Assembly: GCA_030605745.1 (NCBI GenBank)
Contig: JAUWHT010000330.1
Location: forward strand, 1 to 38,491
DNA length: 38,491 bases
Direction: 5' to 3'
DNA from: Pirellulales bacterium
GTDB lineage: Bacteria; Planctomycetota; Planctomycetia; Pirellulales; Thermoguttaceae
The translations under genes and the position numbers were made by a program. Shown here in pieces: positions 1 to 38,491 of the stretch. The notes under the pieces are model-generated. The model worked only from the letters and a program-made list of their open reading frames with translations, made no database searches and was not told the origin of the DNA. Position 1 is the first letter of the stretch. Every line of letters starts with the position of its first letter.

Positions 1-363
1 CGCGTTCGATTGTCCTGAAGTGGCGGTCGGAAGTACCCCATACGTTTCCCGGCTCTGCTCTATGGCCAATAGAAACAGGTCGGCCATAGTCGGCCGGTAT
101 TCGGGAGCCCGCCCTTTTTTCCATGCCGCGTACTGCATATAGCGAGATGTAATCTCAGGGCGAAAATCCGCACCCAGTGCGACGCGCTCGAGGGTAGACA
201 CAAGTCGCTGCTGCTGCTGAAACTCCGAAGCCCACTCATTTTCGGCCTCACCCAATTCTGTATCGGTCAAGGGCCTTGTAGTGCCGTCGGCCTCGTGAAC
301 CAACCGTACCCAATTGCCATCTTGGTCGATGTCGGTAACAATTCGCGTTCTTGAATCTGACAT
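1..363 (-). CDS. hypothetical protein, N-terminal part (ORF continues past the left window edge)
   Basis: A minus-strand ATG at 363-361 opens a frame with no stop down to position 1 (121 codons, MSDSRTRIVTDIDQDGNWVRLVHEADGTTRPLTDTELGEAENEWASEF...). It is missing from the supplied track, probably because no stop lies in the window. It sits on the same strand directly downstream of the integrase. No family recognised. Confidence 0.4.
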   Translation of the reverse strand, partial: MSDSRTRIVTDIDQDGNWVRLVHEADGTTRPLTDTELGEAENEWASEFQQQQRLVSTLERVALGADFRPEITSRYMQYAAWKKGRAPEYRPTMADLFLLAIEQSRETYGVLPTATSGQSNA

Positions 364-473
364 AATCTCCACCTTTCAGCCGGGTTGCCGGACGGTCGCT
401 CGTGGAAGATGGAGAACCCACAAGCAGACCGGCCGGCCGATGGCGGAAGCTATCCGCACCCGGCAAAGTAAGT

Positions 474-1631
474 TTATTCTTTCGGTTCAGTTTGGTCAAA
501 TGCGAACAGCCACCGCCGAACGTGATTCGTCACGGCCTGCAACCGATCATCGCCGATCCGCTCGCGGTATAGGCTTGCCATATCGTCACGGGTATGGCCC
601 ATAATCAGGTCAATGGCTGGAGCGTCCCGGCACTCATCCGCCACGGTCCGAAAGCTATGCCGTAGAGCATAGAAACTCACCCCCTTACGCTTAATTCCCA
701 AGGAGTTGAGGAGCTTTCGGGTTTCTTTGGAAACTGGATTGTCGCCGGTCCACTTTGCCCAGCTTTGGCCCTGCTTAGTAATGAAAACCAACTCGGAGTT
801 GGCCTTATCTTTGGGCGCCGGCCGCCTGGCAATGACCTCTTGCAGTGCTCTCACAGTTTCCGGCCACAACGGAGCCCGACGGGAAATCGCTGTTTTCGGG
901 CGGGGGAAGTCAATCCACCCGGCTTTCAGGTCAACAGCTTGGCGGGGCAGATTCGCACAGTCCGAATTGCCGAAACCGCAGTTGATTCCGAGTAGGATCA
1001 TCGCCCGGAGCGGTATACCGGCCGCGTCGATCATCCGGCGGATTTCGTCGGCCTCGAACATCCGCAGCCCGCTGCCGTTGCGGGCCCGGCGGATCACGCG
1101 CTTGGACGGCCGCTTGAACTCGGGACCAAACCGAACCGGCCGATCTATCAGCCCCATATCGAGAGCATACTTGAAGACCGTCCGCACTCGCTGGATTTCG
1201 TTGGCCAGGCGGACCGGCCCCGAGGTCTTCGCCAGTGCGGCCCGCAACTGCTCAAAGTCATCGGCCGCCAGGTCATCGACCAGCCGATCCTTCCCGAAGA
1301 AATCCACCAGTTGCTTGGCGATTCTCAGGTGGTCCGCGAACGTTACAGCAACGATCTCTCCCAAATCGAGCTTCCGTTGCTTAGAAGTCAAGAAGCGGTT
1401 GCACAGCTCCCGAAGAGTCAGCTCACCCCGCTTGGCCCTGGGGGTCCGGCCGGCATGTAGGTCATCCTTTTCGTCCAGATACCGCTTGAGGGCCCCATCG
1501 GGGTCATCCCATCGGCCGAAGTAGTGAAGTTTGCCCCTGATTTTCTTCGCCCACCGCTTAGTAGCATGGGGGAACAGCGGGAAGTCCGCGTACGGTTTTC
1601 GGGGCTTTGCCCGCGTGGTAAGATGCGGCAT
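474..1631 (-). CDS. tyrosine-type site-specific recombinase / phage-type integrase
   Basis: 385 aa. C-terminal catalytic boxes are YALRHSFRTVADE (H-x-x-R) and LIMGHTRDDMASLYRERI (His ... Tyr nucleophile). The N-terminal region is SAM-like. The start lies 147 nt from the 5' end of tRNA-Arg. Confidence 0.85.
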   Translation of the reverse strand: MPHLTTRAKPRKPYADFPLFPHATKRWAKKIRGKLHYFGRWDDPDGALKRYLDEKDDLHAGRTPRAKRGELTLRELCNRFLTSKQRKLDLGEIVAVTFADHLRIAKQLVDFFGKDRLVDDLAADDFEQLRAALAKTSGPVRLANEIQRVRTVFKYALDMGLIDRPVRFGPEFKRPSKRVIRRARNGSGLRMFEADEIRRMIDAAGIPLRAMILLGINCGFGNSDCANLPRQAVDLKAGWIDFPRPKTAISRRAPLWPETVRALQEVIARRPAPKDKANSELVFITKQGQSWAKWTGDNPVSKETRKLLNSLGIKRKGVSFYALRHSFRTVADECRDAPAIDLIMGHTRDDMASLYRERIGDDRLQAVTNHVRRWLFAFDQTEPKE

Positions 1632-1778
1632 GGCGTTGGCCTCCAGTCAGGTTAATGCCAGGCCCTCCGGTGCACCCCGCCGGGGGGCCACTGTGGTAAA
1701 CGGGTGTCAAACAGGTGTCACAAGCCAATTTTAGCAAGCCGGCCGAAAACGTCAATAGCACTATAAAACAAGGCGTTC

Positions 1779-1851
1779 GCCCCCGTAGCTCAGGGGATAG
1801 AGCACTGGTTTCCTAAACCAGTTGTCGCAGGTTCGATTCCTGCCGGGGGTA
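1779..1851 (+). tRNA. tRNA-Arg (anticodon CCT)
   Basis: 73-nt cloverleaf read by hand. Acceptor stem GCCCCCG/CGGGGGT, D-arm GCTC-AGGGGATA-GAGC, anticodon stem CTGGT/ACCAG with loop TTCCTAA, variable loop TTGTC, T-arm GCAGG-TTCGATT-CCTGC, discriminator A. No CCA is encoded. Confidence 0.9.
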
Positions 1852-1893
1852 CTTCGCCGTGTAGCGGCGGAATGTGATATGCCTGGAAAATAG

Positions 1894-2157
1894 GGGTTCG
1901 GGGCTCTGAGGTGGGACGCTAAGAACCGAAAACGACTGGCCCGCAAGACCAGGCTCCAGCGGCGAATTGCCCGGCTTACCGACGGCGAACGCGAAGTCCT
2001 TAAATGGCTTGTCCGCGGCAAGTCGAACAAGACGATCGCCGCCGAGCTGGAACTCAGCGTTCGCGCCATCGAGGTCCGCCGGGCCAAGGTGATGGAGAAA
2101 ATGAAGGCCGGATCACTGGCAGAACTGGTGCGGCTAACCGTGGAGGCCAATGTGTAA
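1894..2157 (+). pseudogene. LuxR/FixJ-family HTH DNA-binding domain ORF without a canonical start (remnant of a response regulator, or a CTG-initiated stand-alone HTH)
   Basis: The open frame after TAG 1891-1893 translates to ...RLARKTRLQRRIARLTDGEREVLKWLVRGKSNKTIAAELELSVRAIEVRRAKVMEKMKAGSLAELVRLTVEANV*. This is a typical FixJ/NarL C-terminal HTH. No ATG, GTG or TTG lies in frame before the ATG at 2092; the only candidate is CTG at 1906. No receiver domain is present. Confidence 0.5.
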
Positions 2158-2161
2158 GGGT

Positions 2162-2222
2162 TCAGGGTTCAGGATTTGGCTTCCAACCATATTCGATTAC
2201 AAACAAAAAGCCTGAACCCTGA
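2162..2222. terminator. hairpin between convergent genes (perfect 12-bp stem, 37-nt loop)
   Basis: TCAGGGTTCAGG at 2162-2173 pairs with CCTGAACCCTGA at 2211-2222. The left arm is a GGGTTCA x2 tandem. It lies between the LuxR-fragment stop (2157) and the DUF4838 stop (2227). There is no U-tract. Confidence 0.4.
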
Positions 2223-2226
2223 CCAC

Positions 2227-4221
2227 TTAATTCGTTTGGTTGCGGTCGCATGCCAGGTATTCCGGACCGGGTGGCCCCGGGCGGGAAACCGCCCGGGGCC
2301 ACCCGGTCCGGAATTTCAGCGTCTTTTCCGGGTTTGAGATCAGTCGCTCGATGAGCACATCAGTGTACCACGGCTTGGAACTCGGTCGCAGGCGCGCGAT
2401 GCGCCAAAGCCAGTCGGACACGATCCCCGCCTCGCGGCGACCGATAGTGCGGATTTTCAACGTGCGCCCAATGCGGGCGAAATCGGCCAGGCGGCAAGCG
2501 AACGCATCTTCGCTGTCGGCAATCTTGCCGTTTACCAAGTTGCGCTCGTTGAGGTCGGCGAAGAGCACGCAGAACTTCTCCGCTCGCACCCGGTTGAGCA
2601 CTTCGTGATTGTCCGCCACTGCCGCCTCGGCCTCCGCAAAAAGCCCCAACGCTTTTTGCGAGAACTTGGCCGTTACCACCCCAGGATTAGCGCCCTCGCA
2701 CATCTGGTGTATGTTCCGCTGCTCGATTTCTTGGTGGAAAAAGTCGAAATACTCTCTCATCTGCGGCGCGGCCGCCCCGTAGTAGACCCCCATGAACTCG
2801 TCGATTAGCGCCTCGACGTCCGCCTTGGGATCCCACAACAGTTGGCTATGCACGAAAACAAACAGGTGGCGAAAGTTAGTGGGAACGCTACTGTAAGGAG
2901 GGAAGTCAGAGGAACCGTGACCATACCAGATACCCCGGATGCCGTTTTGGGCGTAGAAGTCCAGCTTCCGCTTCATGGCGTAGAAGCTGCCGAATGGCTC
3001 GTAGTATATCTTGTATCCGCGCGGATAGTCGAAGATGTACATGTTTCTCGGGCACTTGGCGATCCAGCCCTTGAGGTCCTCGAAGCCCTGCTTGTTCTTT
3101 TCGCACGTGAGGTCGTGGCTCTGGCAAGCCACGCGGTGTGGATAGGGGCAGAACTGAACCATCACGTTCGGCTCCGGCATGACTCTCTGGGGAGGCGGCG
3201 ACGTGGCCTTGGTGTAGGCGAGCGTGAGGATACGTTTGTCGGGATACTTTGCCGCGACGGCCCGAGCGACCTCGTTCACGTAGTCCAGCAGGCGGTCGGT
3301 CATCTCAACGCCGGGCACGGCGTCCATGGCCTTGCACTTTTCGCACTCACACCACGCACGGCCATCGCCTTGCGACACGCCGAAGAACGTGCGATCCGGT
3401 TGCTTCTCGATCAGCTCCAGTATGCGCTGGGTGGAAATCCTGCGGACCTCCGGATTCGACAGACAGAGGTGTACGTCAAACCTCTTTCGCTTGGGATCGC
3501 GATGAAGTCGTTTCCCATCTTTCTGCAAAGCGAAGTACTCGGGGTGGTCATGGCTGAACTTGTCGAACGGGAGCAGGTACGCCGCGCTGTGAAGCAGGCT
3601 TCCGCGCTCGCCGATCTCCCCGGGGTTGCCCATATCGTCCCTGGGCGTGTGGCCGAGCTTCAAATTGCCGGTGAGACAGCGAAACTCGTAGGACGGCTTT
3701 GCCCGAAGCTCGCAGTTGGGGATCACCAGCTTGCAGAGCTTCGGGACGATCTCGCAGTGCGGCGAGTAGAACTTAACACCCAGATGTCTCAGCAGTGCAT
3801 AGGCGCCGTAGGCCGTGCCAAGGTCGCGTGCACCGCAGATACCCGCTCTGCCCCCGGCAACACGAACCACATAGCCGTCGCGGCCGACTGCTTCCAACTC
3901 CTCTGCTGATATCAGGCCTGCCTGGCGCGCCAGACCGCCTACCGCGATAACGCCCGTTGGAACCTGTCCTCCCGTAACCTCGGTCCGCTTGAGCTTCTTC
4001 CCGGAGATTCGCTCCAGATACGCCACGAGTTCATCGGCGGCCAGCTTTTCCCTGGCGGTATGGTTTGGTCCCAGGGCCACGGCCGTGACCATGACGTCGG
4101 GTTCAATGAAGACCGCCGCCACGACGTCCTCCGAGCGGGCGGACACTTCTTTCTGTTCCGCAAAAACCAGGACGGACACGCTGCAAGTTGCCAAGAACGA
4201 TAAACACAAGAGCTTTTTCAC
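2227..4221 (-). CDS. secreted DUF4838-like protein (putative glycoside-hydrolase-related)
   Basis: The long ORF (track 2227..4305) carries motifs I associate with DUF4838: CLSNPEV, GDGRAWCECEKCKA, ILTLAYT. The preferred start is GTG 4221-4219, which has GGAGG (4233-4229) 7 nt upstream and yields the signal peptide MKKLLCLSFLATCSVSVLVFA. Confidence 0.6.
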   Translation of the reverse strand: MKKLLCLSFLATCSVSVLVFAEQKEVSARSEDVVAAVFIEPDVMVTAVALGPNHTAREKLAADELVAYLERISGKKLKRTEVTGGQVPTGVIAVGGLARQAGLISAEELEAVGRDGYVVRVAGGRAGICGARDLGTAYGAYALLRHLGVKFYSPHCEIVPKLCKLVIPNCELRAKPSYEFRCLTGNLKLGHTPRDDMGNPGEIGERGSLLHSAAYLLPFDKFSHDHPEYFALQKDGKRLHRDPKRKRFDVHLCLSNPEVRRISTQRILELIEKQPDRTFFGVSQGDGRAWCECEKCKAMDAVPGVEMTDRLLDYVNEVARAVAAKYPDKRILTLAYTKATSPPPQRVMPEPNVMVQFCPYPHRVACQSHDLTCEKNKQGFEDLKGWIAKCPRNMYIFDYPRGYKIYYEPFGSFYAMKRKLDFYAQNGIRGIWYGHGSSDFPPYSSVPTNFRHLFVFVHSQLLWDPKADVEALIDEFMGVYYGAAAPQMREYFDFFHQEIEQRNIHQMCEGANPGVVTAKFSQKALGLFAEAEAAVADNHEVLNRVRAEKFCVLFADLNERNLVNGKIADSEDAFACRLADFARIGRTLKIRTIGRREAGIVSDWLWRIARLRPSSKPWYTDVLIERLISNPEKTLKFRTGWPRAVSRPGPPGPEYLACDRNQTN

Positions 4222-4276
4222 GGCTCGACCTCCATCGGAGTTTTTGGGCCCTTTGGTATGACCATTGTACATGGCT

Positions 4277-4305
4277 AACATACACGAAACACACCTGAAG
4301 TACAA
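4277..4305 (-). promoter_or_regulatory. candidate sigma70-type promoter of the DUF4838 gene
   Basis: On the minus strand: TTGTAC (4305-4300), 17-nt spacer, TATGTT (4282-4277). It lies about 55 nt upstream of the GTG start. Confidence 0.3.
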
Positions 4306-4340
4306 CCGGCCAGTGAAACAGAAACCTCATTGCCAGAAAC

Positions 4341-4370
4341 GGTATTCCGTGGTATTCCGGGGGTATTCCG
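4341..4370. promoter_or_regulatory. three direct repeats of GGTATTCCG at helical phasing (putative regulator binding sites)
   Basis: Copies at 4341-4349, 4351-4359 and 4362-4370, with spacings of 10 and 11 bp. They lie 36-65 bp upstream of the candidate -35 of the DUF4838 gene. Confidence 0.4.
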
Positions 4371-4629
4371 GAGACACAACACTAATTTTCATTGGTTCGG
4401 GGACGGCCTAGCTTTGGGGGGCGTAGGTTGCGGCCGGCGATTTTATCGAGCTTGTCGATGAATCGCTACCCGCCGAGCGGGCGGCCCGTTCACTGGTGAC
4501 GACGAAGCAACTCCTGTTGTTTTTCGTCCGTTGGATCTCTCGCCAGTCTTGCCATGCCACCATTGTGCCGACAACCCAAAAGGCGTCAAGAGAAATTAGG
4601 TATTGTGTCCCCGGAATTCCCTTTCTCGC

Positions 4630-4965
4630 TCAAAGCCGGAACTCCTCGTTCCACATCTTTCGCACGAGACTCAAATCTTCGTTTGACAGCTTACCAATAC
4701 GGACTTTGAGAAGACTTTTCTCGATGGTCACAACGCGTGAAAGCCTTATAGTGGACGGCTTCTCTAACCCGGTTTCTTGCCACTTGCTGAGCGCCAAATC
4801 CAAGAAGCCTTGATGAGGAACAGACGTGATGCGGCAGACCAGACAATCCGAACCCAAGTCCACCAAAACGAGAACGGGTCTGGCTTTCGCTCCGCGTCCA
4901 GACGTGAAAGGGAAGATGCAGACATATACCTCCCCGAATTCAACGATACTTGTCATAGACTGCAT
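4630..4965 (-). CDS. mazF: type II toxin, PemK/MazF family
   Basis: The sequence ...SIVEFGEVYVCIFPFTSGRGAKARPVLVLVDLGSDCLVCRITSV...STIRLSRVVTIEKSLLKVRIGKLSNEDL follows the MazF/PemK pattern. The start is ATG 4965 or ATG 4956; the longer track ORF (to 5088) overlaps the antitoxin and is unlikely. The gene overlaps the antitoxin stop. Confidence 0.8.
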   Translation of the reverse strand: MQSMTSIVEFGEVYVCIFPFTSGRGAKARPVLVLVDLGSDCLVCRITSVPHQGFLDLALSKWQETGLEKPSTIRLSRVVTIEKSLLKVRIGKLSNEDLSLVRKMWNEEFRL

Positions 4966-5173
4966 CTTCCTCCGAGTCATCGCTGAGAAATTGGTCATAT
5001 GCCGCCTTTCGCCAGGCGACATCCTCCGAATCCATGTCCACGCAGACCAGAACCGTTGCCTTTCCCTTCTGCGGCAACACAGACGCAATTTCCGGCGGTA
5101 TGCTCAGAGTCTGGTTTCCCGACAACTCAGTCTCGAATTCTACTGTCTTCATAACATCAATCATCTTTCCCAA
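4940..5173 (-). CDS. mazE: AbrB/MazE-type antitoxin
   Basis: 77 aa. The N-terminal part is SpoVT/AbrB-like (TVEFETELSGNQTLSIPPEIASVL) and the C-terminal tail is acidic. It lies immediately upstream of, and overlaps, the MazF-family gene. Confidence 0.7.
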   Translation of the reverse strand: MGKMIDVMKTVEFETELSGNQTLSIPPEIASVLPQKGKATVLVCVDMDSEDVAWRKAAYDQFLSDDSEEDAVYDKYR

Positions 5174-5220
5174 AAAAGTCTAATATCTGGGGCCACATAA
5201 AACCCCAAACAACGATTCGC

Positions 5221-5249
5221 AGTATAGTATCCCTGTGGCATGTTGTCAA
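5221..5249 (-). promoter_or_regulatory. near-consensus sigma70-type promoter of mazEF
   Basis: On the minus strand: TTGACA (5249-5244), 17-nt spacer, TATACT (5226-5221). It lies about 50 nt upstream of the mazE start. Confidence 0.55.
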
Positions 5250-5300
5250 CAGCCGGGTAGTTCCCGCTGGCATTCGGTTGCGGGAGAGGAAGTTCCGGCA

Positions 5301-6245
5301 TTACACAAACAGCCTGCTGACCGACTCGTTGCGGTGGATTCGCTTGATCGCTTCACCCAGTAGTGGGGCGATGCTTTCGACGGTGATCTTTTCGATGGCC
5401 TTCTCGGGGGCCAGTGGGATGGTGTCGGTGATGACCACTCCGTTGACCGGGGAGTTTTCGATCCGTTCGATGGCACCCTCGCAGAGGATGCCGTGGGTGG
5501 CGGCCAGGTAGATTTGCCGGGCGCCGTGTTCGTGTACGACCTCGGCGGCGCCGCAGATCGAACCGGCCGTGCTGATCATGTCGTCGAAGATCAGGGCCGT
5601 CTTGCCATCGACCGGCGCGCCGATGATGTGCTCCTGGCTGGTCTCTTCGGCGCTGGTGCGGCGTTTGTCGATGATCGCCAGGCGGCCGCCCAACCGGCCC
5701 AAGTGCCACCGGGCCCGCTTGATGCTGCCTTCATCCGGACTGACTACCACGATCTCCTCCTCGGCGATGTTCATCTTCTTAAAGTGCCCGTCGATCACCG
5801 GGGCGGCGTACAGATGATCGACCGGTATATCGAAGAAGCCCTGGATCTGGGCGGCGTGCAGGTCCATGGCCAATACCCGGTCGGCGCCGGCCCTGGTAAT
5901 AATGTTGGCCACCAGCTTGGCGGTAATCGGCACCCGGCCCTCGTCCTTGCGGTCTTGCCGGGCGTAGCCGAAGTAGGGCATCACGGCGGTGATTCGCTCG
6001 GCACTGGCCCGCTTGAAACTCTCGATCATAATCAACAGTTCCATCAGGTTTTCGTTGACCAGCGGGCAGGTGGGCTGCACGATGAACACGTCGCGGCCGC
6101 GGACGTCTTCGTCGATCTTGCAGGAGATTTCCCCGTCCGGAAAATTACCCACCACTACCGTGCCCAACGGCAAACCAAGGTAGGCACACACTCGCCGGGC
6201 CAAATCCGGATGGGCCCGGCCGCTGAATAGTTTCATGTCGTTCAT
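5301..6245 (-). CDS. prs: ribose-phosphate pyrophosphokinase
   Basis: 314 aa, full-length Prs pattern: MKLFSGRAHPDLA..., DLHAAQIQGFFDIPVDHL, VVVSPDEGS, DDMISTAGS. Confidence 0.95.
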   Translation of the reverse strand: MNDMKLFSGRAHPDLARRVCAYLGLPLGTVVVGNFPDGEISCKIDEDVRGRDVFIVQPTCPLVNENLMELLIMIESFKRASAERITAVMPYFGYARQDRKDEGRVPITAKLVANIITRAGADRVLAMDLHAAQIQGFFDIPVDHLYAAPVIDGHFKKMNIAEEEIVVVSPDEGSIKRARWHLGRLGGRLAIIDKRRTSAEETSQEHIIGAPVDGKTALIFDDMISTAGSICGAAEVVHEHGARQIYLAATHGILCEGAIERIENSPVNGVVITDTIPLAPEKAIEKITVESIAPLLGEAIKRIHRNESVSRLFV

Positions 6246-6251
6246 AATTCG

Positions 6252-6998
6252 TCATTTCTCATTCCACTTCATGGCGGCCTCTGCGGCGGCCAATTCTTCC
6301 AGGGTATTCACACCCAGCGATTCGCACGGCCTAAGCACCTGAAGCGCCCGGACCTGCCGGCCCTGGGTCACCATCAGGCCGGGAGCGTCGGTGAGGTAAT
6401 ATTCGCGCAGAACATTATCGGCTCTAACGTGGTCCAACACCTCCAGCAGGTCGCGGCAGTTGAACACATAGTAGCTCCTGTTGACCTCGGTGATCTGGAG
6501 TTGTCCGTCGGTGGCGTCTTTCTCTTCGACGATGCCGATGAAATTCCCCTGGGCGTCGCGGAGTATTCGTCCCAACCCGGTGGGGTTCTTCTTCTGCACG
6601 GTGCCGATGATACAGGCGGCCGGCCGACGGTCGAACTCCTCAAACAATGTTGCGATCGACTCGGGCTGGGCGAGTGGTGAATCGCCGGTCATTACCAGCA
6701 CCGGCCCGTCATAATCGGCAAGCAGTTCGCAGCAGGCCATCACCGCGTGTCCGGTGCCAAGCTGTTCGGTCTGAAGGGCGAATTCCACGTTGTAGCGGCC
6801 ATCCAAGGCCGACCGGACCAGTTCGCCCCGATAGCCGACCACCACGACCGTCCGCTCGACACCTCCTTCGGCCAGGGCGTCCAGCAGATATTCAATCATC
6901 GGCCGCCGGCAGACTTCGATCAACACCTTAGGCAGGTCGGAGTTCATCCGGATGCCCTTTCCGGCGGCCAGCACGATGGCTATGTTTCGGATCATCAT
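6252..6998 (-). CDS. GlmU-like sugar-1-phosphate nucleotidyltransferase (uridyltransferase domain only)
   Basis: 248 aa. LAAGKGIRMNSDLPKVL and QTEQLGTGHAV match the GlmU N-terminal domain. There is no left-handed beta-helix acetyltransferase domain. It keeps the classical glmU-prs adjacency. Confidence 0.8.
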   Translation of the reverse strand: MMIRNIAIVLAAGKGIRMNSDLPKVLIEVCRRPMIEYLLDALAEGGVERTVVVVGYRGELVRSALDGRYNVEFALQTEQLGTGHAVMACCELLADYDGPVLVMTGDSPLAQPESIATLFEEFDRRPAACIIGTVQKKNPTGLGRILRDAQGNFIGIVEEKDATDGQLQITEVNRSYYVFNCRDLLEVLDHVRADNVLREYYLTDAPGLMVTQGRQVRALQVLRPCESLGVNTLEELAAAEAAMKWNEK

Positions 6999-7459
6999 TC
7001 AAATGAAAACACAGTAGGCGACACACCAAAGTAGCCCGACAACTTCCCGATCTGGTCGCGAGTCAGCCGCCGACGGCCTGCAATCACCGCGGACAGCGTG
7101 GGAGCTGCGATGCCGGTATCTCGCTCAATTTGGGCGCGAGTCACTTCCCTAGCCTCAATAAGGTGATCCAATATGTCGGCATCGCTGACCCGTTGTCGCG
7201 GGAAGTTTTTCTTTTCGTAAGCCTCAATGAGTTGAACCAGGATAGACAGATAGCCGTTTTCGCCGCGTGCGAGTTTCCCGGTCCTCACTTTTTTCTTCAG
7301 CAGATCGTTGGCCAATACCAGGGCCTGCTTATGAACATCCGCCGATTCAATAGGCAAGAGCGGAAAGCTCCGGATTAGCCTGAGATAGTCCTTGGGCGCA
7401 GGAGCCGGCACGCGCGCCACCGACTTCTTGGTCTTGATCTTAATCGCATTCGCACTCAT
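6995..7459 (-). CDS. higA: HigA-family antitoxin (C-terminal XRE-type HTH)
   Basis: 154 aa. The C-terminal HTH is EVTRAQIERDTGIAAPTLSAVIAGRRRLTRDQIGKLSGYFGVSPTVF. The layout resembles E. coli HigA (YgjM). It overlaps the 3' end of the higB reading frame. Confidence 0.75.
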   Translation of the reverse strand: MSANAIKIKTKKSVARVPAPAPKDYLRLIRSFPLLPIESADVHKQALVLANDLLKKKVRTGKLARGENGYLSILVQLIEAYEKKNFPRQRVSDADILDHLIEAREVTRAQIERDTGIAAPTLSAVIAGRRRLTRDQIGKLSGYFGVSPTVFSFE

Positions 7460-7749
7460 TTTTCCACCTACCCTTGTCGTACTGCTGGTGAGTCAGTACG
7501 TAGCGGACGGAGACGACCTGAAGTTCATAGTCGATTATTGTAATGATGCGAAACGAGCCGCCTTGCACGTCGAACACCGCGCACAAGCCAGCCTTGGAGG
7601 CCTTGACGTAAGTCTGTAGTCTGTTTGACATCAGCCCATTTTTCCCAGTCCGCAGCCTCAACCGTCTGCAACCATCGGTCGAATTGACGCCACGCCGCGC
7701 GTCGCTTCCGGCAAAATGCGTCGATATGTTCGGTGCCGATTATGCGCAT
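7440..7749 (-). pseudogene. higB: HigB-family toxin gene disrupted by a 7-bp tandem duplication (frameshift)
   Basis: The N-terminal 44 codons (MRIIGTEHIDAFCRKRRAAWRQFDRWLQTVEAADWEKWADVKQT) are in the frame of 7749. The remainder (YVKASKAGLCAVFDVQGGSFRIITIIDYELQVVSVRYVLTHQQYDKGRWKNE...) is in the frame of ORF 7440..7661. The junction is AGTCTGT AGTCTGT at 7611-7624. Removing one copy gives a continuous 100-aa HigB-like protein. Confidence 0.8.
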
Positions 7750-7798
7750 CGCCGGTGACGCACAGGGGCGTGTATACGGACAGCCATTTTCTCCTTCT

Positions 7799-7826
7799 AT
7801 CTTAACATACCGTTAAGGCACGTCAA
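7799..7826 (-). promoter_or_regulatory. candidate higBA promoter with an overlapping palindromic operator
   Basis: On the minus strand: TTGACG (7826-7821), 16-nt spacer, TAAGAT (7804-7799). The inverted repeat CTTAAC (7801-7806) / GTTAAG (7812-7817) overlaps the spacer and the -10 element. Confidence 0.35.
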
Positions 7827-7882
7827 GGTGGGCAGAAGGCAGAGAATGCGGGCACTTCGCACGAAACTGCATAGGACTCCCG

Positions 7883-7910
7883 TTGACACAGATGCTGGCA
7901 AGGCTAAAAT
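7883..7910 (+). promoter_or_regulatory. near-consensus sigma70-type promoter upstream of argB
   Basis: TTGACA (7883-7888), 16-nt spacer, TAAAAT (7905-7910). It lies about 95 nt upstream of the argB start. Confidence 0.5.
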
Positions 7911-8006
7911 GCTGAGTTTTCCCGGTGCAGGTGGTTCTGGCCCGGGGTTATTACTTTCCAGCCAAATTGCCGTCTGATCAGGGGGCGGCCCATCCGGAGT
8001 GCGGCG

Positions 8007-8993
8007 TTGGAAGAAGCCATTCAAAAAGCCGATGTGCTGATCGAAGCCCTCCAGTGGATCCGTGCGTTCCGCGGCAAGATCACCGTGATCAAGCTGGGCG
8101 GGAGCGTCATGGAGGACGACCGCACGATGACCCATCTGCTGCTGGACGTCGTTTTTATGGAGACCGTCGGCATGCGGCCGGTGATCGTCCACGGCGGCGG
8201 GGCGGCGATCAGCCGGGCAATGGCCGAGGCCGGACTCAAACCGCGCTTCGTCCAGGGACGACGATATACTGACGATGCGACCCTGGCGATCGTCGAACGC
8301 GTCCTGGCCGGCGAAGTCAACGAACAACTCGCCCGGCAAATCAACCAACTCGGCGGTCGGGCCGAACCGCTGAACTTCCGTACCAACAACGTGCTCGCCG
8401 GCGAGCGAATCCGGCTGTTGGGCGACGACGCCCGGCCGCTCGATCTGGGGCACGTCGGACGGGTTACCCGGGTGGATCGAAATGCAATCGAACTGCTATG
8501 CCAATCGGGCATCGTGCCGGTGATCCCCTCGATGTGCATTACCGAGCAGGGCGAAAAGCTCAACGTCAACGCCGACACCGCCGCTACCGCGGTTGCCCAG
8601 GCGCTTCGGGCCGAGAAACTCGTCTACCTCAGCGACGTCAACGGAGTCCGCCGTAATAAGGACGACCCTAATTCGTTAGTACACTCGCTCAGTGCGGAGG
8701 AAGCACAAGCGATGATCGAGTCGGGCACGATCGAGGCAGGCATGATCCCAAAAGTCCAGGCCTGCCTGGAAACCCTCGAACAAGGCGTACACAAGGTCCA
8801 CATCATCGACGGCTGCCTGCGGCATTCGCTGCTGTTGGAAGTCTATACGAGCAAAGGAGTGGGAACGGAGATTGTCAGGGAAAGTGGAGAGTGGAGAGTG
8901 GAGAGTGGAGAGTTTAGCCCCGGCGTCCACGCCGGGAAAGCACTGTTTGAAAAGGAGAAGTGCCGTGAATCGCAATGCCCCGATGAGTTCTGA
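8007..8993 (+). CDS. argB: acetylglutamate kinase
   Basis: The TTG start at 8007 has GGAG 7 nt upstream. [22 protein letters not shown] and NVNADTAA are ArgB hallmarks. The domain ends near ...KGVGTEIV (about 8875). The remaining roughly 38 codons read through a heptamer array and a repeat hairpin to TGA 8991-8993. Confidence 0.9.
8884..8911. repeat. tandem heptamer array (GTGGAGA) x4
   Basis: Perfect copies at 8884-8890, 8891-8897, 8898-8904 and 8905-8911. Confidence 0.95.
8911..8939 (+). repeat. 29-nt hairpin repeat, copy 1 (identical copy at 27742-27770)
   Basis: AGTTTAGCCCCGGCGTCCACGCCGGGAAA. The stem is CCCGGCG/CGCCGGG with loop TCCA. Confidence 0.9.
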
Positions 8994-10185
8994 GGAAACG
9001 ATCGAGTTGTTCGAGCGGTACGTGATTCCCAACTACGGCCGGTTTCCGGTGTCGCTGGTCCGTGGTGAAAGGTCGTATGTCTGGGACAGCGAAGGGAACC
9101 GCTACCTGGACCTGTTCCCCGGCTGGGGGTGCAATCTGCTGGGTCACTGCCCGCCGCCGGTGGTCGAGGCAGTACGCGACCAGGTGGGACGGCTGATCCA
9201 CGTCCCGAACACCTGGTACATGGAGGCCCAGGGCCGCTGGGCCGAGGCCTTGAGCGAGCGGAGCTTCGGCGGGCAGGCCTTTTTCTGCAACTCGGGTACC
9301 GAGGCGAACGAGGCGGCCATCAAACTGGCCCGACTGCATACGGCAAAGCAGAAATACAAGATCATCACCTTCGAGGGCGGATTTCACGGCCGCACGCTCG
9401 GCAGCACCGCGGCCACCGCCCAGCCGAAGTACCACGAGGGTCTGGGCCCGCTGATGGCCGGCTTCCTCTACGCGCCCTTCGGCGACCTGGAAGCGGTGAG
9501 CGAACTGGTGGACGACGAAACGGCCGCCATCCTCGTCGAGCCGGTCCAGGGCGAAGGAGGAATCCGGATTCCACCCGAGGGGTTCCTGGCCGGACTGCGA
9601 AAGCTGGCCGATGAGAACGCCCTACTGTTGATCTTCGACGAAGTGCAAAGCGGGTTCGGACGGACGGGTGATTGGTTTGCGTACCAGGGCTTTGACGTGG
9701 TGCCCGACGTGATGACCTTGGCCAAGGCGATTTGTGGCGGCCTGGCCGGCGGGGCAATGTTGACTACCGCCGAGATCGCCCGTAGCCTGCGCCCGGGAAT
9801 GCACGCGGCCACGTTCGGCGGCAATCCGATCGCCGCTCGGGCCGGCCTGGCAGCCATAGAAATGATCGAAAACGAAAATCTCCTGGACAACGCCAGGCGG
9901 TTAAGCGACCTGTTCCGCGAGCGTTTCGGGCAGCTTAAGCAAGAGACCGACCTGATCCGCGAGGTCCGTATCTGCGGGCTGATGATCGGCATCGAATTGA
10001 CGATCGAAGCCGCTGCGGTGGTCAAGGCCTGCACGGATCGCAAGCTGCTGGTCAACTGCACCCATGGCACCGTGATCCGGTTGTTGCCCGCCATGAACCT
10101 CACCGACGAGCAGGCGCAGCAGGGCTGTGACATTCTGGCCGAGGTTATCAAAGGGCAGTCTGGCGGGAGTCGGCCTACCGTTTAG
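8965..10185 (+). CDS. argD: acetylornithine aminotransferase
   Basis: Class III aminotransferase pattern: [37 protein letters not shown]. The preferred start is GTG 8965, with AAGGAG at 8952-8957; the alternative is ATG 8983. The track start at 8872 lies inside the repeats. The stop is TAG 10183-10185. Confidence 0.9.
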
Positions 10186-10262
10186 CCGCCGGGCTTCCCG
10201 GCGCGTTGCTGGGTGTCAATACGCTCGAACGCAAACGCGCCGGGCAAGCCCGGCGGCTAAAC
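10180..10262. repeat. family A palindromic (REPIN-like) element
   Basis: The left arm GTTTAGCCGCCGGGCTTCCCGGCGCGTTGC (10180-10209) pairs with the right arm GCAAACGCGCCGGGCAAGCCCGGCGGCTAAAC (10231-10262), leaving two 1-nt bulges. Its GTTTAG contains the argD stop codon. Confidence 0.85.
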
Positions 10263-10322
10263 GACTATTGGAAATGTCAACGACTCCACAACCCTTTGGA
10301 AGTAACCGCAAGGAACGTGCCG

Positions 10323-11240
10323 ATGCGACACCTGATCACACTGGCCGATCTGACGCCGGTCGAAATCGACCGCATCTTCTCGATCACCGAGGACATGAAG
10401 AATAAGTTCCAGAAGGGGCTCCGCGAGCCGCTGTTGCCCGGTCGCGTGATGGCCCTGCTGTTCGAGAAGCAATCGTTGCGTACTCGGGTGAGCTTCGAGG
10501 CAGGTATGACCCACCTGGGTGGAAGTTCCCTGTTCCTGGGTCCCGACGTGGGTTTCGGCCGCCGCGAGAGTATCGCCGATTTCGGACGCACCCTGAGCGA
10601 GTACGTCGACGTGATCGTGGTCCGGGCGAACTGCCACCAGACGGTCGTCGACCTGGCGGAGCACTGCTCATGCTCGGTGATCAACGGCCTGACGGACTTT
10701 GCCCATCCTTGCCAGGCGATGGCCGATCTGTATACCATCCGCGAAGTGGCCGGCCCGCTTCAGGGACGTACCTTGGCGTGGATCGGCGATGCGAACAATG
10801 TCGTCCGAAGTCTGGCTGTAGGCTGCGGCAAGGTCGGCATAAAGCTGGTGATGGCCACGCCCGAAAAATACCGGTTCGACGACCAGACTCTCGCCTGGCT
10901 GAAGCGCGAGGTGCCCGACCTGGAACTGACGGTCACCGCCGACCCGGTCGAAGCGGTGGGCGATGCGCTGGTCGTCTATACCGACGTTTGGGCCAGCATG
11001 GGCCAGGAGAGCGAACGGAAGACCCGCCGCCGCGACTTTGCCGACTACCAGGTCAACGCCCGGTTGATGTCGCACGCGCAGAAGGGTGCCCTGTTTATGC
11101 ACTGCCTGCCGGCCCGACGCGGCGAAGAGGTCACCGACGAAGTGATCGACGGCCCGACAAGCATTGTGGTCCGCCAGGCCGCCAATCGGATGCACGCCCA
11201 AAAGGGCATTTTGGCCTGGATGCTAGGCGCGAAAGCGTGA
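10323..11240 (+). CDS. argF: ornithine carbamoyltransferase
   Basis: MRHLITLADLTPVEI..., FEKQSLRTRVSFE, HPCQAMADL and HCLPA are OTCase hallmarks. The ATG at 10323 has AAGGAA 8 nt upstream. The track start at 10206 lies inside the repeat element. Confidence 0.9.
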   Translation: MRHLITLADLTPVEIDRIFSITEDMKNKFQKGLREPLLPGRVMALLFEKQSLRTRVSFEAGMTHLGGSSLFLGPDVGFGRRESIADFGRTLSEYVDVIVVRANCHQTVVDLAEHCSCSVINGLTDFAHPCQAMADLYTIREVAGPLQGRTLAWIGDANNVVRSLAVGCGKVGIKLVMATPEKYRFDDQTLAWLKREVPDLELTVTADPVEAVGDALVVYTDVWASMGQESERKTRRRDFADYQVNARLMSHAQKGALFMHCLPARRGEEVTDEVIDGPTSIVVRQAANRMHAQKGILAWMLGAKA

Positions 11241-11303
11241 GGTGGGAATCCCAAATCCCGTAACACTTCAGCCATTTGAAGTAGTTTTCGTAAAAAACAG
11301 CGT

Positions 11304-11363
11304 AATAGCCGGGACGCAACGCGTCGCGGTAATACACCCGCGGGACGTTGTCCCCCGGCTATT
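11304..11363. repeat. family B palindromic element (imperfect)
   Basis: AATAGCCGGGACGCAACGCGTCGCGG (11304-11329) faces ...CCCGCGGGACGTTGTCCCCCGGCTATT (11337-11363). The left arm is 24/26 identical to the arm at 18755. Confidence 0.7.
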
Positions 11364-11456
11364 GCCCGAGAATCACGCGAAAACTTCATTCGGCTGAAGG
11401 GCTAGAGCGGATTGCCGGGGCTTGGGCGCCAGGCGGCGATTTGCTAGCATGGGTGC

Positions 11457-14072
11457 ATGGCTACCACCCCTATGATGAAGCAGTACCGGGAGGCGAAACG
11501 CGCGTGTCCCGATGCGATTCTGCTGTTCCGGATGGGGGATTTCTATGAGCTGTTCTTCGACGATGCGAAGACCGCGGCCGCAACGCTCAACCTGGCCCTG
11601 ACCAGCCGGGAAAAAGGCGAAAACCCGATCCCCATGGCCGGCTTTCCCCACCACCAGTTGGAAAGCTACCTGGGCAAGCTGATCGCGGCGGGGATGCGCG
11701 TGGCCGTCTGTGAGCAGGTCGAGGACCCGAAAAAGGCCAAAGGGCTCGTCCGCCGCGAGGTCACCCGGATCGTTACTCCCGGCACCGTCACCGACGAGGC
11801 CCTGCTGGACCCCCGGCAGAGTAACTACCTGGCGGCGGTTGCGCCGGGCGAGCCGGCAGGCTTGGCGTGGGTGGAGCTATCGACGGGTCGGTTCGTGGCG
11901 GCCGCTTTTTCGCCGGGCGAGCTGACCGATCAGATCGCACGGATCGCCCCGGCCGAGTGCCTGCTGAGCGAGCAGGCCGAGCCGCTGCCGGCGGTGCTCG
12001 ACGAGCGGATGATGGTCACCAAGCGTCCGGCCTGGGCCTTCTCCAACGAGACGGCCCGGGAGACGCTCTCGAAGCATTTTGGGACCGCCGGGCTGGAAGG
12101 CTTTGGCTGGAGGGAGCCGACCGACGGGAAGGGCGACGCGGCGGCGATCCGGGCCGCCGGAGCGGTCCTCGATTACCTGACCGAGACCCAGAAAACCTCC
12201 CTGGACCACGTCGAGAGTCTGATCCCCTACCGGACGGCCGGGACGCTCGAGATCGACCAGTCCAGCCGCCGCAGCCTTGAGATCGCGCGGACCATCCGCG
12301 ACGGACGACGCGACGGCTCGCTGCTGGCCGTGCTCGACCGGACGGTCACCGCGATGGGCTCGCGGCTGCTGGCCGATTGGGTGGCCAATCCGCTGACCGA
12401 CGCGGCGGCGATCCGGGCCCGACACGATGCGGTCGAAGAGTTGCTCGGCGAAGCGGCACTGGCGGCCGATCTGCACGAAACGCTGCGCCGGGTCTACGAC
12501 GTCGAGCGGCTGTTGGCCCGGGTGACCACCGGCAGGGCCAGCCCGCGAGACTTGAGCTTCCTGGGCCGCACGCTCCGCTGCCTGCCGGGCCTGAAGGCCA
12601 AGCTGACCGCCCGGACAAGCCAGCTGCTAAATGAGTTGGAGGCGGAGATTGATCTGTGTACCGAGCTGCGCGGCAAGCTCGAGGCCGCGCTGGCACCTGA
12701 CTGCCCCTTGTCCAGCCGCGAGGGCGGTTTCATTCGCGACGGGTTCAACACCCGGCTGGATGAGCTGCGCGAGCTAACCCGGGGCGGCAAGCAGTGGATC
12801 GCCCAATACCAAGCCCAGGAGACACGCCGGGCCGGTATCCCCAACCTGAAGGTCGGCTTCAACCGGGTCTTCGGATACTACATCGAGGTGACCAACACGC
12901 ACCGTGAAAAGATCCCCGAGGATTACATCCGTAAGCAAACGCTCAAGAACGCCGAGCGATACATCACGCCGGAACTAAAGGAATACGAAGAAAAGGTCCT
13001 CACGGCCGACGAGAAGGCGAAGGAACTGGAGTACGACTTGTTTGTTGAGCTGCGTGAGTCGGTGGCGGCGTCACGACGTCGGATGCAGGCGACCGCGGCG
13101 GTGCTGGCCCAACTCGACGTGCTGGTGGCGCTAGCCGAACTGGCCCGCCGGCGGAACTACTGCCGCCCGGAAATGGTTGAAGAGCCAGCGCTGCGGATCG
13201 TCGACGGCCGGCATCCGGTCCTCGATATTGTCGAGCCGGAGGGGACGTTTGTGCCCAACGACACGATGACCGGCGGCGAGTCGGGCACGATATTGTTGAT
13301 TACCGGTCCGAACATGTCGGGTAAGAGCACCTACATCCGGCAGGTTGCACTGATCACGCTGATGGCCCAGATCGGCAGCTTCGTGCCAGCGCGTGAGGCC
13401 ACCATTGGGATCGCCGACCGAATTTTCGCCCGCGTCGGGGCCAGCGACGAGTTGACCCGCGGCCAGAGCACCTTTATGGTCGAGATGATCGAGACCGCCC
13501 GGATACTGAACACGGCCAGCCGGCGGAGCCTGGTAATCCTGGACGAGATCGGCCGGGGCACAAGCACCTACGACGGGATATCGCTGGCCTGGTCGGTCGT
13601 GGAGTTCCTGCACGAGCACGTCGGCTGCCGGACGTTGTTTGCCACCCATTATCACGAACTGACCGACCTGGAGCAGTCGCTCGCGGACGTGAAGAACCTC
13701 AACGTGGCGGTCCGCGAGTGGCAGGACGACGTAGTATTTCTGCACAAGATCGTAGACGGGTCGGCGGACAAGAGCTACGGGATCCACGTGGCCCGGCTGG
13801 CTGGCGTACCGCGCGAGGTGCTCGAGCGGAGCAAGGAAATCCTTGCCCAATTGGAGGAGGAGCACCTGGACGCGACAGGCCGCGCGAAGATCGCCCAGCA
13901 CGTTGATACCCCAAAGTCGGCCGAGATCCAATTGACGCTGTTCGGTCAGGCGGACCACCCGCTGCTGGACGAGCTGCGCAAAATCGACCTCAGCGCAACC
14001 ACGCCGCTGGCGGCCATGCAGTTGATCGAACAGTGGCAGGAGGCGTTGGCGAAGGAGGAGAAGAAGAGTTGA
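11457..14072 (+). CDS. mutS: DNA mismatch repair protein MutS
   Basis: 871 aa. N-terminal TPMMKQYREAK...LFRMGDFYELF, Walker A GPNMSGKST, and DEIGRGTSTYDG. Confidence 0.97.
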   Translation: MATTPMMKQYREAKRACPDAILLFRMGDFYELFFDDAKTAAATLNLALTSREKGENPIPMAGFPHHQLESYLGKLIAAGMRVAVCEQVEDPKKAKGLVRREVTRIVTPGTVTDEALLDPRQSNYLAAVAPGEPAGLAWVELSTGRFVAAAFSPGELTDQIARIAPAECLLSEQAEPLPAVLDERMMVTKRPAWAFSNETARETLSKHFGTAGLEGFGWREPTDGKGDAAAIRAAGAVLDYLTETQKTSLDHVESLIPYRTAGTLEIDQSSRRSLEIARTIRDGRRDGSLLAVLDRTVTAMGSRLLADWVANPLTDAAAIRARHDAVEELLGEAALAADLHETLRRVYDVERLLARVTTGRASPRDLSFLGRTLRCLPGLKAKLTARTSQLLNELEAEIDLCTELRGKLEAALAPDCPLSSREGGFIRDGFNTRLDELRELTRGGKQWIAQYQAQETRRAGIPNLKVGFNRVFGYYIEVTNTHREKIPEDYIRKQTLKNAERYITPELKEYEEKVLTADEKAKELEYDLFVELRESVAASRRRMQATAAVLAQLDVLVALAELARRRNYCRPEMVEEPALRIVDGRHPVLDIVEPEGTFVPNDTMTGGESGTILLITGPNMSGKSTYIRQVALITLMAQIGSFVPAREATIGIADRIFARVGASDELTRGQSTFMVEMIETARILNTASRRSLVILDEIGRGTSTYDGISLAWSVVEFLHEHVGCRTLFATHYHELTDLEQSLADVKNLNVAVREWQDDVVFLHKIVDGSADKSYGIHVARLAGVPREVLERSKEILAQLEEEHLDATGRAKIAQHVDTPKSAEIQLTLFGQADHPLLDELRKIDLSATTPLAAMQLIEQWQEALAKEEKKS

Positions 14073-14110
14073 TTAGGGATTGGGGAGTGGGGGGTACGTG
14101 GTTTTCACGA

Positions 14111-14138
14111 CAAACGCCCGCCGACTGCGTTCGGCGGG
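14111..14138. repeat. family C hairpin repeat (inverted copy at 26230-26252)
   Basis: CAAACGCCCGCCGACTGCGTTCG (14111-14133) is the exact reverse complement of 26230-26252. The local stem is CCCGCCGA (14117-14124) / TCGGCGGG (14131-14138). Confidence 0.85.
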
Positions 14139-14176
14139 TTAGCCGTCGCACTAGCCAAGCCACTTGCGGCTTAGGA

Positions 14177-14313
14177 GTTGTCCAAGAACAACTTCCCATA
14201 GATTGTTTAGCGGCCGACGGTACGTCGGCCTGAATCATGCAGCATTTTGGCCGACGTACCGTCGGCCGCTAAACGGAAGATGGTCAAAAAGCAGGAAGTT
14301 GTTTCTGGACAAC
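14177..14313. repeat. nested palindrome with family A-like termini
   Basis: The inner inverted repeat is a perfect 26 bp: GTTTAGCGGCCGACGGTACGTCGGCC (14205-14230) / GGCCGACGTACCGTCGGCCGCTAAAC (14249-14274). The outer 20-bp repeat is 14177-14196 / 14294-14313, matching 18 of 20. Confidence 0.85.
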
Positions 14314-14365
14314 CACTTAGCCGTGGACCGACACCTGGTGGGAATGCTGCCGGCGAGAAAACCGG

Positions 14366-14394
14366 TTGACACCGGGCCCGCAAAAGCGTACACT
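14366..14394 (+). promoter_or_regulatory. near-consensus sigma70-type promoter of the phd/vapC module
   Basis: TTGACA (14366-14371), 17-nt spacer, TACACT (14389-14394). CACTT direct repeats and a GTGCAC palindrome follow. Confidence 0.5.
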
Positions 14395-14429
14395 TAATGT
14401 GTGCACTTCACTTCAAGGAGAATATAGCG

Positions 14430-14681
14430 ATGAAAGCATCTATCCTGGACCTGAGACGACGCATGGCGGACGTGCTGCGGGCACTGGAGCGCAACGAGCC
14501 GGTGACCATTCTTTATCGGGGCCAGGAAAAGGGAATCATTTATCCTACGACTGCTACTAAGAACCGCGCCGGTTCCATTTTAGACCACGACGCCTTTGGC
14601 ATGTGGAAGGACCATGAGGCGATGCAAGATGTCGATCAGGCGGTGCGTAGCCTGAGGAAGGGACGGTTCCATGCTATTTGA
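14430..14681 (+). CDS. Phd/YefM-type antitoxin
   Basis: MKASILDLRRRMADVLRALERNEPVTILYRGQEKGIIYP is the prevent-host-death pattern. The ATG at 14430 has AAGGAG 9 nt upstream. It overlaps the PIN gene by 11 nt. Confidence 0.7.
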   Translation: MKASILDLRRRMADVLRALERNEPVTILYRGQEKGIIYPTTATKNRAGSILDHDAFGMWKDHEAMQDVDQAVRSLRKGRFHAI

Positions 14682-15048
14682 TACGGACGTCCTGATTTGG
14701 GTCTTCCGAGGCAACCGCAGGGCCGCGAAGATTCTCGAATCCACCGAACTGCGGCATCTTTCGGTCGTCACCTATATGGAGTTGTTGCAGGGAGCGCGTG
14801 ATAAGCAGGAATTGAAGATGATCAAAGGGTTTCTCTCCGATTTTGGGCTTGGCATGTTACCCTTGAGTGAGAACATCGGTCACCGCGCCTCGATCTACAT
14901 GGAGGAATACAGGCTAAAGGTTGGAATGTGCCTAGCCGACGCCATAATTGCTGCCACGGCGGTGGAAGCACAGTTCACGCTTTGTACGGCAAATCGCAAG
15001 CACTACAAGCCAATCAGCGATCTCGATGTCAAGATATTCCGACCGTAG
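14671..15048 (+). CDS. vapC: PIN-domain toxin (VapC family)
   Basis: 125 aa. MLFDTDVLIW... carries the first acidic residue. Other typical PIN features are YMELLQG, LADAIIAATA and LCTANRKHY. Confidence 0.8.
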   Translation: MLFDTDVLIWVFRGNRRAAKILESTELRHLSVVTYMELLQGARDKQELKMIKGFLSDFGLGMLPLSENIGHRASIYMEEYRLKVGMCLADAIIAATAVEAQFTLCTANRKHYKPISDLDVKIFRP

Positions 15049-15064
15049 TAATGCCGGCCTAGCT

Positions 15065-16096
15065 ATGATCCTCGCGGCAGCACTGCTGGGCAGTCCGGCG
15101 GCGACGGCACAAACTGCGTCATCCCAAGCTGAACCGAAGGCAGCCAAAGTGGCACTTGTTTACTCGAAGAAATATGAGATCAACCTGGCCGGGCTCGAAC
15201 GGGTGCACGTGTTCGATATCCACAAATATGCGAAAATCGCGAAACAACTGGTCAAAGATGGCTTGCTGTCCGAGCACGATTTTCACGTGCCCAAGGAGCT
15301 TCGACGCGACCAGATACTGCTTGTGCATACGCCCGAGTTCCTCGAAAGCCTGAAGGACTCCCGCGCGGTGGCCGCGTATCTCGAGGCGCCGCTGGCGGCC
15401 ATATTGCCCGTGCGAGTAATGGAAGCGGGCATGCTGCGGCCGTTTCGGTACGCGTCCGGCGGGACGATCCTGGCGGCCCGGCTGGCGCTGAAACACGGCC
15501 TGGCGATCAACGGCGGCGGCGGCTATCACCACGCCAGGCCAGATCGGGGCGAAGGGTTCTGCGTCTATGCCGACATGCCGATCGCGATTCGCCTATTGCA
15601 AAACGAGAAGCTGATCCGCCGCGTGCTGGTGGTCGACCTGGACGTGCACCAGGGCGACGGAACGATTGTCTGCTGCCGTGGCGACGACAGGGTGTTTACG
15701 TTCTCGATGCACCAGGGCAACATTTATCCAGTGCCCAAGCAGAAGGGCGATCTGGATATCGAGTTGGAGGCCGGCACCGACGATGATACGTACCTGCGGA
15801 TTCTGCGGCGGACACTGCCTGGTGTGATCGACCGGAGCCGGCCCGATCTGGTGATCTTCCAGGCCGGCTGCGACACCCTGGCCGGCGACCCGTTGGCCGG
15901 TTTGGCCATGACCGAAGAGGGGATCGTTGCCCGTGATGCTTACGTGATCGACACTTGTGTACAGCGGGGCATCCCGGTAGTCATGACCCTTGGCGGCGGT
16001 TACAGTAGACAGGCGTGGAAGGTGCAGTACGCCAGCATCCGGCGGATCATCGAGAAGCACGGCGCAGTGCGACGGGGATCGAGGATTGCAAATTGA
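15065..16096 (+). CDS. histone deacetylase-family (HDAC/AcuC-like) amidohydrolase
   Basis: GGGYHHARPDRGEGFCVYAD, DLDVHQGDGT and GGGY are HDAC-family motifs. The start is ambiguous: ATG 15065 gives a signal-peptide-like N-terminus, while GTG 15149 with GAAGG upstream gives a cytosolic form. The track start at 14948 overlaps vapC. Confidence 0.8.
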   Translation: MILAAALLGSPAATAQTASSQAEPKAAKVALVYSKKYEINLAGLERVHVFDIHKYAKIAKQLVKDGLLSEHDFHVPKELRRDQILLVHTPEFLESLKDSRAVAAYLEAPLAAILPVRVMEAGMLRPFRYASGGTILAARLALKHGLAINGGGGYHHARPDRGEGFCVYADMPIAIRLLQNEKLIRRVLVVDLDVHQGDGTIVCCRGDDRVFTFSMHQGNIYPVPKQKGDLDIELEAGTDDDTYLRILRRTLPGVIDRSRPDLVIFQAGCDTLAGDPLAGLAMTEEGIVARDAYVIDTCVQRGIPVVMTLGGGYSRQAWKVQYASIRRIIEKHGAVRRGSRIAN

Positions 16097-16119
16097 AAAT
16101 TGAGAATTGCAAATTGCAA
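16085..16119. repeat. tandem heptamer array, ATTGCAA-type x5
   Basis: ATTGCAA ATTGAAA ATTGAGA ATTGCAA ATTGCAA. It contains the HDAC-family stop (TGA 16094-16096). A near-identical array lies in inverse orientation at 19549-19583. Confidence 0.9.
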
Positions 16120-16142
16120 ATCTATTAGTGAAAGGGAACGCT

Positions 16143-17561
16143 GTGAAGGATATCTTCATCACCGAGAACTTCTTGCTGCAAAGCAAGCGGGCAGTGAAGC
16201 TGTACCATGAGTATGCCCGCGAGTTGCCCATTATCGACTACCATTGCCACTTGCCGCCGCAACAGATCGCCGAAGATCACAAGTTCGAGAACCTGACCCA
16301 GGCATGGCTGTACGGCGACCACTACAAGTGGCGGGCGATGCGGGCCGCCGGCGTGGCCGAGCGGTACTGTACGGGCGACGCCTCCGACTGGGAGAAGTTC
16401 CAGAAATGGGCCGAAACCGCCCCCAAAACGCTCCGCAATCCGCTCTATCACTGGACACACCTGGAACTGAAACGGCCGCTGGGCATTAGCGACCGACTGC
16501 TGGGCCCCAAGACGGCCAAGGGTATCTACGATGAGGTGGGTACCCTGCTGGCCAAGGACGAATTCTCCTGCCGTGGGATCATGCGTCAGATGAACGTAGT
16601 GCTCGTGTGCACCACCGACGATCCGGTGGACAGTCTGGAACACCACGCGATGATTGCGGTCGATGCGTCGTTTCCGATCAAGGTTCTGCCGGCCTTCCGG
16701 CCCGACAAGGCGATGGCGGTCGCCTCGCCCGAGCCGTTCAACGCCTGGGTCGATCGGCTGGCCGAGATCAGCAACGTGGATATCAAGGACGATTTTGCAA
16801 CGTACATCGAGGCCCTGCGCCAGCGCCACGATTTCTTCCACAGCATGGGTTGTCGGCTCTCGGACCACGGCGTGGAAACCCTGTACGCCGAGGACTATAC
16901 CGACTCGGAGATCAGCACGGTCTTTCGCCGCATCCGCCGGGGTAACGAGCTTCGACCGGCCGAAATGCTACAGTTCCGCTCTGCCATGCTCTACGAACTG
17001 GCGCTGCTCGACCACGAGAAGGGTTGGACGCAGCAATACCACGTCGGGGCGCTGCGAAACAACAACTCGCGGTCTTTCGAGTCGCTGGGTCCCGACACGG
17101 GCTTCGATTCAATCGGCGATTTCCAACTCGCCCAAACCATGTCAAAATTCCTCGACCGGCTCGATCGCGACGACCGGCTGGCCAAAACAATCATCTACAA
17201 CCTCAACCCAGCCGACAACGACCTGGTGGCCACCATGCTGGGCAACTTCCAGGACGGCACAGTGCCCGGCAAAATGCAGTTCGGCAGCGCATGGTGGTTC
17301 CTCGATCAGAAAGACGGCATGGAGAAACAGCTCAACTCGCTCTCAAACCAGGGCCTCCTAAGCGGTTTCGTCGGCATGTTGACCGACAGCCGCTCGTTCC
17401 TATCCTATCCCCGCCACGAATACTTCCGCCGCATCCTCTGCAACCTCCTGGGCACCGAGATGGAACAAGGCCTGCTGCCGGACGACATAAAAATGATCGG
17501 CCCGTTGGTCCAAGACATCTGCTACAACAACGCGGCCAAGTACTTCGGGTTCGAGCTTTAG
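16143..17561 (+). CDS. uxaC: glucuronate isomerase
   Basis: ENFLLQSKRAVKLYHEYARELPIIDYHCHLPPQQIAEDHKFENL...GDHYKWRAMRAAGV closely parallels E. coli UxaC. GTG 16143 is preferred because the TTG 16107 track start lies inside the heptamer array. Confidence 0.9.
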   Translation: MKDIFITENFLLQSKRAVKLYHEYARELPIIDYHCHLPPQQIAEDHKFENLTQAWLYGDHYKWRAMRAAGVAERYCTGDASDWEKFQKWAETAPKTLRNPLYHWTHLELKRPLGISDRLLGPKTAKGIYDEVGTLLAKDEFSCRGIMRQMNVVLVCTTDDPVDSLEHHAMIAVDASFPIKVLPAFRPDKAMAVASPEPFNAWVDRLAEISNVDIKDDFATYIEALRQRHDFFHSMGCRLSDHGVETLYAEDYTDSEISTVFRRIRRGNELRPAEMLQFRSAMLYELALLDHEKGWTQQYHVGALRNNNSRSFESLGPDTGFDSIGDFQLAQTMSKFLDRLDRDDRLAKTIIYNLNPADNDLVATMLGNFQDGTVPGKMQFGSAWWFLDQKDGMEKQLNSLSNQGLLSGFVGMLTDSRSFLSYPRHEYFRRILCNLLGTEMEQGLLPDDIKMIGPLVQDICYNNAAKYFGFEL

Positions 17562-17589
17562 CGTTCCTATTATCCGAGTGGCCGAAACG

Positions 17590-17611
17590 CCCCGGGACTG
17601 CGGTCCCGGGG
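17590..17611. terminator. GC-rich hairpin between convergent uxaC and yraN
   Basis: CCCCGGGAC (17590-17598), loop TGCG, GTCCCGGGG (17603-17611). There is no U-tract. Confidence 0.45.
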
Positions 17612-17686
17612 AGATTGTAGCGGTCAACTCGCATTTGGAACTACTGAAACTGTAATTTGCAGACAGCGAGAGGACTGAAAAACCGG

Positions 17687-18139
17687 CTATGAATAGAACT
17701 CCCACTGTCCGACGGCCTCGAATGCGTTTTTGATGTGCTCGATCTTTGGGCGTCGTTGGCCTTTGGGCCAGGTGATGGCGATTACGTCGAATCGGGCAGG
17801 GTACTCCAGCAGGCCGTGGCGTTTCAGGAAGGTGACGGCCAAGCGGGTCAGTTGGCGCTGCTTGGCCTGATCGACTGCTTCGGCCGGATGGCCGGCCTGG
17901 TGCGTTTGGCGGGTCTTCACCTCGACGAAAACGATTGTGCGGTGCCGGACGGCCACCAGGTCGAGTTCGCCCGGCTGCAAGCGACTGCCGCGGGCGACGA
18001 TCTTGTAGCCGCGGCGCTTCAGGTACCGGGCGGCAGCCGCCTCGCCCCGCCGGCCCAGCGACTTCTCAGGGAAAAGCCAGCGGAGCCAGTTCGAGACAGC
18101 CACAGGCACGGCCATGATGCAACTCGCAGAAAATAACAT
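17687..18139 (-). CDS. yraN: YraN-family (UPF0102) endonuclease-like protein
   Basis: GRRGEAAAARYLKRRGYKIVARG...GELDLVAVRHRTIVFVEVKTR...RFDVIAITW is the YraN pattern. The alternative start is ATG 18115. Confidence 0.8.
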   Translation of the reverse strand: MLFSASCIMAVPVAVSNWLRWLFPEKSLGRRGEAAAARYLKRRGYKIVARGSRLQPGELDLVAVRHRTIVFVEVKTRQTHQAGHPAEAVDQAKQRQLTRLAVTFLKRHGLLEYPARFDVIAITWPKGQRRPKIEHIKNAFEAVGQWEFYS

Positions 18140-18158
18140 ACTGGGTCAACGCGAATAT

Positions 18159-18252
18159 CGAATATCGAACAAGGAATGTCGAAGGATGAAATCAAACAGA
18201 AGGCGAAACAGCGACGGCACTTCGTACTTCGACATTCCTTGTTCGATATTCG
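18159..18252. repeat. perfect 26-bp inverted repeat built from heptamer units
   Basis: CGAATATCGAACAAGGAATGTCGAAG (18159-18184) pairs with CTTCGACATTCCTTGTTCGATATTCG (18227-18252), with a 42-nt loop. The left side has period 7 from 18152 (CGAATAT CGAATAT CGAACAA GGAATGT CGAAGGA). Confidence 0.9.
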
Positions 18253-18288
18253 ACATTCATTCAAGTTGCCTAACCTAACCCCTCGCCC

Positions 18289-18687
18289 CTATCCCCTGGC
18301 CCCTTTCTTGCTCGCCAGTTCTTCTCGTTTCTTTGGATCGACGCGGCGTTGCTTTAGCCGGACGGCCTTTCCGGTCCGGTCGCGGAGGTAGTAGAGTTTG
18401 GCGCGGCGGACAACGCCGGATCGCTGGACCTCGACCTTGGCAATCCGCGGCGATTGCAAGGGGAATTTGCGCTCGACGCCCTGGCCCTGTACGATCCGGC
18501 GGACGGTGAACATCTCGCGTGTGCCGGAGCCGTTCCGCGCAATCACCAGGCCGGAGAATATCTGTATCCGCTCTTTCTCGCCTTCGAGGATGCGGCAGTG
18601 CACGTCGACCGTGTCGCCGATCTCGAAGTACGGCACTTGCTCCTTTATGCTGGTCTTCTCGACCAAGTTCATCAATTGCTGACTCAT
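18289..18687 (-). CDS. rplS: 50S ribosomal protein L19
   Basis: IPYFEIGDTVDVH...ERIQIFSGLVIARNGSG..FTVRR...GVERKFPLQSP is the L19 signature. Confidence 0.95.
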   Translation of the reverse strand: MSQQLMNLVEKTSIKEQVPYFEIGDTVDVHCRILEGEKERIQIFSGLVIARNGSGTREMFTVRRIVQGQGVERKFPLQSPRIAKVEVQRSGVVRRAKLYYLRDRTGKAVRLKQRRVDPKKREELASKKGARG

Positions 18688-18752
18688 GGTTTTTCCTTTC
18701 GTAAATCTAATCGGCGACGGGAAGTCACCTCATGCGGCCCTGTTCTGTATCG

Positions 18753-19523
18753 CTAATAGCCGGGAGGCAACGCCTCGCGGGGCGGCCCGGGGGGCGTTGC
18801 CTCCCGGCTATTATTCCCAACGTGCTGGTCAGGCAACTGTTTATCCAACAGGTCTGCCCGGCGTGAGTGGGTTCGCTCTCGGCTGTTTTCCTCTCGCCAT
18901 CGGGCTATCTGTTGGTGGTTTCCGCTGAGCAAGACCGGCGGCGCCTCCAGGCCGCGGTACACGCGCGGGCGGGTGTACTGGGCGAACTCCAGCAGCCGCT
19001 GTTCACCCGAGAACGAATCGTCGCTGCTGCTTAGTTCATCTCCCAGCACGCCCGGCACCAGCCGCACAACCGCGTCGATGATCGCCATAGCGGCGACTTC
19101 ACCCCCGCTGAGGACGAAGTCGCCGATCGAAATCTCCTCCGGCTGAAGTATCACGCGGATCCTCTCGTCAAAACCTTCGTAGCGGCCACATAGCAAGAGT
19201 ATCCGGTGGTGTTCGGCCAGTCGTTCGACAGCCGGCTGATCGAGCCGCCGTCCTTGCGGTGTGAGCATGACCAGGTGGCCGGGGTCCGGATCATGCCGGC
19301 GAACCGCTTCCACGCACTCGACGACCGGCTCGACCTTCAGCACCATGCCGGGCCCGCCCCCGAAGGGACGATCGTCGACCGAGTGGTGTTTATCTTGGGC
19401 CCAGTGGCGAATGTCGTGCAATTGCACGTCGACCAGGCCCGCTTCAATCGCACGCTTCAACAGGCTCTCGGCCAGGTATCCCTGGAAGATTTCGGGAAAC
19501 AGGGTTAAGAGGTCGAAGCGCAT
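18753..19523 (-). CDS. trmD: tRNA (guanine37-N1)-methyltransferase
   Basis: MRFDLLTLFPEIF..., LLCGRYEGFDERI and SIGDFVLSGGE are TrmD motifs. ATG 19523 is preferred because the track TTG 19535 lies in the heptamer array. The last roughly 20 codons are encoded by the family B palindrome. Confidence 0.9.
   Translation of the reverse strand: MRFDLLTLFPEIFQGYLAESLLKRAIEAGLVDVQLHDIRHWAQDKHHSVDDRPFGGGPGMVLKVEPVVECVEAVRRHDPDPGHLVMLTPQGRRLDQPAVERLAEHHRILLLCGRYEGFDERIRVILQPEEISIGDFVLSGGEVAAMAIIDAVVRLVPGVLGDELSSSDDSFSGEQRLLEFAQYTRPRVYRGLEAPPVLLSGNHQQIARWREENSRERTHSRRADLLDKQLPDQHVGNNSREATPPGPPREALPPGY
18755..18812. repeat. family B palindromic element (perfect 20-bp arms)
   Basis: AATAGCCGGGAGGCAACGCC (18755-18774) pairs with GGCGTTGCCTCCCGGCTATT (18793-18812). 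The element lies entirely inside the 3' end of the trmD ORF. Confidence 0.9.
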
Positions 19524-19583
19524 TGCAAATTGCAAATTGAAAATCTAATTTGCAATTTGCAATTCTCAATTTGCAATTTGCAA
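19522..19583. repeat. hairpin made of ATTGCAA/TTTGCAA heptamer arrays
   Basis: ATTGCAA ATTGCAA ATTGAAA AT (19522-19544) faces TTTGCAA TTTGCAA TTCTCAA TTTGCAA TTTGCAA T (19548-19583). It directly abuts the trmD start. Confidence 0.85.
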
Positions 19584-19639
19584 TATCTATTTACTCAAAG
19601 TGCAAACAGATTGGGACGTTTTGCTCGGAAAACACCGTA

Positions 19640-19710
19640 GGGACTAGGGATTCGGGACTCGGGACTCGGGGTTATTGAATGCAACCCTCCAGTCCCGAGC
19701 CCCGAGCCCC
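19640..19710. repeat. imperfect hairpin made of GGGACTC-type heptamers
   Basis: GGGACTA GGGATTC GGGACTC GGGACTC GGGG (19640-19671) faces CCAGTCCCGAGCCCCGAGCCCC (19689-19710). Confidence 0.75.
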
Positions 19711-19764
19711 TGTTTTCCAAGCATATCACGTTTTCCCAAATGCTAGCGTTTACAGTTTGAGTAT

Positions 19765-20133
19765 TTATGTAGTGTCTTCAGAAGCGGGCTCTTCCACATC
19801 GGTTGTCTCGGTCTTGGGTAATTCCGGGCGGCGCCGGCTTTTGGCGAGCTGCTCCAGGGCGGCCCGCTGCTGCTCGAGGTGCGTTCCCTCGGCGCCGTAC
19901 TTCTTGATCAGCACCTTGACCTTATCCGACGGCTGGGCGCCGGTGCTCAACCAGTAGTTGATGCGCTGGCCGTTGAGCACAGCCCGGGCATCGACCTCCT
20001 GGACCATCGGGTCGTAGGTGCCGAGTTCCTCGAGCACGCGGCCGTCGCGCGGGCTGCGGATATCCATTGCACAAATGCGAAAGAAGGGGCGATGCCGCCG
20101 ACCCAACTTCTTCATCCGAATACGTACTGACAC
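19765..20133 (-). CDS. rpsP: 30S ribosomal protein S16
   Basis: SVRIRMKKLGRRHRPFFRICAMDIRSPRDGR is the S16 N-terminal signature. The C-terminal tail is extended and charged. Confidence 0.93.
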   Translation of the reverse strand: MSVRIRMKKLGRRHRPFFRICAMDIRSPRDGRVLEELGTYDPMVQEVDARAVLNGQRINYWLSTGAQPSDKVKVLIKKYGAEGTHLEQQRAALEQLAKSRRRPELPKTETTDVEEPASEDTT

Positions 20134-20134
20134 G

Positions 20135-21622
20135 TTATTTATCTCCTTTTGTTCGGGTCTCGCGTTTTTTTCGCCGCAGCTCCCTTTTGCGGAGCTTTTT
20201 CTGCTGGGCCCGTTCCGTGGGTGTTAGGCGTTTGCCGGTCCCCTTCTTCTGTTTAGCGAATCTGGCGCCCGGGTTGAGCATACCGCCCTGGCCGAGTTGC
20301 TGCACGGTCTTCATCCGGTCGCGGATACCCATGCCGGACATGCGCTTCATGACATCGGCGATGCCGTCGAACTGCTTGACCAGTTCGTTGACTTCGTGTG
20401 GCTGGACGCCGGCGCCGGCGGCGATCCGGCGGCGGCGGCTCTGGTCGATGACCTTGGAAGGGTTGCGGCGCTCTTCGGGTGTCATCGAGTCGATCACGCC
20501 CACCAGGCGGCGCATGTCCTTCTCGGCATCCACCTGGCCGATCATCTCATTCAATCCGCTCATGCCGGGAATCATGCCCATGATCTTGTTCAACGGTCCC
20601 AACTTCTTGGTCTGGCCCAGCATTTTTTTGAAGTCGTCGAGTGTGAACTCGCCCTTGCTGAGCCGCTGCTGTTGCTTGGCCATCTCTTCCTGGTCGAACT
20701 TCTGCTGTGCCTGCTCGACCAGCGAGAGGACGTCGCCCATGCCCAGGATCCGGCCGGCCATGCGATCCGGATGGAACTCCTCCAGTGCGTCGAGGTGTTC
20801 TCCTGTGCCGACGAACTTGATCGGCACGCCGGTGACCGCCTTGACCGACAGTGCCGCCCCGCCCCGGGCGTCGCCGTCAAGTTTGGTCATGATCACGCCG
20901 TCCAACTCCAGCGCTTCGTTGAAGGCCTTGGCACTGTTGACGGCGTCCTGGCCGGTCATCGCGTCGACCACCAGGTAGACCTGGTCCGGCTGCATGCGGT
21001 CGTCGATCTTCGAGAGTTGATCCATCAACTCCCGGTCCACGTGCAGACGTCCGGCCGTGTCGAGGATCAGCAGGTCGGCCTCCGACGCCTTGGCCGCCCT
21101 GACCGCAGCCTGGCAGACCTTCACCGGATCGGTGGCGGCGGTCTCGACGTAGACCGGCAGGCCGAGCTGCTCGCCGAGCACCTGCAACTGGTCGATGGCG
21201 GCCGGGCGCTGCAAGTCGGCTGCCACCAGCATTGGCTTGCGGCCGCGCCCATGCACCAACCGGCCCAGCTTCCCACAGGTGGTCGTCTTACCGGACCCTT
21301 GCAGGCCGCAGAGCATCAGCACCGGCAGATCACCCCGCAGGTGCAGCGAGTGGTCCACCGGGCCCATCAGGTTGATCAGCTCCTGGTGGACGATCCCAAC
21401 GAGCTGCTCGGACGGATCCAGCGATTTGAGCACCCGTTCGCCTATGGCCTGCTCGGTGAGCCGAGCCATGAAGTCCTTGGCGACCGAGAAGCTAACGTCG
21501 GCCTCCAGCAGGGCTTGCCGCACCAGGCCGAGGCCCTCGCGCATGTTGGCCTCGGTCAGCCTGCCGCGACCCCGCAGGCTCTTGATCGCCGATGACAAGT
21601 TTTGCGAAAGCGATTCAAACAT
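20135..21622 (-). CDS. ffh: signal recognition particle protein Ffh
   Basis: [18 protein letters not shown]..., [14 protein letters not shown] and a methionine-rich M domain (GMIPGMSGL). ATG 21622 is preferred over the track start at 21655. Confidence 0.95.
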
Positions 21623-21759
21623 GGCTTCGTGTAACCTTGTAATACTAGCGGACATTGGGCCGGTTTGGCAATACGGGCCTCACGCCAGAAAGCATGCCAC
21701 CTCCAGCGAGGGGACTTTGCCCACCAGTCCGAACATCTCTTGTAGCAACACACCCACCT

Positions 21760-21781
21760 GAGTACCCAGTATTGGGTACTC
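21760..21781. terminator. perfect 9-bp hairpin downstream of the oppC-like gene
   Basis: GAGTACCCA (21760-21768), loop GTAT, TGGGTACTC (21773-21781). It lies 28 nt beyond the stop at 21809 on the minus strand. Confidence 0.4.
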
Positions 21782-21808
21782 CGTACCGAGTTGCCAAGCC
21801 GTAAGCGG

Positions 21809-22927
21809 TTATCGGTTCTTCATTCTCGGATCGAGTGCATCGCGCAACCCGTCGCCGAGGAAGTTCAGCGCCAACAGAGTCAGCCCCAACGCCAGGCCGG
21901 GGAACACGACCAGCCACCAGTAGATCCGTACCGGCGTGATGGCCTGGACGCCTTCGTTGGCCAGCAGTCCCCAGGAGACGTCGGGCGGCTCGACGCCCAG
22001 GCCCAGGAACGACAAAAACGCCTCGAACAGCATCACCCGGGGAATCGTCAGCGTCAAGTATACGATGACCACGCTGAGCAAGTTGGGCACCAGGTGCATG
22101 AAGATGATCCGCATCCGGCTGGCGCCGATGGTACGCGCGGCCTCGACGAACTGCTCGTGCTTCAGCGAAATCACCTGTCCGCGGACGACCCGGGCCATCG
22201 TCAGCCAGTAGATCGCACCGACCACGAAGAAGAAAATCACGATTCGATTGATCCCGTACCGTTCTTCCAGCGGCTCCTTGATGCCTTCGGCGCTGAGGAT
22301 CGTAATCAGGAAGATGACCACGAAGATGAACGGGATGGAGTACATCACGTCGACGATGCGCATCATCAGGTTATCGGTCCGCCCGCCGAGGTATCCGGAG
22401 ATCGTGCCGTAGGAGACGCCGATCACCAGCGAGACCAGCGTGGCGACGAGTCCCACCGCCAGCGAGATTCGCGCGCCCCAAAAGAGCCGCGAGAGCACGT
22501 CGCGGCCCAGCTTGTCGGTGCCGCAAAGTGAGGCGATCGACCATTTACCGAACAACGCTACGCGCGCTCGCAGCATGGCGCCGCTAAGGAAACCCAGGTC
22601 GCCAAAGCCGGCGGCCAGCGGGTCCTGCTGCAAGTGGTCGTTGCCGCCGGGCAGTTGCAGCGTCTGTTGCATCAGCGGCCAGCCGACCGGCGCGGCGAAC
22701 TGACGCGACGTATCCACTTGGCGCGGCGGCTGAAGCGGCAACAGCGGCGTCAATACGGCCAATAGCCCCAGCACCACCAAAAACCACAGCGACAGCATGG
22801 CCGCACGATTACGGCGCAACCGCCGCCAGGCATCCTGGCCAAGCGAAACGCCCTTGATCGCCCGGGCTTCATCGAGCAGCGCGGCGTAGCGCTGGAGATC
22901 GGGTTGGTTATCGGTGGCAGTGCTCAA
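21809..22927 (-). CDS. ABC transporter permease, OppC/DppC-like
   Basis: 372 aa with multiple transmembrane segments. The EAA-type loop is EAARTIGASRMRIIFMHLVPN. The TTG start at 22927 has GGAGAA 6 nt upstream. Confidence 0.85.
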   Translation of the reverse strand: MSTATDNQPDLQRYAALLDEARAIKGVSLGQDAWRRLRRNRAAMLSLWFLVVLGLLAVLTPLLPLQPPRQVDTSRQFAAPVGWPLMQQTLQLPGGNDHLQQDPLAAGFGDLGFLSGAMLRARVALFGKWSIASLCGTDKLGRDVLSRLFWGARISLAVGLVATLVSLVIGVSYGTISGYLGGRTDNLMMRIVDVMYSIPFIFVVIFLITILSAEGIKEPLEERYGINRIVIFFFVVGAIYWLTMARVVRGQVISLKHEQFVEAARTIGASRMRIIFMHLVPNLLSVVIVYLTLTIPRVMLFEAFLSFLGLGVEPPDVSWGLLANEGVQAITPVRIYWWLVVFPGLALGLTLLALNFLGDGLRDALDPRMKNR

Positions 22928-22941
22928 TGTGTTCTCCGATC

Positions 22942-23061
22942 GTTTAGCGGCCGGGCTTGCCCGGCGTGTTGTTGGATTGCCGGTTCGCTCGACGTGTTGG
23001 GGCGGCAGCTCAACTGCCGCCTCAACGCGAGCAACGCGCCGGGCAAGCCCGGCCGCTAAAC
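22942..23061. repeat. family A palindromic (REPIN-like) element, intercistronic in the opp-like operon
   Basis: The 30-bp arms GTTTAGCGGCCGGGCTTGCCCGGCGTGTTG (22942-22971) and CAACGCGCCGGGCAAGCCCGGCCGCTAAAC (23032-23061) have one mismatch. The inner hairpin is GGCGGCAG/CTGCCGCC (23000-23007 / 23013-23020). Each arm is itself self-complementary (GCCGGGC TT GCCCGGC). Confidence 0.9.
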
Positions 23062-23064
23062 GGT

Positions 23065-23982
23065 CTACTCCAACTCCACTCGGGGATCCAAATACGCGTA
23101 CGAGATGTCCACCAGCAGGTTCATCGTGTACAATAGTGCGGTGTACAATAGCACCAGGCCCATTGCCAGCGTGTAATCACGCTGTGTGGCAGCCTGGATG
23201 AAGTGGACGCCCAGGCCCGGGATAGCGAATATCTGCTCCACTACCAGGGAGCCGGTCAGGATGCCGGCAATCGCCGGACCCAGGAACGAGACGACCGGCA
23301 GCAAGGCATTCTTCAAGGCATGTCGCAGGACAACTGCCCGGGTGGAAAGGCCCTTGGCGTAGGCCGTGCGGATGTAGTCCTGCGAGAGCACCTCCAACAT
23401 GCCGGTCCGCATCAGCCGGGCGATGTAGGCGGCGTATGGTGCACCCAGGCAGAAGCCCGGCAGGACCAAGTGCCCCAGTGTTCCCCAACCGGCGGCCGGG
23501 AACACCGGCAAGAGGAACACGAATAGGATAATCATAATGCCGGCGATAACGAAGTTCGGCAGCGCGATCCCGATCGTGGCCGCCAGCATTAGCGCAACGT
23601 CTACGACCGTCTGTCGCCGTGCTGCCGATATAATGCCGGCCGTCAGTCCCAGCGACAGCGCAAAAAACAGGGCCACGATGCCCAACGAGGCTGAAATCGG
23701 AAACCCCTGGGCAATGATCTCGTTCACACGAAAATCGGCCAGCCGGAAACTGTAGCCTAAATCGAGCCGCAGCGTGTTTCCCAATTCCCGGCCGTACTGC
23801 TTCCAGAGCGGTTCGTCCAGGTGGTAGCGCTTTTCCAGGTTGGCCTTGATCTCCGGATCGAGGGTCCGCTCCTGGTCCAGCGGCCCGCCCGGTACCGACC
23901 GCATCAGGAAGAAGCTCACCGTGAACACCACCCACAGCGTAATCGCCATCCAGACCAAGCGTTTGAGGATAAAGGCGATCAC
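23065..23982 (-). CDS. ABC transporter permease, OppB/DppB-like
   Basis: VIAFILKRLVWMAITLWVVFTVSFFLM is a typical N-terminus, and YIRTAYAKGLS is the EAA motif. The GTG start 23982-23980 overlaps the TGA stop of the upstream binding-protein gene (GTGA) and has GAGGAAGGG upstream. Confidence 0.85.
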   Translation of the reverse strand: MIAFILKRLVWMAITLWVVFTVSFFLMRSVPGGPLDQERTLDPEIKANLEKRYHLDEPLWKQYGRELGNTLRLDLGYSFRLADFRVNEIIAQGFPISASLGIVALFFALSLGLTAGIISAARRQTVVDVALMLAATIGIALPNFVIAGIMIILFVFLLPVFPAAGWGTLGHLVLPGFCLGAPYAAYIARLMRTGMLEVLSQDYIRTAYAKGLSTRAVVLRHALKNALLPVVSFLGPAIAGILTGSLVVEQIFAIPGLGVHFIQAATQRDYTLAMGLVLLYTALLYTMNLLVDISYAYLDPRVELE

Positions 23983-25829
23983 AACCCTTCCTCTTTGAAG
24001 ATGCGTGCCTTCTGCTCCCGGTCGATCCAAATTGCCCACAACGGATGCACGTCCTGGATGTTTGGATAGAATCCCTTCACGTATGGCCGGATCATCGACG
24101 TGGAGACGTAGAAGTAGATCGGTATGATGGGCAACTGGTCCATCAGAATTTGCTCGGCCTGGTGGAAGTACTGCATCCGCTTCGAGGCGTCCTTTTCCCG
24201 TTGGGCCGCCTCGACCAGTTTATCGTACCGGGGATTTCCCCATCCGGTCTGATTCTGCGGCCCGTCGCTGACGAACATATCGAGGAACGTATTGGGGTCG
24301 ACGTAATCGCCGATCCATCCGGCCCGGGCAATCTGGTACTTCTTCTGTCGCCTGGCGCTGAGGTATGCGGCCCATTCCTGGTTCCTAAGCCGCACGTCGA
24401 TCCCCAGGGCGCGCTTCCACTGCGACTGAATCAGCTCGGCGATTGCCCGGTGGGCTTCGCTGGTATTGTAGAGGATTTCGATTTTCGGGCATCCACGGCC
24501 GCCCGGGTAGCCGGCCTCGGCCAACAGCCGCCGGGCTTCTTCTACGTTGTACCGGCCACACTGGGCCGGAACGTAGTCGACGTACTTGGAAACCTCCGGC
24601 GGCACGAGACTCCTGGCTGGTGTCTGGCCGGCCCGGGTCACCTTCTCCACGATCTGCCGCTTGTCGATCGAAAGCGCCAGCGCCCGACGTACCCGAACGT
24701 CGTCCAGCGGTCGCTTCGTCGTGTTGATGATGTAGTAATAGACTGCCAGAAACGGCGCCGGGTTGAAATCGGCCTGCTCGCGCCGCATCAGGTCGGGCAC
24801 GATCTCGGTGGGCACCGTGCTGATCCAGTCGGCCTGGCCGGTCAAATAGAGATTCAGCGTCGTAGTGTTCGACTTCACTGCCAGCGCATCGACCACCTTA
24901 AGACGCACATTGTCGCGGTTCCAGTACGTCGTGCTCTTGACCAGCCGGATGCGGTCGCGGATCCGCCGGAACTTCAACCGAAATGGCCCGTTGCAGACGA
25001 TGTTCTCTGGCTTGGTCCACACCGGATAACCGTGCGTCTCGACACACCGACGGTTGACCGGAGACATCGGATAGAAGCCCATCAGGTTCAAGAAGTACGG
25101 CACCGGGTGCCTGAGTCGTATTCGCAGCGTGCGATCGTCGAGCGCACGGATGCCGACGGACCGGAAATCGTAGATCAGCCACTGGTAGTCTTCGGTGCCC
25201 GCTTCGGTTGCCCCCTTCTGGAACTGTCGCTGTCGTCCGTCGACTTTAACGACATACACGGGTTCGTTGGGCAGTGCCACCTTTTTGTGCTTAATATCCA
25301 GCAGCTCTCCCCGCAGCGTAATCCCGGCCGCGTATGGCAGCGCGCCGGGTGGTTTCTCCTTTAGCTCGATCTCGACTGGGTCGCCGATCATCACCTTGCC
25401 GCTGGAGTATTTTTGGGCCCCGACCACGTACCACATCTCGTACGCATACTCCGAAGCGGTCGCCGGATGCAGGAAACGGCGAAACGACCAGGCGAAGTCG
25501 TGGGCCGTCACGGGCGTTGCGTCCGACCAGAGCGCGCCGCGGCGAATATCAAAGGTGTAAGTCAGCTCATCATCGGAGATGTCCCACGATTGGGCCATGC
25601 CGGGGATCGGCTTGAGCGTTTTGGGGTGCCAACGGCAGAGCCCCTCGAAGAGCGCGCCAACAATTCGCCCCTCCGGTTGCCCGGTGACGATGGCCGGATC
25701 GACCGTCTTGATCTCGTCGCCGTTGCAGAAGGTGAAATCGGCCTCAGGCAGTGTGCCGAACGACACCGCCCAGACCATCACCGCCAGGCAAACCGCGGCA
25801 ATAAGGTAAGGAACCGCTTTCTTCATCAT
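23979..25829 (-). CDS. ABC transporter substrate-binding protein, family 5 (peptide/nickel, OppA-like)
   Basis: About 616 aa from ATG 25829, with signal peptide MMKKAVPYLIAAVCLAVMVWA. The family 5 SBP pattern appears throughout (FRIRLRHPVPYF, WIGDYVDPNTFL). Confidence 0.85.
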   Translation of the reverse strand: MMKKAVPYLIAAVCLAVMVWAVSFGTLPEADFTFCNGDEIKTVDPAIVTGQPEGRIVGALFEGLCRWHPKTLKPIPGMAQSWDISDDELTYTFDIRRGALWSDATPVTAHDFAWSFRRFLHPATASEYAYEMWYVVGAQKYSSGKVMIGDPVEIELKEKPPGALPYAAGITLRGELLDIKHKKVALPNEPVYVVKVDGRQRQFQKGATEAGTEDYQWLIYDFRSVGIRALDDRTLRIRLRHPVPYFLNLMGFYPMSPVNRRCVETHGYPVWTKPENIVCNGPFRLKFRRIRDRIRLVKSTTYWNRDNVRLKVVDALAVKSNTTTLNLYLTGQADWISTVPTEIVPDLMRREQADFNPAPFLAVYYYIINTTKRPLDDVRVRRALALSIDKRQIVEKVTRAGQTPARSLVPPEVSKYVDYVPAQCGRYNVEEARRLLAEAGYPGGRGCPKIEILYNTSEAHRAIAELIQSQWKRALGIDVRLRNQEWAAYLSARRQKKYQIARAGWIGDYVDPNTFLDMFVSDGPQNQTGWGNPRYDKLVEAAQREKDASKRMQYFHQAEQILMDQLPIIPIYFYVSTSMIRPYVKGFYPNIQDVHPLWAIWIDREQKARIFKEEGL

Positions 25830-26229
25830 TTTTGTTAACCTGCGTATTCCAGGCAGGAAATAATGGCCGGCCTGATGATAGACCCGGAAATCGCACTTTT
25901 CAAGAGTTCGTGTAAAGTGTAGAATTCGATACGTGCTGAGCAACCGGCCCTCTCGAGACCTAACTGCCGCATTCTACGGTGGTTGCGATTCGCTTCGGCA
26001 CAGTCAGGGCTTGTCTTGAGCTAGTCAGGTTTTTTTCGAGATTCACGTCTCGTTTTGGATGAATCGGAGTGTTGTGCACGTCTATTGTTTGAGAGGGCGT
26101 GCGCACAGGTACCGTAGCGTTTTTTGCGCTACACCGGGGTCAGGAACACATCCGGCATTCGAGAACTGGGTGGAGATTCCTGGCCCCATTTCTTTGGCCG
26201 CTTGCAGCTTAAGCGCCAGACGACCCCGT

Positions 26230-26252
26230 CGAACGCAGTCGGCGGGCGTTTG
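26230..26252. repeat. family C repeat, inverted copy
   Basis: CGAACGCAGTCGGCGGGCGTTTG is the exact reverse complement of 14111-14133. Confidence 0.85.
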
Positions 26253-26253
26253 G

Positions 26254-26329
26254 GACGAATGATGACAGATGACCAATGACGAATAAGGCCGCCGACCCGC
26301 GAAGGCCCCCATCCGGACCATTCGTCATT
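26254..26329. repeat. heptamer array (ATGAC-type) with a 10-bp inverted repeat
   Basis: GACGAAT GATGACA GATGACC AATGACG AATAAGG (26254-26288). AATGACGAAT (26275-26284) pairs with ATTCGTCATT (26320-26329). Confidence 0.7.
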
Positions 26330-26443
26330 CCCACCCCAGCTTACCCTTGACTATGATGGCCGCCGGTTGATAGACTTGTGCGTTTGGAAGTATGTGGGTG
26401 TTGCCGATAGTAGCACCCGACTGGCTCTGATGAGGGTTTTGCG

Positions 26444-27748
26444 GTGCCTGCTACGTGTGTGGTCGGATTGCAGTGGGGTGATGAGGCCAAGGGGAAGATC
26501 GTCGATCTGCTGACCGAGCGGCACGATATCGTGGTCCGCTACCAAGGAGGGGCCAACGCGGGCCATACGGTCGTTACCGGCGGCGAAACCTATAAGCTGT
26601 CGCTGGTGCCCAGCGGCATCTTCCGGCCCGAGGTCCAGTGCGTGCTGGCCGGCGGCGTGGTGCTCGACCCGGCCGCCCTGCTCGAAGAAATCGACGCACT
26701 GACCGCCCGAGGTATCAAGGTCGCCGAGAATCTGATGCTCAGCGACCGCGCGCACGTGATCTTCCCCTGGCACTTCGAAGAGGATCGGCTGCTCGACCGG
26801 CAGTGCACAAGTGGCGAGGCGATCGGCACCACAATTCGTGGTATCGGGCCGTGCTATTGCGACAAGGTGGGCCGCTCGCTGGCGGTCCGACTGGGCGACA
26901 TGTACCGCGCGAGCTTCCGCGGGCAGATCGAGCAGATTGTCGAGGCTAAGAGCCGGGGCCTTGCCGGATTGGGCGGTACGTCCGACGGCGTGCGGATCGA
27001 TGCCGACGAGATATTCCAGCAATACAGCGAATACGCCCGGCGGTTGAAGCCACACGTGGCCGACACCACGGCCTACCTGCTCGACGCTTTGGAGGCGGAC
27101 AGGAAGGTGCTCTTTGAGGGCGCCCAGGGTACACTGCTGGACGTCGATCACGGCACATTTCCGTATGTCACCAGCAGCAACAGTTCGGGCGTGGGCGTTT
27201 CGTCCGGTTCCGGGGTGCCCGGGCGATACATCACCCGGGTGATCGGCGTGTTGAAGGCCTACGCCACGCGGGTCGGCGGCGGGCCTTTCCCCACCGAACA
27301 GGACAACCAGATCGGGCAACACATCCGCGACCGGGGGAACGAGTACGGCACGGTCACGCGCCGGCCGCGTCGATGCGGTTGGTTCGATGCGGTCGCCGCT
27401 CGCTACGCTGCGCGCCTAAGCGGCGTCGACGTGCTGGCGATCATGCTGCTGGACGTGCCGAGCCAATTGCCCGAGTTGAATATCTGCACGGCCTATGAGT
27501 TGGACGGGCGCCGGACGACCGATTTTCCCGGCCACGTGGACGACCTGCGCAAGGTGGTCCCGGTCTACGAGACCTTGCCCGGCTGGCAAGAGGAAATCAG
27601 CGACGTCCGCCGCATGGACGACCTTCCCGCCGGCGCCAAGCGCTACCTCGACCGCATCAGCCAACTGCTGGACCGCCCGGTGGAGGTCGTCTCGGTAGGT
27701 CCCGATCGCCGGCAGACGATATTTGCTACGCGAGTTGTCACAGTTTAG
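26444..27748 (+). CDS. purA: adenylosuccinate synthase
   Basis: VVGLQWGDEAKGKIVD, GGANAGHTV, GTTIRGIGPCY and the GVD... pattern. The GTG start is at 26444. The stop TAG 27746-27748 lies inside the 29-nt repeat. Confidence 0.95.
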   Translation: MPATCVVGLQWGDEAKGKIVDLLTERHDIVVRYQGGANAGHTVVTGGETYKLSLVPSGIFRPEVQCVLAGGVVLDPAALLEEIDALTARGIKVAENLMLSDRAHVIFPWHFEEDRLLDRQCTSGEAIGTTIRGIGPCYCDKVGRSLAVRLGDMYRASFRGQIEQIVEAKSRGLAGLGGTSDGVRIDADEIFQQYSEYARRLKPHVADTTAYLLDALEADRKVLFEGAQGTLLDVDHGTFPYVTSSNSSGVGVSSGSGVPGRYITRVIGVLKAYATRVGGGPFPTEQDNQIGQHIRDRGNEYGTVTRRPRRCGWFDAVAARYAARLSGVDVLAIMLLDVPSQLPELNICTAYELDGRRTTDFPGHVDDLRKVVPVYETLPGWQEEISDVRRMDDLPAGAKRYLDRISQLLDRPVEVVSVGPDRRQTIFATRVVTV

Positions 27749-27770
27749 CCCCGGCGTCCACGCCGGGAAA
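27742..27770 (+). repeat. 29-nt hairpin repeat, copy 2 (identical to 8911-8939)
   Basis: AGTTTAGCCCCGGCGTCCACGCCGGGAAA. It lies between purA and uppS and supplies the purA stop codon. Confidence 0.9.
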
Positions 27771-27775
27771 TAGTA

Positions 27776-28528
27776 ATGCCCGGTCCATCCCACACAACGA
27801 GCGAATTGCCGGACGTGCCTTGGGAGAAGATGCCGCGGCACATTGCCGTGATTATGGACGGCAACGGGCGTTGGGCCCGGCAGCAGGGATTGCCGCGGAT
27901 CGAGGGACATCGTCGTGGCGTGGCCAGTGTCCGCCGCACCACCGAGGAATGTGCCAGGCTGGGCATCGAGCAGCTTACGCTCTACTGCCTTTCCAGCGAG
28001 AACTGGAAGCGCCCGCCCGCGGAACTCGAGTTCCTGATGCACCTTCTCCAGCAATACATGATCGAAGAGCGCAGCACGATCATGCGGCAGAACATCGGGG
28101 TGGCCATGATCGGCCGCCGGGAGGGGATTCCCGAAGAGGCGCTGCGAGAGATCGACAAGACGGTCTCGATGAGCGCCGAGAACACCGGCTTGCGGCTGTG
28201 TCTGGCAATCAACTACGGCGGCCGGGCCGAACTGGCCGACGCCGTCCGCCGCATTGCCAGTGAAGTACAGTCCGGCCGGCTGGACCCCGCCGACGTAGAC
28301 GAGCAGACGATAGACTCCCACCTTTACACCGCCGGTATGCCGGAGCCCGACCTGTTGATCCGCACGGCCGGCGAGATGCGCATCAGCAACTTCCTGCTAT
28401 GGCAGATCAGCTACGCGGAGATCTGGGTGACCGACCTGTGCTGGCCCGAGTTCGACGAGGCCCAACTCCATGTCGCCATCCGCAACTTCGCCACCCGCGA
28501 CCGCCGGTTCGGCGGACTGACGGAATAA
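27776..28528 (+). CDS. uppS: undecaprenyl-diphosphate synthase (isoprenyl transferase)
   Basis: PRHIAVIMDGNGRWA, FSSENWKRP, DLLIRTAGEMRISNFLLWQ. Confidence 0.95.
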   Translation: MPGPSHTTSELPDVPWEKMPRHIAVIMDGNGRWARQQGLPRIEGHRRGVASVRRTTEECARLGIEQLTLYCLSSENWKRPPAELEFLMHLLQQYMIEERSTIMRQNIGVAMIGRREGIPEEALREIDKTVSMSAENTGLRLCLAINYGGRAELADAVRRIASEVQSGRLDPADVDEQTIDSHLYTAGMPEPDLLIRTAGEMRISNFLLWQISYAEIWVTDLCWPEFDEAQLHVAIRNFATRDRRFGGLTE

Positions 28529-28661
28529 TAAACACGGCGCTGTCAGGGTTTGCTATCTTGCTGTACAATAGGAGAAGCAGGAGACCTGATCGATATCGAA
28601 ACGGCGATATGTCACGCCGAAGAAATCAGTGTAGGATAACCTCAACGGGAGGACATGCGTG

Positions 28662-29000
28662 ATGGCTTCCGAGACACCGACGATCAAGACCGAGTATGCC
28701 CATATTGTTTGCACGCCGGGGATTGTGGGCAAGGAGGCGCGGATTGCTGGCCACCGTATCCGCGTGCGCGACATTGTTGCGGCACGTGACTTGGGAGGCC
28801 TCAGTCCCGAGGAAATCGCGGCCAGCGTCTACCCCAATCTCACACTGGCACAGGTATACGCGGCACTGGCGTACTACGAAGATCACCGCAGCGAGATCGA
28901 CCGTGCATTCGAGGATGACGCCGAGGCGGTTGAGGATTTCAGTCGTCGCCACCCGGATCTGGTGCGCGATCTGCAACCTGATAAGGAATTGGATAGTTGA
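28662..29000 (+). CDS. DUF433-domain protein (antitoxin-like small DNA-binding protein)
   Basis: IVCTPGIVGKEARIAGHRIRVRDIVAARDLGGLSPEEIAASVYPNLTLAQVYAALAYY matches the DUF433 pattern. GGGAGGA lies 8 nt upstream of ATG 28662; GTG 28659 is also possible. Confidence 0.65.
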   Translation: MASETPTIKTEYAHIVCTPGIVGKEARIAGHRIRVRDIVAARDLGGLSPEEIAASVYPNLTLAQVYAALAYYEDHRSEIDRAFEDDAEAVEDFSRRHPDLVRDLQPDKELDS

Positions 29001-29008
29001 GGTGGAAA

Positions 29009-29323
29009 ATGATTGGCGATAATGTGCTCAAGCAGATCAAGTCGATGCTGGAGGCTGCCTTCGTGGACCGTCTGCGAGGCGTGGTGTTGTACGGTTCGGA
29101 GGTTCGCGGTGAGGCCGATCTTGATAGCGACATCGATCTGCTTGTCCTGCTGACCGGACCAGTGAACGAAGGCGAAGATTCCTGGACGTGTATTCGCGCT
29201 TTGTACCCGCTCGTGCTTGAATTAGAGCGGCCGATCCACGCCAAGCCCACCGACATTAGCGTGTACGAGGCACAGGAATATCCGCTATACTGCAACGCTA
29301 AACGGGAAGGAATCCTGGTGTGA
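29009..29323 (+). CDS. minimal nucleotidyltransferase (MNT/MntA-like antitoxin)
   Basis: LYGSEVRGEADLDSDIDLLVLL is the G-S-x(n)-D-x-D nucleotidyltransferase motif. ATG 29009 lies just after GAGGTGGA. The stop overlaps the start of the HEPN gene (GTGA). Confidence 0.8.
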   Translation: MIGDNVLKQIKSMLEAAFVDRLRGVVLYGSEVRGEADLDSDIDLLVLLTGPVNEGEDSWTCIRALYPLVLELERPIHAKPTDISVYEAQEYPLYCNAKREGILV

Positions 29324-29733
29324 AAGCACGAGTTGGAGAGTTGTGGAACCGCGCCAAGAAGGCCATTGCTGTAGCTAGAGCTACCCTCTCACTTGATTCT
29401 GATTCGGCCGCGTCAAGGGCCTATTATGCCGCGTTCTATGCGGTGTCTGCAAGATTCGCATTGGAGGGCCGGTCATTCCGGAGACACTCGGGCGTCGAAG
29501 CAGCCGTACATCGTGACTTGGTCAAAACGGGCATCTGGTCAGTGCAACTCGGCGAGGGCTATTCACGGTTGGCCGAGGTCCGCAGCATCGGCGACTACGG
29601 CGAAGCGGAACACGTTTCTGAGAAGCACGCCGCCGAAGCCATCGAAATTGCGACCGAAATCCTCAACACCGTCGCTCGCGAACACTCCGATATATTTGCT
29701 ACGCCATCCGCAACCGGCGGTTCGGGGGATTGA
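29320..29733 (+). CDS. HEPN-domain protein (HepT-like toxin partner of MNT)
   Basis: SRAYYAAFYAVSARFALEGRSFRRHSGVEAAVHRDLVKTG...EVRSIGDYGE...EKHAAEAIEIA follows the helical HEPN pattern with the R-x4-DY motif. It forms a 4-nt overlap pair with the MNT gene. Confidence 0.75.
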   Translation: MKARVGELWNRAKKAIAVARATLSLDSDSAASRAYYAAFYAVSARFALEGRSFRRHSGVEAAVHRDLVKTGIWSVQLGEGYSRLAEVRSIGDYGEAEHVSEKHAAEAIEIATEILNTVAREHSDIFATPSATGGSGD

Positions 29734-29885
29734 CGGACTGAGTGTTCCCGTTCAGGATCGTATGAATCAAGTGCTGGCACAAGGTGATGGTCGGTGCCCT
29801 TGTTATCCGAACTGATTGAGCGAACCTCACGCCTTCAACGAATGTCCACAGAACACGGGAATCCACCCTGTCTGGATAAACGTAG

Positions 29886-31094
29886 TTGGCGCTGCTAACT
29901 TGGCCGGCGCAACTTGTTGCACCAATATTCAAATGTGTGCCCAATTCACGATCTGTCACCGTGGCAAGAAGAAGAGGAAACCGAACCGGTCACCCACGTC
30001 ATCCGGGGCGAATTGCAAAGACAGAAACTCAGCTCCTGGCTGAACTCGAAGACCACCTTTTTCTCTTGCGAGACCAATGGCACAGTCTGAGGAGAGACCC
30101 TGTGCACATCAAAGTAATTGCAGCCGAACTTCGTGTTCTCCTCTGCCTTTCGGGTGGTACTGAGGGACTGCTTTGGAGACTCGCGGACCGTTTGGGAGTA
30201 TCCGATGCTATTGAAGTGTACTCACACGGTGGTGTTGATCCAGACCATCCACTGGCGAAAGGACTGCGACTCGCTGTGACTTTTCTTCAGCGTCCCGGTG
30301 CCTTTGCTCATCCTGCGTTTGCAAAGCTGTCTCCGGACAAGGTCTCCAGGCTCAGGGATGTGGTTAAACGGGACGAAGCGGTCTACACGCTCGGAAGAAG
30401 CTTCACTCATGAGCAGATCATCCGCAAGATCGCCGAGCAAATCGGCACCGCTCACGCCGACGACGGCATCGAGCCGGGGCTTGCCACGTTGAACGAGCTA
30501 TTGATTTATGGGCGTTCAGTATACTTCCCAATACTCGCATTCCTTGCTGAGGCTACTTTGGAGGTCGGGGAACGTGTGCTGTACTTTGCGGGTACGTCCG
30601 GAAAATACCAAAGGCGACGTTATAGCCCGCCGGTAAGCATCGTAGTACATCTTACTCTTCGTGAAATCCCGCTTGGACGTGTAGCGATTGTCACGTTCCA
30701 GTCGCACACGGCGGCAGTCAAAGTCCAGGTCTTGATTAGCCCTCGGACGTTTGTCTTCATAGTGGGCAAAGCAGCGAAAAGACCGACAACGGTCTCCGTT
30801 CCATTCCCGTCTGACTGGCAGGAGGGAGGAAACGTTGCATCTTGTCTTGTGTATGACCATCGGTCGAAGCGACTGCAAGCGATGGGACCAAATATCGGCG
30901 GAGAGTCCATTGAAGGATGTGATCTGGGCTACGTTCACATCGCAGAGTTTTCGCACCCGCAGATGGACCCAGCACATGAACCGTACGCACTCGTGCAAGG
31001 CATCCATACTCACGAGCATTTGTTCACACCGAGCGAGTTCGCCCAACTTCTGCAAAAGAAGCGGCTCGCCGCCAGCAGCGACTCAGACGTCTAA
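29886..31094 (+). CDS. orphan hypothetical protein (377-402 aa), low GC
   Basis: This is the only long ORF in 29.8-31.1 kb. There is no in-frame ATG near the 5' end; candidate starts are TTG 29886, GTG 29937 and GTG 29961. Sampled GC is 28-32 per 60 nt, against 40-42 per 60 nt in the flanking uppS and murC. I recognise no signal peptide, TM segment or Walker A motif. The N-terminal half looks helical and the C-terminal half beta-rich. Confidence 0.6.
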   Translation: MALLTWPAQLVAPIFKCVPNSRSVTVARRRGNRTGHPRHPGRIAKTETQLLAELEDHLFLLRDQWHSLRRDPVHIKVIAAELRVLLCLSGGTEGLLWRLADRLGVSDAIEVYSHGGVDPDHPLAKGLRLAVTFLQRPGAFAHPAFAKLSPDKVSRLRDVVKRDEAVYTLGRSFTHEQIIRKIAEQIGTAHADDGIEPGLATLNELLIYGRSVYFPILAFLAEATLEVGERVLYFAGTSGKYQRRRYSPPVSIVVHLTLREIPLGRVAIVTFQSHTAAVKVQVLISPRTFVFIVGKAAKRPTTVSVPFPSDWQEGGNVASCLVYDHRSKRLQAMGPNIGGESIEGCDLGYVHIAEFSHPQMDPAHEPYALVQGIHTHEHLFTPSEFAQLLQKKRLAASSDSDV

Positions 31095-31279
31095 CAACAG
31101 GCACTTAGCGTCCGTTTCCTTGTGAGTCGCTTGAGCGTCACTCCCGATGACACTGCTCAGCCGCCGAAGGTCAGGGCGGTCGGCCTCCTCGCACATCTGG
31201 TCCATCTACTCCAACGCTTCAGGAGGCGACGGTGCAGGAAAGTGGCCGTTAGGAGGCAGCACAGACTTTCCGGTCTCTA

Positions 31280-31308
31280 TTGACGTAATCCTCCTTTCTC
31301 TATATCAT
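31280..31308 (+). promoter_or_regulatory. candidate sigma70-type promoter abutting the murC start
   Basis: TTGACG (31280-31285), 17-nt spacer, TATCAT (31303-31308). The murC ATG at 31316 lies only 7 nt after the -10 element. Confidence 0.3.
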
Positions 31309-31315
31309 CGCAACT

Positions 31316-32794
31316 ATGAAGAATGGAGTTTTCTGTGGAGATCAGACCACCCTGGCAGCCGGACATGGCTCAAAATGCCAGCGTGCGCTCTTGCACCCGT
31401 GGAGCCACTCTGACACGCCAGGCGCTCATCTGGTCGGCATTGCCGGTGCCGGGATGCGGGCGTTGGCCGACGTGTTGCTGGGATGGGGCTGGAAACTTAG
31501 CGGGTCTGACCTGGCGATCGGGTCGGTGCGGGAACTCGCTCGTGATGGAGTACGACTGAGCGAAGGCCACGCCGCCGAAAACCTTCCGCCAGAAACCGAA
31601 CTGGTTGTCTACAGCGATGCCATTGCGGCCGGGAACCCTGAACTCCATCGGGCCGACGAACTGGGTATCCCCACGTGCAGTTACTTCGAGATGCTCGGCC
31701 GGCTCAGTTCGGACAAAGAGTGCCTGGCGGTGGCCGGGACGCACGGCAAGTCGACCGTCACCGCCATGGCCGCCGAGGTGCTTGTGGAGGCCGGCTGGGA
31801 TCCGACTATGTTCTGCGGGGCCGCCCCGATGGGCCGGCGCTCCGGCGGACGCGCCGGCAGCGGCGAGTTGGTACTGGTCGAGGCGTGCGAGTATCGGGCC
31901 AATTTCCTCCATCTGCGGCCCAGCTTGGCTGTGATCCTGGGCATCGAGCCGGACCATTTCGATTGTTACGACTCGCCGAATGAGTTGGAACACGCCTTCG
32001 CACGATTTGCCCGAATGGTGCCTCGCCGCGGCCTGGTCCTGGCCCGGCACGACTGTGCGGCTACCCGCCGGGTCATCGGGGAATTGTCCTGCCGGGTAGA
32101 GACCTTCGGCACCGACGCGGCGGCCGACTGGTCGGCCAGAAATCTGGCGCACCGGCGGGGTCGGTACGGCTTCGAAGTGCGTCACCAGGGTCGGTATCTG
32201 TGCGACGTAAAACTGCGAGTCCCCGGTCGGCACAACGTGCTGAACGCCCTGGCCGCGGCGGCCTTGGCCTGGGAGAACGACGTGCCGGCGGAGCGGATCG
32301 CCCGGTCGCTGGGCCGTTTCCGCGGTCTGCACCGGCGGCTGGAGGTGCGTGGCAGCTTCGCGGGTGTGCTGCTGGTGGACGATTACGCGCACCACCCGAC
32401 CGAAGTTGCCGCCTCGCTGGCGGCGGTTCGCCGGATGGCCCCCGGGCGGCCGGTGTGGTGCGTATTCCAACCCCATCAGGTCTCGCGAACGGAACACTTA
32501 CTGGACGAACTGGCCGAGAGTCTGCAAAATGCCGAGGTGGTGTTGGTGGCGGAGATTTTCCGTGCCCGGGAGGGGCCCCCTCACGACGGGGAAGTGACGG
32601 CGGCCGATCTGGCCCGGCTGGTCCGTGCCCGGGGCGTCGAGGTCCCATCGCTGCACGCCGTCGAGGAAATCACCCGGCTGCTGGAGATCCGGCTCGCCCC
32701 GGGCGACGTACTGATCACCATGGGTGCGGGCGATATAGGAAAAATTTGTGATGGCTTTGATAACCGGCTTCGAGCGGATCGTGCAGCGGGATGA
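31316..32794 (+). CDS. murC: UDP-N-acetylmuramate--L-alanine ligase
   Basis: VGIAGAGMRALADVLLGWGWKLSGSD, VAGTHGKSTVTAM and DDYAHHPTEV are Mur ligase/MurC motifs. The N-terminal roughly 30 aa are unusual, so a later start such as TTG 31391 is possible. Confidence 0.9.
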   Translation: MKNGVFCGDQTTLAAGHGSKCQRALLHPWSHSDTPGAHLVGIAGAGMRALADVLLGWGWKLSGSDLAIGSVRELARDGVRLSEGHAAENLPPETELVVYSDAIAAGNPELHRADELGIPTCSYFEMLGRLSSDKECLAVAGTHGKSTVTAMAAEVLVEAGWDPTMFCGAAPMGRRSGGRAGSGELVLVEACEYRANFLHLRPSLAVILGIEPDHFDCYDSPNELEHAFARFARMVPRRGLVLARHDCAATRRVIGELSCRVETFGTDAAADWSARNLAHRRGRYGFEVRHQGRYLCDVKLRVPGRHNVLNALAAAALAWENDVPAERIARSLGRFRGLHRRLEVRGSFAGVLLVDDYAHHPTEVAASLAAVRRMAPGRPVWCVFQPHQVSRTEHLLDELAESLQNAEVVLVAEIFRAREGPPHDGEVTAADLARLVRARGVEVPSLHAVEEITRLLEIRLAPGDVLITMGAGDIGKICDGFDNRLRADRAAG

Positions 32795-33629
32795 GCCGCT
32801 GGCGATGCACACCTGGTTCCAATTGGGCGGCCCGGCAGAGTATTTTGCCGAGCCGGACGACGTCGACCAACTGATCGCACTGGTGAAGCGCTGCCACGAG
32901 GAAGGGGTTCCCGTCCGGCTGCTGGGCCGAGGGTCCAACGTGCTGGTCCGCGACGAGGGTGTGCCGGGGCTGGTGCTGCGGCTGTCCGCGCCCGCCTTCT
33001 GCAAAATCGAGGTCCAAGGACGGTCGATCACCGCCGGCGGCGGGGCCAAGCTGGGGCGGGTGATCACCACGGCGGTCCACCGGGGGCTGGCCGGGTTGGA
33101 AATGCTGATCGGCATTCCCGGCACGCTCGGCGGCGCCCTGCACGGAAACGCCGGCACACACGGCGGCGACGTCGGACAATGGACCACCCGGGCCACTGTC
33201 ATTACCCACACCGGAGAAGTTTCGCAGCACGGCCACGACGAGCTGGTCTTCGAATACCGCCAGAGCAGCCTCGACGAACTGGTTATCCTCGAAGCCGGTT
33301 TCCAACTCGAAGAGGAAGACCCACGGGAACTTGCCCGGCGAATGCAGAAGCAGTGGATCGTCAAGAAGGCCGCTCAGCCGATGGGCCACCAGTGTGCCGG
33401 CTGCGTGTTCAAGAATCCCCGCGGCACCAGCGCCGGCGAGTCGATTGAAGAAGCGGGGCTGAAAGGTACACGCGTCGGCGGCGCCGTGGTCAGCGACCGG
33501 CATGCCAACTTCATTGTCGCCGAACCCGAGTGCACCAGCCAGGACGTGCTGCGGCTGATCGAACTGGTCTGCGGCCAGGTCCACGACCGGCTGGGGATAG
33601 AACTCGAGCGCGAATTGGAGGTCTGGTAG
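32748..33629 (+). CDS. murB: UDP-N-acetylenolpyruvoylglucosamine reductase
   Basis: HTWFQLGGPAEYFAEP, LLGRGSNVLVRDEG, AGCVFKNP and HANFIV are MurB motifs. It overlaps the murC 3' end by 47 nt. Confidence 0.92.
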   Translation: MMALITGFERIVQRDEPLAMHTWFQLGGPAEYFAEPDDVDQLIALVKRCHEEGVPVRLLGRGSNVLVRDEGVPGLVLRLSAPAFCKIEVQGRSITAGGGAKLGRVITTAVHRGLAGLEMLIGIPGTLGGALHGNAGTHGGDVGQWTTRATVITHTGEVSQHGHDELVFEYRQSSLDELVILEAGFQLEEEDPRELARRMQKQWIVKKAAQPMGHQCAGCVFKNPRGTSAGESIEEAGLKGTRVGGAVVSDRHANFIVAEPECTSQDVLRLIELVCGQVHDRLGIELERELEVW

Positions 33630-33674
33630 GCAGTGAGGGGGTGGCAATTCATTGCCACCTTAAGTGGTTTGTTC

Positions 33675-34583
33675 ATGCGCGCATCAAAGAAGCGAAAAAG
33701 AAAACCCTCCCCGCTTCCCACCAGGTCGAACCGGTTGGTCTCGCTGCTCTGGGGTCGTGGTCGACCGGTTACGCTGGCAGTGTTGACGGCGCTGGTGCTA
33801 CTGTCCGCATGGTGCGCGGTGTGGCACAGCACCGGGGTCCGCGAGTATATCTTCACGTTCGGCGACTACGAGGTGACCCCACAGAAAGTGGAAATCACGC
33901 CGCTGCCTGACTGGATTCACACGGACATCCGCAGCGAGGTGTTTCGCAACGCCAGCCTGGACGGCCCGCTGTCGATCATGGACGAAGACCTTGCGGAGCG
34001 AGTTGCCGGCGCGTTCTCGTTGCATCCCTGGGTGGCCAAGGTTCGCCGGGTGACGAAGCACCATCCGGCACGGCTGGTCGTCGAATTGGATTATCGTCGG
34101 CCGGTTTGCATGGTCGAGGTGCCCAACGGATTGCTGCCGGTTGATGCCTGGGGCGTGCTGCTGCCAGTGGCCGACTTCTCGCCCGTCGAGGCCAGCCGCT
34201 ACCCGCGCCTGGTCGACATTAAGACGGTTCCCGTGGGAACGGTGGGCGAGTGCTGGGGCGACGCGCGAGTGATCGGCGGTGCAGAAATCGCGGCCGCGCT
34301 GCGCGAGGCCTGGGCCGAGTTGAAGCTCTCGCAGATCGTGCCCTCCGCCCCCTTGGCCACCAGTGTCGGGGAGGCGTCTACCTATACCCTATTGACCCGG
34401 GGCGGCACACGGATCCGTTGGGGTCGGGCGCCAAGCACCAGCGCACCCGGCGAACTGCCGGCTGCCGACAAAGTTGCTCGGCTTAAAGAGTACGTGACCC
34501 GGCACGGAACCTTGGAAGGCCGCGAGGGACCACAAGAACTCGACGTTCACAGCCTGCCAGTTTCGTCCCGGCCAAAACTGTAG
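33675..34583 (+). CDS. FtsQ/DivIB-like cell division protein (basic N-terminus, one TM segment, POTRA-like domain)
   Basis: The basic N-terminus is RASKKRKRKPSP and the TM segment is VTLAVLTALVLLSAWCAVW. LHPWVAKVRRVTKHHPARLVVELDYRRPVCMVE resembles the FtsQ POTRA core. It sits at the canonical position after murB. The alternative start is GTG 33633. Confidence 0.6.
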   Translation: MRASKKRKRKPSPLPTRSNRLVSLLWGRGRPVTLAVLTALVLLSAWCAVWHSTGVREYIFTFGDYEVTPQKVEITPLPDWIHTDIRSEVFRNASLDGPLSIMDEDLAERVAGAFSLHPWVAKVRRVTKHHPARLVVELDYRRPVCMVEVPNGLLPVDAWGVLLPVADFSPVEASRYPRLVDIKTVPVGTVGECWGDARVIGGAEIAAALREAWAELKLSQIVPSAPLATSVGEASTYTLLTRGGTRIRWGRAPSTSAPGELPAADKVARLKEYVTRHGTLEGREGPQELDVHSLPVSSRPKL

Positions 34584-34629
34584 GAGGCGTTACCAACACT
34601 AACTCTGACGCAATCGAGGAAGACACCAT

Positions 34630-34708
34630 GGAGACACGGAGTTCACGGAGAATACGAATGACGTAGAGTTCTATGATTAACGTTAAGCTCCGTGAACTCC
34701 GTGTCTCC
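34630..34708. terminator. perfect 21-bp inverted repeat between the convergent ftsQ-like gene and csrA
   Basis: GGAGACACGGAGTTCACGGAG (34630-34650) pairs with CTCCGTGAACTCCGTGTCTCC (34688-34708), with a 37-nt loop. The right arm encodes the last roughly 8 codons of csrA. Confidence 0.6.
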
Positions 34709-34904
34709 GTGGTGAACCTATGGTTGCAGTATTGTCCTGCCCGCTCGCCTTCAGTTGCCCCTTGATCTCTTCCCGCACGATCGGCATCTTCTGGGGTGCC
34801 TCGATGCCGATACGGACGATCCCCTGGGCAACGCGGACAACGGTCACTGTGACGTCGTCCCCGATAAGTATCTTCTCACCGACTTTTCGCGACAAAACCA
34901 GCAT
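34683..34904 (-). CDS. csrA: carbon storage regulator CsrA
   Basis: MLVLSRKVGEKILIGDDVTVTVVRVAQGIVRIGIEAPQKMPIVREEI closely parallels CsrA. ATG 34904 has AGGA about 8 nt upstream. The track start at 34973 adds 23 non-homologous residues. Confidence 0.92.
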   Translation of the reverse strand: MLVLSRKVGEKILIGDDVTVTVVRVAQGIVRIGIEAPQKMPIVREEIKGQLKASGQDNTATIGSPRRHGVHGA

Positions 34905-35139
34905 CGTGCCGTCCTGATCGGGGCCAGCAACCTCCCGGCGATCAAAATCCTCCGAGAAATCAATGCACGCCAAGACCCTACCACCCCATACTTAATAGGA
35001 TAGCACTGCTAGCAGCAAAGTGCAATAGGGGTTCCTGTCTGCTGGGTCCGAAATTTCCCTGTGGATGGGACGCAAAGATGGTTCAGTTAAGGGGTTTGGC
35101 GAAGAATTGTGGGTCTGGCAATATTTTCGGGCAGCCTAT

Positions 35140-35211
35140 TGTAGGAGGCGACTCCAGTCGCCGATTGGAGCAGTTCTGGCAGTCCATCGGCGACTGGAGT
35201 CGCCTCCTACA
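35140..35211. repeat. perfect 26-bp inverted repeat with self-complementary arms
   Basis: TGTAGGAGGCGACTCCAGTCGCCGAT (35140-35165) pairs with ATCGGCGACTGGAGTCGCCTCCTACA (35186-35211). Each arm contains GGCGACT CC AGTCGCC. A half-site TGTAGGAGGCG also occurs at 34579-34589. Confidence 0.9.
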
Positions 35212-35330
35212 AGCTATTTCGGCTCGGGGAACGCAATTTTGCCACACCCAGAATTGCCGGAAGTGCAGTCCACGGTTGGCCAACGTACGAGATTACGGTA
35301 CAATAGTCAAACACAAGGTTAAGTAACAAA

Positions 35331-35657
35331 ATGCCTGTAGATTCAACCACTGTTGTCGATGCGCTAGCCGGAACCAGTGCCCCGAACAGGGAGGTCGAAC
35401 GCAAGCTGGCCGAGTTAGCACTGGGGATCGTCTGCGCCTTGGAAGAGTTGCAGACCTCGGTCGAACAGGCTGAGAGAGACTTATTCAACCTCGAAACCTA
35501 TAACGCCGCCAAGAGCAGACGTCTGGGGCCGGACCTAATCGAGTTGCTCGAGTGGGGCATGGAGTTGGAGAACGTCCAAGACCTGGCGCCGGAAGGACTG
35601 AGCGAGAGCTACGAGAAAATGAAGCTGCTCGCACGGCGGGTAATCTTGAATTCGTAG
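35331..35657 (+). CDS. hypothetical small acidic helical protein
   Basis: 108-aa ORF with plausible composition, ending 16 nt before the next gene. No family recognised and no clear SD. Confidence 0.4.
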   Translation: MPVDSTTVVDALAGTSAPNREVERKLAELALGIVCALEELQTSVEQAERDLFNLETYNAAKSRRLGPDLIELLEWGMELENVQDLAPEGLSESYEKMKLLARRVILNS

Positions 35658-35673
35658 CATATGGGAGCACGTC

Positions 35674-37521
35674 ATGAAAACAATGCAGGGAATACTGGTA
35701 GTTGTGCTGGTTCTTCTGGCTTTGGCTACTTCCGCCCGCGGTGCCGAGAACGTGAAAACCGTTTTGGTCGAGGCCGAGGGCTTTGAGAACCTCGGCGGCT
35801 GGGTGGTCGACCAGCAGTTCATCGACCAGATGGGCTCGCCGATGCTGCTGGCCCATGGGCTGGGCGTTCCGGTCGAAGATGCCACCACCACGGTCGAGTT
35901 CCCCGCGGCCGGAACGTATCGTGTGTGGGTGCGGACCCGCGACTGGGTCGCCCCGTGGAATGCGCCGGGGGCGCCGGGCAGGTTCCAACTGCTGCTGGAC
36001 GGCAAGCCGCTGAAAACCACCTTTGGAACCGAGGGGGCCCGGTGGCATTGGCAAGATGGTGGGACGGTCGAGATCACCGGCAAGAAAGTCACGCTTGCCC
36101 TACACGACCTGACAGGCTTCGACGGCCGTTGCGATGCGATCATTTTCTCGACCGATACGGGTTTCACCACGCCGCAGGACAACCAATTGGCCACATTCCG
36201 TAAGAAGTTTCTTGACCTGCCAGATATTCCCGAGGACGCCGGCCGGTTCGACCTGGTGGTAGTCGGCGGGGGCATTGCGGGCACATGCACCGCGATTTCG
36301 GCCGCACGGCTGGGGCTTGAGGTGGCCCTGATCCAGAACCGGCCCGTGCTCGGCGGCAACAACAGTTCAGAGATCCGGGTCGGTATCGCCGGCAAGATAC
36401 AGCAGCCGCCCTATCCGGCCTTGGGTGGCGTGGTCCGGGAAATCAGTCCCAGCCGTGGCGGTGCCCAACCGTCAGCAACTCACAATGCCCAACCGGCAGC
36501 CACCTACCAGGACAACAAGAAACTCCGCCTGGTCCAGGCCGAAAAGAACCTGCATCTGTTCCTCAATACGCACGCCTACAAGGTCGAAAAAGATGGAAAT
36601 CGCATCGTTGCGGTGATCGCCCGACATATCCGCACCAATAAGGAATTGCGATTCTCCGCGCCGCTGTTTGCCGACTGCACCGGCGACGGCAACATCGGCT
36701 ACCTGGCTGGGGCCGACCATCGCTACGGGCGCGAAAGCCGCCGGCAAACCGGCGAATCGCTGGCGCCGGAAAGGCCCGACCGGCAGACCATGGGCACCTC
36801 GGTGATGTGGTGCTCCGTGGAGGCTGACACGCCGACGGCATTTCCCGATTGCCCCTGGGCCGTTCAGTTCAGCGAGAAAAACTACCAACGGGCGATCTCC
36901 GGCAACTGGAACTGGGAAACCGGTTTCCGTCACAACCAGGTCGATCAGTTTGAGTATGTCCGCGATCATGGTCTGCGGGCCGTTTTCGGCAACTGGGCGT
37001 TCCAGAAAAACCATGCCCCGGACAAAGCAAAATACGGCAACCGAAAGCTCGGCTGGGTGGCTTACGTCGGCGGCAAGCGGGAATCACGCCGCCTGCTGGG
37101 CGACGTGGTCCTGCGCCAACAAGACGTCGACCAGCGCAAGCCGTTTCCCGACGCCTGTGTGACTACCACCTGGGGGATCGACCTACACTACCCAATCCAG
37201 TCCGATCAATTCCCCGGCCGGGAATTCCGCTCTGAGGCCAAGTTCCACCATATCAAGCCGTACGCAATTCCGTACCGCTGCCTGTACAGCCGCAATGTGG
37301 AAAACTTGTTTATGGCCGGGCGGGACATCAGCGTTACCCACGTGGCGCTGGGGACGGTCCGCGTGATGGGAACTTGCGGCATGATGGGCGAGGTCGTCGG
37401 TATGGCGGCCGCGGTATGTAGGAAACACGGCGCCAATCCACGCGGCGTCTACCAAAGCCACCTGGACGATCTGAAGCAACTGATGACCCGAGGCGTCGGC
37501 AAACTGCCGCTGCCGGAGTGA
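35674..37521 (+). CDS. secreted FAD-dependent oxidoreductase with an N-terminal beta-sandwich (CBM-like) domain
   Basis: The signal peptide is MKTMQGILVVVLVLLALATSARG. The dinucleotide-binding motif is DLVVVGGGIAGTCTAISAARLGLEVALIQNRPVLGGN. GGGAG lies 6 nt upstream of the ATG. Confidence 0.8.
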   Translation: MKTMQGILVVVLVLLALATSARGAENVKTVLVEAEGFENLGGWVVDQQFIDQMGSPMLLAHGLGVPVEDATTTVEFPAAGTYRVWVRTRDWVAPWNAPGAPGRFQLLLDGKPLKTTFGTEGARWHWQDGGTVEITGKKVTLALHDLTGFDGRCDAIIFSTDTGFTTPQDNQLATFRKKFLDLPDIPEDAGRFDLVVVGGGIAGTCTAISAARLGLEVALIQNRPVLGGNNSSEIRVGIAGKIQQPPYPALGGVVREISPSRGGAQPSATHNAQPAATYQDNKKLRLVQAEKNLHLFLNTHAYKVEKDGNRIVAVIARHIRTNKELRFSAPLFADCTGDGNIGYLAGADHRYGRESRRQTGESLAPERPDRQTMGTSVMWCSVEADTPTAFPDCPWAVQFSEKNYQRAISGNWNWETGFRHNQVDQFEYVRDHGLRAVFGNWAFQKNHAPDKAKYGNRKLGWVAYVGGKRESRRLLGDVVLRQQDVDQRKPFPDACVTTTWGIDLHYPIQSDQFPGREFRSEAKFHHIKPYAIPYRCLYSRNVENLFMAGRDISVTHVALGTVRVMGTCGMMGEVVGMAAAVCRKHGANPRGVYQSHLDDLKQLMTRGVGKLPLPE

Positions 37522-37560
37522 CCTGAGGAGCAAGTGGAATCGTTGACTTCGAGCAAATAG

Positions 37561-37624
37561 CCCCGCCCGGAAGGGTGGGGTTGGCGGCGTCGACCATAAC
37601 GGAACCCCACCCTTCCGGGCGGGG
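37561..37624. repeat. perfect 22-bp inverted repeat
   Basis: CCCCGCCCGGAAGGGTGGGGTT (37561-37582) pairs with AACCCCACCCTTCCGGGCGGGG (37603-37624). The arms are themselves near self-complementary. Confidence 0.9.
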
Positions 37625-37720
37625 TTATGGGCGAGTCACGCAGGGGCTGGCGGCCCGATGGCCTAACCGCTACCATGGAGTACTTACGAACATCCACAAT
37701 TGGTTTTCTAGGAGGGATTT

Positions 37721-38353
37721 ATGTCTGATCCTGCGGAACTGTACGACGCAATTTTGACCGGAAACGCCAAGAAGGCGGAGGAAATCGCCAAGGCCGTGCT
37801 GGAGGCCAAGGTCGATCCGAGTGAAATTGTCCAAAAACACATGATTCCGGCCATGGACGAGGTCGGAAAGCGATTCGAGAGCAACGAATATTTTGTGCCC
37901 GAGCTGTTGATTGCCGCCAGGGCGATGAAGACCGCCCTGGAACTCATCACGCCACATCTGGTCGCAGCCGGGGTGGAGCCGGCCGGGCGGGTGGTAATCG
38001 GCACGGTCCAGGGCGACCTGCACGATATCGGTAAGAACTTGGTGGCCTCGATGCTCGAAGGCGGCGGGTTCCAGGTCGTCGACCTGGGCGTAGACGTGCC
38101 GCCGGAAAAGTTCGTCGAAGCCGTCCGGGAAAAGGGCGGCACCATTCTGGCCCTCTCCGCGCTGCTGACCACCACGATGACCATGATGAAGACCGTCATC
38201 GAGGCGCTTCAGAAGGCCGGCATCCGCGACGCGACCAAAGTGATAATCGGCGGTGCCCCAATTACCCAACAGTACGCCGACGAGATCGGCGCCGACGGCT
38301 ACAGCGACAACGCCAGCGCCGCGGTGGCCGTGGCACGAGAATTGACCAGCTAA
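37721..38353 (+). CDS. cobalamin (B12)-binding corrinoid protein (methyltransferase-associated type)
   Basis: 210 aa with a helical cap domain plus a Rossmann B12-binding domain. GDLHDIGKNLV is the D-x-H-x-x-G motif, and SALLTTTM and IIGGAP are also present. AGGAGGG lies upstream of the ATG. Confidence 0.85.
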   Translation: MSDPAELYDAILTGNAKKAEEIAKAVLEAKVDPSEIVQKHMIPAMDEVGKRFESNEYFVPELLIAARAMKTALELITPHLVAAGVEPAGRVVIGTVQGDLHDIGKNLVASMLEGGGFQVVDLGVDVPPEKFVEAVREKGGTILALSALLTTTMTMMKTVIEALQKAGIRDATKVIIGGAPITQQYADEIGADGYSDNASAAVAVARELTS

Positions 38354-38365
38354 GGACCCGCGCAG

Positions 38366-38487
38366 AAATAAGCTGTACAAATTGGTGGCACGCCCTGAGG
38401 AACGAAGGGCGTGGCAAGGTGCCCCAAACACGCCCTTCGCTGCGCTCAGGGACGTGCCACTCTTGGTGGAATTCGTACAAGTTATTT
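38366..38487. repeat. long imperfect nested palindrome downstream of the corrinoid protein gene
   Basis: GTGGCACGCCCTGAG (38385-38399) faces CTCAGGGACGTGCCAC (38445-38460), with one indel. The inner repeat GAAGGGCGTG (38404-38413) / CACGCCCTTC (38429-38438) is perfect. The outer AAATAAGCTGTACAAATT / GAATTCGTACAAGTTATTT pair is partial. Confidence 0.75.
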
Positions 38488-38491
38488 GTGC

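Follow-up and report, generated by a model that had tools for sequence, protein, structure and literature searches.

What is the product of the open reading frame that follows a nucleotidyltransferase (MNT) and HEPN gene pair in the genome of a Pirellulales bacterium, and what might it do there? The frame lies in a stretch of 38,491 nucleotides, which we refer to as the window. An initial annotation of this DNA had described an orphan two-domain protein of low GC content, and had proposed a defence-related sensor or effector. We find a gene that belongs to a rare and so far undescribed family, for which a role in conflict or defence is plausible from the sequence comparisons given below.

The gene and its family

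The open reading frame at 29886..31094 of the plus strand is borne out by the list of open reading frames, with 402 codons, and it is a genuine gene. The three start codons put forward initially (TTG 29886, GTG 29937 and GTG 29961) are all present, and the earliest in-frame ATG is at 30882. On the basis of this list and of the homologue alignment, GTG 29961 is most likely the start, giving a protein-coding gene at 29961..31094 (+) for a protein of 377 aa; the N-termini of homologues fall 10–14 residues downstream of this codon in the alignment. The gene caller chose GTG 30102 (330 aa, P0001), a start that would cost the protein helix 1, the bearer of the conserved residues K20, E30 and H32. 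The C-terminal end of the window protein reads ...KKRLAASSDSDV. Values of dN/dS for homologue pairs are 0.13–0.24 for the N-terminal domain and 0.24–0.44 for the C-terminal domain, and both domains are under purifying selection. In agreement with the first reading of the sequence, the protein has no transmembrane segment (Kyte-Doolittle maximum of 1.45 over a 19-residue span), no signal peptide and no Walker A motif; HExxH is also missing. The encoded protein is cytoplasmic.

The claim of the lowest GC in the window is wrong. The GC of the frame is low (0.542 versus 0.603 for the window), but it is not the lowest, as the region 4000–5300 is at 0.515 and the frame ranks 17th of 746 sliding windows. 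At third codon positions the GC is 0.54, compared with 0.75–0.83 in the flanking genes purA, uppS, murC, murB and ftsQ. The codon composition of the gene is foreign.

The description as an orphan proved wrong. A single-sequence search returns 95 homologues and a profile search 248, and there are 407 representative clusters at 50% identity. The two-domain architecture is represented by approximately 250 clusters (90% identity), and a subfamily that consists of the N-terminal domain alone (proteins of 197–235 aa) contributes 234 further clusters at the same identity; no member is longer than approximately 394 aa. Members are found in ANME-2 archaea, Planctomycetes, Chloroflexi, Proteobacteria, Nitrospirae and other taxa, and an ANME-2 member is 68% identical to a member from the Mariprofundaceae. 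The family is patchy across taxa, is horizontally transferred, and moves as a single gene. Scans of the window frame with Pfam, NCBIfam and PADLOC give no match, and for the N-terminal domain the relatives that were scanned yield none either. No fusion to a known enzymatic domain exists among the family members, and LamG is the sole Pfam domain in the distant members (P0216, P0136 and others) that were checked for telling fusions. A homologue from Methylomonas koyamae (P0092) has the name "YecA family protein" at NCBI. This protein shares with the window protein both the N-terminal domain and a LamG-type C-terminal domain, and it is called YecA only because of a SEC-C motif (PF02810; CQCGSRKRYKACCG) at its C-terminus, seen in one of 90 members (E 0.0017). 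Membership of the window protein in YecA/SEC-C is rejected, as the SEC-C motif is missing from it.

Two domains of different conservation

The AlphaFold2 model (pLDDT 92, pTM 0.90) shows two domains, which confirms the two-domain layout; the idea of a distinct N-terminal domain was roughly right. This N-terminal part (residues ~17–215, 30009..30605, +; pLDDT ~90–98) had been called helical. While it is indeed a distinct domain, the model gives it an alpha/beta fold, with strands at residues 83–88, 104–106, 127–130, 139–143 and 146–149. A Foldseek run on a predicted structure had been suggested at the outset; with the full model it recovers the LamG domain only. The best match of the N-terminal domain model in the PDB has an E value of 2.3, which amounts to no solved relative, and sequence searches of the PDB with the family profiles give nothing significant.

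Mean pairwise identity in the family is 50% for the N-terminal domain versus 20% for the C-terminal domain. The conserved core of the former consists of K20, D/E30, H32, K51, R58, C62, Q160, G162 and H165. Arg58 (codon at 30132..30134, +) and His165 (codon at 30453..30455, +) are invariant in 275 of 275 near-complete N-terminal domains, and R58, G162 and H165 are each present in at least 99.6% of these sequences. In the same set, position 30 is acidic in 98% and positions 20 and 51 are Lys or Arg in 96–97%. The residue after His165 is Ala166 in the clade of the window protein versus Glu in 93% of the family. Cys62 and His32 are each substituted in 8–9% of members, and this weakens the readings as a Cys-protease or as a Zn-site. 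Assignments to an HD-domain, a RES-domain or an HExxH protein are rejected because Foldseek gives no match and the motifs are missing. A structural or ligand-binding role of the conserved residues, instead of a catalytic one, could hold.

The guess of a jelly roll or LamG domain for the C-terminal part was correct, as both AlphaFold2 and Foldseek attest. A LamG/ConA-like beta-sandwich spans residues ~225–351 (30633..31013, +), with nine strands predicted at pLDDT >90, and the AlphaFold2 secondary structure places a C-terminal helix at residues 357–376 (31029..31088, +). Foldseek matches pentraxins (3flp, PTX3) and the Hc N-subdomain of the botulinum and tetanus toxins with E values of 7e-6 to 1e-4 and probability 1.0 over approximately 160 aligned columns; phage LamG/ConA tail proteins are matched as well. 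The beta-sandwich is common to LamG proteins and the C-terminal 130–160 residues of the window protein, at a sequence identity of 9–12%. The window protein differs from the LamG/ConA systems in that it is cytoplasmic and carries an N-terminal domain unrelated to theirs. It has no match to Laminin_G_3 (PF13385) at E values up to 1, and among its relatives 6 of 90 match at E 0.023 or worse; the best-scoring relative reaches 24.0 bits, below the gathering cut-off of 27.6.

The C-terminal domain occurs as two types, and relatives with the second type show a "TW..E..FYL.G..V" strand pair together with weak Laminin_G_3 matches. An orphan LamG cassette sits downstream of one family gene, and P0388, a relative of the stand-alone type fused to LamG, has a precomputed PF13385 match. 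The two types, the stand-alone N-terminal domains, the orphan cassette and the P0388 fusion support the reading of LamG as an exchangeable module.

LamG domains are usually binding modules, and many glycoside hydrolases and lyases carry a LamG/ConA domain. The latter association would fit an enzyme of the cytoplasm that acts on carbohydrates or elsewhere in metabolism and whose LamG domain binds the substrate, and one of 90 members has a weak Glyco_hydro_16 match, with purely metabolic neighbours at several loci. Against this assignment, which we consider highly improbable, the protein lacks both signal peptide and transmembrane segment, the stand-alone form is entirely devoid of LamG, and no metabolic neighbour is conserved across the 35 loci compared; the family is also rare, scattered over phyla and of foreign composition. 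The typical binding function of LamG would also suit a protein that binds or regulates and has no enzymatic activity, for instance an adaptor for ligands or glycans. Its conserved polar residues would then make up a binding or metal site, and it would have no part in conflict. Pfam, NCBIfam, PADLOC and motif checks recognize no catalytic motif, and one member ends in the SEC-C metal-binding tail. But the conserved unit is the N-terminal domain alone, which exists without LamG; an invariant Arg and His with a conserved Lys and an acidic residue would be more typical of catalysis; and the patchy horizontal distribution in variable islets speaks against a core regulator. We regard a purely binding or regulatory protein as unlikely.

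Genomic neighbourhoods and links to known systems

The presence of MNT and HEPN genes directly upstream of the frame is confirmed, and a DUF433 gene precedes both. These three genes, which are outside the family, are tightly coupled on the plus strand at 28659..29733: DUF433 at 28659–29000 (Pfam 2.4e-15), the MNT nucleotidyltransferase from 28997 or 29009 to 29323 (NTP_transf_2 1.4e-7; PADLOC PDC-S09 6.5e-23), and HEPN at 29320–29733 (Pfam 1e-13). Gaps of 228 nt after HEPN and of 222 nt downstream flank the frame, with no small ORF in either. A search of the islet for repeats finds short, chance-level ones only, and Rfam gives only a distant tRNA.

Could the frame belong to a DUF433-MNT-HEPN operon as its fourth gene and work with the other three, for instance as a sensor or accessory factor in control of the nucleotidyltransferase and HEPN? 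The frame lies on the strand of HEPN, 228 nt on, with no terminator-like or promoter-like site found in between, and the DUF433-MNT-HEPN-ORF arrangement recurs unchanged in two other metagenome samples. An MNT and HEPN/HepT pair adjoins the family gene on either side in 4 of 35 loci (the window, L014, L015 and L034), and DUF433 flanks the family gene in L032. This adjacency, on which the initial annotation had leaned, is nevertheless missing in the closest relatives, as P0003 and P0004 have unrelated neighbours. The pair stands upstream in the window but downstream elsewhere, and the archaeal loci L014 and L015, being related, may reflect one event. MNT/HEPN pairs occur in great numbers and move on their own (Makarova 2009, PMC2701414), which also counts against an operon. 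We consider membership in such an operon very unlikely. As the adjacency is not conserved, a component of the type VII HepT/MntA module is rejected.

Other neighbours give a broader view. When 211 neighbours from the 35 loci are compared all against all by BLAST (E 1e-5), no conserved neighbour emerges, and the only recurring clusters are MNT and HepT, with 3–4 members each. As a raw count, 9 of 35 loci have toxin-antitoxin or defence genes no more than three ORFs away, and five more have transposase, integrase or intron genes at this distance; the combined figure is ~14/35 loci (~40%). In more than half of the 35 loci the neighbours are housekeeping or unannotated only. Among the neighbours pooled over loci there are also matches to restriction-modification of type I and type IIG, to AbiEii, to ThsB and to PbeA. 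Two stand-alone relatives of the N-terminal domain are in toxin-antitoxin islets, beside Unstab_antitox, MqsA/RelE and Gp49/HTH_37. The family tends to lie among toxin-antitoxin, defence and transposase genes, which makes a conflict or defence role plausible.

Such islets would also suit a toxin, or an inhibitor of growth that resembles one, encoded in a two-gene module together with a small partner too divergent to recognize. Adjacent small unannotated ORFs are frequent, as in L004 (89 aa, overlapping the stop) and in L052 and L053 (65–128 aa). The loci, however, have no neighbour family in common at BLAST E 1e-5, and the two gaps of the window contain no small ORF. We hold a two-gene toxin to be decidedly unlikely.

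PHROG 7805 is a phage family of undefined function, with a 218-position profile whose length fits a stand-alone N-terminal domain. It is the top or only PHROG for 65 of 90 members, colinear over positions ~1–170 with a best E of 3.9e-6, and the window protein itself matches at E 0.027 over profile positions 38–169 of 218. PHROG 7805 is likely a remote homologue of the N-terminal domain, and it is the one link that this domain has. As it has no known function, the link is silent on mechanism. Phage and viral contigs were covered by tblastn and by pattern search, and no relative came to light in them: two scans of IMG/VR gave none, nor did tblastn of GenBank phages with three members, two of them at E values as high as 10. 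PLSDB plasmids were likewise negative by tblastn.

HEPN RNases of abortive infection and toxin systems (AbiV, HepT) are helix-rich effectors of ~150–200 aa in toxin-antitoxin or defence islets, with a conserved Arg and His, and they might serve as a working analogy for the action of the N-terminal domain. Unlike HEPN, this domain has a beta-sheet subdomain, and R58 and H165 are 107 residues apart in different elements. Membership in HEPN is rejected. The Rx4-6H strings (in the non-conserved N-terminal tail, RRDPVH and RPGAFAH) are unconserved in the alignments, and the HEPN four-helix bundle is not recovered: AbiV (9bj5), the only HEPN structure among the Foldseek matches listed for the N-terminal domain, has E 9.8, probability 0.02 and TM 0.15–0.21.

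The single-gene sensor-plus-effector proteins of PADLOC, including the PDC candidates, resemble the family in standing alone, in their horizontal spread, and in their location in variable islets. Both combine a conserved putative effector with a fast-evolving binding domain. The family differs from the catalogued systems in having no PADLOC v2.0 model match. The window protein gives none in PADLOC-DB v2.0 at E values up to 1, and with 20 diverse members no PADLOC model is matched by more than one. A literature search on LamG with defence or toxin-antitoxin found nothing relevant.

A proposed function for the family

The initial idea of a defence sensor or effector gains circumstantial support from the patchy horizontal spread, the foreign codons, the lack of a conserved partner, the context at ~14/35 loci and the two stand-alone relatives in toxin-antitoxin islets, and it loses from PADLOC and from the rarity of the MNT/HEPN adjacency. 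We infer enzymatic activity, a sensor/effector split and a conflict role for the family. The reading that we tentatively favour, at somewhat less than even confidence, is a self-contained mobile conflict gene that combines a new enzymatic effector domain with a LamG recognition module. The N-terminal domain, of ~215 aa and also existing alone, would be the conserved functional core. Invariant Arg58 and His165, together with conserved Lys20, Asp/Glu30, His32, Lys51, Cys62 and Gln160, would form its putative active site. This center would most likely be hydrolytic and metal-independent, with phosphodiester cleavage as an example, a kind of center that effectors of toxin-antitoxin and abortive-infection systems often have. 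The LamG jelly roll, which diverges much faster and which the stand-alone relatives do without, may be an exchangeable recognition module by which the N-terminal domain is targeted or gated. The gene would then act as a single-gene defence, abortive infection or toxin-like module, and it would have arrived, with or beside DUF433-MNT-HEPN, in the acquired islet that uppS and murC flank. A more specific version makes the new Arg58/His165 fold the enzymatic effector of an unrecognized single-gene system against phages or mobile elements in archaea and bacteria, with exchangeable LamG modules that provide specificity or sensing and a minimal stand-alone form that has remote phage relatives (PHROG 7805). 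We see this version as a serious possibility, though a rather doubtful one.

Should the conflict reading fail, what is left is another conserved hypothetical protein in which a LamG domain can be recognized. The confident model and the two invariant residues make the conflict idea testable. If it is true, the family of ~480 clusters (90% identity) is new, its core domain has no counterpart in Pfam, NCBIfam, PADLOC or the PDB, and the known prokaryotic conflict systems would gain an effector fold not seen in them before. The family would further show that LamG recognition domains are swapped as modules in environmental lineages, beyond the reach of defence screens centered on E. coli.

The gene and its chromosomal setting

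The open reading frame at 29886-31094 (+), 402 codons in the ORF list, is present as the initial annotation described it. Its first in-frame ATG lies only at 30882, the upstream candidate starts are TTG 29886, GTG 29937 and GTG 29961, and a check of the protein sequence gave no transmembrane segment, Walker A or HExxH motif. The automatic gene call on record (P0001) begins at GTG 30102, with GAGGAG 9-14 nt upstream, and yields 330 aa. As this start would cut off a helix that is conserved in all homologues and carries K20, D/E30 and H32, which homologue alignments show to be kept in the window sequence, the database protein is probably truncated N-terminally by 47 residues. In the alignment the homologues begin 10-14 residues beyond GTG 29961; hence we took this codon as the start (377 aa) and count residues from it.

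The GC content of the gene is 0.542 compared with 0.603 for the window, and its GC3 is 0.54 compared with 0.75-0.83 in purA, uppS, murC, murB and ftsQ; the three genes upstream of it (DUF433, MNT, HEPN) are intermediate (0.60-0.67). It is not the lowest-GC stretch of the window, as had been claimed. GC falls further, to 0.515, at 4000-5300. This stretch contains a PemK/MazF-like toxin gene (within 4630-5173, minus strand; Pfam PF02452, E 1.1e-10), which overlaps an upstream 77-aa ORF (4940-5173, minus strand), a candidate antitoxin with no Pfam match. Segment 4630-5173 is a further small toxin-antitoxin islet on this piece of the chromosome. The sole Rfam match in the window is a tRNA gene (1779-1851, +; RF00005, 68.7 bits).

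The gene comes after a tightly coupled DUF433-MNT-HEPN module (28659-29733, +), translationally coupled through 4-nt overlaps or an 8-nt gap. The four genes sit between uppS and murC in a region that otherwise encodes housekeeping functions (MutS, Ffh, UxaC, purA, murB, ftsQ, CsrA), and their order recurs in two other metagenome runs. DUF433 (COG2442) has been described as a PIN-associated antitoxin without other conserved partner (PMC2701414), which makes the trio unusual.

A horizontally mobile family with a modular LamG domain

The gene had been regarded as an orphan, which proved incorrect: a single-sequence search returned 95 homologues, and the family profile recovered 248 clusters at 90% identity among 5.8 billion sequences and 407 representative clusters among 1.84 billion. 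Members are 330-394 aa long. All but one are recorded as "hypothetical", and the exception, a "YecA family protein", owes its name solely to a SEC-C tail at its C-terminus; apart from stray single matches, members have no Pfam domains on record. A distant subfamily (234 further clusters) consists of the N-terminal domain alone, in complete ORFs of 197-235 aa, and includes ETAA8_29510 of the planctomycete Anatilimnocola aggregata; a few of its members again carry a LamG domain. Hosts among reference genomes are ANME-2 Methanosarcinales on the archaeal side, and Anaerolineales, Sedimentisphaerales, Pirellulales/Planctomycetaceae, Kuenenia, Nitrospirales, Gemmatimonadota, Alpha-, Beta-, Gamma- and Deltaproteobacteria and Mariprofundaceae on the bacterial side. 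The 68% identity between the proteins of an ANME-2 archaeon (locus L014) and a Mariprofundaceae zetaproteobacterium (L026) indicates that the gene recently crossed between archaea and bacteria. The family is undescribed and horizontally mobile.

The AlphaFold2 model of the window protein, built on a 90-sequence alignment (pLDDT 92, pTM 0.90), places a beta sandwich at residues about 225-351 and, after it, a C-terminal helix (357-376). Foldseek pairs the domain with pentraxins and the lectin-like N-subdomain of botulinum/tetanus toxin Hc, at E 7e-6 to 1e-4 over about 160 columns, as well as with phage LamG/ConA proteins, which bears out the earlier guess of a jelly-roll/LamG fold. By predicted fold, rather than by a curated sequence threshold, the C-domain belongs to the LamG/ConA-like superfamily, and it is the sole part of the protein placeable in a known superfamily. 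In a second set of homologues the C-domain is of another type, which shows the "TW..E..FYL.G..V" strands typical of LamG and matches Laminin_G_3 weakly. The presence, absence and swapping of LamG in the family is modular. Directly 3' of a full-length family gene, locus L001 (the same locus in L002, L003 and L016) has a 107-aa ORF (1496-1819) that encodes a LamG domain by itself, of the other C-domain type (family HMM E 2.8e-13), and looks like an orphan specificity cassette. Two metagenomic ORFs are truncated at contig ends: in P0136 a LamG domain precedes an N-domain, suggesting a tandem or fused copy, and in P0216 the N-domain comes after a signal/TM segment and a beta-rich region of unknown kind.

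None of the neighbour families is conserved over the 35 distinct loci compared, and the only recurrent neighbour clusters are MNT and HepT (L014, L015, L034). Annotated genes within three ORFs of the family gene are this MNT+HepT pair in those three loci, PIN/PhdYeFM (L004), RelE (L019), HicB (L030), DUF433, two ORFs away (L032), TIR (L040), transposases or integrases (L010, L012, L037, L041) and a group II intron maturase fragment (L001). Larger neighbours also match type I and type IIG restriction-modification, two AbiEii, ThsB and PbeA. Stand-alone relatives lie beside Unstab_antitox or within an islet with MqsA/RelE and Gp49/HTH_37. Toxin-antitoxin, defence or transposase genes are thus frequent neighbours, in a qualitative sense. 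The genes next to P0003 and P0004, the closest relatives of full length, are unrelated; they encode an S41 peptidase and an unannotated protein of 375 aa. The family gene thus moves by itself, with a tendency to land in variable islets rich in conflict genes, an enrichment that is qualitative. The MNT/HEPN adjacency is recurrent but not conserved, and we consider it very unlikely that the gene is a functional fourth member of that operon, despite its position in the window. That its product is a toxin with an unrecognised partner is also distinctly unlikely.

The N-terminal domain and its proposed role

Modelled separately (residues about 17-215, pLDDT 90), the N-domain is alpha/beta, a small sheet surrounded by three long helices, two N-terminal and one C-terminal. 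No solved structure proved to be a relative: the best Foldseek match has E 2.3 and PDB sequence searches were empty. Pfam, NCBIfam and the PADLOC defence models gave no match either. Among the libraries, a link emerged only to PHROG 7805, a phage family without known function (218-position profile), which 65 of 90 members match colinearly, with a best E of 3.9e-6 and 0.027 for the window protein; IMG/VR, GenBank phages and PLSDB plasmids held no close relatives. A HEPN identity fails on both motif and fold. To the libraries searched (Pfam, NCBIfam, PADLOC, PDB) this is a new, putative effector domain.

Mean pairwise identity is 50% for the N-domain and 20% for the C-domain. For three pairs of close homologues, dN/dS values are 0.13-0.24 and 0.24-0.44, respectively; both domains are therefore under purifying selection, the C-domain being less constrained, and the gene is real and under selection. 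Among 275 near-complete N-domains from both subfamilies, R58 and H165 are invariant, followed by G162 (99.6%), an acidic residue at 30 (98%), K/R at 20 and 51 (96-97%), Q160 (94%), E166 (93%), C62 (92%) and H32 (91%). Position 166, directly after the invariant histidine, is Ala, Ser or Ile in the window protein (Ala166, codon 30456-30458) and its nearest relatives. This difference may reflect a clade-specific change of activity, or else Glu166 may be non-catalytic.

Invariance of an Arg/His pair, together with a conserved Lys and acidic residue, is a typical mark of hydrolytic centres that work independently of metal, toxin RNases among them. Because the N-domain has these residues, we read it as a putative enzyme, for which LamG would be the recognition or gating module, the whole protein forming a single-gene conflict module; this joint proposal is tentative. 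A non-enzymatic binding or regulatory protein is unlikely in view of the same residues, and a metabolic enzyme highly improbable. Among prokaryotic conflict proteins, the coupling of a conserved effector with a variable binding domain in a mobile solo gene is a familiar design. The window protein would share this architecture by analogy, whereas its effector domain is new to the libraries searched. As a protein whose role is so far conjectural it stands alongside many conserved hypothetical proteins, and the conflict-module proposal could be tested cheaply with two point mutants.
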